Source: Gemmatimonadaceae bacterium
GTDB lineage: Bacteria; Gemmatimonadota; Gemmatimonadetes; Gemmatimonadales; Gemmatimonadaceae
Direction of reading: 5' to 3'
DNA length: 64,000 bases
Assembly (NCBI GenBank): GCA_051859245.1
Contig: JBHYGA010000001.1
Location: forward strand, 896,001-960,000
The notes under the pieces are model-generated. The model had not been told where the DNA came from. It searched no databases and saw only the letters and a list, made by a program, of their open reading frames with translations. Shown here piece after piece: positions 1 to 64,000 of this stretch. Position 1 is the first letter of the stretch; each line of letters starts with the position of its first letter. Made by a program: the position numbers and the translations under genes.

Positions 1-351
1 TACCAGATGCACCGTGCCGCCGGTTTCGCGCGCGCGGGCACACGCCTCGCGCAGTGCCGCATTCTCGAAGAACGCGCCAGTCTCGATTGACGCACCGATG
101 CGCACCAGATCCTGCATCACCACGCGACCCGCGCCAAGATTGAGATGGCCGACTTCGCTGTTGCCCATTTGACCGGCGGGCAGCCCAACCGATGGCCCAG
201 ATGCGGACAGCAGTGTGCGCGTGGGTGTTGCCCAAAGCGCCTTCCAGTTGGGCGCATCGGCCAGTGCGATCGCGTTCGCATCTCGCGATTCGCGATATCC
301 CCATCCATCGAGGATGATCAGTGCAACAGGTCTGGCAACAGTGGCAGTCAT
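1..351 (-). CDS. gpmI: 2,3-bisphosphoglycerate-independent phosphoglycerate mutase, 5' part (runs off window)
   Basis: Manual translation: MTATVARPVALIILDGWGYR...VGLPAGQMGNSEVGHLNLGAGRVVMQD. LDGWG and QMGNSEVGH are iPGM signatures. Not in the ORF track because it is truncated. Confidence 0.93.
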   Translation of the reverse strand, partial: MTATVARPVALIILDGWGYRESRDANAIALADAPNWKALWATPTRTLLSASGPSVGLPAGQMGNSEVGHLNLGAGRVVMQDLVRIGASIETGAFFENAALREACARARETGGTVHLV

Positions 352-504
352 CCTTGCTCGGTGCAGGACATTGGGTACGTTTGCAGAGAACGCGTGCGGT
401 GCATCGGTTGATCAAGCAGTCGATGCATTGGCGCCGGTGAACGCAGTCTGTGCATCATCCACCGTGCGCGCGAAATGTACCCACCCTGCACATCCGCTCC
501 AACA

Positions 505-1653
505 ATGCGCCAACAGTCTGGCTCTCGTTCTGCACGGTCTCTCAGGCGCTTTCGATTCAGTGCGGTGTCAGCTGTTGTGGCTATATGCACGACCGTGGTG
601 GGCGCGGCACTGGTACAGGCGCAAACGCCGCGACGAGGGGATCGGGTCACCGTACGCGCCGGCACCGCGCTGCGTGGGACACCCGGCGGCGACGTGATCG
701 GCGTCTCAAGTCGCGACATCACCTCAGCGGTGGAGCTCACGCAGACCACGTTCGTACGAATCTCCGTCGACGGATTTGTTGAGGCTACGGCGATTCGATA
801 TACCGCCGATCGCTCGCGAGGCGAGGTGTCGGGCGCGGCAGGGGCAACGCTCCGGGCGGCTGCGAACCAGGCATCCGCGGCGGTGGCAGAGCTGCGCCGC
901 AGCACGTACGTCTTTCCCACGCGGAACGGCGGCAGCTTTCCGGCGCCCAGAGCTGGCGCCTGGGTTCCCGCGCGTCGCTCGCTGTGGGTCGACGTGAGCC
1001 GCCTCGAGTCGCGTCCCGTCGCGGCCCGCCCCAGCGCGCGTCCCGCGCCCGCGGCGAGAACGGAATCCGCGCGAACGGAGACGGCGCCTGCGGATTCCAT
1101 CGCGCAGTCCGCGCAAGCGGCGCCTGCAGCCCCGGCGGTCGATCCCTCGGCGCCAACGCTCGAAACCCGCGGTCCGTCCTCACTGCAAGCCGGTCCGGGA
1201 GGCGATGTCCTGGCCAACATCCCCGGCGGAGTTCGGCTCGTGCCGCTTGGCCGGGAAAACGGCTGGATGCGCGTGCGCATTGAGGGATGGCTGCCGGATT
1301 CGTCCGTCGAGGCAGCGGGCACGAGGTCGGCCGGCTCGCTCTCGGCGGCTGACCTGCGCGCCAACCCGGCGGGCACGGCGGGACGGCTCGTGCGCTGGTC
1401 AGTCGAGTCGCTGTCCTTCCAAACCGCCGATGAACTCCGAAAAGGCCTGACCCCCGGCGAAGCCTACCTGCTCGCGCGCGGCCCGGGAGCCGAGCGGGCG
1501 GTGCTGTATCTGGCCCTGCCGGACTCCCTCGTGGCCCGCGCGCAGGCACTACCGCCGCTCGCCGAAATCACCATTACCGCACGGGTTCGGAACGGGCGCA
1601 GTCAGCCGTCTGGCGTGCCGGTGCTCGATTTGCTGGATCTCGCGCGCCGGTAG
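505..1653 (+). CDS. Secreted protein with bacterial SH3-like repeats, an Ala/Pro linker and a C-terminal beta domain
   Basis: Signal peptide (...GAALVQA). SH3b-like segments such as LQAGPGGDVLANIPGGVRLVPLGRENGWMRVRIEGW and LRGTPGGDVIG. Start chosen at ATG 505. Confidence 0.65.
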   Translation: MRQQSGSRSARSLRRFRFSAVSAVVAICTTVVGAALVQAQTPRRGDRVTVRAGTALRGTPGGDVIGVSSRDITSAVELTQTTFVRISVDGFVEATAIRYTADRSRGEVSGAAGATLRAAANQASAAVAELRRSTYVFPTRNGGSFPAPRAGAWVPARRSLWVDVSRLESRPVAARPSARPAPAARTESARTETAPADSIAQSAQAAPAAPAVDPSAPTLETRGPSSLQAGPGGDVLANIPGGVRLVPLGRENGWMRVRIEGWLPDSSVEAAGTRSAGSLSAADLRANPAGTAGRLVRWSVESLSFQTADELRKGLTPGEAYLLARGPGAERAVLYLALPDSLVARAQALPPLAEITITARVRNGRSQPSGVPVLDLLDLARR

Positions 1654-1963
1654 GAACTTGCGGCGCGCGTCTGCCGTAGTGGCAGCTGCGGTGAAATGTC
1701 TCACGATGTGACAATCAGGGGACCCTCAGCGTACCCTATGGGTACGGAGGGCGTACTGCGTGCGGCCAGACCCGCTAGATTCAGCATATGCATCCTGTGA
1801 CGGTGCTGGATCGTCAGAACAGCGGGTCGCGCGAGTGTTCTCCGCGCTTAAGGTCTTGCTTTGCTTCCGGAATCCTTGTGCCTGTGAATTCTTCGTTCTA
1901 CAATCGCCGTGCCCACACGCTGCTCGGCCATCGCGCGCTCGCCGCGGCGACCGTGGGGCTGCG

Positions 1964-3028
1964 GTGAGCCCGACTCACGAATCGGCGGCGCATCGCGAAC
2001 AGCAGCGTCAGAAGGCGCGTGCCGCCAAGCGGCGCGGCATGGTGAATCGTCGCGTCGTCATGGGGCTCACGTTCGTGGCGGCCATGGCCGGATTGTGGTG
2101 GTATGAACCCGCCGATGCCATGCGCTACGAACCACCGAACACAAACGCGGCGCCGAGTGAACCGAGCGTGGTGAGTGCGCGCGAAGCGTTTGGCACCAGT
2201 GGACATGTGCGTATGCAGTTTGTGCGCGCCGGCGAAGCGATCACGTTCCCTCTGGAAGTGCGCGGCAGCGGACTCGGCTACACGTATCAGTGGATGCGTG
2301 TGGGAACGAACGAGAGCGGCGACGTGGCGCGTCCGCTCACGGAAACTCAATTGCTGGCACCGCTCACGGCGGGCATCTACGAGTTGCAGCTCACGCGCGG
2401 CGCAGAAGTACAGCGACTCGCCGAGCCGAAGGTTGCCGTGCTCGTGCCGTTTGAACGCAAGCTGGGTGGACTGCTCAACGGCTATCGCATCGGGCAATAT
2501 CCTGCTGAATGGTCCTCAGGTCGCGATCGCTTCCAGCGGCCGCCTGGCTTTGTGGAAGTGCAGGAAGCAGACGCGGACCTGAAGCTGTCCACGCATTTGC
2601 AGGTCTCGGATTTTCTCACGCACGATGCGCAGAAACAGTGGCCACGCTACGTGGCCATCGATCCGCGCGTCGTCGACAAGATTGAGCTGGTATTGCAGGA
2701 ACTCGCGCGACGCCGCGGCGATGACAAAATCGTGTTCGATGTGCGCGTGCACAGCGGGTTCCGCACACCACTGCACAATGCCGGGGTCGAGGGATCGGCG
2801 CGCGATTCGCGGCACATGTACGGCGATGCAGCAGACGTTGCCATCGACGCCGACGGCGACGGTCGCTTCACAATTTTCGATGCTTATCAGGTCGAGCGCG
2901 CGGTCGACTGGATTGAGGGAACCACACCATTCCTTGCTGGTGGGATGGGGGTGTACTCGAGTCCACGCTGGCCTACGCCGTACGTTCACATTGATGCGCG
3001 CGGCGAACGCAAACGCTGGCGCGGGTGA
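1964..3028 (+). CDS. Peptidase M15A family D-Ala-D-Ala carboxypeptidase-like metallohydrolase, membrane anchored
   Basis: SGFRTPLHN, SRHMYGDAAD (SxHxxGxAxD) and YVHIDARG motifs plus an N-terminal TM segment. Start uncertain (1964 GTG or 2039 ATG). Confidence 0.8.
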   Translation: MSPTHESAAHREQQRQKARAAKRRGMVNRRVVMGLTFVAAMAGLWWYEPADAMRYEPPNTNAAPSEPSVVSAREAFGTSGHVRMQFVRAGEAITFPLEVRGSGLGYTYQWMRVGTNESGDVARPLTETQLLAPLTAGIYELQLTRGAEVQRLAEPKVAVLVPFERKLGGLLNGYRIGQYPAEWSSGRDRFQRPPGFVEVQEADADLKLSTHLQVSDFLTHDAQKQWPRYVAIDPRVVDKIELVLQELARRRGDDKIVFDVRVHSGFRTPLHNAGVEGSARDSRHMYGDAADVAIDADGDGRFTIFDAYQVERAVDWIEGTTPFLAGGMGVYSSPRWPTPYVHIDARGERKRWRG

Positions 3029-3033
3029 CCTCT

Positions 3034-3486
3034 ATGAATCCGAATCTTCGGGATCGATTGTTGCGCAAGCTGGAAACGCTGAGCGATGAGCGCGGCTATC
3101 AGGTGCTCGACTACGTCGATTTTCTCGAGAGCAAGTACGCTGAGAAAGCACCGACGCCGGTTTCGCTGCTGCAGCGCTTCACCGACGGTGTCGAAGATCG
3201 GTTGCGCACCGGCGGTGTGGCGGCGTCTACGGTTGTCGAGACCATGGGACTGCTGAACCGTGCGGTCGGTGTACTCGGTGGTGTCGCCGCGGCCGGCATG
3301 TCTGTCGCTACCGACGTTGCGAGCGCTGGCATGTCGGTCGCCACGGATGTCGCGTCCGCGGCCTCTCGCATTGTCACGCCAACGCCCGGCGCACCCAGCG
3401 CGGCGCCATCTGCCACCGCACCGAATACACCGCCGCCCGCCGCACCGCCGGGGAATAGCGGCAACGTGGGTGGAGCGCCCGCGTGA
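3034..3486 (+). CDS. Hypothetical protein (DUF2281-like N-terminus, tandem 11-aa repeat, Pro/Ala tail)
   Basis: LETLSDERGYQVLDYVDFLESKY resembles DUF2281. Abuts both neighbours. Confidence 0.65.
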   Translation: MNPNLRDRLLRKLETLSDERGYQVLDYVDFLESKYAEKAPTPVSLLQRFTDGVEDRLRTGGVAASTVVETMGLLNRAVGVLGGVAAAGMSVATDVASAGMSVATDVASAASRIVTPTPGAPSAAPSATAPNTPPPAAPPGNSGNVGGAPA

Positions 3487-4013
3487 TCGGCGAAGAGGCT
3501 CCGCGGCGCCGATCGCGCGAAGAGCGTATGCGCGATCGACAGGCGTCACCACGCAGCGAACACGTGTCCGATCGCGCCACCGCCCGACTCTCCTCGCGAT
3601 CGCGTGGCGACGACGGCAGGCCCCGCCCGCGCTCCGGGGCCAAGCGCACCCTCATGAGCACGATTCGTGATTTGCCGGCCTATCTCAAGCTGCTCGCCGG
3701 GCTGATGAGTGATGGCGCGGTCTCGCGGGTGGATCGCCTGCTCGTAGTGGGCGCGATTGCGTACATCATCAGCCCCGTGGATCTGGTCCCGGACGTCATT
3801 CCGTTTCTCGGACAGGTGGATGACGTCTATCTGCTCGTGCTCGCGATTCAGCGACTGGTCAAGCGGGCAGGTCGTGGGACCATTATGCGCTACTGGCGCG
3901 GGGATCCGCGGGCGCTCTCCGACAAGGCGCTGGCGCGCGTGGTCGGCGCCGCCACGTTCTTTCTTCCCGGTCGCACCAAGCAGAAGATCACGCGCTTGAT
4001 GGGTCGCTGGTAG
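3483..4013 (+). CDS. DUF1232 (YkvA family) membrane protein
   Basis: AIAYIISPVDLVPDVIPFLGQVDD signature. Confidence 0.88.
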   Translation: MIGEEAPRRRSREERMRDRQASPRSEHVSDRATARLSSRSRGDDGRPRPRSGAKRTLMSTIRDLPAYLKLLAGLMSDGAVSRVDRLLVVGAIAYIISPVDLVPDVIPFLGQVDDVYLLVLAIQRLVKRAGRGTIMRYWRGDPRALSDKALARVVGAATFFLPGRTKQKITRLMGRW

Positions 4014-5663
<1,650 letters not shown>

Positions 5664-5670
5664 TTTGTTC

Positions 5671-6747
5671 ATGAACTCAACGCAGGCACCGGCGCGCCGA
5701 ACGCCGACTGACAACGCTGTCATTGAAGATCTGTTCTCGGTGCCGCGCGCTCGCGCAAAGGCGATTCGTGAACTCGAGCCGTTGCTGCGACCGGGAATCA
5801 CGGTGGCGCTGTCGACGCATCTCAATGCGGACGGCGACGGATGCGGTTCGGAAGCGGCACTGGCGCGGCTGTTGATGCAGCGCGGCATGAACGTGCGCAT
5901 CGTGAATCCCACGCCCTGGCCCACGTTGTTCAACTTTTTGTTGGGCAATGATGTTGAAGACGCGTCGCCTCGCGGCGCTGAGGCGCTGGAAGGCATCGAT
6001 CTGCTGTTGGTGCTGGATATCAACGATGTGCGCCGCCTTGGTGTGCTGGCCGACGCCGTTCGCGGGCTCACCGTGCCGATTGGCGTGATTGATCATCATG
6101 TCGCGGGTGACGAACCGGTTGGCCAGGTCACGTACGCGGATACCACCGCCTGTGCGACCGGCGAGCTGGTGTTTGATCTGGCGCGCGAGCTTGGGCTGGC
6201 GATCACGCCGGCGATTGCGGAGTCGCTGTACTGCGCCATTCTCACCGACACCGGTGGCTTTCGTTTCAGCAACACATCACCGCGCTGCCATGCCGTTGCG
6301 GCGGCGTTGCTGTCTGCGGGCGTGGCGCCGGAGTCGATGTACCGACTCATTTATGCGCAGGTCAAGCCGGCGCGACTGCACCTGCTTCGCGAAGCGCTGA
6401 GCACGCTGCAACTTGATCCGGAAATCGGGTTGAGCTGGATTACGCTCACGTACGATGTGGTGCACCGGCTCGGTGCGACCACCGATGACGTGGATGGTCT
6501 GGTTGAGCATCCACGATCGGTGGCCGGCACACGTCTGGCGCTGATGTTCCGCGATCTGGGGCACGGCAAGGTGAAGGTGTCGTTTCGCAGTACGGGGAAC
6601 ATCGACGCGCAGTTGTTGGCCAGACAGTTCGGCGGCGGCGGACATGTCAAGGCGTCGGGCGCACTGCTCGCCGGAACACTCGCCGAAACGGAAGCCAACG
6701 TGATTGCCGCCGCACGGGAATATCTCGCGAGTATTCCGCGAGCGTAA
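5671..6747 (+). CDS. nrnA: DHH-family oligoribonuclease/pAp phosphatase
   Basis: HLNADGD, IDHH, TDTGGF, SFRS and GGGGH motifs. Confidence 0.9.
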   Translation: MNSTQAPARRTPTDNAVIEDLFSVPRARAKAIRELEPLLRPGITVALSTHLNADGDGCGSEAALARLLMQRGMNVRIVNPTPWPTLFNFLLGNDVEDASPRGAEALEGIDLLLVLDINDVRRLGVLADAVRGLTVPIGVIDHHVAGDEPVGQVTYADTTACATGELVFDLARELGLAITPAIAESLYCAILTDTGGFRFSNTSPRCHAVAAALLSAGVAPESMYRLIYAQVKPARLHLLREALSTLQLDPEIGLSWITLTYDVVHRLGATTDDVDGLVEHPRSVAGTRLALMFRDLGHGKVKVSFRSTGNIDAQLLARQFGGGGHVKASGALLAGTLAETEANVIAAAREYLASIPRA

Positions 6748-6751
6748 CGCG

Positions 6752-7117
6752 CTACATCTCCTCCATGTCGCCCGGCGACTTGAAGTAGTTCTTGTACAGC
6801 GTCTTGGTGGTCTCGGTTTCGCACCCGTACCACGGGATCACGCCCACATACGGAAACGCTGGCAAGTAGTATCCTTTCCAGCTCCAGCCACAATCCGAGT
6901 ACGTGGTTTCTTCGCCGCAGACTTCAATCAAGCCAGCGCCGCACGGCGAGTAGTACATTTTGGTTTCGGATTGCGCGACCAGTTGCGACGCGAACGCACC
7001 TGTTGCCAGCAACGCCGCGAGCCCGATCAGCAACCGAGTATGCGCGCCCTTCGCTCGGCCTGCTGCGTTGGGTGACTGCCGGCGTGCTTTGGCGAGACGG
7101 GATGTTGTGGTAAGCAT
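6752..7117 (-). CDS. Secreted Cys-scaffold miniprotein, paralogue 2
   Basis: GAGG SD upstream of ATG and a hydrophobic signal segment (LLIGLAALLATGAFASQLVA). The mature part has 4 Cys and is clearly similar to 8900..9292. Confidence 0.8.
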   Translation of the reverse strand: MLTTTSRLAKARRQSPNAAGRAKGAHTRLLIGLAALLATGAFASQLVAQSETKMYYSPCGAGLIEVCGEETTYSDCGWSWKGYYLPAFPYVGVIPWYGCETETTKTLYKNYFKSPGDMEEM

Positions 7118-7162
7118 CATGACCTCACGAGAGAAAGAGTATAGGACGTATGCGAACATCGC

Positions 7163-8296
7163 TCAGCGCGACACGCTGTCGTTCGCGGTGATGCGGCGCC
7201 ACGCAACCAACTGCGGGGCAACCATGCTGTTGCGCATGGTGTAGAGCGTTCCGTTCGCGTACACCGCGTATTCGAGATCACGGTGTGGTGCTGGCCATGA
7301 CACGCGGTATCGTCCGAAGCGATCGAACAGGTCGAGTATCGGTTTGTCCGGGCCAGGTGCACCGCGAAACGTGATGAGCACGGTGTCATTCCAGGTGGAC
7401 CCTCGAGTGGCCGCCGACGTGCCACTCTCCATTTCGGTCCGCACCACTGGTTTTCCGTCTACCTGGCGCGATTGCGTGGTAAACGTTGGTGTCTCCAGCG
7501 CTTCGGCGTATGGCTGCAGTGTGAGTGCGCGAGCGTCGGCCGTGACGCCGCCGATGCCGTAACCGAACATGGTGAACACCGTACACGCATCACTGGCCTC
7601 GCCACGCGCAAACGCGGCGCTGGTGACCATGCTCGGCGCGGACGCGGGGAGTTCCACGGGAAACGCGAAGCGCGCGAGTGGTGAGGACTCACGACTGCGC
7701 GTGAGCCAGGCGCCGTTTCGTTGTGTTACGCCAACCAGTGAGCCGTCACGGAGCGCACAGATTGACGAGGCGTGCTGCTGCGGTCCGGGCTGCTGGTTCG
7801 CCAGCAAAGAACCACTCGGGGCAATCGTGGAAACGCGACCCAGTTGCACATCGAGTGCGAGGATGTTGCCCGCCGAGTCCATGGTGATATCGTTGATCTC
7901 CTGGAACTCACCGGGGCCAGCGCCTTTTCTGCCCACCGACCATCGCGTTTCTCCCGAACTGCGATCAAACGCGTGGATCTGCAGTGTCCCCTCATCCACG
8001 ATCACGACTCCATCCCGGTACGGAAGTGCGATTGGCACAACGGCGAACAACGCTTCTTCGCGCTTGCCACCGCGTGTCCACACCACCTGCCAGCCGGTGC
8101 TGTCGATCACGCGCTGTGATGGTGCTTGCCCGTTGAGCGAGGCCTGAATCAGCGCGTCACCTGGTGCGAGCGATGCGTCGGCAGGTGCGTCCGTTGCGGA
8201 GGAATTTTTCGCCGTTGTATCCGAACCTGCACAGCCAAACGCGGCGAACAGTGTGAGCAGCGCCAACGTGATCGAAGGGACACGATGCAGGCTCAT
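7163..8296 (-). CDS. 6-bladed beta-propeller lipoprotein (DUF5128/NHL-like)
   Basis: Lipobox LFAAFGC and VGRKGAGPGEFQEINDI (GxxGxGPGEF). ATGA overlap with the upstream gene. Confidence 0.8.
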   Translation of the reverse strand: MSLHRVPSITLALLTLFAAFGCAGSDTTAKNSSATDAPADASLAPGDALIQASLNGQAPSQRVIDSTGWQVVWTRGGKREEALFAVVPIALPYRDGVVIVDEGTLQIHAFDRSSGETRWSVGRKGAGPGEFQEINDITMDSAGNILALDVQLGRVSTIAPSGSLLANQQPGPQQHASSICALRDGSLVGVTQRNGAWLTRSRESSPLARFAFPVELPASAPSMVTSAAFARGEASDACTVFTMFGYGIGGVTADARALTLQPYAEALETPTFTTQSRQVDGKPVVRTEMESGTSAATRGSTWNDTVLITFRGAPGPDKPILDLFDRFGRYRVSWPAPHRDLEYAVYANGTLYTMRNSMVAPQLVAWRRITANDSVSR

Positions 8297-8916
8297 GGCA
8301 CGGGGGGATTGGGGTTGTTGGTGACGAGTCGGGCAATGGCGGCGAGTTGTACGGTGCGTTCCACCGGACCTGGCGGAGAGGCGCCAGCATATCGAAGTCG
8401 GTGCTCCCCATCGAACAGCATGAGCGTTGGCGTGCTGCGATGACCGAGTGCGACCATGGTGCCGCGTTGCGCCGACGACAGTACGGCGAGTGTTGCATGT
8501 TGCAGGCTGCGCGGCAGTCGGTCGCGAAGCCCCACCGTGTCTGCAGCCAGGCCCTCCACCAGCAGCACGCGATGTGGCACGTGTGACGAGATCGACGGTC
8601 GCTCAAACAGCGCGAACACTCCGAGGTTGCCATCGCAGTCTTTGGCCTGCGCCACGATCACCGCCGTAAACGCGCGCGTTGAGTCTGCAGGTTGTACGGC
8701 GTCGAGCAATGTTGCCCCGGCCCCGCGACGCACCGTTGTAAAGCGCGCCGACATCAGCGTCGCCGAAAACATGGCCGCAATGAGCATGAGCAGCAGCGTG
8801 CCGATGCCGTCACCGATAGCGGAGTAGCGAGCCGCGTTACGCCGCATCGCCGAGGCCAAGGAACCGGGCGTCTTGCGACGCCCGTCCTCATGTGATGGGT
8901 CAGCACTCCGAGGCAT
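8293..8916 (-). CDS. Membrane-anchored thioredoxin/peroxiredoxin-like protein with a single Cys
   Basis: TM segment, then beta strand plus AKDCDGN at the CxxC position, and STPTLMLFDGEHRLRYAG (cis-Pro motif). Fold assignment is inferred. Confidence 0.55.
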   Translation of the reverse strand: MPRSADPSHEDGRRKTPGSLASAMRRNAARYSAIGDGIGTLLLMLIAAMFSATLMSARFTTVRRGAGATLLDAVQPADSTRAFTAVIVAQAKDCDGNLGVFALFERPSISSHVPHRVLLVEGLAADTVGLRDRLPRSLQHATLAVLSSAQRGTMVALGHRSTPTLMLFDGEHRLRYAGASPPGPVERTVQLAAIARLVTNNPNPPVP

Positions 8917-9292
8917 ACTCTTCGTCGAGTCCGTCGCTCATATCCGTGCGACCCGGATTGGTCGCGTCTTTCGGCGCCCACTGGAAGCACACGCCAAGCT
9001 CCGTGCTGTTCTTGTCGTAGTTCTTGTACAGATTCTTGGTGGTGGTGCCCGTGCAGCTTTCACCCTCGTACTTGAATCCGAACACGCGGGCAATGATGCC
9101 AAGATCGATGCCCCACTTGTCGCTGCAGTTAGTGCCGGTGGTTTCGGAACCGCAGACTTCGAGCACGCCGTTGCCGCAGGTGGTGTAGATGATTTCGGGG
9201 CCGATTTCGTACGCACGCGCCGTGTTGGCGGCCATGGTGACAGCAAGAACAAGGGTGGCGGCGAGACCGCCGAACCAGGTGAGTCGGGTCAT
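8900..9292 (-). CDS. Secreted Cys-scaffold miniprotein, paralogue 1
   Basis: AGAGGA SD and Sec signal peptide ending ARA. Six Cys in the mature part, motif shared with 6752..7117. Confidence 0.85.
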   Translation of the reverse strand: MTRLTWFGGLAATLVLAVTMAANTARAYEIGPEIIYTTCGNGVLEVCGSETTGTNCSDKWGIDLGIIARVFGFKYEGESCTGTTTKNLYKNYDKNSTELGVCFQWAPKDATNPGRTDMSDGLDEEYASEC

Positions 9293-9511
9293 GGAAGGGT
9301 CCTCTCAGGTGCTGCGAGGTAGTGAGCAGCGGCGGGAATCGTTCGCTGCGTCCAACGGGCCGCCCGGTCGGCCTGTTTGACTCGCGCAGTATGCGTGCGG
9401 TCTGTCATCCGCATGTCACCAAAACACCGCGCGTGTTATCACCAGCCCGCCGCCGCGCTGCGACTCACCGAGCTGCTTGGAGCTCCCGTCCGCGGGGACT
9501 AACTTTCGCGA

Positions 9512-10648
9512 ATGACTCAGACTCTTCAGGAACGCATTGCGACCGCCCTTCGGGGCGTGGCGCACCCGCGCAGCGGGACCGACGTGCTCTCCGCCGACGC
9601 CGTTCGCGATATTGGCACCACGACCGATGGCAAGGTCCGCCTGACCGTGCTCCTCGCGGCCGATGACGACGCCGAACTCGTGCGCGAAGTGCGCGACGCC
9701 GTGCAAAGCGTGAGCGGCGTGAGCGACGTACGTGTCGACGTGAAAGACCCGGCCCAGTTTGCCAAGTCACCGCCGCCGGAGCCAGCGCGTCCGGCCTCGC
9801 GATCGTTGCCGGTGATGGATGCCGCACCGGCCGCGCCGCGGAACGTGGCGCCGCCGCCGCAGGTGGCCTACCCGCAGCTCGGGCGAATCATTGCGGTGTC
9901 ATCGGGTAAGGGAGGCGTGGGCAAATCCACCATGGCCGTGAATCTTGCCATCGCGCTCGCGCAGCGCGGTGCACGGGTCGGCATTATGGACGCCGATGTG
10001 TACGGCCCCAATCTCCCACTCATGCTCGGCGTTGATCACGCGCCCGCTGTGCGTGACGAGAAAATCATTCCGCTCGAAGCACATGGCATCAAAGTGATGT
10101 CGATCGGTTTTCTCATCGAAAAAGAGCAGCCGGCGATCTGGCGCGGTCCCATCGTCATGAAAATCATCACGCAATTCCTGCGCGATGTCGCGTGGGGACA
10201 ACTCGACTATTTCCTGGTCGACATGCCACCTGGCACGGGAGACGCGCAGTTGTCGCTCGTGCAAGCGACGTCAGTGCACGGCGCAGTCATCGTCACTACG
10301 CCACAGCAAGTCGCGGTGGGTGACGCGTTGCGTGGTGTGAAAATGTTTGAGCGCACATCGGTACCGGTGCTTGGCATCATCGAAAACATGTCGTGGTTCG
10401 AAAACCCCGAAACGGGCAAGCCGATCGCGTTGTTCGGAACGGGCGGCGGGCAGCGTCTTGCCACCGAGACGGATCTTCCACTGCTCGGGCAAGTGCCGGT
10501 TGATCCGCGCATTCAGGAGGGCGGCGACACCGGACGGCCAATCATTGTGGCCGAGCCCGATTCGAAAGCGGCGCGTGCGATTCGATCGATCGCTGAAGCC
10601 GTCGTCTCGCGCATGGATGCGCGGTGGGGCGCGGTTGCAGGTGCGTAG
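9512..10648 (+). CDS. mrp: Mrp/NBP35 (ApbC) Fe-S cluster carrier ATPase
   Basis: SGKGGVGKST, DADVYGP, WRGP, DMPPGTGD and ENMS motifs, plus an N-terminal DUF59-like domain. Confidence 0.95.
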   Translation: MTQTLQERIATALRGVAHPRSGTDVLSADAVRDIGTTTDGKVRLTVLLAADDDAELVREVRDAVQSVSGVSDVRVDVKDPAQFAKSPPPEPARPASRSLPVMDAAPAAPRNVAPPPQVAYPQLGRIIAVSSGKGGVGKSTMAVNLAIALAQRGARVGIMDADVYGPNLPLMLGVDHAPAVRDEKIIPLEAHGIKVMSIGFLIEKEQPAIWRGPIVMKIITQFLRDVAWGQLDYFLVDMPPGTGDAQLSLVQATSVHGAVIVTTPQQVAVGDALRGVKMFERTSVPVLGIIENMSWFENPETGKPIALFGTGGGQRLATETDLPLLGQVPVDPRIQEGGDTGRPIIVAEPDSKAARAIRSIAEAVVSRMDARWGAVAGA

Positions 10649-10668
10649 ATGCTGGCACGCGTGATCTG

Positions 10669-11445
10669 ATGTCCGCGCGCGTCATCACGCTGCTCACGGA
10701 TTTTGGCACCGCCGACGGTTACGTTGGCGAGATGAAAGGCGTGCTCCTATCTCACGCGTCCACCGCGCAACTCGTTGACATCTCCCACGACGTGGCGCCG
10801 CAGGATATTGACGGCGCTCGACTCGCGGTGGCGCGGTACTGGAGACGGTTCCCTCTCGGTACCGTGCACCTGATCGTAGTGGATCCTGACGTCGGCACGG
10901 ATCGCGCGGCGCTCGCCGTGGAGAGTGGCGGACGGTTTCTCGTGGGGCCTGACAACGGCGTGCTGTCGCCCGCGCTATTCGCCCTCGATGCACAGGTCGT
11001 GCGGCTTGAGATACCGGCCTCGGCATCGGCCACGTTTCACGGTCGTGACGTGTTTGCGCCGGCGGCCGCACAGCTCGCGTGCGGCGCGCTCATCACTGAC
11101 CTCGGCGAACCGTGGCATCAACCTGTGCGTCGTCGCACTCCGGAGCCACGCAAGCGACCGGACGGCGCGGTGCAGGGTGAGGTCTTGTCGATCGACCGAT
11201 TCGGGAACGCAATTACCAACCTGTACGCGCGGGCCGACGGTTGGCTCGAAGTGCTCGACACCATGCTTCCGGTTGTTCGGACGTACGCGCAGGTGCCCGA
11301 GGGTACGCGCGTGGGTGTGATCGGCTCCAGCGGGCTGCTCGAAGTCGCCGTGCGAAATGGGAGTGCCGCTCAGGCGTTGCGACTCGTGCGCGGTTCGGCG
11401 GTGGTGTGGCACCCCACACGCCGCGCGGGCGCCGAACGACCGTAG
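10669..11445 (+). CDS. SAM hydrolase / SAM-dependent halogenase (DUF62) family protein
   Basis: ITLLTDFG, VVDPDVGT, GPDNG, TFHGRDVFAP and IDRFGN motifs. Confidence 0.9.
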   Translation: MSARVITLLTDFGTADGYVGEMKGVLLSHASTAQLVDISHDVAPQDIDGARLAVARYWRRFPLGTVHLIVVDPDVGTDRAALAVESGGRFLVGPDNGVLSPALFALDAQVVRLEIPASASATFHGRDVFAPAAAQLACGALITDLGEPWHQPVRRRTPEPRKRPDGAVQGEVLSIDRFGNAITNLYARADGWLEVLDTMLPVVRTYAQVPEGTRVGVIGSSGLLEVAVRNGSAAQALRLVRGSAVVWHPTRRAGAERP

Positions 11446-11449
11446 TCGG

Positions 11450-12424
11450 CTACTTCACGCCGGCGTGTTGTTCCGCGGGCGTTGGACGGCGCGCCGCCAC
11501 AACGCCGCTCACAGGAGTCGGCGTGGACCAGTCCGGCTGCGGGGCTGGGGCGCCAGCGGCAACGCGTGCCGGAACAGCGTCGGGCACGCGCAGCCCGCCG
11601 CGCGACCGCACCACCGCGCCAATGCCAACGGTTGCCACAACCCAGCTGGACGCGAGCGCGATAATGCGCGTTGCCAAACCGGCGCCGGGCACGGCCACGA
11701 GCAACGCTGCCGCAAGCCACGGCAGCCAGATCAGGCCGTAGCCGAGAAGGAGCGCGCGAAGTAATCCCGCCCGAGTACGAGCGCGATCGTCGGCGGCGCG
11801 TGCACGGCCGATCACGGCGGCGACAGCCAGTGCGCCGAGCGTGCCCACGCCGGCAATGCCGAGCACGCTCAGAAAGAGCACGATAGGCACGATCAACAGG
11901 CCAATCACCGTGACCGCGAGCGCCAGCAGCATAGCGCCGATTAACGGCAGGGTTATCGTCTGTGCGAGCAGTCCGCGCCAGAACGCACCCGAAACATCGG
12001 CCTCAACCGTACGAATGATTCCTTCGAGCGGGCCAAGCGCGGTGACGAGCACGATGAGGGCGATGACGAGCCCGATGATCATCACGCCGCCCACCTGCGC
12101 CAGGGCGCTGCCCGTGCGGGCAGCCGCTGATTGCGGTGCACTCTCCGCGCCACCGCGACGCTTGGCGAGCAGCGAATCAATGCGCTCGGCCAGGCCCGGG
12201 GAAAACTGACGCGTTGCTTCGATGACTCTGGCGGCTACAAGCTGTGAGAGCGATCGCAGCGCCTCGCCCGGACTGAAAAGCGCGTCCGATGCCACGACGG
12301 CAACGCCAACCGCCTGCGCAGCGCTGCGTGACGATTGCGCGCTCACATCTCGCCCCGAAAGCACCAGCATTCCAACAAGAATGCCGAACAGACGCAGCGG
12401 TCGGAGCAAACGCCGCGTGAACAT
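11450..12424 (-). CDS. Multi-pass membrane protein of the ECF sigma/anti-sigma locus
   Basis: Signal-like N-terminus and about 5 hydrophobic helices. 1-nt overlap with the anti-sigma gene. Confidence 0.7.
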   Translation of the reverse strand: MFTRRLLRPLRLFGILVGMLVLSGRDVSAQSSRSAAQAVGVAVVASDALFSPGEALRSLSQLVAARVIEATRQFSPGLAERIDSLLAKRRGGAESAPQSAAARTGSALAQVGGVMIIGLVIALIVLVTALGPLEGIIRTVEADVSGAFWRGLLAQTITLPLIGAMLLALAVTVIGLLIVPIVLFLSVLGIAGVGTLGALAVAAVIGRARAADDRARTRAGLLRALLLGYGLIWLPWLAAALLVAVPGAGLATRIIALASSWVVATVGIGAVVRSRGGLRVPDAVPARVAAGAPAPQPDWSTPTPVSGVVAARRPTPAEQHAGVK

Positions 12425-13011
12425 CAGGACTGCCGACTACGAGCCGTTGTGAGAGCCCGCAGTCCGGCCACGGCAGCGCCGGCCACCACAAGGAACCCCA
12501 CACCCGCTCCGAGCGCGACCATCGGCCCACCCGCGGCCCAAGCCTCGAGGCCGGTTTGTCCGACTGCGGCCAGAATGAGATCGGAAACAGCGGCGTTCGC
12601 AGACGCGCGGGCCTCTTCCAGACCAACGTTGGCCATCAACAAGCCGATGTCGGCCCGGTTGACCGCCCAGACGGCACCTGACACCAGCACGGCTGCGGAA
12701 GCCGCAGTGGCCAGACCGGCGGCGACCTGCGCAGGGCGGGTGGCCGGCACAAATCGAAGCACGCTATTTCGGGCGGCCACGTGCCACGGCTCAAACACCT
12801 GCACCTGACTCATGACGCGGTTCGTGAAATCGACAGAGGGCACGAAATGCGGCAGGTCTTCGAGGACCAGCAGCACGGCGCGCGCCTGTTCGAGTTCGCC
12901 CTGACATTCGAGGCACTCTTTCACGTGCTCCCGGAGGGGTTTCACGCCAAAGCCCACCTCGGTGTCGAGGAGAAGATCAATTTCGTCTGGTCGCAGGTGT
13001 CGTTCTAGCAT
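12424..13011 (-). CDS. Zinc-binding anti-sigma factor (ZAS/zf-HC2, RsiW-like)
   Basis: HLRPDEI...EHVKECLEC (HxxxCxxC), TM segments, and position directly downstream of the ECF sigma. Confidence 0.82.
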   Translation of the reverse strand: MLERHLRPDEIDLLLDTEVGFGVKPLREHVKECLECQGELEQARAVLLVLEDLPHFVPSVDFTNRVMSQVQVFEPWHVAARNSVLRFVPATRPAQVAAGLATAASAAVLVSGAVWAVNRADIGLLMANVGLEEARASANAAVSDLILAAVGQTGLEAWAAGGPMVALGAGVGFLVVAGAAVAGLRALTTARSRQS

Positions 13012-13041
13012 TTATCTACCAAGTGAGGCTCCTTCGGGGCG

Positions 13042-13068
13042 TACGGCCCTGTCCGGCTGGCGGTTTCA
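13042..13068 (-). promoter_or_regulatory. SigW-type ECF promoter TGAAAC-N17-CGTA
   Basis: Minus strand TGAAAC (13068-13063), 17-nt spacer, CGTA (13045-13042), upstream of the anti-sigma gene. Confidence 0.55.
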
Positions 13069-13127
13069 CATCTGTTTCACAAAAAGTCCGGTGCCTCTAC
13101 GGCGAGACGTCCCGCGTGTAATTCCGG

Positions 13128-13730
13128 TCACTCATTGATCCCCTCAAGCGCACGCCGCAGCTCGTGGCGCGCCCGGTGGATGTAGGTCTTGACCGTTCCA
13201 AGGGGCAGGTCGAGCGTGGACGCAATTTCCTCGTAGGAACGACCTTCCACGTGCCGTAGCATGATGCAGGCGCGGTATTCCGGGCGCAGCAGGCCGATGG
13301 CGGATTCAATGGCGTCGCCAAGTTCGCGCGCCTCCATTTCGTCGAGCGCGCTTTCCTGATCCGAGGCAACGTCAAAGGTGGAGGCTTCCACCTCGGCGGC
13401 ACTCGACGCGTGTGGCGAACCATCCATGCTCACCGTGTCGAGGCGACGACGACGCAAATGGTCAATCGCGACGTTGTTGGCAATCTTGAACACCCAGCTC
13501 GAAAACTTGAACTCCGGGCTGTAGCGATCAATGTGGTTGAGCACTTTGATGAAGGCGTCCTGCGCCAGATCCTCGGCGGTTTCGCGGTCGCGCACCATGC
13601 GATACACCAGCGAGAACACTGGGCGTTCGTATCGGCGCACGAGTTCACGGAACGCGATTTCGCGCCCCTCCTGTGCGAGGCGTACGACATCCGCGTCCGG
13701 AAGCGAGACCAGCTGTTCGTTGGTAGGCAT
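13128..13730 (-). CDS. ECF RNA polymerase sigma factor (SigW/RpoE-like)
   Basis: AEDLAQDAFIK, FSSWVFKIANN and SYEEIASTLDLPLGTVKTYIHRAR (regions 2 and 4). Confidence 0.95.
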   Translation of the reverse strand: MPTNEQLVSLPDADVVRLAQEGREIAFRELVRRYERPVFSLVYRMVRDRETAEDLAQDAFIKVLNHIDRYSPEFKFSSWVFKIANNVAIDHLRRRRLDTVSMDGSPHASSAAEVEASTFDVASDQESALDEMEARELGDAIESAIGLLRPEYRACIMLRHVEGRSYEEIASTLDLPLGTVKTYIHRARHELRRALEGINE

Positions 13731-13846
13731 CAGGGCGACGTCAAGGTAGTCCCACGCTCAGCGCGGGACCAGCGGTCAGCGCAGACGGACGTGCGCAAGT
13801 CGTTGCGATCGCTTGCTCGCACGCTGACGTGCGGCGAGTTTTGAGG

Positions 13847-14641
13847 ATGGTACCACCAGTGATTTCCGGCCCGCCGGCGACCCCGGAACAGCGGGCCCAA
13901 TCGAGCGATGCCTCGCGTGACGCCGCCGCGGCTGCCGCAGCGGGCGAGGGGAAGCGCGCGTACGTGCAGCGCATGTTCAGTGAGATCGCACCGCGCTACG
14001 ATCTGCTGAATCATGTGCTGTCCCTGAACATTGATCGCGCCTGGCGTCGGAAGGCCTTGCGCGCTCTGGCGTGGGATCGGGCGCCCAACGGGTTCTATCT
14101 CGACCTGTGCGCTGGCACGCTCGACGTTGGTGCCATGCTGATTAAACAGACCGGTTTCGGCGGACGCGTGATCGGGGCCGACTTCGCCGTGCCGATGCTG
14201 CGACACGGCGCTGGCAAGGCACCCGCAGATCGACTCACGCCGGTGGGTGCCGACGCGCTGGCGTTGCCCGTGGCGGATCGGGCGCTCGATGGAGCGATTG
14301 TGGCCTTTGGGATTCGCAACGTGGCGGATCTCGATGCCGGACTGCGCGAAGTGCGTCGTGTGCTCAAACCGGGTGCACGGTTTGTGATTCTGGAGTTCAG
14401 TACGCCGCCGTCGCGTCTGGTGCGCGCTGGATATCACGCCTATTTCCACCACGTGTTGCCTGCAGTGGGTCGCATGGTGAGCGGACACGGTTCGGCGTAC
14501 ACGTACTTGCCGATGTCAGTGGCGCATTTTCCCACGGAACAATCGCTGGCCGACCGCATGTTGAAGGCCGGATTCCGCGATGTGTCGTGGCAGCGCGTAA
14601 GCTTTGGAATCGCGGCGATTCACGTTGGCGTTGCTCCGTGA
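13847..14641 (+). CDS. menG: Demethylmenaquinone methyltransferase (UbiE/MenG)
   Basis: IAPRYDLLNHVLS, LDLCAGT, AFGIRNV and RVLKPG motifs. Confidence 0.92.
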   Translation: MVPPVISGPPATPEQRAQSSDASRDAAAAAAAGEGKRAYVQRMFSEIAPRYDLLNHVLSLNIDRAWRRKALRALAWDRAPNGFYLDLCAGTLDVGAMLIKQTGFGGRVIGADFAVPMLRHGAGKAPADRLTPVGADALALPVADRALDGAIVAFGIRNVADLDAGLREVRRVLKPGARFVILEFSTPPSRLVRAGYHAYFHHVLPAVGRMVSGHGSAYTYLPMSVAHFPTEQSLADRMLKAGFRDVSWQRVSFGIAAIHVGVAP

Positions 14642-14677
14642 GTTGGCGTGTGTGTGTGTCTTCAACCCAGTGTTGAC

Positions 14678-16183
14678 GTGTCACTCGATACTCTGTCGGA
14701 ATTTATTGCGGCCATCGACAAGGCCGGTGAGTTGCATCGCATCACACATCCGGTGCGCGTTCATCTTGAACTGTGTGAGATTGCGGATCGTGTGATGAAG
14801 CTGCCGGGCGGTGGGCCGGCGCTGCTCTTTGAGCATCCCGTGCTGCGCGACGGGACGCGATCGGCGATGCCCGTGGCCATCAATCTGTTCGGTTCGATGC
14901 GACGCATGTCGCTCGCGCTTGGCGTTGACGATCTCGACATCGTTGGCAATCGCATCACGCAACTGCTCGATCTCAAGGTGCCCGACGGATTGTTCGCGAA
15001 GCTCGGACTCGTCTCGCGGTTGTTCGAAGTGAGCAAGTTTCCGCCGCGCACCAGCAGCAGCGGAACACCCGCGTGTCAGGAAATTGTGTGGCGCGGCGAC
15101 GAAGTCGATCTCGACAAGCTACCGATCATTACCTGTTGGCCGGAGGACGGTGGACCATACGTGACGCTCACGATGGTCATCTCCAAAGATCCGGCGCGCG
15201 GCATTCGCAACGTGGGGATGTATCGCGTACAGCAGCTTGGCAAACGTGACGTGGCCATGCACTGGCAGCGGCACAAAACGGGCGCTGAACATTTGCGCGT
15301 CATGGCTGAGCGTGGCGAAAAAATGCCCGTGTGCATTGCCGTTGGCGCGGATCCGGCCAGCATGTACAGTGCGTCCGCGCCGCTGCCGCCTATGATTGAC
15401 GAGTTCATCTTCGCCGGATTTTTGCGCAAGTCACCCGTGAAGCTGGTCAAGGCCGTGACGTGCGATCTCGAAGTGCCGGCCGATGCAGACCTTGTGATCG
15501 AAGGCTACATCGATCCGGCCGAAGCACTGGTTATGGAAGGGCCATTTGGTGATCACACGGGATATTACAGCGAAGCCGATCTGTATCCGCGTGTGCACGT
15601 GACGGCGGTAACGATGCGCAAGCAGGCCACGTACGCCACCACGATTGTGGGCAAGCCGCCCATGGAAGACTTCTATCTCGGACACGCCACCGAGCGCATC
15701 TTCTTGCCGCTGCTCAAACTCACGTGTCCGGAGATCGTGGACTACCACATGCCGGCTGAAGGTGGATTTCACAATCTTGTGTTTGTGTCCATCGACAAGC
15801 GATATCCTGGGCATGCAGACAAGGTGATGCACGCACTCTGGGGCGCGGGGCTCATGTCGCTGGCGAAAGTGCTCGTGGTACTGGATCACGATGTAAATGT
15901 GCGCAACACGACCGAAGCCTGGTGGGCGGCGCTCAATAACATGGATCCGGATCGTGATACGCGATTTACGATGGGTCCGGTTGACGTGCTGGATCACGCG
16001 AGTCGTGCTTTCACGTATGGCAGCAAGATGGGAATTGACGCCACGCGCAAATGGACTGAAGAAGGCGCCACGCGTCCGTGGCCGAAAATGATCTCCATGG
16101 ACGAGACCACGAAAACGAGTGTTGACGCCATGTGGAGCAAGCTCGGTCTGCCGGCGATCGGCGCGAAGGCTGGATCGAGGTGA
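14678..16183 (+). CDS. UbiD-family menaquinone biosynthesis decarboxylase (MqnL-like)
   Basis: RNVGMYR, EGPFGDHTGYY and KMGIDAT. Clustered with UbiA/UbiX/MenG genes. Confidence 0.92.
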   Translation: MSLDTLSEFIAAIDKAGELHRITHPVRVHLELCEIADRVMKLPGGGPALLFEHPVLRDGTRSAMPVAINLFGSMRRMSLALGVDDLDIVGNRITQLLDLKVPDGLFAKLGLVSRLFEVSKFPPRTSSSGTPACQEIVWRGDEVDLDKLPIITCWPEDGGPYVTLTMVISKDPARGIRNVGMYRVQQLGKRDVAMHWQRHKTGAEHLRVMAERGEKMPVCIAVGADPASMYSASAPLPPMIDEFIFAGFLRKSPVKLVKAVTCDLEVPADADLVIEGYIDPAEALVMEGPFGDHTGYYSEADLYPRVHVTAVTMRKQATYATTIVGKPPMEDFYLGHATERIFLPLLKLTCPEIVDYHMPAEGGFHNLVFVSIDKRYPGHADKVMHALWGAGLMSLAKVLVVLDHDVNVRNTTEAWWAALNNMDPDRDTRFTMGPVDVLDHASRAFTYGSKMGIDATRKWTEEGATRPWPKMISMDETTKTSVDAMWSKLGLPAIGAKAGSR

Positions 16184-17163
16184 GCACACCCGCTGGAGTT
16201 CCGCTTCCGCCGGGCGCGCGCGACGGTCAGACGTTTGACGGTACCTCATTACCGGTGCGGCTGGCCAACTTTGTGAAGCTGCCACACACGGTGTTCGGTT
16301 TGCCGTTTGCGCTCGTGGGGGTGTGCTTTGCGAGCGCCGTGGTCGCACCGACGTGGAGCGTGATTGGATGGGTGCTCGTCGCGTTTACCGCAGCACGCTT
16401 CGCCGGCATGGGATTCAATCGCATTGTGGACCGCGATGTGGACGCGATCAATCCGCGTACGGCGATGCGTGAGATTCCACGCGGCGCGCTGACTGTGGCG
16501 CAGGCCACAACTGCGGTCGGTGTGATGAGCGTGCTCTTTGTGGTTGCGTCCTGGCAACTGAACACACTGTGTTTGTGGCTTTCGCCAGTCGCACTGCTGT
16601 GGGTGCTGGGGTACAGCTACACCAAACGCTTCACACGCTGGTCGCATTTGTGGCTCGGCCTCGGCTTGAGCATTTCACCAGTGGGCGGGTACCTCGCGGT
16701 GACCGGCGCGTGGAGTGATCCGTGGTGGCTCTTGTGCGCGCTCTCGCTGGCCGTGGTCACATGGACTGGTGGTTTTGATATTCTGTACGCGTTGCAGGAC
16801 GCGGAGTTTGATCGACGTCAGGGGCTGCATTCGTTGCCGTCGGCGATTGGTGTGTCGAATGCCATCACGGTGGCACGCACGCTGCACGTACTCACAGTGG
16901 TGTGTCTCGCCGTGGTGGTTGCAGCCGATCCGCTGCAGCTAAGCGGCCGCGATGGCGCGGAGTTCGCACAGGCCACGTTGCGGGTAGGCGTGGTACTCGC
17001 CGCGCTGCTGCTGGTGTGGGAACATCGCCTGGTCAAAGCGGACGATCTCAACAAGCTCGACGCCGCGTTCTTTACGATGAACGGAATCATCTCGATGGTG
17101 TTTTTTGTGTGCGTATTGGCGGCCACTTTGATGGGTCGCGGCCTCATACCGGTGCTCACATGA
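16180..17163 (+). CDS. UbiA-family prenyltransferase (MqnP-like)
   Basis: HTVFGLPFA, NRIVDRDVDAINPRT, YSYTKRFT and DILYALQDAEFD. GTGA overlap with the upstream gene. Confidence 0.92.
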   Translation: MSTPAGVPLPPGARDGQTFDGTSLPVRLANFVKLPHTVFGLPFALVGVCFASAVVAPTWSVIGWVLVAFTAARFAGMGFNRIVDRDVDAINPRTAMREIPRGALTVAQATTAVGVMSVLFVVASWQLNTLCLWLSPVALLWVLGYSYTKRFTRWSHLWLGLGLSISPVGGYLAVTGAWSDPWWLLCALSLAVVTWTGGFDILYALQDAEFDRRQGLHSLPSAIGVSNAITVARTLHVLTVVCLAVVVAADPLQLSGRDGAEFAQATLRVGVVLAALLLVWEHRLVKADDLNKLDAAFFTMNGIISMVFFVCVLAATLMGRGLIPVLT

Positions 17164-17762
17164 GCGCGCGATTGCCGGTGGTGCTGGCGATCACGGGGGC
17201 GAGCGGCGCGCCGTACGCGGTGCGATTGCTTGAGGCACTCGTACAGTTGCAGGTGCCGACCTGGCTCATTGTCTCGTCGCACGGGTGGCGGCTGCTGGAA
17301 ACCGAATCGGGAATCTCCAATCTCGATGCGCTGCGCATTTTTGTCGGCGTCGATGCATTCAACGCGCACGTCACTGTTTTTGATGACAATGATCGTGGTG
17401 CGAAGCCTGCCTCCGGCTCGGCGCGCACGTCTGGAATGGTTGTTTGCCCTTGCAGCATGGGCACCGTCAGTGCGATTGCGCACGGTACGTCACGCTCGCT
17501 GGTGGAGCGCGCTGCGGATGTGACGCTGAAAGAGCGTCGACGTTTGTTGCTGGTCCCTCGGGAGACGCCGCTGTCGCTCGTGCATTTGGAAAACATGATC
17601 GCGGTGACGCGTGCCGGAGCGATTGTGCTCCCGGCGGCACCGGGGTTTTACCATCAACCGCAGCAGATCAACGAGCTCGTCGATTTCATTGTGGCCCGAA
17701 TTCTGGACCAGCTGGAAATTGAACACTCGATCGGTCGTCGCTGGGGAGCCCCAATCGAATGA
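17160..17762 (+). CDS. ubiX: Flavin prenyltransferase
   Basis: ITGASGA, ASGS, PCSMGT, RAADVTLKE, PRETP and PGFY motifs. Confidence 0.95.
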   Translation: MSARLPVVLAITGASGAPYAVRLLEALVQLQVPTWLIVSSHGWRLLETESGISNLDALRIFVGVDAFNAHVTVFDDNDRGAKPASGSARTSGMVVCPCSMGTVSAIAHGTSRSLVERAADVTLKERRRLLLVPRETPLSLVHLENMIAVTRAGAIVLPAAPGFYHQPQQINELVDFIVARILDQLEIEHSIGRRWGAPIE

Positions 17763-18265
17763 GTCCAGTTCCCATGGAAGGACGCGGCGCGGAACACGTC
17801 GTGATCGGCCTTATCTCGGATACGCACGGTCTGGTACGCCCCGAAGTGTTCGCGGCGTTGAGTGGCGTGAGTGAAATCCTGCACGCTGGCGATGTCGGTC
17901 CCGCCGCTATCCTGGCCGAACTCGGAACGATTGCACCGATTCGCGCCGTCTCCGGTAACACCGACGAACCAGGCCGGCCCGATCTCACCGATCGCATTGA
18001 AGTTACGATCAGTGGGATTCGTGTGGTGGTCACACACGGCCACGAGCTTGGCGCGCCCACGCCCGAAGCACTCGTGGCGCGATATCCAAACGCCGAAGTG
18101 ATTGTGTACGGCCACACACACAAGTCGCTCGTGACCCGCGTAGGCAATACGCTGGTGGTCAACCCCGGTGCCGCCGGCCCCAAACGCTTTGAACTCACGC
18201 CCAGCGTTGCGCGGCTGAACATCGCGCGTGGCAGTGCCAACGTGGAGATCGTACCGCTCTGCTAG
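17759..18265 (+). CDS. YfcE-family metallophosphoesterase
   Basis: SDTH, HAGD, GNTD, THGH, GHTH and NPG motifs. Confidence 0.9.
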   Translation: MSPVPMEGRGAEHVVIGLISDTHGLVRPEVFAALSGVSEILHAGDVGPAAILAELGTIAPIRAVSGNTDEPGRPDLTDRIEVTISGIRVVVTHGHELGAPTPEALVARYPNAEVIVYGHTHKSLVTRVGNTLVVNPGAAGPKRFELTPSVARLNIARGSANVEIVPLC

Positions 18266-18269
18266 GCGC

Positions 18270-19418
18270 TTACAAGAGCTCGCGAACCGTTGGCGCCGTT
18301 CGCGAGCTCTCTTCCGCACGCGTACGAAACCAGTGCTCAAGCAACGTCAGCTCTTCCAGTGCATCAACGGTGAGCGCCGTGGCGGTTGATACGGGGCGCG
18401 CCTCGAGCGCGAGCAACTGGTCGATGCCGTCGAAATCGCGCACCGCCGACTCGCCGATCACGCGCCCGTCGCGAATGAGGTAGAGGCGATCGTTACCGCC
18501 GGCGCCGGGCACTCGATACGCGAAGGATGGTCGCTGCAGTGCTTCACGCACTCGCGCGAGCTGGGCGTTGAGTGTTTCGAGTGCCGCAAGTCGGTCTCGC
18601 AACCAGCCGGCGCGCTCGTACGAAAGTTGTGCACTGGCCACTGCCATATCGCGTTCGAGCGCTTCTTGCGGTTCATCGCTCGTGCCACGCAAGAACGCCT
18701 GCGCGCGAGTGAGCTGAACATGATATTCCGCGTGCGTGCAGGCCGCGACGCACGGCCCAAGGCAGCGTTTGGTTTCGTACCGGTGACACGATGGCGTGCG
18801 CGCGTACGCGGCATCATCCGCAAAAAAATCGCCACTGTCGCGCAATACCATGGGCACGCGATCGGCGCAGTCGCGCAATCCGAGGGCGTCGTTGAGTACG
18901 CGCACCGCTGACACGAGCGGTGTGCGGTGCGCGAAGGGACCAATCACGGTGCTGGCAGCGCCGCCGCGCGACGAGGCAACCACGCTGGCCCGCTGTACGC
19001 GCAGTCGCGGGACGGCCCCTCGAGGAATCACGATCACCCACCATTTATCCAATGGCCGGGCGCCACGCCGATTGTATTCTGGCAGATGCGCACGAATGAG
19101 ACGTGTTTCCCGCAGCAGCGCCGCAAACTCGTTGGGCGACGATTCCCATTCAATATGCGCCGTTTCCCTGAGCATACGGGCGTGACGATGTTCGGGCCAC
19201 GGCAGCCGAAAGTATGACAGGAGTCGCGTTCGGAGTTGGCGCGACTTGCCAACATACAACACGTTGCCGCGGGCGCCGAGCATGCGATACACGCCGGGGA
19301 CATTCTTTGCGTCTCGGCGAACCAGCTCGCGCAGGGGCGACGCATCGAGCCGCGGCGGGGCCTCAAGAAACGAAAACTGAAGCGCGGCCGGCTTCTGGTT
19401 GAACGCGTGTCCGAACAT
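18270..19418 (-). CDS. UvrC N-terminal-like (Cho-type) GIY-YIG excinuclease
   Basis: PGVYRM...VLYVGKSRQLRTRLLSYF, Cys cluster CHRYETKRCLGPC and UVR motif YERAGWLRD. No RNase H or HhH half. Confidence 0.85.
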   Translation of the reverse strand: MFGHAFNQKPAALQFSFLEAPPRLDASPLRELVRRDAKNVPGVYRMLGARGNVLYVGKSRQLRTRLLSYFRLPWPEHRHARMLRETAHIEWESSPNEFAALLRETRLIRAHLPEYNRRGARPLDKWWVIVIPRGAVPRLRVQRASVVASSRGGAASTVIGPFAHRTPLVSAVRVLNDALGLRDCADRVPMVLRDSGDFFADDAAYARTPSCHRYETKRCLGPCVAACTHAEYHVQLTRAQAFLRGTSDEPQEALERDMAVASAQLSYERAGWLRDRLAALETLNAQLARVREALQRPSFAYRVPGAGGNDRLYLIRDGRVIGESAVRDFDGIDQLLALEARPVSTATALTVDALEELTLLEHWFRTRAEESSRTAPTVRELL

Positions 19419-19614
19419 AAGCCGAAGATAGGTCGTAGGCGCTCAGCGGGCAATACGTAGTTGGCGCGGAGAGTTACTACGTCATTCGACCTATGCCGTA
19501 CCCCTTCGACGGAGGGCAGTATTCCGCGTAGGATTCCCGAGGGTCGGCGGCTGTCTGTCTCGCTGGCCACGCCTGATGGTTCGATCACGAACTCCTCAAC
19601 AGATCCACTCACGC

Positions 19615-20694
19615 ATGATCCTGTCGTCTGGAATCGAAGCGCGTCAAGAACTCGCGGCAGAGCTTGCACGCTCAAGCCGCAAGCCGCAGACCGTCGTGCA
19701 ACTCGCGGCGGTCGGGGCGTACCTGCCCGAGCGTGTGCAAACGTCGCGTGACGTCGAGCAACAAATCGCGGCATCGAGCCCCGGCTTTCGTGTGCGCCCG
19801 GGTATCATCGCGGCGCGCACCGGCATTCACGCGCGCCGAGTGGCTGAGGAACACGAGCAATGCAGCGATCTCGCGGTGGCTGCGGCTCGGCGTGCGTTGA
19901 GCTCAGCGGGACTTGAGGCACACGATGTGGACCTGCTGATTTTTGCCGCGGCGAGTCAGGACCTGATTGAGCCGGCGACCGCGCACATTGTGCAGCACAA
20001 GCTGGGTACGAACTGTCAGGTGCTCGACGTGAAAAATGCGTGCAACTCATTCCTGAACGGCGTGCAGGTTGCCGAGTCGCTGGTACAAACCGGCGCCGCG
20101 CAACGTGCGCTGGTGGTCACCGGCGAAATCTGTTCACGCGCCGTTCGCTGGACCGTGCGCAACGCAGACGAGTTTCGGGAGCATTTTCCCTGCTACACGA
20201 TGGGTGATGCCGGCGCGGCGGCGGTGCTCACCGCGTCTGACTCCGGTCGTGGTCTGCGCTACCGCAACTTCGCGGCGCGCAGTCATCATTGGCCACTCGC
20301 CACGATCCCGTACGGCGGCTCCATGCACCCGCGTGGTGACGAGTTTGCGTATCTCAAGGGCGACGGTCCCGCGCTGAAAGACGCATTCGTGGCGGAGGGT
20401 CCATCGATCTTGCACGAGATGCTGCGCGATGCGCAGATCGGCTTTGACGATGTCGACCACATCTTTGTGCATCAGGTTGGCGTGCCGTATCACGCGGAGA
20501 TGTTGGCGGCCACCGGCATCCCCGCGCACAAAGTGCGCGGCACTGTTTCAGACTTTGGTAACATGGCCTCGGCCACGATTCCCGTGGCGCATGCAATGGC
20601 CGTGGCCGACGGAACGGTACGCGCGGGTGATCGGGTGATGTGGCTGGGCATGGCGAGTGGCATCAGTGTGGCGCTGTTCATTATCGACGTATGA
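19615..20694 (+). CDS. OleA-like thiolase/KAS III family condensing enzyme
   Basis: EPATA, NACNSF (catalytic Cys), HQV, GNMASA and GMASG. Has HQV rather than the FabH HQAN. Confidence 0.85.
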   Translation: MILSSGIEARQELAAELARSSRKPQTVVQLAAVGAYLPERVQTSRDVEQQIAASSPGFRVRPGIIAARTGIHARRVAEEHEQCSDLAVAAARRALSSAGLEAHDVDLLIFAAASQDLIEPATAHIVQHKLGTNCQVLDVKNACNSFLNGVQVAESLVQTGAAQRALVVTGEICSRAVRWTVRNADEFREHFPCYTMGDAGAAAVLTASDSGRGLRYRNFAARSHHWPLATIPYGGSMHPRGDEFAYLKGDGPALKDAFVAEGPSILHEMLRDAQIGFDDVDHIFVHQVGVPYHAEMLAATGIPAHKVRGTVSDFGNMASATIPVAHAMAVADGTVRAGDRVMWLGMASGISVALFIIDV

Positions 20695-21455
20695 CCGCGC
20701 GCATGACCGATCGCTTTGCCGTCGTGGTACCATGCTTTCAGGAAGAGCGCGGGGTGGAGCACACATTGCGTGCGCTCGCCGCACAAACGGATACCGCCTT
20801 CACGCTCGTGTTCGTGGACAATGGCAGCACTGATCGGTCAGTCGAGATTGTGCGTGCGTTTGCGAATGCGCACGCACCGTTTGCGGTGGAGATACTGCAC
20901 GAGCCGGAAAAGGGAACCGGCGCCGCCTCGGATACGGGCTTTCGTTTTGCGATTGCGAGCGGCGCCGCCTGCATTGCACGAACGGATGCCGACTGCCTGC
21001 CCGCTCCGGACTGGATTGCCAAAATCAAGCAGGCACTCCGCAGCGATGGACTCGAGTTTGTTGCCGGTCGTATCGCGCCGCGGCAGGACGAAGGCTTGTC
21101 ACTGCGCGAACGTTTTGTGTTGCCCCTGATGATTGCGCTCGCGGAACGCTATGGCCGTTATGCAAGGCGGGGACCGCAGTTCAAGTATCCCTACTTCATG
21201 GCGGCCGGCAACAACCTGGCGATTACTGCCGATCTCTACGAGCGGGCGGGGGGCTTTCCGCGCACCGCGATCGAAATCGCACATGAAGATCGTGAGCTGT
21301 CAGAGCGTGTTCGTCAACTCACGCATCGCGCGGAGGTGCGCCGCGACATTCTGGTGTATAACTCTGTGCGACGCGTGCGTGCCTACGGATTTGTGAACGT
21401 GCTCCGATGGTATCGCAATCACGGATACCGTCCTGCTGTGGTTGATGTGCGATGA
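20691..21455 (+). CDS. Glycosyltransferase family 2
   Basis: VVVPCFQE, VDNGSTD, TDADC (DxD), GGF and HED motifs. ATGA overlap. Confidence 0.9.
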   Translation: MTARMTDRFAVVVPCFQEERGVEHTLRALAAQTDTAFTLVFVDNGSTDRSVEIVRAFANAHAPFAVEILHEPEKGTGAASDTGFRFAIASGAACIARTDADCLPAPDWIAKIKQALRSDGLEFVAGRIAPRQDEGLSLRERFVLPLMIALAERYGRYARRGPQFKYPYFMAAGNNLAITADLYERAGGFPRTAIEIAHEDRELSERVRQLTHRAEVRRDILVYNSVRRVRAYGFVNVLRWYRNHGYRPAVVDVR

Positions 21456-22675
21456 CGAGCGCGTCTGGTCGGCGTATTGCGTGGCAGGATATGCGCGTGA
21501 ATCTCGCCGCGCACCCGTTCGCGTGGCCAGCGGCGCGTGCGCTGCGCAATCTTGGCGCTGTGGTCCGCGTACCTGGCGTGGGCGTTGTGGTGAACAGTGC
21601 GCTGCTGGCACATGAGGTGCTCTCGCAGGATCGTACGTTTGTAAAGCAAGGGCCCGGTTCAATCGCTGATGCCTTCACCAGGGCGTTCGGACCGAGTGCG
21701 CTCGCCAACATGGACGGCAACAGTCATCGTGAACTGCGGCAGCGATTGGGGCCGCTCGCCAGTAGTGGTCAGGCAGACGCGTGGCTGTCGAGCGCACGCG
21801 CTCCCTTCGAACGCGCGGTGGCGGCGCTCGCGCGCGGTGAGACGGTGGATCTGTCACGCACATCCCGCGAGCTGTCCGGGCGCCTCACCCTCACACTGAT
21901 GGGTGCCATCCCCGACACGCTGGACGCCACCCAGGAAGACGAACTCGATCGTGCGTCCCGCGAGGTGCACGCGCTCGGTGAACGGATCTCGTCATCGTTG
22001 CAGTTGAACGATCTCGCGAGCTCTGTCAGTCCACGCGTTAAAGCAGATCTCAAGCGACTGTTGGCGTATGCCAATGATGCGTTCGCGCGCAATGATCTGC
22101 CGCCGGCGTCACTTGTGGCACGTCTGAAGGCACTCGGGTGCGACGCCGAAGAGACACGTGGTATTCTTTCCATCTTCTTTGTTGCCGGAGCGCTCACGCT
22201 CGGCGTGGCGCTGCCACGTATTGCGGCGCTGCTTATCGAGTCAGGGCAGCTGGACCGCTTACGCAATGATCCGTCGGCCGTTGCGCGCGCCGTTGACGAA
22301 GGGCTGCGATATACCTGTCCCGTGCCAGCCACCATGCGCATCGCGGCGCAAGACGCGGATGTGGGTTCGCTCCGCGTGCGAAAGGGCGAGAGGCTGTTGA
22401 TTCTCACCGCGAATATGTCACGTGACGCCGAGCTGTTTCCGAATCCGGATCGCTTCGACGTGTCGCGCCAGCACGATCCACGCGCGCGTTATCTGTGGTA
22501 CGGGGCGGGACCGCACTTCTGTCTTGGCTTCACACTCGCGCAGCGCACGTTGCAGTATGCTGTGACCGCGCTGGCGGACGTGCCCGGAGCGTTGCGTGTG
22601 GTCCAGCGGCGCTCTGCTCGCGGGGTGCTATTGCCGGCGTGGCTGGAGTTGCACGTGGCGCAGCGACATCCATGA
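21452..22675 (+). CDS. Cytochrome P450
   Basis: ExxR (DEGLR), PDRFD and heme motif YGAGPHFCLG. Confidence 0.93.
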   Translation: MTSASGRRIAWQDMRVNLAAHPFAWPAARALRNLGAVVRVPGVGVVVNSALLAHEVLSQDRTFVKQGPGSIADAFTRAFGPSALANMDGNSHRELRQRLGPLASSGQADAWLSSARAPFERAVAALARGETVDLSRTSRELSGRLTLTLMGAIPDTLDATQEDELDRASREVHALGERISSSLQLNDLASSVSPRVKADLKRLLAYANDAFARNDLPPASLVARLKALGCDAEETRGILSIFFVAGALTLGVALPRIAALLIESGQLDRLRNDPSAVARAVDEGLRYTCPVPATMRIAAQDADVGSLRVRKGERLLILTANMSRDAELFPNPDRFDVSRQHDPRARYLWYGAGPHFCLGFTLAQRTLQYAVTALADVPGALRVVQRRSARGVLLPAWLELHVAQRHP

Positions 22676-24339
22676 GCACGCTCCGCGCCGAACGCACGGA
22701 AGCTTTCGCTTCCGGCGACGAAGCCGCAGATCCGATGACGCCACCGCTGTCGCGCATCGCGCACCAGGCGCGGCGAGATCCACACGCTGTGGCAATCGTG
22801 GAGGTCAACGGCGAACGCGAACTGCGTCGCATTAGCCGTAGCCGTCTCGTAGAGCGTGTGATGCATGTGGCGCGTGGTTTACGCGCGTGCGGCTTTCGAG
22901 CGGGTGATCGCGTGCTCTTCTCTGTGCGCCCGGGCATTGATGCGGTTGTTCTGGTGCTTGCCGTGCACTCCCTTGGTGGTGTGCTGATACCGCAGGATCC
23001 GGGAACCGCAGACGCACTCTTCACGGCGCGCGCTGAACTGCTGCAGCCGCGCTGGGTCATGGCGGAGAGTTTGTTGCTGGTGTCTCCAAGAAGCGTTGTG
23101 TCACGCGTGCTGCGCTGGCGCAACGTAAACCTGGCTCCGCTCGGCGCGGTTCAGGGCGCGCAGCTCGTGCGAACAGGGCCGTGGTTACCAGGCCTTCCGA
23201 AAGCCAAAACACTCGGCGCCATTGAACGCACAGGGCGCCGTGTAACTGCGCTCTCGCACGCGCCGCTGAGTGAGCGCGAAGCCCAGCCTCTGCGCGGATC
23301 ACGCGATGTGTTCACGGAATCGGCCGAGGCGTTCATTGTGTGCACGTCGGGCACCACGAGCGCACCAAAGGCTGTCGTGCACACGCGTGCCTCGCTCCTC
23401 GCAATTCTCCGGGCTACTGAGCGAGAGCTGGCGATGGATTCGTCTCACGTGGTGTACAGCAAGGAGCTGCACCTCGTACTGCCGGCGCTCTCGGTTGGCG
23501 CTCGCGTGCTTATGCCGCGCAATCTTGCATTTGACGGAGCGCGAACGCTTCAAGCCTTTGCAGCGCACCGCGCAACGCACGCGTTTCTAGTCACACGCGA
23601 TTGTCGGGTATTGCTCGATACATGTCTCGCGCAGGCCACGAAGATTCCCGACTCGTTGCAGTCGTTGATGATCGGTGCGGCTCCGGTACGCTCTGCATTT
23701 CTGGCGCGGCTGCGTGAGGTGTTGCCGGCACGCTGCGTGGCGTGGTGCGTATACGGCGCGACTGAGGTGCTGCCGATTGCCCGCGTCTCGCTGGAAGAGA
23801 AGGTTGCGTGGTCAGGCCAGGGCGATTTGGTGGGACGCGCGATTCCCGGTGTGAGTGTGCGCGTTGGCAATGATGGACAGTTACATGTCAAGGGCGAGCG
23901 ATTGTGCGCGGGCTATGTTGGCGCCGAGCCAATGCAGGAATACGCGACCGGTGATCTGGCACGCATGGATGGTGAAGGCATTGTGCTGCTCGGTCGAGCG
24001 AAGGACATGTTGATTCGCGGTGATTACAACATCTATCCCGAACTGTACGAGCCACTGGTCGAGCGCATCGCTGGTGTGCGGCGCGCCGCCATGATCGGTG
24101 ACTTTGACGCGGTGAATGCCGACGAACGTGTGATTCTGGTGGTGGAGCCAGAGCGGGGCACTGATGCCGTCGCGCTTCGTGAGCGCGTGGCAAAAGAGGT
24201 GCGCACGGGTCCGAATCGCCTCGATTCCACCGCGCTACCAGACGAGATCATCGTGCGTTCTCTGCCGGAGTCTGGCCGCTCCAACAAGATTGACAAGGTG
24301 GCGCTACGCCAAGCGGTCGGTGCTCGGTCGTGCGCGTAG
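22672..24339 (+). CDS. Class I adenylate-forming enzyme (OleC/beta-lactone synthetase-like)
   Basis: TSGTTSAPKAV, YGATEVLP, TGDL, GRAKD and terminal NKIDK. ATGA overlap. Confidence 0.85.
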   Translation: MSTLRAERTEAFASGDEAADPMTPPLSRIAHQARRDPHAVAIVEVNGERELRRISRSRLVERVMHVARGLRACGFRAGDRVLFSVRPGIDAVVLVLAVHSLGGVLIPQDPGTADALFTARAELLQPRWVMAESLLLVSPRSVVSRVLRWRNVNLAPLGAVQGAQLVRTGPWLPGLPKAKTLGAIERTGRRVTALSHAPLSEREAQPLRGSRDVFTESAEAFIVCTSGTTSAPKAVVHTRASLLAILRATERELAMDSSHVVYSKELHLVLPALSVGARVLMPRNLAFDGARTLQAFAAHRATHAFLVTRDCRVLLDTCLAQATKIPDSLQSLMIGAAPVRSAFLARLREVLPARCVAWCVYGATEVLPIARVSLEEKVAWSGQGDLVGRAIPGVSVRVGNDGQLHVKGERLCAGYVGAEPMQEYATGDLARMDGEGIVLLGRAKDMLIRGDYNIYPELYEPLVERIAGVRRAAMIGDFDAVNADERVILVVEPERGTDAVALRERVAKEVRTGPNRLDSTALPDEIIVRSLPESGRSNKIDKVALRQAVGARSCA

Positions 24340-25217
24340 CCGTTACTGGTGCGAGTGGTTTCATTGGCGGGCGTGTGGCGCGAACGCTGCAGGCGCGTGG
24401 ATATGAAGTGCAGTCGTTTGGCCGGCGTGACGCAGCGCATCTTGAGCACCCGCTGCCGAACTATCAGCGCTGGGACCTTGCGCATGGTCCGTATGCACTC
24501 GGCGACATGGACGCCGTGGTGCATTGTGCCGCGCACGTGGCTCAGTGGGGAGGCCAGCACGAATTCGAGATGGTGAACGTGCGTGGTACCGAACATGTAG
24601 TCGAGAGTATGCCAGCTGCGGCGCGCATGGTGTATGTGAGCTCCGGCAGCGTTCATCACACCACGCAACCGGACAGCCTGCCACCCTACGCGCGGACTAA
24701 GCAGCGCGGTGAAGCGATTGCACTCAGTCGCGCTGCGAAAGCAGTGGTGTTGCGACCACACATCGTGTATGGTCCCGGCGATACCACGCTCTGGCCACGT
24801 GTTCGCGACGCACGGCGAGGCACGCGACTGCTGGTGCCGGGCAACGGGCAGAATTGTGTGGCTGTCACGCACGTGGACAATCTCGTACACGCTGTAGAAC
24901 GGGCGCTGCATGCGTCGAGTCCCGCCGGCGTGTACAACATCGCGGATGAAACGGCGCCACGCGTGCACGACTTGCTGACCACCATGTTCGCACGCTACAA
25001 CGAACCGGTCGAAATCACGTACATCCCTCGGCCGGTCGCGTGGACCGCGGCGCTGGCACTCGAAGCCGCCTGGACCGTGCTGCAACGCCAGTCGGACCCG
25101 CCGCTTACACGGTATGTGGTGCAAAGTCTGGCCGATCCGTTTCCGCTTGATATCAGCGCCGCCAAAGCTGTGCTGCAGTATGCGCCGCACTACACGTACC
25201 GTGATGGGCCACTGTAA
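24330..25217 (+). CDS. NAD-dependent extended SDR / 3-beta-HSD-like reductase (OleD-like)
   Basis: TGASGFIG, VHCAA, YARTK (YxxxK) and LRPHIVYGPGD. Confidence 0.85.
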   Translation: MRVAVTGASGFIGGRVARTLQARGYEVQSFGRRDAAHLEHPLPNYQRWDLAHGPYALGDMDAVVHCAAHVAQWGGQHEFEMVNVRGTEHVVESMPAAARMVYVSSGSVHHTTQPDSLPPYARTKQRGEAIALSRAAKAVVLRPHIVYGPGDTTLWPRVRDARRGTRLLVPGNGQNCVAVTHVDNLVHAVERALHASSPAGVYNIADETAPRVHDLLTTMFARYNEPVEITYIPRPVAWTAALALEAAWTVLQRQSDPPLTRYVVQSLADPFPLDISAAKAVLQYAPHYTYRDGPL

Positions 25218-25222
25218 CTGAT

Positions 25223-26131
25223 CTACCGCTGGCAGTTCGCGCAGAACACGGTGTTGCGTCCATCAATGGCGTGTGTCGCAATCAAACGTTTGCCGCAGCG
25301 AGCACACGGTGCGCCTTCTCGCCCGTACGCCAGCAGCTGTCGTACAAAGTCTCCGCGCTCTCCACTCGCATCCCGATAATCACGAAAGCTGGTACCACGC
25401 GCTGCGATGCTTGCCGTCAGGATCTGGCGCAGCGTGCTGTGCAACCGCAGCCATTCGTGTGCTTCCAACGAACGCGTTTCACGCGACGGATCAATCTGTG
25501 CGGCCCACAGTGCTTCTGTGGCGTAGATGTTCCCCACGCCAGCCAATCGGTGCTGATCCATGAGCGCCGCCTTGATCACGCGCGTGGAGTCACCGAGCGC
25601 GGCGCGAAGATCCGCAGCAGTAAAATCTGCGTCGAGTGGTTCGGGACCGAGAGCGCGTTCGTACTCGGCAAATCGCGCCCGATCCATCCACGATACGGTG
25701 CCCAGTCGCCGTACATCACGGTAGTGCAGGGCGCGACCGTCGTGCAGCGTGAAGGTGACGGTGAGATAGTCGGCGAGACCTTCAGGAAGTGTGCCGTCGT
25801 CGACCAACAGCGAGCCGGTAAACCGCGGTTGCACCACGACGTGGCCGGCGAGCAGCAAATCGCTACCGGCGCCCGACGCTCCACCAGCACCTGACCGTCC
25901 GGCAACACCAGTCGCCGCAGCGCCATCTCGTCCAGCCAGATCAAGCACGATCAACTTGGCGCGTCGCCACACGGCGGCAATCGTGCAGTCGCTGACGTGT
26001 TGCGCCAACTCGCGAACCGTCGCGCCGCGCAAAACATCCTCGCGCTCCACGTGTACGCCGCGAACACTCGCCCCGCGTACCCGTGCTTGCAGATCGCGCG
26101 CAATTGTTTCCGTTTCCGGCAACTCCGGCAT
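25223..26131 (-). CDS. mutM: Formamidopyrimidine-DNA glycosylase
   Basis: N-terminal PELPE, GVGNIYATE and C-terminal zinc finger CARC...CANCQ. Confidence 0.95.
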   Translation of the reverse strand: MPELPETETIARDLQARVRGASVRGVHVEREDVLRGATVRELAQHVSDCTIAAVWRRAKLIVLDLAGRDGAAATGVAGRSGAGGASGAGSDLLLAGHVVVQPRFTGSLLVDDGTLPEGLADYLTVTFTLHDGRALHYRDVRRLGTVSWMDRARFAEYERALGPEPLDADFTAADLRAALGDSTRVIKAALMDQHRLAGVGNIYATEALWAAQIDPSRETRSLEAHEWLRLHSTLRQILTASIAARGTSFRDYRDASGERGDFVRQLLAYGREGAPCARCGKRLIATHAIDGRNTVFCANCQR

Positions 26132-27412
26132 TTACGCCTGCCGCTCGTGCTCCCGCCATCCGATATCGCTGCGGTACTGCTTATCCGCCAGCTCCACGGC
26201 CTCCGCGCCTTCGCGACTGATCGTGCGCGCTTCGTCGAAGGTTGCGCCAATTCCCGTCACGGCAACAACACGGCCGCCGCTCGAGACAAGTTCGCCATTG
26301 TCCGCACGCTTGGTGCCGGCGTGAAACACGCGTCGCGTGTCGGTGTCGTCAGGCAAACGAATCACATCACCGGTGCGTGGCGTCTCTGGATAATTCGCGG
26401 CGGCAACAACGGTGGTTACCGACGCACCGGAGCGCCACGTGAGCGGCGACATGTTGTTGATCTTTGCACCGCGCGCAATCGCCAGCATCGGATCAAGCAA
26501 GCTGCTGGTCAGCATCGGCAAAATTGCCTGTGTCTCCGGATCACCAAAGCGGCAGTTGAATTCCACTACCTGCGGCCCTTCTTCGGTGAGCATCAGGCCA
26601 GCGTACAACAATCCCGTAAACGGCGTGCCGCGCTTGCGCAGCGCGTGCAGCGTGGGCAGCAGAATGCGTTCGGTCACATCTTCGAGCAGCGCGGCTGTGC
26701 CGAGCGATACCGGGGTGTATGCACCCATGCCGCCGGTATTCGGACCGTCATCACCGTCAAGCAGACGCTTGTGATCCTGCGCTGGAATCATGGTGAGCAC
26801 ATCGGTGCCGTCCGTCATTGCAAAGAGCGACAACTCTTCGCCCTGCATGAAGGCTTCCACCAGGCACTCATCGCCGGCGGCACCGAACGCTTTGTCTCCC
26901 ATGATGCGATCAATCGCGGCGTGTGCTTCAGCATCCGTGTTACACACAATCACGCCTTTGCCGGCCGCGAGCCCTGACGCCTTGATCACAACGGGTGCCG
27001 CGAATCGTTCATTCACCGCGGCATGCGCACCGGCCGCGGTGCGATGCGTCTCCGCGCGCGCGGTGGGGACACCCGCGCGCTCCATCAGCGACTTGGCCAC
27101 GTGCTTGGATGTTTCGATCTGCGCCGCTTCATACGTGGGCCCGAACGCGGGAATGCCGCGCAGCCGCAACCGATCGACCAGACCTTCGGCGAGCGGTGCT
27201 TCGGGCCCTACGATCACGAGATGTACCTGCTCGTCGGCTGCAAACGCCACGATGTTGTCGCTGTCCGTGACCGGAATCGGTACCACGCGCGCGAGCGATG
27301 CGAGGCCCGGATTTCCAGGCGCCGCAATCAGCTCGAACGTTGTGTTTTCCCGGAGCAGCGTATCGGCGATCGCGTGTTCGCGACCGCCGTTTCCAATCAG
27401 AAGAATCTTCAT
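26132..27412 (-). CDS. purD: Phosphoribosylamine-glycine ligase
   Basis: GNGGREHA, GLAAGKGV, QDHKR, GPNTGGMG and EFNCRFGDPE. Confidence 0.98.
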   Translation of the reverse strand: MKILLIGNGGREHAIADTLLRENTTFELIAAPGNPGLASLARVVPIPVTDSDNIVAFAADEQVHLVIVGPEAPLAEGLVDRLRLRGIPAFGPTYEAAQIETSKHVAKSLMERAGVPTARAETHRTAAGAHAAVNERFAAPVVIKASGLAAGKGVIVCNTDAEAHAAIDRIMGDKAFGAAGDECLVEAFMQGEELSLFAMTDGTDVLTMIPAQDHKRLLDGDDGPNTGGMGAYTPVSLGTAALLEDVTERILLPTLHALRKRGTPFTGLLYAGLMLTEEGPQVVEFNCRFGDPETQAILPMLTSSLLDPMLAIARGAKINNMSPLTWRSGASVTTVVAAANYPETPRTGDVIRLPDDTDTRRVFHAGTKRADNGELVSSGGRVVAVTGIGATFDEARTISREGAEAVELADKQYRSDIGWREHERQA

Positions 27413-27464
27413 AGCCGACACAGCGAATTAGGGGCGTGACCTCACGTCCGAGGCCACGCGAAAC

Positions 27465-28502
27465 CTAATCCGTCTTTGGCGGCGGCGCGTCGTCTTCTGC
27501 AGTCGCTGTAGCGGCTCCACCGGTGGCCGCGCGGAAGGCTTCGGCGAACGCGTCGGCCGCCTTGGTGATCACGTCTGAGACGCGGTCGGCCGCTGCGCGC
27601 GCTTCACGGGCGTAGTAGTCGGAGGCTTCGCGCACATCGTCGCCAAGCGGACGTGCGGCTTCCTCACCACGACGAACGTACGCGCCACCAACAATGCGGC
27701 TGTACTCGCCCGCCTCAACCCAGCGATCCAGCTCGCCTACACGAACCGTGTGGAACGGATGGACGCGCAACGCGGTGTTGAGTGCCTTCAGCACCGCGTC
27801 CCAGCTCGTGCCACCGATTTCGTACTCACGCGCCTGCGCGATGTAGGCATCAAGGTCTACCGTGTCGTTCACCACCTTGCCACCGGCGAGTGACAGAAAT
27901 GCACCCATTGACGCGCGTACGTTCTGCGAGCCGAGCAGTCCCGCGCGATCCGCCGACAGCTCTGACTTGCGATACCACTCGAGCAGCGCCAGCTGGAACG
28001 GTAAGAGTGCCACCGTGGCCACAATCGGCAGGGCCTGCAAACCGAACGTCATCACGATGATCGCAATGGTACGATACGTGGTGTGTCCGCTCATGATATG
28101 ACCGAGCTCGTGCGCCAGAATGAAACGCTGCTCCTCGTACGAGAGGATCTCGAGCGCGCCCGAGTTGATCACAATGAACGGCTTGTCAAAGCCCACGGCG
28201 CCGGCGTTCGCGAGAGGCGTTTGCGCCACGTATAACTGGGGCGGCTCAAGACCGGCGTTTGGCCAGTCGAGCGTTTGCAACACTTCCTGATACAGCGCGT
28301 ACAGATTCGGACGCTGTGTGGGGCCCACGAGCACCGCGTCGCCGAGGAAAAGATTGCGGATGCCGCGTTCGCCAAAAATGCCGGCGATCTTTCGCACGGC
28401 GAGATCAAAGCCGGGCAGGGCGCGCAGTGAATTGAGCGCCGCGCGGTCAGCCGGGTGCTCCCAACTGACGGATGCGATCTGAGTGAGCGGTACTTGGGTC
28501 AT
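27465..28502 (-). CDS. M48 family Zn metallopeptidase
   Basis: HELGH, ELSADRAG and HPF motifs. Confidence 0.88.
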   Translation of the reverse strand: MTQVPLTQIASVSWEHPADRAALNSLRALPGFDLAVRKIAGIFGERGIRNLFLGDAVLVGPTQRPNLYALYQEVLQTLDWPNAGLEPPQLYVAQTPLANAGAVGFDKPFIVINSGALEILSYEEQRFILAHELGHIMSGHTTYRTIAIIVMTFGLQALPIVATVALLPFQLALLEWYRKSELSADRAGLLGSQNVRASMGAFLSLAGGKVVNDTVDLDAYIAQAREYEIGGTSWDAVLKALNTALRVHPFHTVRVGELDRWVEAGEYSRIVGGAYVRRGEEAARPLGDDVREASDYYAREARAAADRVSDVITKAADAFAEAFRAATGGAATATAEDDAPPPKTD

Positions 28503-28599
28503 GGCGGCTCGGGCTGGAGGTTTCCTAGCCCTACGCCACAACGGCCAGAAGGTTGCGACCGCCCGCGGGAAAATCCGGCGGGCGGCCGACATCGCATCA

Positions 28600-29763
28600 C
28601 TACGCCAGCGCCTGCTCCAGATCCGCGATCAGATCTTCCACGTCCTCTACACCGCATGACAGGCGGATCATGCCATCGGTCAGTCCCATCTCGGCCTTCA
28701 CATCCGCGGGCACGGACCCGTGTGTCATGCTCGCCGGGTGGCTGATCAGGCTCTCCACGCCGCCCAAAGACTCGGCCAGGGCGAACACCTTCACCTTCTC
28801 CAGCACCTGCGTGGCACGGGCCATGGTGCCGAGCTCGAGCGTAATCATGCCGCCAAAGCCGCTCATCTGGCGCGCTGCCAGTTCGTGCTGCGGGTGCGAC
28901 TCGAGCCCGGGATAAATCACCGACTCGTGCCCGAGCCGCTCGGCGAGCCAACTCGCGATCTGACGGCCATTTGCGTCGTGCTGCTTCATGCGCAGCGGCA
29001 GCGTCTTCGTGCCACGCAGCGCCAGCCAGCAATCGAAGGGTCCGGGCACGGCGCCAGCGGCGTTTTGAATGAATTGCAGGCGATTTGCCAGATCGTCCTC
29101 AAGAACCACTGCGACACCGCCGATCATATCAGAGTGACCGTTCAAGTACTTGGTCGTGGAGTGCCACACGATATGCGCGCCCACTTCGAGGGGACGCTGG
29201 AAAATCGGCGTGGCAAAGGTGTTGTCGACAACGAGCAGGGCATCGTGCTTTTTCGCGATCTCGGCCATGGCGGCGAGATCGGCCAGTCGCATCAGCGGGT
29301 TCGTAGGAGTTTCGATCAGCAGGGCGCGGGTACTTGCCGTCATCGCGTCCGCCACACGCTGCGCATCGCGTGTGTCCACATAGGTGAAGGACAAGCCGAA
29401 ATGACGCAGGATCTTGTCGAACAGGCGGAACGTGCCGCCGTAGACATTTTCGCCAACGACGATATGGTCGCCGGCGCGGAAGAGCTTCATGATCGAATCG
29501 AGACAGCCCATGCCGCTGGCGAAGGCGAAGCCATGCTGCCCGCTCTCGAGCGTGGCGACATTGCGCTCCAGCGCCTCACGCGTAGGATTCTTTCCACGGG
29601 CGTATTCGTAACCCTTGTTCCGTCCGACCCCGTCCTGCACGTAGGTCGAGGTCAGGTAGAGCGGGGTCATGATCGCGCCCGCGTGGGGTTCGGGGCGCTG
29701 GCCCGCGTGAATGGCACGGGTAGCGAGTCCGGCCTCGAGATCGTCAGCAAAGATGCGCGTCAT
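28600..29763 (-). CDS. Cystathionine gamma-synthase/lyase (Cys/Met metabolism PLP enzyme)
   Basis: YARGKNPT, ETPTNP, DNTF, STTKYLNGHSD and AESLGGVESL. Confidence 0.92.
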   Translation of the reverse strand: MTRIFADDLEAGLATRAIHAGQRPEPHAGAIMTPLYLTSTYVQDGVGRNKGYEYARGKNPTREALERNVATLESGQHGFAFASGMGCLDSIMKLFRAGDHIVVGENVYGGTFRLFDKILRHFGLSFTYVDTRDAQRVADAMTASTRALLIETPTNPLMRLADLAAMAEIAKKHDALLVVDNTFATPIFQRPLEVGAHIVWHSTTKYLNGHSDMIGGVAVVLEDDLANRLQFIQNAAGAVPGPFDCWLALRGTKTLPLRMKQHDANGRQIASWLAERLGHESVIYPGLESHPQHELAARQMSGFGGMITLELGTMARATQVLEKVKVFALAESLGGVESLISHPASMTHGSVPADVKAEMGLTDGMIRLSCGVEDVEDLIADLEQALA

Positions 29764-29900
29764 GGCAAACTGGGCGTGGTGCGAGGAGGGAAGAAGGATC
29801 GTGTGGAAGCTAGCCGACGGTTCGTCTGGTCGCAGGCCGACACGCGTTTTGACCCGCCTCCCGCGGCCTGATGTCTTCGATTTCCCGATTCCGCGATCCG

Positions 29901-30980
29901 ATGTCGGCTCCTCCGGTTGATACGCGTCCCCGCTGTCTCATCGTCGACGATGAGGCGCCGCTTCGTGCCGTGCTGCGTCGTATTCTCGAGCAGCAGGGAT
30001 TCCATTGTCGTGATGCGGCGTCGGGTGTCGACGCGGTCACCGCGCTGGAACAGGAACCGGCGTGTCTGGTGCTCTCCGACTACCACATGCCCGAGATGGA
30101 CGGCGTGGAGTTGCTGCGCACTATTCGCGATCGCTGGCCCGACACCGCGGTGGTGATGGTGACGGCCGTGTCCGATGTTGAACTCGCCGTGCAGTGTCTC
30201 GCCAACGGCGCGATGGATTACGTGACCAAGCCGTTTCGCGTGGAAGAAATTCGCGGACGTGTTGGCCAGGCGCTTGAAAAGCGCGAACTGTTGCTTGAGA
30301 ACAAAACGTATCGCGAAAATCTTGAAGCCCGTGTGCAAGCGCAGGCGCGTGCGTACGAAGAGCTCTTTCTCGCATCGCTGCAGTCGCTCGCCGACGCACT
30401 CGAAGTGAAAGATCCGTACACCTGGGGACACTCGGTGCGTGTTGGGCGTTATGCGATGGCTATTGCGATCGAACTGGGGCTCGACGAACAGCAGCTTGTG
30501 CAGATCGAACTCGGCAGTCGTTTGCACGACATCGGCAAGATTGGGGTGCGCGAAACGGTGCTGAACAAAGACGGTCCACTCACCGACGAAGAGTACCATC
30601 ATGTGATGGAGCATCCGGTGATCGGCTGGCGCATTTTGTCGCCGCTCTTGCGCGACGCACCGCACGCGTTGTCGGTGGTACGCTCGCACCACGAACGTTT
30701 TGACGGACGTGGTGCGCCGGATCGTTTGGTCGGCGATGCGATTCCCGTAGAGGCACGCGTAGCGGCTGTGGCAGACTCGTTCGACGCGATGACAAGCGGA
30801 CGCCCGTATCGTGCCGGCATGGCGGTGGAAGACGCGATGGCGGAGTTGGAGCGCTGCGCCGGTTCACAGTTTGATCCGGAGTGTGTGCAGGCGTTCAAGC
30901 GGGCGTTGGCGGCGCGCGCGTTTCCGCTGCCGGACTCGTTTGTGCGACGGCCCACGTCGCGCTCGATGGTGGCGGCCTAA
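29901..30980 (+). CDS. Response regulator with HD-GYP c-di-GMP phosphodiesterase domain
   Basis: REC domain (VDDE, SDYHMP, KPF), then HSVRV, HDIGK, HHERFDGRGAP and RPY. Confidence 0.92.
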   Translation: MSAPPVDTRPRCLIVDDEAPLRAVLRRILEQQGFHCRDAASGVDAVTALEQEPACLVLSDYHMPEMDGVELLRTIRDRWPDTAVVMVTAVSDVELAVQCLANGAMDYVTKPFRVEEIRGRVGQALEKRELLLENKTYRENLEARVQAQARAYEELFLASLQSLADALEVKDPYTWGHSVRVGRYAMAIAIELGLDEQQLVQIELGSRLHDIGKIGVRETVLNKDGPLTDEEYHHVMEHPVIGWRILSPLLRDAPHALSVVRSHHERFDGRGAPDRLVGDAIPVEARVAAVADSFDAMTSGRPYRAGMAVEDAMAELERCAGSQFDPECVQAFKRALAARAFPLPDSFVRRPTSRSMVAA

Positions 30981-31648
30981 ACGTTTTCTGACGGCGGCTC
31001 GTCGCGGAGCGGCGTGGCAATCAGGTGGCGAATGAGCTCACCGGCCCAGCCGCCCGAGTCGCCGCTCATGACGTCGCGGTGGCTCGCGTGTTGAAGCTCG
31101 CCGTGCTCGTACCAGCGAATAACCGTTTCCTCGCTGCCCTCGGCGCCCGACTCGCCTTCCAGGTCGAGTCCAAAATGTGAACCCAGATCGACGTCGCGAA
31201 TATCCGTGGCCGACAGTCGTACTGTCGCGAACTGCGGCACGCGCTCGAGCAACACGCAAATCGTTTCGATGGGCACCTGCGCCGCGAACGCCGCCTCCGT
31301 GAACACGACGCGAGTTTCGGTCTTGGCCAGCGTCTCCCGTACCCGTTGCAGCGAATCTTGTGGATCGAGCACGTGGAGTGCCTGACCGTCGCTGCTCATT
31401 CGGTGCAGCAAATCGCGCGGATCGAGAACCAGCAACGCATGGCCATCGCTCGCGCCGAGTGCTGTCACGAGCGCCGCACTGGGTAGGAGCAGGGCCGCCG
31501 GCGAGGAATCCGCGAGCGCCCGCACGAGCGGCGGACAGCGCTGCAGCAGCGTGAGTCCGGCGGCGATGAGTGCCCGGGCGGAATGTCCATCAACTGATCC
31601 GCCCACCGCAGCAATTGCGTAGGGCACGTACGACATAGGGTTCGACAT
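30977..31648 (-). CDS. Hypothetical protein, possibly a degenerate acyl-CoA ligase N-terminal fragment
   Basis: Only long ORF in the gap, with TAGTCT 8 nt upstream of ATG. Weak resemblance to adenylate-forming N-terminal regions. Confidence 0.55.
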   Translation of the reverse strand: MSNPMSYVPYAIAAVGGSVDGHSARALIAAGLTLLQRCPPLVRALADSSPAALLLPSAALVTALGASDGHALLVLDPRDLLHRMSSDGQALHVLDPQDSLQRVRETLAKTETRVVFTEAAFAAQVPIETICVLLERVPQFATVRLSATDIRDVDLGSHFGLDLEGESGAEGSEETVIRWYEHGELQHASHRDVMSGDSGGWAGELIRHLIATPLRDEPPSENV

Positions 31649-31844
31649 GATCACCCAGACTAGTGGAAAATGTGCGATTTGTCACCGACACGCATTGGGC
31701 CACGGTTGTAACGGCAGGACGGTCTCGGGCGTCCTTGTAACGCAATGGCAGCAGTCGCCCTCCCCGAGTGTGTCCCCGAGCGTCAACTCGTTTATATTTC
31801 ATGGTTTACCGCATTTTACCGCGCTCTGGCGCGCGCGAGGATTC

Positions 31845-33221
31845 ATGGCGTTTGACGGCTTGATGGTAAGTGTCTCCGGAGTCCGGGGGCGTGTTGGTGA
31901 GGCGCTCACGCCGGAGGTCATGGCGACCTACGCGGCGGCCTTTGGCGCCTGGGCGACTCGGCGTCACCCAGGCCGACCGGTGATCGTGGGACGGGATAGT
32001 CGCGTGAGCGGCGAGATGTTCACCCGGATCGTGCATGGCGCCCTGGAGTCTGTCGGCTGCCATGTCATCGACATCGGCATGGTGCCCACCCCCACGGTGC
32101 AGATGGAAGTGGAGCATCACCACGCCGCCGGCGGACTCGCGATTACGGCGAGCCACAACCCGATCGAGTGGAACGCGCTCAAGTTCATTGGGTCGTCTGG
32201 TCTGTTCCTGTCGGCTGCGGAGGGCGCCGAGATGCGCGCGCTGCTGGAGACGGGCATTCCGCGGGCGACGTGGGATAAGCTTGGTCGCGTTGAGTTCGAT
32301 ACGCAGGCCATTGCTCGCCATCTCGACGCCGTGCTCGCGCTGCCGTTTCTGGATGTGAGCGCCATTCGCGCCAAACAGTTTCACGTGGCACTCGATTGTT
32401 GTCACGGCGCGGGTAGTCGCATCATGCCGCAGTTGCTCGAGCGGCTCGGTTGCACCGTGTCCGCGATTGGTATGGACGCCGACGGAAAGTTTCCGCGTCC
32501 TCCAGAGCCAGTGGCCGAGAATCTTGGTGAGCTCAGTGCGCTCGTGCGCGAGTCCGGTGCGGTGATTGGTCTGGCCACCGATCCTGATGTTGATCGTCTC
32601 GCGCTGGTCGATGAAACGGGCCGGCCGATTGGCGAAGACTACACATTGGCGTTCGCGGTGCGCGCGGTGCTGCCGTCGCGACCGGGCAGTGTGGTCACGA
32701 ATCTCAGCACGAGCAAAGTGGTGCAGGACGCCGCGCAGGATGGCGGTGCGCGCTTTCAGTTTGCACCCGTTGGCGAAGTGAACGTTGCACTCGCCATGCG
32801 CGACGCGGGTTCAACTATCGGTGGTGAAGGCAACGGTGGTGTGATTCTGCCGGAGCTGCATCTCGGTCGTGATGCGCCGGTGGCCGTTGCGCTGGTATTG
32901 CATCTGCTCGCGACGTCAAGCGAGAAGGTGTCCGCGCTCGTAGCGGCGCATCCGCGTTACGTCATTGTGAAAGACAAGCTTGATCGTCCCGACGCGCCAC
33001 TCACCGCGGTGTATGCGGCGCTGCGTGAACGTTTTCCGGATGCCGTGGCAGATACACAAGACGGACTGCGCCTTGATTGGCCCGACCGGTGGGTGCATCT
33101 GCGCCCATCCGGCACGGAGCCGATCGTGCGCGTTATTGCGGAAGGTCCAACGGAAGCCGCGGCGCGACAGCTGGTTGCTGACGCGCGCGAACCGTTGTCG
33201 GCGCTCGTTGGCGCGTCGTAA
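31845..33221 (+). CDS. glmM: Phosphoglucosamine mutase / phosphohexomutase
   Basis: GRDSR, TASHNP, DPDVDR, GEGNGG and RPSGTEP. Directly upstream of glmS. Confidence 0.88.
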   Translation: MAFDGLMVSVSGVRGRVGEALTPEVMATYAAAFGAWATRRHPGRPVIVGRDSRVSGEMFTRIVHGALESVGCHVIDIGMVPTPTVQMEVEHHHAAGGLAITASHNPIEWNALKFIGSSGLFLSAAEGAEMRALLETGIPRATWDKLGRVEFDTQAIARHLDAVLALPFLDVSAIRAKQFHVALDCCHGAGSRIMPQLLERLGCTVSAIGMDADGKFPRPPEPVAENLGELSALVRESGAVIGLATDPDVDRLALVDETGRPIGEDYTLAFAVRAVLPSRPGSVVTNLSTSKVVQDAAQDGGARFQFAPVGEVNVALAMRDAGSTIGGEGNGGVILPELHLGRDAPVAVALVLHLLATSSEKVSALVAAHPRYVIVKDKLDRPDAPLTAVYAALRERFPDAVADTQDGLRLDWPDRWVHLRPSGTEPIVRVIAEGPTEAAARQLVADAREPLSALVGAS

Positions 33222-33254
33222 CTGTCCTGTTCTCACTCGTAACCCAGCACCACT

Positions 33255-35081
33255 ATGTGCGGCATCGTCGGATACGTCGGACCGAAAATCGCAACACCAA
33301 TCCTGATCGACGGACTCAAGCGCCTCGAATATCGCGGCTATGATTCCGCCGGTGTTGCCGTGATGAACGGCAAGGGCGTGGAGACGCGCAAAGCGGCTGG
33401 CAAGATTGCACGCCTTGAACAGGCGATTTTTGACGATCCGCCAAACGGCACGATGGGCATTGGCCACACGCGTTGGGCCACGCATGGACCGCCAACCACC
33501 ACGAACGCCCATCCGCACGCCAGTCACAACGGCACAATTGCCGTGGTGCACAACGGCATCATTGAAAACGCCACCACGCTCAAACGCTCGCTCGAAGCGC
33601 GCGGGTACGTGTTCAAGTCGGATACCGATACCGAAGTGCTCGCGCATCTCATTGAAGCGGCGTACGCCGGTAATCTTGAAGCCGCCGTCATCGAAGCGCT
33701 TCATCAGGTCGACGGTACCTACGGCATGGCCGTGATCTGCAGCATGGAGCCGGACAAAATCGTAGCCGCGCGCAAGGGCAGTCCGTTGCTGGTCGGGCTC
33801 GGCGACGGCGAATACTATTTGGCGTCCGACGCCAGCGCCGTGCTTTCGCACACCCGCCAGGTGGTCTATCTCGACGACGACGAAGTGGCCGTGCTCACGC
33901 GCGACGGTTACAAGATTCTCGATCTTGACGCATCACTGCAGGACAAGCCGGTGAGCCGCATTGACTGGGACCTCGCACAGATTGAGCGCGGCGGATACCA
34001 GCACTTCATGCTCAAGGAAATTTTTGAGCAGCCCACTACGATCACCGATACCATGCGTGGTCGTTTGCTCGTGGACGAAGGGTTCTCCAAGCTTGGCGGC
34101 ATCAACATTCTTGAAGAGGACCTCAAGGCTGTTGACAACGTGGTGATCACCGCGTGTGGTACGAGCTGGCACTCGGCGCTCATTGGCAAGCTCATGATCG
34201 AAGAGCTATGCCGTATCCCCGTAGCCGTCGAGTACGCGTCCGAGTTCCGTTATCGCAATCCGATTGTGCGGCCGAACTCGTTGTGCATTGTGATTTCGCA
34301 GTCTGGCGAAACCGCAGATACGCTTGCCGCGATGCGCGAAGCCAAGCGCCGTGGTGCGCGCACGATGGGCTTGGTCAACGTGGTGGGTTCTACGATTGCG
34401 CGTGAATCAGATGGCGGTATCTATCTGCACGCCGGTCCGGAAATTGGTGTGGCGAGCACCAAGGCGTTCACTAGTCAGGTGGTGGCGTTGGTGCTGTTCA
34501 CACTGAAGATGGCGCGCCTTCGCGACATGTCGGTGGAGAAGGGGCGTGAAATCGCGCAGGCACTGGCCGCGCTGCCGGCGCAGGTGCAGTCGATCCTCGA
34601 TCGCGCGCAGGAAATCGAAAACATCGCCGAAGAGTTCAAGCGCGCGTCGAACTTTTTGTACCTCGGTCGCGGCTACAACTTCCCGGCCGCGCTCGAAGGC
34701 GCGCTCAAGCTCAAAGAAATCAGCTACATCCACGCGGAAGGCTATCCTGCCGCCGAGATGAAGCATGGTCCGATTGCACTCATCGACGAAATGATGCCGG
34801 TGGTGTTCATTGCGCCGCACGATGCGGTGTTCGACAAGATCACGTCGAACATTCAGGAAGTGAAAGCGCGCAAGGGCAAGATCATTGCGATCACCACGCG
34901 TGAAGAAGAAGCGCTTGAGGGACTCATCGACTACGAGTTCCGCGTGCCGGAAACGATCGATCTGCTCACGCCCGTGCTGGCGTCAGTGCCGCTGCAGTTG
35001 CTGGCGTATTACATCGCGGTGAAGCGTGGGTGTAACGTAGACCAGCCGCGGAATCTGGCGAAGTCGGTGACGGTGGAGTGA
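33255..35081 (+). CDS. glmS: Glutamine-fructose-6-phosphate aminotransferase
   Basis: MCGIVG, GHTRWATHG, SQSGETAD and PRNLAKSVTVE. Confidence 0.99.
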   Translation: MCGIVGYVGPKIATPILIDGLKRLEYRGYDSAGVAVMNGKGVETRKAAGKIARLEQAIFDDPPNGTMGIGHTRWATHGPPTTTNAHPHASHNGTIAVVHNGIIENATTLKRSLEARGYVFKSDTDTEVLAHLIEAAYAGNLEAAVIEALHQVDGTYGMAVICSMEPDKIVAARKGSPLLVGLGDGEYYLASDASAVLSHTRQVVYLDDDEVAVLTRDGYKILDLDASLQDKPVSRIDWDLAQIERGGYQHFMLKEIFEQPTTITDTMRGRLLVDEGFSKLGGINILEEDLKAVDNVVITACGTSWHSALIGKLMIEELCRIPVAVEYASEFRYRNPIVRPNSLCIVISQSGETADTLAAMREAKRRGARTMGLVNVVGSTIARESDGGIYLHAGPEIGVASTKAFTSQVVALVLFTLKMARLRDMSVEKGREIAQALAALPAQVQSILDRAQEIENIAEEFKRASNFLYLGRGYNFPAALEGALKLKEISYIHAEGYPAAEMKHGPIALIDEMMPVVFIAPHDAVFDKITSNIQEVKARKGKIIAITTREEEALEGLIDYEFRVPETIDLLTPVLASVPLQLLAYYIAVKRGCNVDQPRNLAKSVTVE

Positions 35082-35149
35082 GCCAGCAGAGATGAAACGC
35101 AGCCCCGGCTTGTGCGTATTCTTGGGGTGCGCTCAAACACCCTAAATCG

Positions 35150-36811
35150 TTGATCGCCGCGTCGCTGATTGCCGGAGTGCTCCTCTTGGGCAGTGCCGGC
35201 GGCTTCTGGCACAACGCGCGTCGTCGGCGCTCGCGCCTCTCCTCCGTTCGCGCTGACTGGGGCCGAGTCCGTCAGGTCGAAGCGCTCGATGACCACACGA
35301 TTAATGAGGCGTGGGTTGCGCTCGGTGACTCGGCCTCGGCAGACACGCTCGACGAGCGCACCTGGTCAGACCTGGATCTCGATCGGGTGATGGCCGCCAT
35401 CGATCACACGCGAACCGGTTTCGGTCGACAGCTGCTGTACCGACAGTTGCGGAGTGCACGTCCGTGGTCTGCGTCATCAACGCTTGAGAGTATCGCTTTC
35501 CGAAGTGCCAGCGACCAGCGCTTTCGCGAGGCACTGGCGATGCCGCTGGCGATGGCGGGACGATCGTTAGGCCGCGGGTTCTGGCGCATCACGCGAGTGG
35601 ACGCAATCTCAGTGCGATGGTGGTACGCCGTGTTTCCAGTGCTTGCAACGCTCATGCTTTGTGCACTGATCGCGGTTGCCTTCGATCCGCGAGCGTTGCT
35701 CGCTGTGGCTGTTCTGGCGGTCGTCAATATGGGGGCGCGTGTGGCCGCCTCATGGCAGGTCCCCGGATTACTGGTACCGATGCAGCAGTTGGGTACCACA
35801 ATCTCTGTAGCCGAACGACTCGTTGCGGTAGGTGGACTGGCCCCAGATGCCGTGCAACCGATAGAGCACTACGTGAAGCAGCTTGCGCCGCTGCGACGAA
35901 TCGCGTGGTGGGTGAGCCGAGACGCCGCGAGTGCCGGCGAGCTCGCGGCTGGTGCGTGGGAATATCTGAATCTTCTGTTTCTGCTCGACGCGAATGCACT
36001 GCTGTTCACCGCGCGACATCTGCGGCGACTGTCGAATCAACTTCGCGAGGTCGCGATTTGGATTGGCGAGGTGGACGTCGCGCTGAGTGTGGCGTCGCTT
36101 CGGGCCGAGCCGCGACCGTGGTGTGTACCGCAGTGGACGAGCGACCCAGGCGCGCGCGTGCAAGGCGCGTGGCACCCGCTGGTCGAGAATCCGGTAGCCA
36201 ACGATGCGGAGTTACGCATGGGTACCGGGCTGGTGATCACCGGCGCCAACATGTCGGGCAAAAGCACATATCTCCGATCGCTCGGAATAGCCGCCGTGCT
36301 CGCTCGCACTCTGGAAACGTGCCCCGCCGAATCATGGATTGGTTCGACATTCGTTGTGCGCAGCTTGATCGGGCGCAACGATGATCTCGCCGCCGGAAAG
36401 AGTTACTACCAGGTTGAAGCGGAGGGAGTGGTGGAGTTGCTCCGGCACTCGCGCGCGGCGGTGCCAACGCTCTTCCTGCTTGACGAACTGCTGCGAGGCA
36501 CCAATACCGTTGAGCGCCTTGCTGCGGGCGAAGCGGTGCTGCGTGGACTGCTCACCAACGAGCAAGGCATCAGCAACCACGTTGTTGCAGTGGCGTCACA
36601 CGATGGTGAGCTGGTACGCATGCTCCGCGATCTGTTCCGTCCGATTCATTTTCGAGAGACCGTGGCAGACGGGATGCTACAGTTTGATTTCAAGCGACAT
36701 GACGGGCCAGCAACCACGCGTACCGCGATTGCATTGCTGCAGGCAGCCGGTGCGAGTGATGAGGTGGTGCAAATGGCGCGACGTCGAGCAACAGAACTGG
36801 ACGGGAACTGA
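35150..36811 (+). CDS. Membrane-associated MutS-family ATPase (domain V), lacking mismatch-recognition domains
   Basis: TWSDLDLD, TM pair, Walker A GANMSGKS, SYYQVE, LDELLRGTNTVER and SHD. Start uncertain. Confidence 0.82.
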   Translation: MIAASLIAGVLLLGSAGGFWHNARRRRSRLSSVRADWGRVRQVEALDDHTINEAWVALGDSASADTLDERTWSDLDLDRVMAAIDHTRTGFGRQLLYRQLRSARPWSASSTLESIAFRSASDQRFREALAMPLAMAGRSLGRGFWRITRVDAISVRWWYAVFPVLATLMLCALIAVAFDPRALLAVAVLAVVNMGARVAASWQVPGLLVPMQQLGTTISVAERLVAVGGLAPDAVQPIEHYVKQLAPLRRIAWWVSRDAASAGELAAGAWEYLNLLFLLDANALLFTARHLRRLSNQLREVAIWIGEVDVALSVASLRAEPRPWCVPQWTSDPGARVQGAWHPLVENPVANDAELRMGTGLVITGANMSGKSTYLRSLGIAAVLARTLETCPAESWIGSTFVVRSLIGRNDDLAAGKSYYQVEAEGVVELLRHSRAAVPTLFLLDELLRGTNTVERLAAGEAVLRGLLTNEQGISNHVVAVASHDGELVRMLRDLFRPIHFRETVADGMLQFDFKRHDGPATTRTAIALLQAAGASDEVVQMARRRATELDGN

Positions 36812-36945
36812 CTTCGGTCTCGGGTCGCACGTTGCGCGTACGTTCGTGGTTGCGGGCGTGTGCAGCGCACTGCCGGTTTGACTTTTGCTCGCCTCAGCAA
36901 CTCAATCGATGTAAATTGAGTGGATGCTGATCATCACTGCCTGAC

Positions 36946-37419
36946 ATGCGCGTGCTCCTGCAACGCGTCTCCCGCGCTGAAGTTCGGGTGCGCCCGGAAC
37001 AAGGCGCGCCGCCCTACGTGAGTGGCCGGATCGGCCGTGGCTTCGTACTACTGGTCGGCATCACGCATACCGACACCCAGGCCGAGGTGCGCTGGATGGC
37101 CGAGAAGGTGGCGGGGCTCCGACTCTTCGCAGACGCTGAAGACAAGCTCAATCTCTCGCTGGCCGATGTGCAGGGCGCAGCACTCGTCGTGTCGCAGTTC
37201 ACGCTCTACGGTGATGCCCGCAAAGGGCGCCGTCCGAGCTTTGTGGACGCGGCGCGGCCGGAACTCGCGGTTCCGCTCTACGAACGTTTTGTCGCGCTGC
37301 TGCGTGAACAATCGATCCCCGTGGCCACCGGCGAGTTCGGCGCCATGATGGATGTGGACCTGGTGAACGACGGCCCCGTGACGCTCTGGCTTGAGCGCGA
37401 AGCCACGTCGGCACCCTGA
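36946..37419 (+). CDS. dtd: D-aminoacyl-tRNA deacylase
   Basis: QRVSRA, VSQFTL, GRRPSF and NDGPVT. Confidence 0.96.
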
Positions 37420-37448
37420 CAAGCACACTCTCCCTGAACCCTCGTTCA

Positions 37449-40007
37449 ATGATGTCTCTGAATCGACCGCGCTCGTACGCGCTGTTGGTGGCCGCTGCGA
37501 TGATGGCAGCTGCAGCCACTCCATGGGCAATCGCGTACGCGCAGAGCCCGTCGCGCGGCACGCCTGCGCCTCAGCGCAGCAGCGCCGTTCGAGCGACCGC
37601 AGATCGCTGGCAAGACGCCGAGCTCGCCTGGCAAGCCGGTGACTACGTGCGATCGCTGGGCGAGCTGGCAGCTGTGCTGCGCGCGCAAGACGCCGCGGAT
37701 TTTCGCGAGCGTGTTGCGCTGCTGACGGGAGAGAACTGGGAGACAACCCTGGTGGCGGAAAACGCACGCGCACCGCGTTGGTCACCCGATGGCAAGCGCG
37801 CGGTGTTTGAAACGGGCACGGGGGCGGCGCGTGTGTCGCGTGTGGTCGAGGTGAAAGAAGGATTTCCTGTCGTCGCAGAAGTTGCGGCGGGTGGTGTGGT
37901 GTTCTCACCCAATGGTTTGAACATTGCGTACATCAGGGGACAAGGTGCCGAGGCGCGCGTGGTGATCCGCGAGATCGGAAAGACGAATGAGGCGGTTACC
38001 TTGCTTGGGCTGGTCCCCGCCCAAGTCGTATTCCTGAGAGATCAGTCGTTGCTTGTTGTCGCCGCACCGTCGGACAGCGTGCGCACTTCGCTGTATCGCG
38101 TTGATGGCAGCGCTGCGCCAGTCCGAGTGAGCAGAACAGACGCAGTGGTGGCCGATGTACGCCTGAGCCGAGACGGACGCACCGCGATGTACACGGTTGG
38201 TGGCCGCAGCCCCCTGCAGATCGCGACTGGGCGTGGGTTCGCAGCCGTGCCGGCGGAGCGTACGTTTGCGCTGCTGAACCTGGACACCGGCGAAGAGCGA
38301 GTGATCGCTGGTGAATCGCCCGTGATGTCTGCAGACGGAACCACCGTTGCGTACATCACTCGCAACGACTCGCTGCTGCACATTGAGATGCTCGGCACGG
38401 CAAACGGATCCACACCGAGCAAAGTGTATACCACCAACACACCAATCTCGGGACTTGCGATAGCACCAGACGGCTCGCGCGCCACGTTTCAGCAAATGCT
38501 GCGCGAAGACTGGGAGTTGTTTACTGTCGCGCGCGGCGGCGGCGAGCCAGAGCGCGTGACGCGCGAAATCCAGCACGACCTGATGCCGCAGTGGCTCACC
38601 AATGAAAAGCTGCTGGCCGTGATGGGCGAAGCGCGTCATCGCCGCTCATACCTGTACACCGGCGGACGGCGCATTCGACTGTTCCACAACAACACCGTGC
38701 GCACCATTGCGCCGGAGTACGAGTGGGCGCCAAGCCCTGATGGCAGCAAGCTGCTGATTGTGGCCGAACGCGACGGTGATACGGTGACACCGCATCGCTT
38801 TCTCTGGTGCATGGATCTCACGCGCGAAGTCTCGCTTGCTTCGCTGCGTGAACGCGTAGACGGGAATCTCGCCGCGGAGCGCGCACTGCGTGTGGCGGGC
38901 GAAAAGGCCTTCGCACCGATCTCGCGCGATGTGGCGCAGGCAGTTGCCGACGTAGGCACCGACCGCGTGTACAAGTACGCGTTTGACCTCTTTGCGTTTG
39001 ACTCCAAGCACGTGTCGCAGCCGGGCAACGCGAAAGCGCGCACGTATCTTGCCAACACGTATCGCAGCTTTGGCCTCGACAGCGTGTATGAGCAGCCCTT
39101 CGAAGCGCGTGGTGCGGTGAATCAGCCCACTACGCCGACGGCGAATATTCTGGCTGTGCTGCCGGGTACCACGCATCCCGAGCTGGTGTACGTGATCTCG
39201 AGCCACTTTGACTCGCGCGCGCAGGGGCCCGGTGCCGATGACAACACCTCAGGTACATCCGTGTTGCTCGAAGCCGCTCGCGTACTCGCGAAACGTCCTC
39301 AAGCCGCCACAATCATCTTTGCGTCACTCACTGGCGAGGAATCGGGATTGCTCGGCTCGCGCGAGTTTGTGCGCGTGGCCAAAGCGAGCAACATGCAGCT
39401 GGCCGGCGTGCTGAACAACGATATGGTAGGCTGGGCTAACGATCAGCGTCTCGACAATACGATCCGCTACTCCAACCTCGGCATTCGCGATTTGCAGCAC
39501 GCAGCGGCGATTCAGTTTTCGAAACTGATCACGTATGACGCGTTCTACTACAAGAGCACTGACGCGCAGGCCTTCTACGACGGCTATGGCGATGTGGTGG
39601 GCGGCATCGGGTCATATCCGGTGTTGGGCAATCCGCACTACCATCAGCCGCACGACGTGCTGGAAACGATCAACCATCAGCTCGTGGCTGAAGTCACGAA
39701 GACAACGGTGGCCTCGATCATGTATCTCGCGTCGGCGCCGTCGCGACTCGCGGACGTGAAAGTCACGACAACGGGTGCACAGAGCGCGGAAGTTCTGTGG
39801 CGCGCGAGCCCCGAGCGTGACGTCGCGAGGTACGTGGTGACGTGGGGAACGGCAGCCGAGCCAGCCAAGTATCGCAAAGAAGTCACGGCGCCACGTGCAG
39901 TGCTGGACAACGCACCCGCGGGCACCGTGGTCGCCGTGAAGGCGATCAACAAGCGCGGACTCGAGGGTTGGGACTGGGCGCGCGGTGTGGTGGGAACCGC
40001 GCGTTAA
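37449..40007 (+). CDS. Secreted M28 peptidase with TolB-like beta-propeller and FN3-like C-terminus
   Basis: Signal peptide, SPDG repeats, SHFDS, GADDNTSG, GEESGL, NNDM and YHQPHD. Confidence 0.87.
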   Translation: MMSLNRPRSYALLVAAAMMAAAATPWAIAYAQSPSRGTPAPQRSSAVRATADRWQDAELAWQAGDYVRSLGELAAVLRAQDAADFRERVALLTGENWETTLVAENARAPRWSPDGKRAVFETGTGAARVSRVVEVKEGFPVVAEVAAGGVVFSPNGLNIAYIRGQGAEARVVIREIGKTNEAVTLLGLVPAQVVFLRDQSLLVVAAPSDSVRTSLYRVDGSAAPVRVSRTDAVVADVRLSRDGRTAMYTVGGRSPLQIATGRGFAAVPAERTFALLNLDTGEERVIAGESPVMSADGTTVAYITRNDSLLHIEMLGTANGSTPSKVYTTNTPISGLAIAPDGSRATFQQMLREDWELFTVARGGGEPERVTREIQHDLMPQWLTNEKLLAVMGEARHRRSYLYTGGRRIRLFHNNTVRTIAPEYEWAPSPDGSKLLIVAERDGDTVTPHRFLWCMDLTREVSLASLRERVDGNLAAERALRVAGEKAFAPISRDVAQAVADVGTDRVYKYAFDLFAFDSKHVSQPGNAKARTYLANTYRSFGLDSVYEQPFEARGAVNQPTTPTANILAVLPGTTHPELVYVISSHFDSRAQGPGADDNTSGTSVLLEAARVLAKRPQAATIIFASLTGEESGLLGSREFVRVAKASNMQLAGVLNNDMVGWANDQRLDNTIRYSNLGIRDLQHAAAIQFSKLITYDAFYYKSTDAQAFYDGYGDVVGGIGSYPVLGNPHYHQPHDVLETINHQLVAEVTKTTVASIMYLASAPSRLADVKVTTTGAQSAEVLWRASPERDVARYVVTWGTAAEPAKYRKEVTAPRAVLDNAPAGTVVAVKAINKRGLEGWDWARGVVGTAR

Positions 40008-40092
40008 TCAGGCAGCTGGAACGGTCGTCGCTCGCATCGTTTTGTCCGGTTGTTTTTTCGGATCACTGCGCGCCTCGAGCGACGGCCCACTC

Positions 40093-41271
40093 CTATCGCG
40101 AACTCGCGAGCGCCTGTTCAATGTCCGCGATCACATCACCCACGTGCTCAAGCCCAACGCTCACGCGCACGAGCCCGGGCACAATGCCCACGCGCTGACG
40201 CTCGTCTTCGGTCAGCTTGGAATGCGTGGTGCTGGTTGGATGCGTGACAATCGTGCGCGTATCGCCAAGGTTCGGCGAGTGTGAGCAGAGTGTTAGCGCA
40301 TCAAGGAACCGGCGGCATCGTTCAATGCCGCCGCGCAGCACCAGCACCACAATGCCACCACCGGCGCGCATCTGTTGCTGCGCCAGCGCGTACTGTGGGT
40401 GCGATGGCAGGAACGGATAGCGCACGCCTTCCACGTCGGCGTGCCCCTCAAAGTGGCTGGCGAGAGACAGCGCGTTCGCACAGTGCCGGTCCATGCGCAC
40501 GGCGAGCGTTTCAAGACTCTTGGACAACATCCACGCGTTGAACGGCGACAACGCGGGACCGGTGTGCCGCGCAAAGAAACGCGCGTCGGCGATCATGGCC
40601 TTGTCGCCAATAATCGCACCACCAAGCGTGCGCCCCTGACCATCAATGAACTTGGTGGCCGAGTGTACGACGAGTGACGCGCCGTATTCGAGCGGCCGCT
40701 GCAGATACGGTGTGGCAAAACAGTTGTCAACGATGAGTGGAATGCCGCGTTCTCGCGCTAATGCACCGAGCCATGCCAGATCCACGAGCTCAAGACCCGG
40801 GTTCGATGGCGTCTCCACGAACAACAGCTTCGTATTCGGCGTGATCTGCGACGTCCACGTATCGGGATTGCTTGCGTCGGCATAACTGAACGACACACCC
40901 CACTTAGGCAGAATGCGCGTGAGAATCTGGTGCGTTGATCCAAACAGCGCCCGCGACGCGAGCACATGATCACCGCTCGACAAGCGCGACGCCAGCGACG
41001 TAAACACCGCCGCCATGCCCGAGGCCGTGGCGATACCGTCTTCGCCGCCTTCGAGTGCGCACAGCTTATGCACGAACTCATCCGTGTTCGGATTGGCGTA
41101 ACGGCTGTACACATTGCCGTCGATCTCGTCGCTGAAGAGCGCCCGGGCCTGTTCGGCACTGTCAAACACAAAGCTGGACGTCATGAACAGCGGCACCGAG
41201 TGCTCGCGCTCGGCCGAGCGAGGGACCTGCGTGCGAATGGCGGCGGTCTCGAAGTGGCGCGGCTCGGTCAT
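40093..41271 (-). CDS. metZ: O-succinylhomoserine sulfhydrylase
   Basis: YSRYANP, ETPSNP, VDNCFATP, SATKFIDGQGR and NLGDTR. Confidence 0.85.
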   Translation of the reverse strand: MTEPRHFETAAIRTQVPRSAEREHSVPLFMTSSFVFDSAEQARALFSDEIDGNVYSRYANPNTDEFVHKLCALEGGEDGIATASGMAAVFTSLASRLSSGDHVLASRALFGSTHQILTRILPKWGVSFSYADASNPDTWTSQITPNTKLLFVETPSNPGLELVDLAWLGALARERGIPLIVDNCFATPYLQRPLEYGASLVVHSATKFIDGQGRTLGGAIIGDKAMIADARFFARHTGPALSPFNAWMLSKSLETLAVRMDRHCANALSLASHFEGHADVEGVRYPFLPSHPQYALAQQQMRAGGGIVVLVLRGGIERCRRFLDALTLCSHSPNLGDTRTIVTHPTSTTHSKLTEDERQRVGIVPGLVRVSVGLEHVGDVIADIEQALASSR

Positions 41272-41336
41272 GCGGGGCTCCGGCGCGGTACGCGCCTCAC
41301 TGGTCCGGGATAGTTGCTGCTTAGTATTTTACACGC

Positions 41337-41954
41337 ATGAACACTCCCCGTGTGATTCTTGCGTCCCAGTCCCCGCGACGTCGCGAGTTGCTCTCGCTGA
41401 TCGGCATTGAGCACACCGTCGAGCCGGCGGACATTGACGAAACGCCGTTCGAACGTGAGCTCGCCACCGTGCACAGCGAGCGGCTCGCGCGCGGCAAGGC
41501 GGCGCTTGTATCAGCGCGCAATCCCGGCGCGCTCGTGATCGGTGCGGACACCGTGGTCGTGGTCAACAACACCATCCTCGGTAAGCCGGGCGACGACAAC
41601 GATGCGCGTGATATGCTGCGCCGGCTCTCGGGGCGAACGCACACCGTGTACTCGGCCGTGGCCATCGCACGTGACGGCATGGTGGATTCGGAAATCGAGG
41701 GCGTGTCGGTCACCTTTCGCGATCTGTCTCCGGCGGTCATTGACGCCTACGTGGCCACTGGTGAGCCCGCCGACAAAGCCGGTGCCTACGGCATCCAGGG
41801 TTTTGGCAGCACGTTGGTCGATCGTATTGAAGGCGACTTCTTCGCCGTGATGGGGCTGCCGTTGCGTCGGCTGGTGGCGCTCTGTGAACGGGGCGGATTC
41901 ACCTATCGCTTCGGTCCGCTCCAGTACGCCGCACCTCCGGCAACACGGTTTTAG
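41337..41954 (+). CDS. maf: Maf nucleotide pyrophosphatase
   Basis: LASQSPRR, IGADT, DKAGAYGIQG and VMGLP. Confidence 0.95.
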   Translation: MNTPRVILASQSPRRRELLSLIGIEHTVEPADIDETPFERELATVHSERLARGKAALVSARNPGALVIGADTVVVVNNTILGKPGDDNDARDMLRRLSGRTHTVYSAVAIARDGMVDSEIEGVSVTFRDLSPAVIDAYVATGEPADKAGAYGIQGFGSTLVDRIEGDFFAVMGLPLRRLVALCERGGFTYRFGPLQYAAPPATRF

Positions 41955-42075
41955 CGCGCATCGCACCGCGCGTTCGGGGTTCGCCACCTCGGGACGCGCG
42001 CTGTTGCTCTGAGAGGCAGGTAACGGCTTTGTTGCGGGGCTCGTTCGAAACGCTGCGCAACAGCAGATTCCGGAC

Positions 42076-43407
42076 ATGCGAATCTTACTTATCGCGGCCG
42101 TCACACTAAGCCTGTGGACGCCCGTCGTCGTTGACACCTCGCTGCACGCGCAGCCCCCGCTCGTCTTTGTGCACGGCAACGGCGATCACGCCGGCCTGTG
42201 GGACACCACCATCTGGCGATTTGAATCCAACGGCTATCGCGCGGATCGTCTTTACGCGGTGGACCTGCCGCACCCACTGGGCGCCGCGCGGTTCAACTTG
42301 CCGGAACGCAATCGCTCAACGCCGGAGGAGCAGACCGCCGCGCTCGCCTCGTTTGTCACACGGGTGATGTTGCAAACAGGTGAGCCGAAGGTCGTGCTGG
42401 TGGGCAGTTCGCGCGGCGGCATGACCATTCGCAACTATCTGCGCTTTGGTGGCGGGGCCGCACATGTGTCGCACGCCATCCTCAGCGGCGCGCCCAACCA
42501 CGGCGTGTTCGCGCTGCCGAATCTGCAGCCAGAAAGTGAGTTCAACGGCGCGGGTCCGTATTTGCGCGCGCTGAATGACAGCAGCGAGGTCGTTGACGGT
42601 GTTCGCTTTCTCACGATCCGTTCCGACAACAACGATAAGTTTGCGCAAGCGGACGGCGCCGCGTTGGGTATGGCCGGTGTTGCGACCAACGTCGACGCGC
42701 GCGGTCCCGCACTGCGCGGTGCGACCGATGTGGTCCTGAACGGCGCGGATCATCGCGAGGTCGCGTTCTCTGATCGTGCGTTTGCCGCCATGTATGAGTT
42801 TCTCACGGGCAACGCGCCCCAAACGACCACCATATCCGCAGACAGTGTTGCGGTGCTGGGTGGTCTGATCAGTGGAACCGACAACGGCGGCCCAACGAAC
42901 ACGCCACTCGCTGGGGCCACGGTGCAGGTGTTCGCCGTTGACGCGGCGTCAGGCGCACGTATTGGCGATGCCTTGCACACGGAGACGACCAACTTCTCCG
43001 GTCGCTGGGGACCGTTCCGCGCGAACCCCTCGCAGTTCCATGAGTTTGTGCTCACTCCTTCGGACAGCAGCACATTGTATCACGTGTTTCGTTCGCCCAT
43101 TGCGCGCAGCAGTCGATACATCAACTTCCGCATTCCATCGGCACCCGCGCCACGTGGCGACAGCATGCAGGTCTCACTAGTTCGACCGCGCGGGTATCTG
43201 GGCGCGGGACGCGACACGGTGCTCATCAATGGCGCGCCGGCACGCGGCATTCCACCCGGTGTCGCGACCGTGGATCGTGTGGGCGCGTGGTGGTCGGCGA
43301 GCACACCGCAGTCGATCACCTTTCGTTTCAACGGCGAAACGATCGTTGTGCAAACTCGGCCCATGCATCCACGACGCGTGATCGTCGCGGAGATCCTGCA
43401 CGACTAG
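42076..43407 (+). CDS. Secreted alpha/beta hydrolase (lipase-like)
   Basis: Signal peptide, FVHGNG, GSSRG nucleophile elbow, PNHG and DHRE. Confidence 0.82.
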   Translation: MRILLIAAVTLSLWTPVVVDTSLHAQPPLVFVHGNGDHAGLWDTTIWRFESNGYRADRLYAVDLPHPLGAARFNLPERNRSTPEEQTAALASFVTRVMLQTGEPKVVLVGSSRGGMTIRNYLRFGGGAAHVSHAILSGAPNHGVFALPNLQPESEFNGAGPYLRALNDSSEVVDGVRFLTIRSDNNDKFAQADGAALGMAGVATNVDARGPALRGATDVVLNGADHREVAFSDRAFAAMYEFLTGNAPQTTTISADSVAVLGGLISGTDNGGPTNTPLAGATVQVFAVDAASGARIGDALHTETTNFSGRWGPFRANPSQFHEFVLTPSDSSTLYHVFRSPIARSSRYINFRIPSAPAPRGDSMQVSLVRPRGYLGAGRDTVLINGAPARGIPPGVATVDRVGAWWSASTPQSITFRFNGETIVVQTRPMHPRRVIVAEILHD

Positions 43408-43443
43408 TCGATCAAACGCGCGAGGTGATGCACCATTCGTGCA

Positions 43444-44583
43444 TCACCCACCCGCGAAACGTTCTGCGATCGCAGCGAGCCGCGGTGCGCGATACAGCGC
43501 GTTCCAGTGTGCGACCTTCGCGAGCACATCGGCCACGGTAATGCGTTCCATACGGTTCTCGCGATACACCATATCAACCGGATAGTCTTCGCCGGGATCG
43601 CCGTACGCGTCGATCAGCAGATCGTGCGCAAAATCGTAGGGGCCCACCCGTTTTGGGTTCGTATAGCCCATGAGCCCGATCACCGGTGTGCGCAGCGCAA
43701 TCGCCAGATGCAGCGGTCCGGTATCCGGCGAGATGGCAAGCGCGGCGCCATCCAGAATCGCTGCCAGCTTGCGCAATCCGCTGCCGAGGGCGGAGTGCGC
43801 GAAGGGCGCGCCGCGCAGGATCTCGGCTTCGGCGTGCCGCTCACGCGGCGAACGACCACCCACGAGCACTGGTTGCATCCCATGCTCCTGATACAACGCG
43901 TGACACACGGCCACCCAACGATCAGGGAACCAGTCTTTGGCCGGCTTGCTCGTGGCGATCACGAGCGGAACAATGGGCCGATCAAACTGCGCGAGAAACT
44001 GCGATTGATGGGCACGCTCTTCGTCGTTCCATGGGCCGAGTCCCCACACCGGCGTGTCGTGTGGAATGCCGAGTGCATCGAGGAACTCGAAGTACTGATC
44101 CTGCACGTGCTGACCAACGTGCGGCGCAATGCGATGCGTGGTGAAGAGCCAGTTCGCGTCACGAGCTCGTGCTTTGTCAAAACCCAGCTTGACCGGCGCC
44201 TGCGTGAAGGCCGTGATCAGTCCGGCCTTGAAGTACACCTGCAGCCCGAGCACCAGGTCAAACGGCTTGGCCGCGAGCGCGCGTCGCACATCGGCGAACG
44301 CGCGCCAGCCACGCGCGCGATCAAAAATTACTATCTCATCTACGTGCGGATGACCGCGCACCAGTGTCGCCGGGCCCGGCTGTAGCACCCAGGTGACATG
44401 TGCACGTGGATACTGTGCCTTGATCGCATTCAAGACGGGCATCACATGCACCGCGTCGCCAACGGCACTCATCATCACGATGCAAATGCGATCAAAGCGC
44501 ACGGTGCGCGGCAGCGGCGGCGTTGTTGGTACCGGTGTCCGCGCCGTGCGAGACAATTCGATTGTGCGCGCGGACTCCGTCAC
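43444..44583 (-). CDS. Glycosyltransferase family 9 (LPS heptosyltransferase-like)
   Basis: SAVGDAVH, KDW and DTGPLHLA. GTG start overlaps the upstream kinase stop. Confidence 0.9.
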   Translation of the reverse strand: MTESARTIELSRTARTPVPTTPPLPRTVRFDRICIVMMSAVGDAVHVMPVLNAIKAQYPRAHVTWVLQPGPATLVRGHPHVDEIVIFDRARGWRAFADVRRALAAKPFDLVLGLQVYFKAGLITAFTQAPVKLGFDKARARDANWLFTTHRIAPHVGQHVQDQYFEFLDALGIPHDTPVWGLGPWNDEERAHQSQFLAQFDRPIVPLVIATSKPAKDWFPDRWVAVCHALYQEHGMQPVLVGGRSPRERHAEAEILRGAPFAHSALGSGLRKLAAILDGAALAISPDTGPLHLAIALRTPVIGLMGYTNPKRVGPYDFAHDLLIDAYGDPGEDYPVDMVYRENRMERITVADVLAKVAHWNALYRAPRLAAIAERFAGG

Positions 44584-45395
44584 GCCGCCGCCTGTAGCGA
44601 GGCGTGCACCAAGTTGGCGAGCCATTGTTCGTCCAGTGGCAGCTCGTGCCGTACGTGCCACTTGCGAATTGATCGCAGCAGTCGACGCATGTTGAGCGCC
44701 ATCACGCCTTCACGCGGCATCTCGCGAAAGCTGACCACATCTGCGTCGAGTACCATGGCGTTCACGTCGCCATGTTGCGTGCGCACCAGCAGAATATTCT
44801 TCACATTCAGATCAGCATGCACCGCGCCAACGTTGGCCAGCTGACGCAGCAACCGCAGCACCGCAGGCGTTGCATCACGAGCGTTCATTCGCGGAGCGGT
44901 TCCCGCGAGTACTGCGCCAAAATCCCATGCATCGGGCACATAGCGCGAGATCACGTCCACACGTCGCATGCCTGGACCGGCAGGGTACAGTGCGTAGCCC
45001 AGCATCTCCGGTGTCGGCACGCCACGCGCGCGCAACAGCACGTTCACCGCGGCCTCGCGCGGCGCACGTGTGGGCATGAGATAGCGATCACCCGTGAGCG
45101 GCGCGAGCATGCCGCCGTGCCACGCGTGGCGCACCACCACCGTGGCGGCACACTCTTCGAGCTCGGCGACATACACCACACCACGGCCTTGCAACGCACG
45201 CGCCTGCGGCGACTCCGCGGCCCAGTCGTACAGCGTCGTAAACTCGCGAAGACGCGCCGAGAGGGCGTCGAATACGGTCGGTGCAGCAACCAGTGTGGCA
45301 TTGCCCACGCGCTCCGACCGAAACGGCGAAACGAGCGGCTCCGTGCGCGACTCGGCGGGCGCCCGACCAGTGTCGGAGGGACCCGCCACCGTCAC
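44580..45395 (-). CDS. LPS/Kdo kinase (KdkA/InaA family)
   Basis: VVRHAWHGG, HADLNVKNILL, VLD and NMRRLLRSIRK. Confidence 0.8.
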   Translation of the reverse strand: MTVAGPSDTGRAPAESRTEPLVSPFRSERVGNATLVAAPTVFDALSARLREFTTLYDWAAESPQARALQGRGVVYVAELEECAATVVVRHAWHGGMLAPLTGDRYLMPTRAPREAAVNVLLRARGVPTPEMLGYALYPAGPGMRRVDVISRYVPDAWDFGAVLAGTAPRMNARDATPAVLRLLRQLANVGAVHADLNVKNILLVRTQHGDVNAMVLDADVVSFREMPREGVMALNMRRLLRSIRKWHVRHELPLDEQWLANLVHASLQAAA

Positions 45396-47053
45396 GAATC
45401 GCTCACCGGTCGCTTGATGGCCGGACGAATCGTGGTGCCTTGTCCTGAGCCTGGCGGTGCCATGTGCGGCGTGCCGTACATACCGGTGGCTGCGAGTTGA
45501 TGCGACAGCTCACGCTCGGCGCTGAACACCTGCACGGGCGGCCCCTGATGTCGCGTGGGCACAAGCTCCGGACGCGCGCGAAGCGGAATCGGATCGGTCA
45601 TCATGAGCCGCACCGCGTCGCTGATCAGCACATCACCGCCGCGAGCCAGGCTACACAAACGGTTGGCCAGGTTCACATTATCGCCAATGAGTGTGTACTC
45701 AAGTCGACGCGGCGAACCGATGTTACCGACAAACGCGTCGCCCGCGTTGATGCCGATGCCCGCGTGCAGCGCTGATCGACCCTGCGCCGTCCAGCGTGCA
45801 TTCAGTTTGGCGAGTTCACTCTGCATATCAAGCGCGGCGCGAATCGCGCGATCCGCGTCGTCGCCCGACGACACCGGCGCACCCCAGTACGCCATCAGCG
45901 CATCGCCAATGAACTTGTCGAGCGCGCCGTTGTGGCGGAATACGCACTCCACCATGGCCGCAAAATATTCATTGAGTTGCGCGGCCATCTGATCAGGCGG
46001 CAGCGATTCGGCAACTTCGGTGAAGCCACGAATATCGCTGAACAAGACCACCACACGTCGACGGTCACCGCCGAGCACCACATTGCCTTGCTGACTGGCA
46101 ATGCGGTCGGCTAACTGCGGTGTGAAATAACGTTCGAAGTTTTCCCGCACGCGCGTTGCTTCGCGCAGTCGTTCCACCGACTGTTCGCGTTCCATGGCAG
46201 CGGCGGCGATTCCGGCGTACGCCACCAGGAAGTCGAGATCGCTCTCTGTAAACGCGTTCACATCGCGCAGGTTGTCCACGTACAACACACCGAGCGTACG
46301 TCGTCCTTCCCCAATCAGTGGCGCGGCAAGTGCAGAGCGAACTGCCTGCGCCACAATCGATTCGCCGGCGACGCGCGAGTCACGCGTGGCATCATGAAAC
46401 AGCCACGACACCTGACGTTCTGCTACGCTGTTGGCAATGGTGCGGGGGATCGACTGCGACAATCGGCCGCCGCTGCGATCACGCGCCACGCGCATTTCAA
46501 GTTCCGCACCGCGGGCACCGCCTTCGGGCACCAGCAGAATAGCCACGCGGTCCGCGTCAAACGCTTCGAATGCGTCGTCGACAATTCGTGAGAGCAGCAC
46601 TTCAAGACGTGCCAACCCACCAAGTCGCTGCGCCACCGACACGAGCTGCGCGAGTCGCTTGCCGGCCACCGCCTCAACGGCTTCGGCCTGCGACCGCATC
46701 GCGCGTTCGCGTACCATTGTGGCGGCACCGTCCAGTGCAAACGGTGCGGTAATCGGGGCGCGCGGGGCGGCTTCTTCCACCACCGCGAGCTCAACCGGTC
46801 CAAACGAAATCAGATCGCCAACGCGAGCCTGCGCACGACCAATGCGCTGGCCATTGAGCCACGTGCCATTGCGCGACGACATATCCTGCAGCGCGATCAC
46901 GGGCCCGTCGGCGCGCAACTCGGCGTGCCGACGCGACACACCGGGATCCAGTATCGGCAGGTCGCTAGTGGTATCGCGACCAAGTACCAGCGTGGCGCCC
47001 TCGGGAAGCACAAAGCGGCGATCGCCAGATGGCGAGACAAGTGCGAGTGCCAT
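45392..47053 (-). CDS. FHA-GAF-class III adenylate cyclase
   Basis: FHA (LGR, SRRHA, SRNGT), GAF (GVLYVDN) and cyclase (FSDIRGFT, DKFIGDA, YTLIGDNVNLANRL). Confidence 0.92.
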   Translation of the reverse strand: MALALVSPSGDRRFVLPEGATLVLGRDTTSDLPILDPGVSRRHAELRADGPVIALQDMSSRNGTWLNGQRIGRAQARVGDLISFGPVELAVVEEAAPRAPITAPFALDGAATMVRERAMRSQAEAVEAVAGKRLAQLVSVAQRLGGLARLEVLLSRIVDDAFEAFDADRVAILLVPEGGARGAELEMRVARDRSGGRLSQSIPRTIANSVAERQVSWLFHDATRDSRVAGESIVAQAVRSALAAPLIGEGRRTLGVLYVDNLRDVNAFTESDLDFLVAYAGIAAAAMEREQSVERLREATRVRENFERYFTPQLADRIASQQGNVVLGGDRRRVVVLFSDIRGFTEVAESLPPDQMAAQLNEYFAAMVECVFRHNGALDKFIGDALMAYWGAPVSSGDDADRAIRAALDMQSELAKLNARWTAQGRSALHAGIGINAGDAFVGNIGSPRRLEYTLIGDNVNLANRLCSLARGGDVLISDAVRLMMTDPIPLRARPELVPTRHQGPPVQVFSAERELSHQLAATGMYGTPHMAPPGSGQGTTIRPAIKRPVSDS

Positions 47054-47059
47054 GCGCGT

Positions 47060-48613
47060 TCAGTGAGTCGCCGTGGTGGACACGGCGGCACGCGCACGAC
47101 CAATCGCCGTGAGCAGTGCACGGGCTTTGGTTTCCGTCTCCTCCCACTCACGTTCGGGCACCGAGTCATGCACGATACCCGCGCCTGCCTGCACTGATGC
47201 CACGCCGTCCGCAATCACGCAGGTACGAATCGTGATCGCGAGATCCATGCGCTGATCACCGGCGGCAATAAATCCAAGCGCGCCCGCATAGGGGCCACGA
47301 CGCTCCGGTTCCAGTTCATCAATGATTTGCATGGCGCGCACCTTTGGCGCACCGGTCATGGTGCCGGCCGGGAACGTGGCGCGGAACGCATCAAGCGCGC
47401 TGTACTCTGGCAGCAAATCTCCCTCCACCTGACTCACCATGTGCAACACGTGCGAATAGCGCTCCACCTTCATGAGGTCGGTGACGCGCACGGATCCATA
47501 CTTGGCAATGCGGCCCACATCATTGCGACCGAGATCCACGAGCATCACGTGTTCCGCGCGTTCCTTTTCATCTGCGAGCAGGTCAGCCGCGAGTTCTGCA
47601 TCGGCTTCGGGAGTCGCGCCACGTTTGCGCGTGCCGGCAATCGGTCGCACCGTCACGCGCCCGTCAGCCACGCGCAGCAACAGCTCCGGCGACGAGCCCA
47701 CAATCTCCACACCATCGAGCACCAGGTGATACATGTACGGCGACGGATTCAGCGCGCGCAAGCAGCGATATAACGTGCTGCCTTCAAAGTCATGCGGTGT
47801 GCTGATACGGCGGGCCAGCAGCGCCTGAAACACATCTCCGGCGAGAATGTATTCCTTGATGCGGGCCACGTCGCGCTCAAAATCTTCTCGTGCGTACGAC
47901 GATTCACCTTGCGCCGGTTCGGCGTGGTGCGCGAGTGTGATCGGCTCCAATTCATCGGGGCCGTGCAGTCGCGCAATCGTTTCGTCGAGGGTGTCCTGCG
48001 CGTCGTCATACAACGCGGCGAGAGTCGCTTCGTTCGCGCATGGCGGCACGTGAACCGAAACAATCACGCGCGCCTGTCCGCGCCAGTTGTCGATCATGAC
48101 AATCGCGCGCGGAAAAATGAAACACGCATCGGGCGCGGCCACACCACGCGGCGGTGCATCGGGCAAGCGCTCAATGTGCCGCACCACGTCGTAGGTGAAG
48201 TAGCCAACGGCGCCACTCCAGAACGGGCCGAGTTCCGGCATGTCGACCGGGCGCATGCTTTGCACAATCTGCTGCAGGTCCGTGATCGGGTCCGCAGGCG
48301 TGCGCGCTCCGTGCCATCCACGTTCCGCCGTCCAGTCCTCCACCACGCCATCGGTGAGCCGCCACGCACCGCTCGGCGAGCTGCCCATGTACGTATAGCG
48401 GGCCCAGGTCTCGCCGCCCGCAGGCGCGGACTCCAACAGAAACGCAAACGGCCCCTGACGCAGCTTGGCGTAGGCGGCAACGGGCGTGGCGAGGTCGAGC
48501 AGACAATCGCGCCAGACTGGTACGAGACCACCGAGCGACTGGCACTGGGCGGCGCGAGCGAAAAAAGCATCACGAGTGGGCACGTGGAATACTCGCCGCC
48601 GCGCTCCCGTCAT
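47060..48613 (-). CDS. trpE: Anthranilate synthase component I
   Basis: LLES, NPSPYM, PIAGT, EHVMLVDLGRND and GAPKVRAM. Start uncertain. Confidence 0.92.
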   Translation of the reverse strand: MTGARRRVFHVPTRDAFFARAAQCQSLGGLVPVWRDCLLDLATPVAAYAKLRQGPFAFLLESAPAGGETWARYTYMGSSPSGAWRLTDGVVEDWTAERGWHGARTPADPITDLQQIVQSMRPVDMPELGPFWSGAVGYFTYDVVRHIERLPDAPPRGVAAPDACFIFPRAIVMIDNWRGQARVIVSVHVPPCANEATLAALYDDAQDTLDETIARLHGPDELEPITLAHHAEPAQGESSYAREDFERDVARIKEYILAGDVFQALLARRISTPHDFEGSTLYRCLRALNPSPYMYHLVLDGVEIVGSSPELLLRVADGRVTVRPIAGTRKRGATPEADAELAADLLADEKERAEHVMLVDLGRNDVGRIAKYGSVRVTDLMKVERYSHVLHMVSQVEGDLLPEYSALDAFRATFPAGTMTGAPKVRAMQIIDELEPERRGPYAGALGFIAAGDQRMDLAITIRTCVIADGVASVQAGAGIVHDSVPEREWEETETKARALLTAIGRARAAVSTTATH

Positions 48614-48641
48614 GGCAAGCGGTACGGCTAGGTTATGGGGC

Positions 48642-49190
48642 ATGAGCATGCCTCAGCTATCCGAACTCGGCGCGAATGGGCGCGTCGCGATTACGCCTGG
48701 TGTTGTGGACGTCGTGGTACTGCAGCGTGTCCCGGTGCGCGGTCGTGAGCGGGCCAACGCGGGTCAGGGCTTCGCTTGGCGCGTGCTGGTGCTGCAACGC
48801 GGCCCGCAAACGCGCTGCCCGGGCTCATGGGAGGTGGTACACGGCCGCATTGAGCGCGGTGAACGTCCGGAGCACGCGGCGCGTCGCGAGGTCAGCGAAG
48901 AAACCGCACTCTCCACGGAGCGCCTGTACAGCATCACCGTGAACGCGTTCTATCTTGCCGGCCGCGATATCCAGGCGGCCCTCGTGTTTGCGGCTGTGGT
49001 GGCCGAAGGGGCTGAGGCGCCTCAGGTGACGCTGAGCAGTGAACACGTGGCGTATCGCTGGCTGTCGATAACGGCGGCCAAGCGCGCGCTCACGTGGCCG
49101 CGTGAAATCGAAGCGCTCACGCACATCGCACATTTGCTTCGATCAGGAGACGCCGGCGTTGCCGAAGACGTGCTGCGCGTGGCTGACTAA
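48642..49190 (+). CDS. NUDIX hydrolase (NudB-like)
   Basis: Nudix box GRIERGERPEHAARREVSEET and LSSEHVAYRW. Confidence 0.85.
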   Translation: MSMPQLSELGANGRVAITPGVVDVVVLQRVPVRGRERANAGQGFAWRVLVLQRGPQTRCPGSWEVVHGRIERGERPEHAARREVSEETALSTERLYSITVNAFYLAGRDIQAALVFAAVVAEGAEAPQVTLSSEHVAYRWLSITAAKRALTWPREIEALTHIAHLLRSGDAGVAEDVLRVAD

Positions 49191-49846
49191 CGCACCGTGT
49201 CGCGTCGGACCTGCGCACTGGCGCGCGAACGCACGAGGGCGCGCTCGCGCTCAACGCGCTGCAGCACGGCCTGCCACCCGCTGCTCTCCGTCGTTTCCAT
49301 GATGATCGACAGCGGCTGATTCTCGTCTACTTCTCCGTCGAATACAAACAGGGCCGACTTGGTGTCACGCTGCCGTAGTCGATATTCGCCAAAGCCTGGA
49401 GAGAGCGCGACAACTTCAAGGGGACGGAAATCGCGGCCCACATTGCGAATCACGATTTCAAGCGGGCTGAACCGAGTTTCGCCCTGCTCCTGCGCAAAAA
49501 AATCGAGCAGCCAGATCGAGTACGACGGCATGCGCACGCGTTGCTTCACCTGATCCAGTTCAACCTGCTTGCTGGCGACCAATTCACCCAACGCGCGATT
49601 GATGTCTGGAGACAACAACCGTGTGAACGATTCGTTCAGCGGGGTGGCGCGCACCTGCAGACCGCCCGGCAATGCCAGACGAATGGCAATGTCATCCTGA
49701 CGTAGCGTGCCGAACCCGGCCGGTACCTGCGTGGCGCTTTGACTCACAATCTGGGGCGAGGCATCGGCTGTACCCGGGGCCGGTACCGACGCGCACCCAC
49801 TCACGAGCATCGCCGCGCCGCATAGCGCCCCACGAACACCGAGCAT
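49187..49846 (-). CDS. Hypothetical lipoprotein
   Basis: Lipobox LVSGC. Follows engB. Confidence 0.7.
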   Translation of the reverse strand: MLGVRGALCGAAMLVSGCASVPAPGTADASPQIVSQSATQVPAGFGTLRQDDIAIRLALPGGLQVRATPLNESFTRLLSPDINRALGELVASKQVELDQVKQRVRMPSYSIWLLDFFAQEQGETRFSPLEIVIRNVGRDFRPLEVVALSPGFGEYRLRQRDTKSALFVFDGEVDENQPLSIIMETTESSGWQAVLQRVERERALVRSRASAQVRRDTVR

Positions 49847-49878
49847 GCGATACCGCGCTCGATCTTCGGCCGCGTATA

Positions 49879-50571
49879 TCACGACGCAGACTCCGGAGCG
49901 TCCTGGGGCAGCAGCGCGTCGTCGTCCTCTTCGGTTTCAACCGGTGCTTCACACAGTGACACCACGGCTCGCGCCAACTCATCACGCCCTTCGCCGGTGC
50001 GCGCGGAGAATGTCAGCAACTGGTCTTCGTCGATCCCGAGCGATGCACAGAGCGCTGGAATGCGCTCGTCACGTTCTTTCGCGCGCAGCTTGTCGATTTT
50101 GGTGAGCACGACAAGTGTTGGCACTTCCACGTCGGCCAGAAAATCGAGCATGTGCCGATCATCGTCTGTGGGATCATGACGCGAATCGAGCAGCAACACC
50201 ACGCCGCGCAACTGTGGGTTGTCCTTGATGAACCCTTCAATCAGCGGACGCCACGCTGCTTTGCGTTCCTTGGAGATGCGCGCGTAGCCGTAACCAGGCA
50301 AGTCAGCGAGGACAAACGCATGGTTCACCTTGAAGAAGTTGATCTCACGCGTACGACCCGGCGTATTGCTGACGCGCGCAAATGCCTTGCGCCGCACCAA
50401 CCGATTCAGCAACGACGACTTGCCCACGTTCGATCGTCCGGCAAAGCCAACTTCAGGCAAGACAGATTCCGGGCGCCATCCACCGGCTTCGGCCATCGGT
50501 CCGATAAACTCGAGCGAGCGGATCACCAGCGGATCGGGATTCGACGCGTTGTGCGCTGCAGGATCAGACAT
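49879..50571 (-). CDS. engB: Ribosome biogenesis GTPase YihA/YsxC
   Basis: GRSNVGKSS, TPGRT, DLPGYG and TKID. Confidence 0.96.
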   Translation of the reverse strand: MSDPAAHNASNPDPLVIRSLEFIGPMAEAGGWRPESVLPEVGFAGRSNVGKSSLLNRLVRRKAFARVSNTPGRTREINFFKVNHAFVLADLPGYGYARISKERKAAWRPLIEGFIKDNPQLRGVVLLLDSRHDPTDDDRHMLDFLADVEVPTLVVLTKIDKLRAKERDERIPALCASLGIDEDQLLTFSARTGEGRDELARAVVSLCEAPVETEEDDDALLPQDAPESAS

Positions 50572-53045
50572 CAGACGCGCGCCTCCGTTGTTGCCGTACG
50601 ACGCGCTGAGCGGCGAGCGGGCGCCGCCGGCTGCTTTGTCAGCGCATCAGCAACGGCGGGCACCGATTGCGGCATCAATGCATGCTCGAGCACTTCATCC
50701 ATCGATCGCACCGCGTGCCACGTCACACCGTCGCGTGCATCCGTTGGCATCTCGGACAACTCACGCGCATTCGCAAACGGCACAATCACTGCGGACATAT
50801 GCTGCCGGTGCGCAGCCACGCCCTTTTCACGCAAGCCACCAATCGGCAACACACGACCGCGCAATGTGACTTCGCCCGTCATGGCCACATCACCGCGCAC
50901 CGCACGTCCGGTGAGTGCACTCACCATGGCGGTGGCCATCGCAATACCAGCCGACGGACCGTCCTTCGGTGTCGCGCCAGCGGGGACGTGCACGTGCAAA
51001 TCATGACGTTGCAGCGTATCTGCGGCGAGACCAAGACTCTCCAGTCGCGAACGCACCCACGTAAGCGCCGCCGACGCCGACTCTTTCATCACATCGCCGA
51101 GTGTTCCGGTGAGCTGTAAACGACCACGTCCCGGGATCACACTGACTTCAATCTCCAGTATCTCACCGCCAACCGAGGTGTAGGCCAGGCCATTCGCCAC
51201 GCCAACACGGTTTTCAGTACTCGCCATCTCCGCATCGTACGGCGCTACACCCAGATACTCGGCCAGCTGCGCTTCTGTCACGGTGATTGGCAACGCAATA
51301 TCGCCACGCTCCGCGATCGCACGCGTCAGCTTGCGCACCAGCCGCGCAACGCGACGCTCGAGATCCCGCACGCCAGCCTCGCGTGTCCAACCGCGCAGCA
51401 TCGCGGTGAGCACCGCGTCATCGATCACCACATCCGTGGCGGCGAGTCCATGCGCTTCGAGTTGACGCGGCACGAGATAGCGAGAGGCAATCGCGAGCTT
51501 CTCCGGTTCGAGATAACCAGGCAAGCGCACCACTTCCAGACGATCACGCAACGCCTCGGGAATGCCGGGCAGTGAGTTGGCGGTTGTGATGAACAACACC
51601 TGCGACAAATCGTAATCCACTTCGAGATAGTGATCGGCGAACGCGCGATGCTGCTCTGGGTCGAGCACCTCGAGCAGTGCCGAAGCCGGATCTCCGCGCC
51701 AGTCGCTGCCCAGCTTGTCGAGCTCGTCGAGCAACAAGACGGGATTCGTCACCTCTGCACGACGCATTGACTGAATCAGCCGACCGGGAAGGGCGCCCAC
51801 ATACGTGCGGCGATGTCCGCGAATTTCGGCCTCATCTCGCACACCACCAAGCGAGATGCGCACGAACTTGCGACCCATGGCGCGCGCAATGCTGCGCGCG
51901 AGCGACGTTTTACCAACACCGGGAGGACCAACGAGACAGAGAATCGGTCCACGCACAACGCCCACACGCGAGAGCACGGCAATGTGATCGAGAATGCGTT
52001 CTTTGACTTCGGCGAGGCCGTAGTGATCGGCATCCAGCACTTCACGTGCAGTGGTGATGTCGAGGACGTCATCACTCTTTTCGTGCCATGGCAGCGCGGC
52101 AATCCAGTCGAGCCAGCCGCGTGAGACCGCGGCTTCAGGCGACATGGGCGACAACTTGCGCAGGCGGCGAATTTCACGCGTGGCGCGCGTTTGAATGGCC
52201 TCAGGCAGCTTGCGCGCGGCCAGTTGCAACTCGAGTTCGGCGAGCTCGTCACCGTCATCGTTGCCGAGTTCCTTGTGAATCGCCTTGAGCTGCTCCTGCA
52301 GAAAGAACTCGCGTTGATTCTGGAACAGTGAGCCGCGCACCTGATCATCAATGCGACGTTCGAGGCGCAGCAATTCGAGTTCACTCACGAGCACTTCCGC
52401 CACGCGATCGACCAACTCCGCGAGCGACGGTTTGGCGAGCAGTTCCTGACGGACATCGAGAGGCAGCTGCAAATGCGCGGCGATGCCGAAGATCACGCGT
52501 TCGGGATCTTCCAGTGACTGGAGCACACCAACGATTTCCGGCGGCGTGCGACGCTGCAGCCCGGCGTACTCTTCGAACAGCGAGAGTGTGTGGCGTATGC
52601 GAACCGCGAGCTCGGTGAGCCCGTCGTGCGGAAGCTCAAGCGGATACGAACGCACGGTCGCGTGCACCGGCAGCGCGATGCGCGGCGCTCCTTCGTCGCT
52701 CTTGACCTCGCGCGGAAGGGTAAAGCGCGTAATGAGCACACGCTCTTTCGCATCCACGAGGATGCGCGTGGTGCCGTTGGGCATCCGCGTGACATGCTGC
52801 ACGCGCGCGACCACACCGACACGATGCAGCCCTGTTGCGGCGGGCTGTTGATCGTCGGGGTTGCGTTGCGTGACAAGCAGGAGTTCGCGATTCCCTTCAG
52901 CAGCGGCTGCCACAGCAGCGAGCGAACGGGAGCGCCCCACCAGCAGGGGCATGGCCGCATGCGGAAACAGCACAACATCACGCAGCGGCAGAACGGGATA
53001 CCGCGTTGGCGAGTCGCCAGGACGCGGGGCAGGGCGTGGGCTCAG
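50571..53045 (-). CDS. lon: ATP-dependent protease La (probable CTG start)
   Basis: [13 protein letters not shown]-terminus, GPPGVGKTS, catalytic PKDGPSAG and IGGLREK. Confidence 0.95.
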
Positions 53046-54310
53046 GCTTCCTTCTTCTGGCGCTTGGGCGCGATCTCCAATAGCGGCGGTCCGCCTCGGG
53101 TGACCGATGCCTCGGTGACTTTCACTTCCACAATGTCATCACGACTTGGCAAGTCGAACATTGTTTCGAGCAGTGTTTCTTCGAGAATGGCGCGCAAACC
53201 ACGCGCACCGGTGCCGCGACGCAGCGCCTTCTCGGCAATCGCACGCAGCGCCGATTCTTCGAACGTGATTTTCACGTCTTCCAGATCGAACAAGCGCTGG
53301 TACTGACGCACCAAGGCGTTCTTCGGCTCCTTGAGAATCTGTACCAACGCCGTTTCGTCGAGCGCGTCGAGCGGGACGCACACCGGCATACGGCCTACGA
53401 GTTCCGGAATGATACCGTAGCGCAGCAAGTCTTCCGGCTCCACTTCAGAGAACGGCGACTTGGCGGTCTCGTTCACCACACCTTCGAGCGGCTCGAGCTC
53501 CGTCTTTTCCGGTCCACCAAATCCGATCTGCCGACGACCAACGCGCGCTTCGATGATCTTTTCCAGGCCATCAAACGCGCCGCCGCAAATGAACAGGATG
53601 TCCTTGGTGTTGATCTGAATGTATTCCTGCTGCGGGTGCTTGCGACCACCCTGCGGCGGCACGGATGCAACAGTGCCTTCGAGGATTTTCAGCAGCGCCT
53701 GCTGCACACCTTCGCCCGACACATCACGCGTGATACTCGGGTTCTCCGATTTGCGCGCGATCTTGTCGATTTCGTCGATGTATACAATGCCGCGTTCGCA
53801 TTCGGCCACGTTGAAATCGCCGGCCTGCAACAAACGTACAAGAATGTTTTCGACGTCTTCGCCAACGTAGCCCGCTTCGGTGAGCGTGGTCGCGTCGGCA
53901 ATCGTGAACGGCACATCGAGAATACGCGCCAGCGTCTGCGCGAGCAGTGTTTTGCCAACACCGGTCGGACCAATAAGCAGGATATTCGACTTGTCGAGCT
54001 CGACATCATCTTCGCGCGCATTGGCGGCCGCGTTGATGCGCTTGTAGTGGTTGTACACGGCCACTGACAGCGCCTTCTTGGCCCGTTCCTGTCCGATCAC
54101 GTACTGATCCAGCGTCGCCTTGATTTCGCGAGGCGACGGGACCTGCGTGATCGCTTCCGTTACCTCACGCTCCTCATCTTCGGCCAGGATCTCATTGCAG
54201 AGCGCGATGCACTCATTGCAAATGTAGACCGACGGCCCGGAAATGAACTTCCGGACGGCGTCCTTGGACTTTCCGCAGAATGAGCAGCGCAGATGCTTGT
54301 CTTGGGACAT
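53042..54310 (-). CDS. clpX: ATP-dependent Clp protease ATPase subunit
   Basis: CSFCGK zinc finger, [18 protein letters not shown] and IGF loop. Confidence 0.99.
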
Positions 54311-54463
54311 GTCGGCGAGCAGGGGGACGGGAAACGGGGAAGACCCCGGGTAGCTATATGAACTAACCCGAAGTCGGCCGAAGGGTCAAGCTGACGGGCG
54401 GTTCTTGCTTCATTCGGACTTAGTCTCGGCGGGAGGCGAGGAAATCTGGAGGGTCAGCGGCAG

Positions 54464-54682
54464 TTCCTGATTCGGTCTTTCGGCCCAGTTGCGGGAGCCC
54501 AAGGCCATTTGGCCTTTCGGCCTCACCGTTTCGAAACGTGCACAAGGCTGAGATGCCGGGCGGTTCCGTAACGACACCTAACAGCCGGAGATGGGTGCTC
54601 CGTGCAGCCTTTCGAAAATGAGAGGCCGAAAGGCCAAATGGCCTTGGGCTCCCGCAACTGGGCCGAATGACCGAATCGGGAA
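54464..54682. repeat. Palindromic element, left copy (about 80-bp arms)
   Basis: 54464-54543 is the near-perfect reverse complement of 54602-54682, including a 46-bp perfect stretch. Confidence 0.95.
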
Positions 54683-54758
54683 ACGCAACGGCGTGGAGGT
54701 GATGCTGGGTCGAGGGAAATGGTGATGGACACGCGGGATAGGTGTGCAATCCTGACCA

Positions 54759-55142
54759 ATGCGCGACTTCAGGCGGCTCTATGTGTGGCAGCAGGCGCAT
54801 GCGCTCACGTTGGCGGTGTATGCGGCGTCCTCCGACGTTCCGAGGACTGGATACCCAGGGCTCGTCACGCAGCTCCGACGAGCTGCGGCAGCGATTCCCA
54901 CGAATATCGCAGAAGGGTGCGGACACAGCTCAAGAAAGGAGTTCGCGCGCTTCCTGCAGGTCGCGGTGGCCTCGTCGGTCGAGACGGAGTATCACCTGCA
55001 ACTGTGCCATGACCTCGGCGTCATGGAAGCCGCGGCGTCCTCAAAGCTCATCGCCGACACCAACCGGGTCCGTCGCCAGATCGCTTCCCTCCTCGCCAAA
55101 GTCCGCGACGAACTCCCAAACTCGCCCCCGCGTGCCGTCTGA
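54759..55142 (+). CDS. Four helix bundle protein (23S rRNA intervening-sequence protein family, TIGR02436/PF05635)
   Basis: MRDFRRLYVWQQAH...QLRRAAAAIPTNIAEG...EFARFLQVAVASSVETEYHL. Confidence 0.93.
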   Translation: MRDFRRLYVWQQAHALTLAVYAASSDVPRTGYPGLVTQLRRAAAAIPTNIAEGCGHSSRKEFARFLQVAVASSVETEYHLQLCHDLGVMEAAASSKLIADTNRVRRQIASLLAKVRDELPNSPPRAV

Positions 55143-55362
55143 TTCGGTCATTCGGCCCAGTAGGCGGAGCCCATGGCCATTCGGCCTTTCGGCCTCCCGT
55201 TTTCGCAAGGCCGCACAGAGCACCAACACTGGGCTGGTCTCCGCGCCGATCAAACTGTAACCACCCGGCATTCGAGCTCGGTGCGAGCTTGCGAAAACGG
55301 GAGGCCGAAAGGCCAAATGGCCGTGGGCTCCTTCCACAACGGCCGAATGGACGAATCAGGAA
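55139..55362. repeat. Palindromic element, right copy (inverted relative to the left copy)
   Basis: Arms CTGATTCGGTCATTCGGCC... and ...GGCCGAATGGACGAATCAG. Its loop is the diverged reverse complement of the left loop. Confidence 0.93.
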
Positions 55363-55396
55363 AAGCAAAACGGCGGGCGCGTGAGCGCCCGCCGTT
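55361..55396 (-). terminator. Intrinsic terminator downstream of clpP
   Basis: Minus strand AACGGCGGGCGC-TCAC-GCGCCCGCCGTT followed by TTGCTTTT. Confidence 0.8.
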
Positions 55397-55417
55397 CCAA
55401 ACTCGAACAGAGAAAAA

Positions 55418-56044
55418 CTAGTTCTTCGCCGCCGCTGCTGCTGCGACCAGCTCAGCATCCGTGGCGATCACATTATCAATCAGGCCGTACACCTTAGCCT
55501 CTTCCGCCGACAGGAACCGATCGCGGTCCGTATCCCGCTCGATCTGCTCCACCGGCCGGCCCGTGTGCTTGGCCATCAACTCATTCATCTTCGCGCGGAG
55601 ATACAGGATCTCGCGCGCCTGAATCTCAATATCCGATGCCGAGCCACCGCCGCCGTTCTGTGACGGCTGGTGAATCATCACGCGGGCGTGCGGCAGTGCC
55701 GCGCGCTTGCCGGGCTCGCCGGCGCAGAGGAGAAACGCTCCCATGCTGGCGGCCATTCCCATGCACGTGGTGTGCACGGGCGACTTGATGAACTGCATCG
55801 TGTCGTAGATCGCCATGCCGGCCGAAACGCTGCCGCCGGGCGAGTTGATGTACAGGTTGATGGGCTTGTCCGGGTTGTCGGCGTACAGGAACAGCAACTG
55901 CGCGATGATCACATTGGCCACATCGTCATTCACCGGCGTGCCGAGAAAGACAATGCGGTCCATGAGCAACCGCGAGAAGATGTCGTACGACCGCTCACCG
56001 CGGGACGAGCGTTCAATGATGTACGGCGTGTAAATCGTGGGCAT
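55418..56044 (-). CDS. clpP: Clp protease proteolytic subunit
   Basis: [25 protein letters not shown] and ERDTDRD. Confidence 0.98.
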
Positions 56045-56069
56045 GGTTTGCTCTTGAGACTGGTGCGGG

Positions 56070-57314
56070 TCAGCCCGCAGTCACGGTATTGCGTTCGAGG
56101 AGCCAGGTGAACACACGTTCTTCGGTCAGCTCACGTTCAATTTCCGGGAGCCGCCCACCCTTCTGGAGCTGCGCGTACACCTGGCCCGGATCGACGTTCC
56201 GGGCCTTCGCGAGCTCTTCGATCTTCGCATCAATATCCGATTCCGTCGCCTTCAGTGATTCACGTTCGGCCAACGTATCAATGATCACGTCGCGCTGCAC
56301 CTGACGCGCGGCCATCGGGCGGAACTCTTCCGCAAAACGGCTCAGTTCTTCTTCCGGGATCTGATACATCCGACCATACCCTTCAATCAACTGACGCACC
56401 CACGCGTCGGGCACCTCAAACGGATTGGCGTCAATCACCTGCTCGATGAGTTTGGCGCGCACTTCTGCATCGGCTTCACGCTTGAAGTGCGCGCTCATGT
56501 CCACGCGCACACCTTCGGTCAACGCTGCGACCGAGTCGAAATCACCGACTTCGCGTGCAAAGGCATCATCGAGCTCGGGCAGCAGCTTGCGCTTCACATC
56601 CGTCAGCGTCACGCGCGTCATTTTCGACACGCCCTGCTGCGTTTCGTCAGGGAAGTCATCGGGCCACTTGACCGGACGCTCCACCGTTTCGCCCGGTGCC
56701 GCTTCCATGATGAGTTCTTCAATGCCTGGAATGGCCTGACCACCGCCGAGTGTAATGCGATACTCGCGGCTCTCCGGCATCGTGCCGTCCGCGTCGGCGG
56801 TAGAGAGCTGCACCGTGACCATGTCACCCGGCAGCGCCTTCTCGTTCACCGGCGTCCACGTGGCCTTCTGCTCACGCAGGCGATCGATCTGTTCGGTGAC
56901 CGCGTCGTCGGTGACCGCGGGCTCCGTGCGGGTGACCGTGAAGCCTTCCACCTGGCTGAGCACCACGTCCGGGCGCACTTCAAAGTGCAACTCAAACGTG
57001 AGGTCCGTGCCGGGCTCAAACTTGAGGTCGTGCACGTGCGGCTGCGCCGCCAGCTTGAGCGTCTCGTCGGAGATCACCTGCTTGAATGCGTCGTTTACGA
57101 TCGTCTCGATCGCTTCCTGACGGATCGCTTCCGCAAACTTTTTGCGAACGACTGCGGCGGGCGCCTTGCCCTGACGGAAGCCCGGCATGCGGACTTTGGT
57201 GGCGTATTTCTTGGCAGCCTTGTCTTCGGCGGCCGACACGGCATCAGCGGGAACCGCGACCTGCAAGCGGCGCTGGACTCCCGTGGATTCAGTCGGCGTA
57301 ATGGTGATTGTCAT
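56070..57314 (-). CDS. tig: Trigger factor
   Basis: PGFRQGKAP signature, FKBP domain and LPELDDAFA. Synteny with clpP. Confidence 0.95.
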
Positions 57315-57357
57315 GATTCGGAAATGGACGCAGGGAAGGGTGAATCTTTAAAGATAG

Positions 57358-58884
57358 TCAGGGCGCCCGTGCGGCCACAGGCTCCGGACGCACCACCCGA
57401 CGCCCGCTGCGCCCGGGGGCGGCCCCGATCGTGTCGGCCACGATCTTGCCCGAGCTGATCACGCCCGGCAGCCCTGCGCCCGGATGCGTCCCCGCGCCGG
57501 CAAAATACAAGTTCGGGATGTCCCGATCCTTGTTGTGTGGACGCCAGTAGGCCGACTGGAACAGCGTTGGCTGTACTGAGAAGGCGCTGCCGAGGTAACT
57601 GTTGAGCGTGTCACGGAAATAGCGTGGATCCACGCGACTCTCCGATACCACATGCTGCCGCAGGTCCGGGAGATAACGTTCTTCCAGATACTCCATGATG
57701 CGATCGCGGTATCGCTGCCCGACTTTTTCCCAGTCCACATCGCCGCCAAGATGCGGCACAGGCGAGAGCACATACCAGCAATCGTGCCCTGGCGGCGCCA
57801 GCGAGGGATCGGTGGCACTCGGTCGGTGCAGGTACAACGAAAAATCATCGGCGAGCAGTTTGCGTTCGAAAATGTCTTCAAGCAGTTGCTTGTACCGCGG
57901 CCCCATGATGATCTCGTGGTGTGCCACGTTCTCGTACTTGCGAGTGGTGCCAAAGTAGATCACGAACAGCGACATGGAGTAGTCATAACTCTCCAGCTTC
58001 TTGTTCGTCATGCGGGGACGCGCCCACGCTGGCACCAGCTGGCGATACGTCTGGGCAACGTCACCGTTTGATACCACCGCGTCGGCAGTCAGTACTTCGC
58101 CACCAGCCAGCGTAATGCCGGTGGTGCGCTTGGTATTGCGATCCACGTTGATGGCCGTGACTTCACTCTCGTAGCGAATCGTGCCGCCGATATCGGCGAA
58201 GAGTCGCACCAGCGCCTTCACGAGTGCGCCGGTTCCGCCCATGGCAAACCACACGCCCCACTCGCGCTCCAGTGTATGAATGAGCGCGTAAATGGACGAC
58301 GACGAAAACGGATTGCCACCAACCAGCAGCGGATGAAAACTGAACACCTGACGCAGGCGATCGTCCTTGACGAACTGCGAGGTGTACGCCGCCACGCTGC
58401 GGTCGGCGCGAAGTCGTACGAGATCTGGCAGCACCTTGAGCATCGACGTGTATGTGGGGAATGGCTTGTCGATCAGTGCCATACCCGTCTTGAAAATGTC
58501 CGCCGTACGCGTCACGAACTTTTCATAGCCGGCCACGTCGTCCGCGTTGAACCGCGCGACTTCGCTGCGAAGATGTTCAGGGTTGCCGTTGTAATGAAAC
58601 ACGCTGCCGTCTTCGAACCGGATGTTGTAAAACGGATCAAGCAACTTGAGCTCGATGTAATCTTCCGTTTTCACACCGCACAGTTCAAAGAGATCGTGCA
58701 AGAGCCACGGCGCCGTGATAATCGTGGGCCCCGCATCGAACGTGAATCCATCGCGTTCGAACACGTACGCACGTCCACCTGGCTTGTCGAGTTTCTCGAC
58801 AATCGTGACGTCATGCCCCTGAGCCTGCAATCGAATCGCGGCCGCTAAACCACCAAAGCCACTGCCAATGACGAGGATGCGCAT
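57358..58884 (-). CDS. crtI: Phytoene desaturase
   Basis: GSGFGG, FDAGPT, LLVGGNP and GAGTHPGAGLPGV. Confidence 0.95.
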   Translation of the reverse strand: MRILVIGSGFGGLAAAIRLQAQGHDVTIVEKLDKPGGRAYVFERDGFTFDAGPTIITAPWLLHDLFELCGVKTEDYIELKLLDPFYNIRFEDGSVFHYNGNPEHLRSEVARFNADDVAGYEKFVTRTADIFKTGMALIDKPFPTYTSMLKVLPDLVRLRADRSVAAYTSQFVKDDRLRQVFSFHPLLVGGNPFSSSSIYALIHTLEREWGVWFAMGGTGALVKALVRLFADIGGTIRYESEVTAINVDRNTKRTTGITLAGGEVLTADAVVSNGDVAQTYRQLVPAWARPRMTNKKLESYDYSMSLFVIYFGTTRKYENVAHHEIIMGPRYKQLLEDIFERKLLADDFSLYLHRPSATDPSLAPPGHDCWYVLSPVPHLGGDVDWEKVGQRYRDRIMEYLEERYLPDLRQHVVSESRVDPRYFRDTLNSYLGSAFSVQPTLFQSAYWRPHNKDRDIPNLYFAGAGTHPGAGLPGVISSGKIVADTIGAAPGRSGRRVVRPEPVAARAP

Positions 58885-58912
58885 GTCTCGCTAATGCTGA
58901 GGACACCACAGG

Positions 58913-59182
58913 CTACCGACGTGAGATCAGCGTCAGATGCCAGATGTGGAAAACGAGCGCCGACGTCAGCGCGATGATGAACACCAGTGACGGGTTGGCC
59001 AGTGCCCGGATCGCGTACAGCGCGACAACGAACGCCAGGCCGGCGCCAAGAAATGAGCAGACCGCCAGCGGTCTGGGGCCACGTCCCGTGCGTGCATGAT
59101 ACGCCACCAGGACGGCTGCTTCGCAGATGATTGCCACCATCACCAGCTGCAGGAACAGCGGCGACTCGACGAACGCAATCAT
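58913..59182 (-). CDS. Small membrane protein in the carotenoid cluster
   Basis: About 3 hydrophobic helices. Co-oriented between cruF and crtI. Confidence 0.65.
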   Translation of the reverse strand: MIAFVESPLFLQLVMVAIICEAAVLVAYHARTGRGPRPLAVCSFLGAGLAFVVALYAIRALANPSLVFIIALTSALVFHIWHLTLISRR

Positions 59183-59251
59183 GCTGCGCATGCGATGCTC
59201 ACGGGCACATCGGGAAACACGATGGCGAGCGAACCAACGCTCGCCCGATCG

Positions 59252-60226
59252 TCAGTCGCCGGCCATGGCAACGTCGCGCACACCGACACCGCTGCGTGAC
59301 GCGCGCGCATCGTTCGCCACGGGGGAGCCCGCACGCCACGCGAGTCCGAGCGGTACAGCCATCGCAATAAAGCCGAGAATGCCCGCCCATGGCATATCCT
59401 GCCGCAAGCAGATCGCGATCGGCAGCAATCCATTCACGCCGTACAACACGAGCGGAAACTTGCTCGGCGCGACATTCCGCGCCCAGACGCTGGGCGGAAC
59501 AATCGCCAACATCAAACGCGCCACGATGATGCCGGTGAGCAACCAGCCCATCCAGTTCGTGAGCGGCATGCCATAGAACATTTCGCGACCAATGAACTGC
59601 GAGAAGGCCGACGCATTGCTCAGATCAGGGATGTCCCAGATCCAGTGCTGCGTTTTGACCATTGCCGGATCCATCGACACATCCCACGCCGTGAGTACGA
59701 GGCCTGCCATGAGCGCCCAGTACCAGCGGGACGTGCTATCGTCCTTCGCCTGCAACAGTCGTCCGCAGATCGCGAGCGACGCGTACAGCATGAAGAACCA
59801 GCTCGTGGGGATGTTGAACGGCACGAGATCAAGGATCTTGTACCCGAGCAGCGACGTGTATCCGTACACGCCAAACGGCAGACCCGTGGACGTGCCGAGC
59901 AACTCCGAACCGAGCGAAACGACGAAGCTCACGCCAAAAATCGTGAGCGCGCGACGCGATCCAAGTTTGCCCATCGCGTGCAAAATGCCCGCGAGCGCAC
60001 CGGCGACAACGGTGGTCTGTCCGCCCCACGCGTAGCCGATCGAATACACTTTCATATTCGTGGGCGTGTTCAGCCACGCCGGCAACGGCGGCGACAGGAA
60101 CGTGGCGAACGCGAACGCGGAGAACGCGCTCATCACGGCATGGATGCCCAGAAAAATGAGCGCCACGCGCAACAGGCCCGCAGACTGATCCTGCTCAGCA
60201 GATGTAGTAGAAGACAACGCAGTCAT
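59252..60226 (-). CDS. cruF: CruF-like carotenoid 1,2-hydratase (DUF422 family)
   Basis: SELLGTSTGLPFGVYGY, VPFNIPTSW, WDVSMDP and GMPLTNWMGW. Confidence 0.82.
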   Translation of the reverse strand: MTALSSTTSAEQDQSAGLLRVALIFLGIHAVMSAFSAFAFATFLSPPLPAWLNTPTNMKVYSIGYAWGGQTTVVAGALAGILHAMGKLGSRRALTIFGVSFVVSLGSELLGTSTGLPFGVYGYTSLLGYKILDLVPFNIPTSWFFMLYASLAICGRLLQAKDDSTSRWYWALMAGLVLTAWDVSMDPAMVKTQHWIWDIPDLSNASAFSQFIGREMFYGMPLTNWMGWLLTGIIVARLMLAIVPPSVWARNVAPSKFPLVLYGVNGLLPIAICLRQDMPWAGILGFIAMAVPLGLAWRAGSPVANDARASRSGVGVRDVAMAGD

Positions 60227-60250
60227 AAGAAAGCAGAGAGGTCGGTGCGC

Positions 60251-61318
<1,068 letters not shown>

Positions 61319-61520
61319 GCGTTGTACCACACCGGCGTGAGGAGACATGCCATACGTAGAAAGTCCGGGATCGTGTATCGCCAAGGGGAGGCATCTGGTG
61401 AAAGACGTCGCCCGAACTGCGGAGCGGCTCTTAACTGCAAGTGAACGCATTGCCCGGGAACCCGTTCCCGAACGCAGAGCACAAATCAGCCAGCACTACA
61501 GTGCCGCGTCGAGACGCCAC

Positions 61521-61538
61521 TGTCAACCGCGATTGACA
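61521..61538. promoter_or_regulatory. Palindrome TGTCAA-N6-TTGACA (TGT-N12-ACA, PpsR/CrtJ-type) upstream of crtB
   Basis: TGTCAACCGCGATTGACA in the divergent intergenic region. Confidence 0.4.
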
Positions 61539-61612
61539 CTTTGGGGACGGATTCCACAGAGGATCAAGGATGACCCCTAGCACCTCGGCGAGCGCCTTCT
61601 ATACTCCGCTCT

Positions 61613-62791
61613 GTGATTTCAACCATCCTCGATCCCGTCGCCACCCGCGCACTCGCGCCTGAACTTGCCACCTCGCGTAGCCCGGACCTCTGGGTCTACC
61701 GATACCAGGAGCCCACGCACGGTTGGGTGCTGAGCGTTGCCACACACGCCGCGCCTGGCAGTGGACACCTTTCGCTCGGCGGCTTTCGCATTGCGCCCGC
61801 CGAACGCATGGCGTCTCCCGGATTCACCCCCGAACGTGAATCGATAGCGCTGGCGATCGGTATGGAGGAGAAGGTCTGGTGGTCGCGGGTGACCGGAATT
61901 GGTGGGCCGCTCGCCAAGCACCAACTCGCCCGAATCGTTGGCGGCAAATGTGTCCTCGCGCCAACACCGGGATCACGCGTGGGCGAGCCACTCGACACCG
62001 CGCTGCTCGATTTTGCGGTGGCCGCATTTCACGACATTGAATCCACCGCTGGTATTCATCTGATCACCGGACAGGACCTCGGTCACGGCACGATGACCAC
62101 CGGTGAGAGTTCGTTGTCGTATCTGAACGAGCGGTACCGTGGCAGCGTGCAGGCCAACACCGCGGTTCCCACCGGCGAGGGCAATGTGCAGCTACTGCTC
62201 GGCATGCTGCGCGGTATCGGGCGTGACGTGCAACACGCTACGATCGGGCTCGTGGGGTGCGGTAACATTGGCATGCACGTGCTCGGTCGGCTGCGGGCGC
62301 TCGGTGCGAGCGTCATTGTACTCGAATCCAATGCGGACCGACGCACACAGCTGAGCGAACAGGGCATTCGTTGCTGGGCGCCCGCGCAGCGCGCCGACTT
62401 TCTCGCGCAACCGGTCGACGCGATTGTGGTGAATGCGTTGGGTGGATCACTCGACGCGACGGCGGTTGCAGCGTGCGTGGCCAATCCAAGACTCGCGGTG
62501 ATCTGCGGCAGTGAAAACCTGGTAATGCCGGACGCATCACAAGCGCTCGTGCTGCAGCGCGCGGGCAAGATCTACGCGCCCACTGAACTCGGTGGCATGG
62601 TGGGTTACCTCACCGCGGTTGAGGAGTACCTGGCCAAGCAGTCCGGCCGCGCGTTTGCAGAAGAAGACTTGTTTGATGCGGCGCAGGAGCTTGAACTCGT
62701 GGGCTACGAAGCCACGCGACGCGTGCTCGACTCACACGGCGCACTATCGTTCGAAGACGCGGTCGTAACGCTGCATCCGGTGGTGAAGTAG
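61613..62791 (+). CDS. Divergent Glu/Leu/Phe/Val dehydrogenase family protein
   Basis: SLGGFR, GMEEK, GGKCV, TGQDLG, GCGNIG, CGSEN and YAP, in the same order as LeuDH/PheDH motifs. Confidence 0.65.
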   Translation: MISTILDPVATRALAPELATSRSPDLWVYRYQEPTHGWVLSVATHAAPGSGHLSLGGFRIAPAERMASPGFTPERESIALAIGMEEKVWWSRVTGIGGPLAKHQLARIVGGKCVLAPTPGSRVGEPLDTALLDFAVAAFHDIESTAGIHLITGQDLGHGTMTTGESSLSYLNERYRGSVQANTAVPTGEGNVQLLLGMLRGIGRDVQHATIGLVGCGNIGMHVLGRLRALGASVIVLESNADRRTQLSEQGIRCWAPAQRADFLAQPVDAIVVNALGGSLDATAVAACVANPRLAVICGSENLVMPDASQALVLQRAGKIYAPTELGGMVGYLTAVEEYLAKQSGRAFAEEDLFDAAQELELVGYEATRRVLDSHGALSFEDAVVTLHPVVK

Positions 62792-62820
62792 CGCGTTACT
62801 CGGACGCGACAGCAACCTGA

Positions 62821-63603
62821 TTACCGCGCGCGGAACGCTGCAATCGCGTCGCGCGTGAAATCGGAGAGCACCATCGCACCACTCATCGCCGCACGTTCTG
62901 CGAGCAGCGGCTCCCATGCCTCGGTGCCGCTCCAGAACACGCGCTTGAGTTCACGCATTGCGTCAGGATTGGACGCGGCCAGTGTGCGCGACAATGCGTC
63001 CACGGCACCGTCAAGTTCGACTGTGGACTCAACCACGCGCGCGTAGAGTCCGTGACGTTCGCACCACTCCGCGTCGCGCCAGTCGGCGTCCACCGACATG
63101 GCGCTGAACGGGCCGCGTCCAACGCGTCGCTCAACAACGGTGCCCACCACAAACGGTCCGATGCCCACGGCCAACTCACTGAGGCGCGCGGCCGCCGAGC
63201 GAACCGCGATTGCGTAGTCTGATGCTGACACGATGCCCACCGCGCCGCCTGCCGCTTTGCCGTGCACCCGCGTCACCACAAACTTGGGGGCGCGAATCAT
63301 GGCCAGAATCACCCGCGAGAACCCGCTGAAAAACTCCGCGCCCTGGGCCGCGTCGCTGATCGAAGAAAACTCGTCGAAGGAAGCGCCGGCACAGAACGGC
63401 CCGCTGCCACCACTGCGCAGTACGATCACGCGGGCGTCATCGTTTTCGCCGAGCGTGGTGATGGTCTGCGCCAGTTCGCGAAGCAGCGCGCCCGGCAGCG
63501 AGTTGCCTTTGGGATGCGAAAACTCGATCGTGCCGATCCCGTCGGCGATGGAAACCGAAACCCGTCCCTCGGGCACGGAATGAAGCGGAGCGTCGTTGGC
63601 CAT
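62821..63603 (-). CDS. Enoyl-CoA hydratase/isomerase family protein
   Basis: FCAGAS, PKFVVTRVHGKAAGG and LSELAVGIGP. Confidence 0.9.
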   Translation of the reverse strand: MANDAPLHSVPEGRVSVSIADGIGTIEFSHPKGNSLPGALLRELAQTITTLGENDDARVIVLRSGGSGPFCAGASFDEFSSISDAAQGAEFFSGFSRVILAMIRAPKFVVTRVHGKAAGGAVGIVSASDYAIAVRSAAARLSELAVGIGPFVVGTVVERRVGRGPFSAMSVDADWRDAEWCERHGLYARVVESTVELDGAVDALSRTLAASNPDAMRELKRVFWSGTEAWEPLLAERAAMSGAMVLSDFTRDAIAAFRAR

Positions 63604-63630
63604 AGGGGGTAAGTTAGTGAGATGACACGA

Positions 63631-63660
63631 TTGTCGAATCCCTGTTTTTTCCGGTAGATT
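63631..63660 (+). promoter_or_regulatory. Sigma70-type promoter of paaA (probably leaderless)
   Basis: TTGTCG-N18-TAGATT, 6 nt before ATG, with no SD. Confidence 0.5.
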
Positions 63661-63666
63661 GCAACT

Positions 63667-64000
63667 ATGGAACAGCCAACAACCGTGACCGCCGACGAGT
63701 CGGCCCTCGTCGCCGCCTTCGAGGCGCGCATCGCCGCCGGTGAAAGCATCGAGCCAAAGGATTGGATGCCCGAGCGCTACCGCCGTCAGCTCATTCGCAT
63801 GATGTCGCAGCACGCGCATTCAGAAATCGTGGGCATGTTGCCGGAAGGCAACTGGATCACGCGAGCACCGTCGCTGCGTCGCAAGATGTCGCTCATCGCG
63901 AAGGTGCAAGACGAAGCCGGCCACGGCTTGTACATCTACTGCGGTACCGAAACGCTCGGTGTTGATCGGCACGAGCTGGTGGAGCAGCTGCTCGATGGCC
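63667..64000 (+). CDS. paaA: 1,2-phenylacetyl-CoA epoxidase subunit A, 5' part (runs off window)
   Basis: Manual translation: [46 protein letters not shown]...[11 protein letters not shown]. Confidence 0.96.

Follow-up and report, generated by a model that had tools for sequence, protein, structure and literature searches.

An accessory gene cassette at the nrnA-mrp site of a Gemmatimonadaceae bacterium, encoding two predicted exported miniproteins, a thioredoxin-like protein and an NHL-repeat propeller

Results

A four-gene cassette lies between nrnA and mrp

In a 64,000-nt stretch of DNA from a Gemmatimonadaceae bacterium (the window), four co-oriented genes on the minus strand, with neighbours overlapping or closely spaced, were located between the gene for a DHH/DHHA1 (NrnA-like) protein and mrp (Table 1). 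The ORFs and the domain matches of the flanks confirmed the tightly packed, antisense arrangement described in the original prediction. The 3' end of pepA and the thioredoxin-like (Trx-like) gene, counted from its first ATG, share 17 nt, the start of the propeller gene overlaps the Trx-like stop codon by 4 nt (ATGA), and pepB starts 40-45 nt past the propeller stop. The sequence GAGAGGA stands 7 nt ahead of the pepA ATG, and GAGG precedes the candidate pepB starts at 7117 and 7120. Given this GAGG spacing and the 121-aa orthologue P0009, to which pepB is 69% identical end to end (121/121 residues), the true pepB start is most likely one of these two ATGs.

Table 1. Features of the cassette and its flanks (positions in the window).
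Feature	Position	Strand	Description	Source
nrnA	5665-6747	+	DHH and DHHA1 domains	
pepB	6752..7120	-	Exported miniprotein (predicted), 121-122 aa; ORF 6752-7159	ORF list and inferred start
Propeller	7163..8296	-	NHL-repeat beta-propeller lipoprotein (putative), 377 aa	ORF list
Trx-like	8293..8916	-	207 aa from first ATG; alternative start 8847	ORF list
pepA	8900..9292	-	Exported miniprotein (predicted), 130 aa, 6 Cys	ORF list
Divergent intergenic region pepA/mrp	9293..9511	.	Presumed cassette promoter region	
mrp	9512-10648	+	Mrp/ParA-NUBPL and FeS_assembly_P domains	

A promoter scan found no sigma-70-type consensus; the divergent intergenic region is presumed to hold the promoter. A terminator scan returned a single weak terminator-like site, inside nrnA, and the window had no Rfam match. 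Neither the cassette nor its flanks encode a RiPP-type modification enzyme, an ABC protein or an exporter, in line with the earlier statement that RiPP enzymes and ABC exporters are missing, and no DsbB/DsbD-type partner is encoded there. No regulator, kinase or sigma factor adjoins the cassette in the window or in any locus of g51, the sister genus described below. The PADLOC defence models gave 0 matches for all four cassette proteins.

pepA and pepB are paralogous miniproteins with paired cysteines

The two miniproteins share 27 of 68 aligned residues (40%; BLASTP E 3e-12), and the motif first read in both stands as written. pepA carries its cysteines at C39, C47, C56, C80, C102 and C130 in a mature part of roughly 102 aa, and its acidic tail ends in Cys as the last residue; the paralog pepB has 4 Cys and lacks the Cys5/Cys6 tail. 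By eye, the N-terminus of pepA reads as a putative Sec-type signal peptide, with a hydrophobic segment ending ARA|YE, and that of pepB appears to end GAFA|SQ, so both proteins look like Sec-exported ones.

The peptide family is rare, comprising 37 cluster representatives in 1.84 billion proteins. Spacing is fixed, with 4 or 6 Cys; the number is even in 31 of the 32 aligned family members and exactly 6 in 28, the last Cys lying 0-4 residues from the C-terminus. Cys5 and Cys6 are either both present or both absent across family members, which is the reason for pairing them in the predicted disulfide map C39-C47, C56-C80 and C102-C130.

As had been anticipated, the motif could be assigned to no family: pepA and pepB had no PDB or NCBIfam match and no Pfam family at E up to 1, the 32 family members shared no consistent Pfam family, and a peptide profile retrieved nothing from the PDB sequences. 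No bacteriocin, toxin or immunity family in Pfam, NCBIfam or PADLOC matched any cassette protein. The AlphaFold2 model of pepA is a hairpin only (overall pLDDT 69.5), a long beta-hairpin formed by residues 45-65 and 70-90 (core pLDDT 81-90), and its tail is disordered. Sequence and model together suggest alternating hydrophobic and polar residues along the hairpin and aromatic residues at its base. Searched with this model, Foldseek found nothing in the PDB at E below 5, and VIA reached a best Z of 2.3 against 48,161 chains. Small outer-membrane beta-barrel fragments were considered as relatives of pepA and dropped, the ESM Atlas leads being sub-0.9 only and unusable.

The Trx-like protein has a predicted thioredoxin fold with a single active-site cysteine

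The AlphaFold2 model of the Trx-like protein, built from 13 sequences (pLDDT 82), shows a single long N-terminal helix (residues 5-40) followed by a thioredoxin fold; the helix is a predicted transmembrane anchor with a short cytoplasmic stub before it. The best Foldseek match was CcmG (1kng; E 3.6e-5; TM 0.56-0.58 by target length), and CcmG 1z5y_E, ResA, DsbE, DsbF and DipZ-C also matched (E 3.6e-5 to 1e-3, prob 1.00). The model and these matches indicate a TlpA-type insertion in the fold. At the sequence level, Pfam Thioredoxin_2 scored 15.3 bits, below its cut-off of 27, and was matched by one of the 13 orthologues (E 0.021); in the PDB sequences, the Trx-like profile had no hit below E 0.46. 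The fold as modelled is thus confirmed by one AlphaFold2 model and a language-model lead, with weak sequence support.

The predicted active site reads D-C-D-G-N, with a single Cys and no CxxC motif. D70, C71 and P140 are invariant in 13 aligned orthologues, none of which has a second active-site Cys (0/13). In the model and alignment, the invariant D-C lies 4 residues past beta-1, at the place of the CxxC in the thioredoxin fold, and P140, a putative cis-Pro, lies in a T-P-T/A-L-L loop directly ahead of strand 141-145 (beta-3). Since CxxC is absent, a classical oxidase or reductase cycle by this protein alone is impossible. In the biochemistry of PDI and thioredoxin, isomerisation and the formation of mixed disulfides can proceed with no more than the first Cys. 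The strict conservation of the Cys and the putative cis-Pro would argue for chemistry rather than binding alone. The name 'thioredoxin-like' given in the original prediction therefore holds for the fold, as modelled, but not for a CxxC site, and the role of 'redox folding helper' has to be qualified, the first Cys being kept and the resolving Cys missing.

The third gene type encodes an NHL-repeat propeller

The propeller protein has a putative lipobox, LFAAFGC|AGSD, and scores 28.6 bits for DUF5128 (gathering cut-off 22.9). A phmmer search with the single sequence retrieved the NHL domain of TRIM3 (E 2e-10). A 14-orthologue profile matched the NHL domain of TRIM71 at E 6.4e-31, in 4-5 stretches, and those of TRIM71, TRIM3, TRIM2, Thin, Mei-P26 and Brat at E 6.4e-31 to 7e-8. 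These profile matches confirm, at the level of sequence comparison, an NHL-repeat beta-propeller. In the orthologue alignment C180, G245, E265, D322, G328 and Y330 are invariant, and most orthologues also keep a second Cys near 236. The earlier view that all four products are exported or membrane-anchored agrees with the putative signal peptides, the lipobox and the predicted N-terminal helix.

The window genome contains 18 other propeller matches, and the Trx-like and peptide HMMs match the cassette locus only. A search for small Cys ORFs beside the other propeller paralogs of the genome returned only noise.

The three gene types are inherited together across the class

In the phylum sample, the peptide family was found in one sister genus, g51, in 10 of 16 genomes, and the order mrp, peptide, Trx-like, propeller, nrnA is kept in all 10 loci. 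This bears out the expected co-occurrence of the homologues, which extends to more distant versions. Within the window's own genus, nrnA directly adjoins mrp, with the cassette absent, in 4/4 other genomes, and the same holds for G050. The Trx-like query led to 7 further loci in the family: in 6 the Trx-like gene is followed by the propeller gene, the seventh ends at a contig edge, and small Cys ORFs lie upstream in all 7. In other families of the class, the propeller gene abuts the Trx-like gene in 6 of 7 loci, with small Cys ORFs adjoining the pair in each of the 6; the pair with small Cys proteins occurs in three other families. At one locus (L024, genome G104), one ORF of 620 aa, flanked by nrnA and mrp, carries both the Trx-like and the propeller part. 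A dedicated search for longer or fused Trx-like forms found none, which is weak evidence.

The surroundings and copy number vary. The operon runs on into an ABC ATPase gene in g33 and g40, and in g33 also into an ABC-2 permease gene; these ABC-2 transporters belong to the immunity/efflux type and are not peptidase-ABC ones. Directly ahead of the peptide genes, all 3 g33 loci, as far as they extend, encode a HisKA_3 kinase and a NarL-type regulator. One or two peptide gene copies are present per locus.

Across the bacterial class, the three gene types are strictly co-inherited and co-diverge. The cassette is one member of a class-wide module and not unique to the window genome, and the evidence supports a conserved, extracytoplasmic, co-inherited unit. 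We found no curated family and no paper describing the cassette (bioRxiv supplements lay outside the scope of the search), which is consistent with the earlier proposal of a previously undescribed system.

The cassette is accessory and fast-diverging

Within g51, Mrp proteins are 75-96% identical, whereas the cassette proteins are 22-57% identical in 27 of 28 pairs; for G184 and G403, the values are 90% for Mrp and 44/37/42% for the cassette proteins. Two deep cassette types segregate within one genus, and the window copy falls within one of the two. For G109/G410, the only close pair available, dN/dS was 0.15 for the peptide, 0.20 for the Trx-like gene and 0.13 for the propeller gene, compared with 0.06 for mrp and 0.05 for nrnA. 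The cassette genes are under purifying selection. Because the family and the gene order recur in independent genomes and dN/dS is 0.13-0.20, these are real genes rather than chance ORFs. The cassette is an accessory, fast-diverging unit.

Discussion

A possible thiol-exchange module of the envelope

We tentatively favour, at somewhat less than an even chance, the reading that the cassette is one envelope module in which a complex of the Trx-like protein and the propeller handles the cysteines of the co-encoded miniproteins by thiol-disulfide exchange. The two proteins would be in physical contact at the periplasmic face of the inner membrane, as a split-gene equivalent of the Trx-like/NHL pairing seen in NHLRC2 and SOQ1. 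The complex may bind the small disulfide-bonded beta-hairpin proteins encoded beside it and act on their cysteines through isomerase-like or mixed-disulfide 'holding' chemistry, the direction of which we can only infer. The miniproteins would reside in the periplasm, as product or client rather than subunit. Several findings count for this reading: the catalytic geometry appears to be kept (D-C and the Pro loop) with the resolving Cys gone, which suits one-Cys chemistry; the tight gene overlaps imply operon coupling and hence one module; Cys-bearing partners, namely the miniproteins and the propeller with its C180, are encoded alongside; the gene types co-occur in g51, in the wider family and in other families of the class; and the L024 fusion speaks for a Trx-like/propeller complex. 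Counting against it are the missing CxxC and DsbB/DsbD-type partner, the weak sequence support for the Trx assignment and a miniprotein model unlike any known fold. In addition, a dedicated folding helper does not explain an accessory, divergent locus, and the ABC-2 transporters and two-component system that join the cassette elsewhere are left unexplained. The pattern of variation points to recognition or conflict, not housekeeping.

Alternative readings

That pattern would fit a polymorphic effector with its immunity, a reading that we regard as unlikely. pepA and pepB would then be membrane-active or otherwise toxic beta-hairpin miniproteins directed at competitors or used in kin discrimination, and the propeller and Trx-like protein a periplasmic immunity and maturation pair. 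The absence of the locus from G050 and from the four congeneric genomes, the hypervariability of the cassette proteins beside a well-conserved Mrp, the two deep cassette types within one genus and the varying peptide copy number all fit. Sets of an ABC transporter, a HisKA_3 kinase and a NarL-type regulator typically serve peptide-antibiotic immunity and sensing, and the g33 and g40 loci (an ABC ATPase in both, the remaining parts in g33) recall such sets. The amphipathic hairpin with its aromatic base would also suit a membrane-active protein, but any small two-layer beta protein shows such a hairpin, and its sole fold neighbours, the pore-state hairpins of beta-pore-forming toxins, are non-significant matches, no better than chance (E above 5; Z at most 2.3). 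In diderms, a Sec signal by itself takes a protein into the periplasm and not outside the cell; no further export route is encoded, and the miniproteins should therefore remain in the periplasm. No bacteriocin, toxin or immunity family was matched, and with dN/dS far below 1 in G109/G410 there is no sign of gene-wide positive selection. A bolder version appears unlikely: the miniproteins would represent a new effector class of diderms, polymorphic beta-hairpins stapled by disulfides and exported through Sec that attack neighbours by membrane insertion or otherwise, with the Trx-like protein and the propeller maturing the effector and protecting its producer, and with the nrnA-mrp site as an allelic 'recognition locus' exchanged between genera.

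The kinase and regulator of g33, standing directly ahead of the peptide genes, would fit an accessory of envelope signalling, in which the miniprotein is a ligand, the propeller and Trx-like protein a periplasmic sensing pair feeding a regulator, and the window form a stand-alone version without an output domain. We consider this improbable, since neither the cassette of the window nor those of g51 adjoin a kinase, sigma factor or regulator, the predicted cytoplasmic part of the Trx-like protein is no more than a short stub before its helix, and the strict conservation of Cys and putative cis-Pro would argue for chemistry beyond binding. Very unlikely, in our estimate, is a SOQ1-like redox enzyme in three pieces, with the miniprotein as a third redox subunit equivalent to the C-terminal domain (CTD) of SOQ1/NHLRC2 and the complex repairing or modifying envelope proteins, e.g. 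by methionine sulfoxide reduction. The parts are of matching kinds, namely a Trx-like protein, an NHL propeller and a small beta-rich protein with Cys, and in SOQ1 the Trx-like domain is reported to reduce a CTD that bears Msr activity (10.1101/2024.11.01.621559). But the miniprotein model is not Ig-like and matched no CTD or nDsbD structure, the propeller and Trx-like profiles retrieved no NHLRC2/SOQ1 chains from the PDB sequences (E up to 1 and up to 10, respectively), the CC(I/V)NC motif and an electron source are absent, and a repair enzyme is not expected to be accessory and hypervariable.

Comparison with known systems

RiPP and class II bacteriocin loci differ from the cassette, whose miniproteins have N-termini resembling Sec signal peptides and which has neither a modification enzyme nor a peptidase-ABC exporter. 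A methylamine-dehydrogenase-like reading (small Cys-rich and propeller subunits with MauD) was rejected, there being no such Pfam or NCBIfam families and no MauG-type gene, and so was an arylsulfotransferase with DsbL/DsbI, no such Pfam or NCBIfam families being found in the four proteins.

In Bacteroidales, DUF5128 six-bladed propeller lipoproteins neighbour NVEALA small proteins, and the cassette likewise encodes a small exported protein beside a propeller lipoprotein that passes the DUF5128 cut-off. The analogy to NVEALA loci proposed earlier was not upheld, as pepA, pepB and the 32 family members have no NVEALA match (members at E up to 0.1). To our knowledge, a Trx-fold gene is not part of the Bacteroidales neighbourhood, on which our literature search found no paper.

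The Trx-like protein resembles the periplasmic thiol-disulfide oxidoreductases TlpA, CcmG, ResA and DsbE in its N-terminal helix anchor, modelled fold and conserved putative cis-Pro loop. It differs from them in lacking the resolving Cys (13/13) and in having Asp in place of the usual Trp before the Cys, and its gene always stands with propeller and miniprotein genes rather than with genes that serve the maturation of cytochrome c or copper proteins.

Among known architectures, the closest is that of NHLRC2 (animals and some bacteria) and SOQ1 (plant thylakoid lumen), which join a TlpA/DipZ-like Trx domain to a six-bladed NHL propeller and a small C-terminal beta-stranded domain. As in these proteins, the cassette combines a TlpA/CcmG/DipZ-type Trx fold with an NHL propeller on the side of a membrane that faces away from the cytoplasm, and the third component is small, rich in beta structure and equipped with Cys. 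According to PMC6107167, DipZ-C is the structure most closely related to the Trx domain of NHLRC2, and SOQ1 has a transmembrane anchor just ahead of its Trx-like domain, as predicted for the cassette protein. L024 is the one relative with the Trx-like and propeller parts in a single ORF, whereas the window and all g51 loci split the parts into three separate genes. In NHLRC2 a CCINC motif lies in the cleft of the Trx-like domain and propeller (PMC6107167), whereas the cassette active site is D-C-x-x-x with one Cys. Human NHLRC2 is essential and disease-linked, with its function given as unknown (PMC6107167). NHLRC2 is described as highly conserved, while the cassette locus is accessory and hypervariable. 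In the SOQ1 report, the Trx-like domain hands electrons to a small beta-stranded domain with a Cys pair, the CTD, which carries Msr activity once reduced (10.1101/2024.11.01.621559). The third part of the cassette is instead a separate, predicted Sec-exported hairpin with 4 or 6 Cys, beside a propeller that carries no Ig-like domain of this kind, and its model failed to match an Ig-like CTD. Since the NHLRC2 Trx-like domain had no activity in the insulin reduction assay described there (PMC6107167), the analogy guarantees no redox chemistry.

The cassette is a horizontally mobile islet that occupies a fixed housekeeping site in a soil and water phylum that has received little study, and accessory, fast-diverging mobile loci usually take part in recognition or conflict. 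Its one-Cys active site is a natural experiment on what the first cysteine alone does. From bacteria to humans, the pairing of a TlpA-like Trx fold and an NHL propeller has been kept, and the cassette gives a handle on NHLRC2; among the NHLRC2/SOQ1 proteins a client has been proposed only for plant SOQ1, and the split Trx-like/NHL pair with its small Cys proteins offers a short, tractable candidate client or partner.

Organization of the cassette

The original prediction described four co-oriented, tightly packed genes lying antisense between nrnA and mrp, and the ORFs, their overlaps and the flanking genes bear this out. The cassette comprises two genes for exported Cys miniproteins, pepA and pepB, on either side of the genes for a membrane-anchored thioredoxin-like (Trx-like) protein and a propeller lipoprotein. 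pepB and nrnA are convergent, with 4 nt between their stop codons; pepA and mrp are divergent and 219 nt apart. Beyond these flanks are genes for IMP dehydrogenase upstream and SAM hydroxide adenosyltransferase downstream. As judged from the sequence, the true start of pepB is most likely one of its two candidate ATG codons, which are preceded by GAGG; P0009, a 121-aa pepB orthologue from another assembly, is 69% identical to pepB in an alignment that spans all 121 residues. A scan of the window (1-64000) against Rfam found no family at its gathering score.

Coordinates of the cassette genes and their flanks in the window
Feature	Position	Strand	Description
DHH/DHHA1 protein, NrnA-like	5665-6747	plus	cassette flank
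pepB	6752-7159	minus	ORF; 121-122 aa from probable start, ATG at 7117 or 7120
Propeller	7163-8296	minus	ORF, 377 aa; overlaps the Trx-like stop by ATGA
Trx-like	8293-8916	minus	ORF, 207 aa; first ATG inside the final 17 nt of pepA (overlap)
pepA	8900-9292	minus	ORF, 130 aa
Mrp/ApbC	9512-10648	plus	cassette flank

A family of exported cysteine miniproteins

pepA and pepB are paralogs (27 of 68 residues identical, E 3e-12), and the motif reported in the original prediction is common to both. The one close relative recovered by a word-index search, P0001, is 91% identical. The HMM search with the mature peptides that had been proposed as a check did recover a family: among 1.84 billion cluster representatives, 37 proteins matched at E ≤1e-3 and 16 at ≤1e-10. 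Thirty-two of the matches were aligned; the alignment leaves out the long multi-domain P0028 and P0037, the 74-aa fragment P0021, the N-terminally extended P0008, P0017 and P0032, and the window's pepB, for which P0009 stands in. The aligned members share a signal peptide, frequently with A-Q at its end, followed by T-x-C-G-x-G-x4-C-G, 7 or 8 residues and Cys3, an amphipathic hairpin with G-F inside, Cys4-x3-G-x3-(L/I)-Y-K-(D/N), G-x-Cys5, and an acidic low-complexity tail with Cys6 at the end.

Exactly six cysteines were found in 28 of the 32 members; in 15 of these Cys6 is the final residue, and in the other 13 it precedes the end by 1-4 residues. One member has five cysteines, and three, of the pepB type, have four, with Cys5 and Cys6 both missing. 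Since Cys5 and Cys6 either co-occur or are jointly missing, they would be expected to form a disulfide, and the pairs predicted for pepA are C39-C47, C56-C80 and C102-C130. The AlphaFold2 model computed on this alignment has a single long β-hairpin (45-65/70-90; core pLDDT 81-90), with the tail disordered. Read off residue numbers rather than coordinates, C56 would be placed opposite C80 across the hairpin, and C39 and C47 would close a small N-terminal loop. Pfam and NCBIfam gave no consistent match among the 32 members, PDB sequences gave no match to the family, and the model matched no solved fold, in agreement with the claim that the motif could not be assigned to any family.

A thioredoxin fold with a single conserved cysteine

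Thioredoxin_2 of Pfam scored 15.3 bits on the Trx-like protein against a cut-off of 27 and matched one of 13 orthologues, and a search of PDB sequences found nothing; at the level of sequence, the thioredoxin assignment is therefore weak. The AlphaFold2 model (pLDDT 82) contains an N-terminal helix (5-40) and a thioredoxin fold, for which the top Foldseek matches were CcmG 1kng (E 3.6e-5), CcmG from the nDsbD complex (1z5y_E), ResA, DsbE, DsbF and DipZ-C, each with a probability of 1.00. ESM Atlas neighbours, which carry DUF6436, AhpC-TSA and Redoxin, serve as a lead only.

D70, C71 and P140 (numbering of window:8293-8847) are invariant in the 13 orthologues, as is an N-terminal Arg, probably through an alignment effect. 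C71 lies four residues past β-1, at the position of the first Cys of CxxC, and P140, in T-P-x-L-L immediately before a strand, occupies the cis-Pro position. The active-site motifs include DCDGN, DCNGN, DCSGN, DCESH, DCAGQ, DCTGN and similar, and a second, resolving Cys was found in none of the 13 aligned orthologues. Given that D-C and the Pro are invariant, the nucleophile and its surroundings are maintained by selection, and the resolving Cys is missing from all 13. In the databases, the family is unnamed or "hypothetical" in all 20 clusters found, one of them labelled Gemmatimonadaceae.

The propeller

The propeller matched DUF5128 above the gathering cut-off, and a single-sequence search matched the NHL domains of TRIM3, Thin, TRIM2 and TRIM71. 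With a profile of 14 orthologues, the match to TRIM71 reached E 6.4e-31 and covered up to five stretches; peptidylglycine-amidating lyase was matched at 5e-4. These matches identify the product as an NHL-repeat propeller. The window's copy carries the lipobox LFAAFGC, and most orthologues in g51, another genus of the family, carry a plain signal peptide. All 14 sequences retain C180, G245, E265, D322, G328 and Y330, and most also keep a second Cys near 236. Elsewhere in the window's genome there are 18 further matches to the propeller at E ≤0.01 (e.g. C4:556590-557855, C4:578432-579790 and C8:64584-65792), most of them 350-490-aa ORFs with N-termini resembling lipoprotein signals. Within this genome, the Trx-like and peptide HMMs match the cassette locus alone, and no Trx-like or miniprotein gene of these families adjoins any of the 18 paralogs.

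Distribution and gene order

With pepA as query, four of 201 genomes of the family matched, including the window's own; none of the four genomes queried in the window's own genus did. The miniprotein profile matched 11 of 401 genomes across the phylum: that of the window and, in g51, 10 of 16. All ten g51 loci occupy the site used in the window, in the order mrp, peptide, Trx-like, propeller, nrnA, and no pepB-type gene follows the propeller. Peptide homologues thus co-occur with the Trx-like and propeller genes in 10/10 loci. The site is empty in the four other genomes of the window's genus, where nrnA lies 18-74 nt from mrp with no gene between, and also in one g51 genome, G050.

The Trx-like query matched 8 of 200 genomes within the family. 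At the seven loci other than that of G184, the propeller follows the Trx-like gene in six and one is cut by a contig end; upstream of all seven are one or two small exported Cys proteins with a shorter pattern (C-x6/7-C-x7/8-C, hairpin, C, T-T-x-x-Y-Y). Across the phylum, the Trx-like profile matched 18 of 401 genomes, among them genomes from three further families of the class (f2 1/166, f4 2/7, f7 3/70). The propeller abuts the Trx-like gene in six of the seven such loci outside g51 (six belong to these three families and one to g40, a genus of the window's family), with small Cys ORFs upstream in four and downstream of the propeller in two. Neighbourhood conservation, proposed as a further check, is therefore seen in g51 and, more distantly, in other families of the class. 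The downstream proteins (L072:3023-3403 and L075:2979-3254, in two genomes that belong to a different family of this class) are of a different type, with many Cys and a common C-terminal K-C-C-(T/I)-E-V-P-E-(D/E)-P.

Evolution of the locus

Among g51 pairs, identity is 75-96% for Mrp, whereas in 27 of 28 pairs it is 22-57% for the cassette proteins (peptide, Trx-like protein and propeller); for G184/G403, Mrp is 90% identical against 44, 37 and 42% for the three cassette proteins. The closest pair, G109/G410, is the only one similar throughout (Mrp 96% against 87, 81 and 78%). For this pair, dN/dS was 0.06 for mrp, 0.05 for nrnA, 0.15 for the peptide, 0.20 for Trx-like and 0.13 for the propeller. 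These values mark the cassette genes as coding sequences under constraint, about 2-4 times looser than that on mrp and nrnA.

The tree of all 14 propellers has two deep clades within g51, and the peptide subtypes split likewise: C2-C3 spacing 8 with a terminal Cys versus spacing 7 with a Cys 1-4 residues from the end. The window's propeller is nested in one g51 clade, (G514,(window,(G184,G403))), with clade support of 99/97, and its Mrp is 88-90% identical to that of its own genus and 76-79% to that of g51. Taken with the empty sites in the genus, these relationships are consistent with a g51-type cassette having been acquired through recombination at the conserved flanks; they are equally consistent with an old presence/absence polymorphism.

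Variant loci

In one genome (G104, L024:979-2841), the Trx-like and propeller parts form a single 620-aa ORF between nrnA and mrp, with a very short exported two-Cys peptide encoded ahead of it. The case is the only one of its kind, in an assembly 89% complete, and either a genuine fusion or a misassembly could account for it. In genus g33, the operon has a HisKA_3 kinase and a NarL-type regulator upstream, and an ABC ATPase, an ABC-2 permease with DUF3526 and an NPCBM_assoc protein downstream; in g40, an ABC ATPase likewise follows the propeller. At one g33 locus (L046:4604-13170, genome G032), the triad, with two peptide genes, is embedded in a longer same-strand gene run, the kinase bears a GAF domain and the NPCBM_assoc (NEW3) protein a C-terminal TM segment.

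TTCA(C/T)-N1-3-ATAGAT occurs directly before the RBS, some 10-35 nt upstream of the start codons of the peptide genes, in 7 of 11 upstream regions compared (g51 loci L015:7560-7619, L050, L051, L053, L056, L057 and L058), and is absent from the window's own upstream region. It could represent a promoter or operator element.

Functional interpretation

Rather than a singleton, the cassette represents a genuine envelope module that is conserved, has not been described before and combines known folds in a new way. The data directly support that the three gene types constitute one functional unit of the cell envelope, that the Trx-fold protein retains the parts required for thiol attack, and that the miniproteins and the propeller are Cys-bearing partners encoded beside it. 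The interpretation in the original prediction is thus partly supported: it stands as to a conserved envelope unit with a thioredoxin fold and a propeller, and its putative redox folding helper needs qualifying, as the protein has a single active-site Cys and no CxxC. In a diderm, a protein with a Sec signal alone should remain in the periplasm, which constrains any reading of the miniproteins as secreted.

Taking the envelope unit, the retained thiol-attack parts and the precedent of NHLRC2 and SOQ1 together, we propose, tentatively and as a reading short of probable, that the Trx-like protein and the propeller form a membrane-tethered complex. This complex would bind the miniproteins, which would be its product, and its single Cys would act on their cysteines by isomerase-like or holding chemistry. 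The proposal leaves unexplained the accessory nature and strong divergence of the locus, and likewise the addition of ABC-2 and two-component genes. These features fit better with a role in conflict or recognition, as a polymorphic effector with immunity, which we nevertheless consider unlikely, or with a sensing role as an envelope signalling accessory, which seems to us less likely still. The three readings are not mutually exclusive.

Among known architectures, the one nearest to the proposed Trx-like/propeller complex is the Trx-like/NHL pairing in NHLRC2 and SOQ1. According to the reports on these proteins, the active-site motif sits in the cleft that separates the Trx-like domain from the NHL domain (PMC6107167; 10.1101/2021.03.16.435614), and in SOQ1 electrons are exchanged between the Trx-like domain and a small β domain with a Cys pair (10.1101/2024.11.01.621559).

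Follow-up and report, generated by a model that had tools for sequence, protein, structure and literature searches.

What binds a small gene to the two long palindromes that enclose it is the question raised by a locus between clpP and clpX in this Gemmatimonadaceae genome (G000). The window, that is, the whole stretch of DNA analysed, is 64,000 nucleotides long. The gene encodes a four-helix-bundle protein of the family PF05635/TIGR02436, which is common across bacteria and has solved structures, and to which, to our knowledge, no function has been assigned. We compared the locus with the sister genome (G002) and with the genomes of other relatives (further G numbers). The features in window coordinates are as follows.

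53042-54310, minus strand: clpX, host gene (NCBIfam TIGR00382/PRK05342 above cut-off).
54355-54392, minus strand: conserved block upstream of clpX, likely clpX's own promoter (kept in filled and empty genus loci).
54464-54682, no strand: left long palindrome, member of a dispersed family (absent at the clpP-clpX site in G006).
54699-54704, plus strand: upstream half-site, which repeats the core of the promoter box in direct orientation about 22 nt ahead of it (seen in the sequence).
54716-54727, plus strand: putative promoter box, 43 nt before the ATG, common to comEC, comM, comEA, yraN and intI (sequence comparison).
54748-54753, plus strand: -10-like hexamer xAnnnT, 5 nt before the ATG (position kept in homologs and before comEC/comM).
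54759-55142, plus strand: four-helix-bundle gene, 127 aa, PF05635/TIGR02436, single-copy, under purifying selection (profile searches and predicted fold).
55137-55362, no strand: right long palindrome; the stop codon of the gene lies within it, and it would form the 3' hairpin of the gene (absent at the clpP-clpX site in G007).
55366-55399, minus strand: intrinsic-terminator-like hairpin after clpP (terminator scan and genus loci).
55418-56044, minus strand: clpP, host gene (Pfam PF00574).

As the first-pass annotation of this DNA had described, each flank is itself a hairpin: the arms of the left palindrome are 73 nt long and 93% complementary, and those of the right one measure 68 nt plus 19 nt and are 85-89% complementary. 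The 8-mer units claimed for the arms are present, the outer ends form a perfect inverted repeat of exactly 11 bp, the TGA (55140-55142) falls within the first bases of the right palindrome, and the gene is antisense to clpP and clpX. The 11-nt outer end recurs at 12 of the 34 ends of the 17 full copies found in G000, so it is a family end and nothing special to the flanking pair. The further claim that the flanks are inverted copies of each other, loops included, held in part. Both loop motifs occur in the left palindrome (plus strand) and in the right one (minus strand), and one of the two is also present in a third family copy; the inverted relation of the loops is weak in G000 (z 3.1 inverted versus 2.4 direct) and strong in G002 (z 9.7). 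Among the 16 other full copies, the right palindrome is only the seventh-best match to the left one. Each arm (54464-54536 and others) carries about five GGCC-like units, and the solved relatives of the protein are pentamers; as it stands, this is numerology.

The ORF matched PF05635 (E 1.4e-28, 99.6 bits, cut-off 33.8) and TIGR02436 (E 1.3e-28, 99.4 bits, cut-off 24), and it is the one PF05635 gene in the whole G000 genome. The AlphaFold model of the protein (pLDDT 94) has four long helices in a 2GSC-like fold, and Foldseek aligned it to XCC0516 (2GSC) with a TM score of 0.86 and to Avd (4DWL) with 0.75, in agreement with the earlier placement of the gene in a family with Avd-related structure. 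The protein is net basic (16 R+K versus 11 D+E, hand count), and no known catalytic motif was found in it. Its codon differences to G002 (43 synonymous, 8 non-synonymous) indicate purifying selection.

BLASTN of both flanks against G000 returned 35 loci at about 28 sites, comprising 17 full-length copies, 4 partial interior copies and 14 contig-end halves. An HMM search for more degenerate copies found none that were new, and the three Rfam matches were all far below gathering scores. In an alignment of 28 copies from two genomes, the arms consist of frozen 8-mer blocks and variable positions, and the covariation check proposed for the hairpins came out positive, with compensatory changes in 24 of 62 arm pairs. 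No GTAG or CGTC tag was found at the repeat ends in this alignment; GTAG occurs only in the variable inner stretch. Arm identity was 0.88 within a copy versus 0.83 between copies, the difference in means being significant; when a copy's own arm was compared with the best other arm, the test for homogenisation was negative in 17 of 17 copies. Orthologous arms were slightly more alike than non-orthologous ones (0.88 versus 0.85). No transposase was found among the 46 neighbouring ORFs scanned (46 of the 53 listed, at 31 of the 35 loci).

Several observations concern the repeats as such. The 14 G000 contig ends lie inside a palindrome, and loci in G002 join C2-C11, C6-C7, C10-C4, C11-C8 and C10-C1. 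A collapsed 51-nt mini-hairpin (G000:C4:995961-996011) and a back-to-back pair of half-arms (G000:C5:97886-98108) are possible products of deletion or rearrangement of the repeat.

The site itself is filled in some genomes and empty in others. Empty clpP-clpX sites, which the first-pass annotation had suggested looking for, measure about 0.2 kb in G003, G005, G012 and G013, and 5 of 5 other genera likewise have an empty site. The gene is accompanied by the right palindrome alone in G006 and by the left one alone in G007; G004 has a single arm and a different gene at this position. No target-site duplication could be read, the empty sites being too diverged. The insert lies directly behind the T run of the terminator-like hairpin of clpP and before the conserved block upstream of clpX. 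The terminator scan is weak by itself (1 found versus 1.2 expected in shuffles), and a hairpin with a T run stands 3' of clpP in all 13 genus loci shown; the sigma-70 scan gave no call on the block at 54355-54392. In G008, G009, G001 and G014 (L052, L054, L055 and L056), the gene 3' of clpP reads as what we take, from its N-terminal motif, to be a glutamate synthase large subunit; the position behind clpP has thus received different cargo.

All 12 G002 copies that were fetched (12 sites of 28 strand-level matches) lie at G000 sites, which speaks against recent jumping, while 5 of the 6 mappable sites of G008/G012 (20 regions fetched) have no copy in G000. The repeats thus spread on the scale of species groups, with no spread visible now. 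On this comparison the spread is slow, sites being fixed between sister species and differing between more distant ones. The trees resolve sister pairs only (the ComEC tree being a quick version), with sister hosts carrying sister proteins, and we therefore claim no donor or order of events.

These loci also bear on the proposal that the locus is an invertible DNA segment in which the gene flips between two inverted copies. As 220-bp inverted repeats the flanks are about 76% identical, which makes RecA-type inversion conceivable, but the gene lies next to clpX and points the same way in 6 of 6 genomes (G000, G002, G006, G007, G008 and G014), no recombinase gene was found near it, and its promoter would flip along with it, so that expression would not switch. 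We consider inversion highly improbable and the proposal unsupported. Four contig sets confirm the pieces of the locus, but they break inside the arms and have joints from other copies, and so they are uninformative on inversion or excision.

The copies lie preferentially at gene 3' ends. A gene 3' end lies within 120 nt in 28 of the 35 loci (genes from an ORF filter), and repeat sides facing 3' versus 5' gene ends number 39:17, against a background of 674:858. This preference would fit equally well a role in RNA, in which the repeats are 3'-UTR hairpins and the protein, made at the time of competence, attaches to them in mRNA, including that of its own gene, and alters stability or termination. 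We regard such a regulator as unlikely, though by no means far-fetched. The stop codon of the gene inside a hairpin and the repeat sites fixed between G000 and G002 would agree with it, as would the structural relative Avd, which is described as working on RNA (PMC6182149). However, mismatches read along the sense strand of the upstream gene are not skewed towards G-U (35 G.T versus 31 A.C in 10 single-sided copies), the genes neighbouring the copies are functionally unrelated and the sites differ across the genus; moreover, the left palindrome, unlike most family copies, is placed between two gene starts.

The tie between gene and palindromes extends to relatives. A PF05635 homolog is present in 53 of 61 genomes of the order (a tally that counts G021 as a no-match row). 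When the best locus of each of 30 genomes was taken, an inverted repeat between the flanks was found in 25 of 29 scorable homolog loci versus 0 of 26 shifted windows; the genomes compared are kin, so the homolog counts are not independent. Inverted flanks occurred at 7 of 861 small G000 genes, the top match of this control being a second, unrelated GC-rich palindromic repeat with tandem units (G000:C9:76270-77080). In a wider homolog set the count was 16 of 34 versus 0 of 29 controls. The repeat sequence itself changes: that of G000 is confined to G000 and G002 (28 matches each), G006 (10) and single weak matches in three more of the 61 genomes (G021 again a no-match row), and the flank repeats of G008, G012 and G013 differ from it in sequence, each being dispersed within its own lineage alone. 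Matches within the own genome numbered 75 in G008, 63 in G014, 50 in G012, 35 in G007 and 20 in G013, and none of these flanks matches G000. A lineage-specific flank repeat that is also dispersed is found in four repeat lineages of this genus. Beside second paralogs the repeats are different again, and they differ also between two paralogs of the same genome.

Accordingly, the idea of a transposase-less module tied to this gene family is supported by the inverted flanks of homologs and by the empty sites. The competing view, a generic scattered repeat, was correct as to the scattering and failed as to independence from the gene family. The Y1 transposase family PF01797 was found in 0 of 15 genus genomes (64-99.9% complete; the control was positive in 6 of 14), and a RAYT/IS200 mobiliser was rejected on this count. 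Reverse transcriptase (PF00078) occurs in 4 of the 15 and was not found in G000, and retro-mobility was rejected.

An accessory competence gene around which orphan MITEs of an unknown or lost transposase collected by chance would also be enclosed by repeats. Two-sided enclosure indeed extends to other genes (in G000 one of 223 aa, in G008 a Uma2 gene), single arms or copies lie just upstream of comM in G000 and of comEC in G008 and G014, the PF05635 family is without known mobilising activity, and the genome-wide enzyme search covered PF01797 and PF00078 only. Nevertheless, this passenger scenario appears improbable, because flanks that are unrelated and lineage-specific in 25 of 29 homologs, and that differ between two paralogs of one genome, are not what chance or a single hotspot would give. 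The Uma2-family nuclease gene of G008 (L051, G008:C118, about 10130-11160) lies between two near-identical direct palindrome copies and has the same promoter box as the four-helix-bundle gene; the one in G000 (C1:442449-443132) has the box and no palindrome copies. The repeats upstream of com promoters are at G000:C5:571571-571792 (before comM), G008:C102:28445-28521 and G014:C5:15475-15552 (both before comEC), all placed as the left flank is for the four-helix-bundle gene.

The first-pass annotation had further proposed that the transcript folds into one giant stem enclosing the ORF, comparable to an intervening sequence (IVS) of 23S rRNA: a read-through clpP-clpX transcript would pair the two flanks, and RNase III would cut out the insert. 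The energies allow for it, since the cross duplex (-313 kcal/mol) and the two local hairpins (-319 kcal/mol; both duplex energies) are nearly isoenergetic in G000 and the cross duplex is the stabler in G002, G008 and G014; the G002 flanks are inverted including their loops, and Coxiella 23S rRNA is described as a precedent (PMC4990558). Nevertheless, the flanked region, which folds at z -14.75 (versus 20 shuffles), forms two separate hairpins in an unconstrained fold. Any two family copies can cross-pair, the G008 and G014 flanks match better as direct than as inverted copies (81 versus 78% and 79 versus 74%), and two congeners retain the gene with a single flank. The Coxiella ORF lies on the rRNA sense strand, whereas the gene here is antisense, with a conserved block before clpX. 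Moreover, its likely promoter is located between the left palindrome and the ATG, so its own mRNA would contain the right hairpin only; with a terminator-like hairpin also standing between clpP and the insert, the giant stem is distinctly improbable.

This putative promoter would connect the gene to DNA uptake. Common to the homologs are a box 43-44 nt upstream of the start codon and an xAnnnT hexamer 5-6 nt upstream of it. With no ribosome-binding site and the -10-like hexamer 5 nt from the ATG, the mRNA is likely leaderless. In G000, a matrix built from the homologs picked this gene, comEC, comM, recQ, a pilin-like gene upstream of pilM, and yraN, which stands ahead of recA and recX; two top matches inside coding sequence (a DUF494 gene and a CMD-family gene) were treated as chance. 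In genus relatives, the best match lay at 43-44 nt with the hexamer for 10 of 12 comEC and 9 of 11 comM genes versus 0 of 22 clpP/clpX controls. Across all families and at a score cut of 13, only 6 of 26 comEC and 4 of 28 comM loci passed. The half-site at 54699-54704 is weakly conserved before comEC/comM of relatives.

In the reverse direction, a two-box model for which the 23 comEC/comM upstream regions of genus relatives were the sole training set ranked the four-helix-bundle gene 6th of 3,639 G000 genes, tied with comM. The 99.5th percentile of this model is 6.7; 13 of 14 genus homologs scored 7.6 or more, and 6 of 17 from other genera also lay above the percentile. Seven of eight second paralogs scored at least 10.9 in the promoter model, and on visual inspection the box stands in register upstream of yraN in 5 of 5 genomes and of comEA in 6 of 6. 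A strict box pattern had 19 matches in 15 genomes and none in the reversed control. Ten of these open no long ORF, and the remaining nine precede three four-helix-bundle genes, two comM, one comEC, one pilin-like gene, one restriction methylase and one integron integrase. Since the pattern was devised from four-helix-bundle genes, comM and comEC, only the pilin-like, methylase and integrase matches are independent. A further 18 Gemmatimonadota homologs have a Shine-Dalgarno leader, for which reason none of the 18 was recovered by fixed-distance scoring; in a free-distance scan 9 of them scored at least 10, as did 0 of 68 control windows. Of 18 homologs from other phyla, 1 passed the promoter scan.

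The box was not found before dprA, comF or lexA, and LexA was rejected as the regulator because its own gene lacks it. A three-box model gives the G000 yraN a score of only 1.3, and with the start-codon constraint lifted the scan returned 137 matches, many of them inside genes. Approximate box positions in G000 are C5:818096, C5:571839, C1:1476192, C1:814564, C1:728983, C1:568085, C1:527524 and C1:1677176; the genes there are comEC, comM, yraN-recA-recX, the pilin-like gene, comEA, an Eco57I-type methylase, a truncated integron integrase and recQ. The integrase (C1:526452-526751) matches over its C-terminal 100 residues only and is intact in G002 (L191, G002:C31).

From these comparisons the box is likely a competence/recombination regulon motif of Gemmatimonadaceae, and it presumably acts as a competence promoter. 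The label "competence" comes from the member genes, of which ComM and YraN are described as acting in natural transformation (PMC13663708); the regulon could instead be a DNA-damage response. Two adjacent WYL-domain matches on one strand, in a PafBC-like arrangement (G000:C5:521084-522358; L199, L201), are a candidate ssDNA-sensing activator, with no tie to the box. Neither the box motif nor its regulator was found in the literature searched, and the main texts of open-access papers contained none linking PF05635/TIGR02436 to competence or to dispersed palindromes outside rRNA. The promoter link to DNA-uptake genes is new here.

In G006 the box is displaced (score -8.3), and the second paralog of this genome keeps an intact one. 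In G006 and its sister genome G004 (83-84% complete), most repeat sites are single arms, with partner-arm scores of 5-22 versus 39-60 in G000. That the displaced box and the single arms occur together is suggestive.

The upstream signal shared with DNA-uptake genes suggests that the protein is made during DNA uptake. Such timing suggests single-stranded DNA as the relevant form; it is in this form that the hairpins fold. RAYTs and integron integrases likewise act on single-stranded DNA. The reading we favour is that the four-helix-bundle protein is a competence-timed partner of its own repeat family, binding its hairpins in ssDNA and relying on host recombination. The two palindromes are copies of a lineage-specific hairpin-repeat family and the gene is the family's single resident gene, probably switched on together with the DNA-uptake genes. 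The protein, presumably a nucleic-acid-binding pentamer recognising the 8-mer-phased arms, is predicted to bind family hairpins folded in single-stranded DNA and would thereby aid the copying or retention of repeats at new sites; host recombination proteins (RecA, ComM and YraN) may supply the catalysis that it seems to lack.

The ssDNA-partner reading draws on the dispersal of the repeats, the gene-repeat pairing, the filled and empty sites, the upkeep of the hairpins and the shared promoter box. It is opposed by the sites fixed relative to G002, the enclosure of other genes and the 16 of 34 flanked loci in the wider set, and on the promoter side by the genes without a box (dprA, comF and lexA), the low yraN score, the intragenic matches and the single homolog outside the phylum. 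Weighing these, we hold it tentatively, as the likeliest of the readings though slightly less probable than not. Its extension to the whole family is possible, if on balance doubtful: PF05635 proteins would be dedicated partners of a transposase-free class of repeats, recognising their own ssDNA hairpins under a competence promoter, while natural transformation and RecA/ComM/YraN seed and homogenise the repeats, REPIN-like and without a nuclease of their own. The locus is predicted to give PF05635/TIGR02436 a defined cognate DNA substrate, one that varies with lineage and paralog, and a defined condition, namely expression alongside the DNA-uptake genes. With both defined, the function of the family becomes directly testable, and the analysis also maps a likely competence promoter in Gemmatimonadota.

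Competence regulons, and mobile enzymes timed to ssDNA such as the integron integrase, form one comparison class. The gene shares the com-gene promoter signal at the same spacing, and this signal is common to comEA, comEC, comM, yraN-recA-recX, the pilin-like gene before pilM, recQ and intI; in contrast to such regulons, dprA, comF and lexA lack it. The palindromes differ from integron attC sites in having no R-box ends (by inspection against the consensus). An attC/integron reading was discarded, as the ends do not fit and the truncated G000 integrase lies more than 400 kb away.

Judged by sequence features, the system is REPIN-RAYT in layout with a different resident protein. Like REPIN-RAYT systems (Bertels and Rainey 2011, PMC3116915) and TIRtrons (Di Nocera 2013, PMC3733652) as these papers describe them, it comprises extragenic doublets that form hairpins, their arms conserved and their centre variable, found genome-wide and mostly downstream of genes, and a single-copy gene flanked by its own repeats, with different paralogs having different repeats and inheritance being mostly vertical (here, sister hosts with sister proteins). 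It differs in its resident gene, a four-helix bundle and not an HUH/Y1 transposase, and in its arms of about 90 nt built of 8-mer-phased units, its about 28 copies instead of hundreds and its competence-type promoter. Having the layout but no transposase, it falls outside REPIN-RAYT. For many palindromic repeats of bacteria a mobiliser is not known; for the CGTC repeats this is stated in the cited text (PMC3733652).

The S23p IVS of Coxiella 23S rRNA is described as having the same protein family, an ORF between complementary ends and short direct repeats near the ORF (PMC4990558). An rRNA insertion with the ORF on the transcribed strand is not what we find here: the locus is between clpP and clpX, each flank is a hairpin with solo copies elsewhere, and the gene is antisense to its host genes with its own likely promoter. 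The Coxiella ORF is reportedly decaying and probably unexpressed (PMC4990558), whereas the ORF here appears to be under purifying selection. With Avd of diversity-generating retroelements (PMC6182149, PMC10053308) the protein shares its fold, XCC0516 being the closer structure; reverse transcriptase, expected there with TR/VR nearby, is lacking in G000 and in 11 of the 15 genus genomes by PF00078 search. Elsewhere in the window, positions 57358-61450 hold carotenoid synthesis genes, with phytoene desaturase-like and phytoene synthase-like ORFs recognised from their translations.
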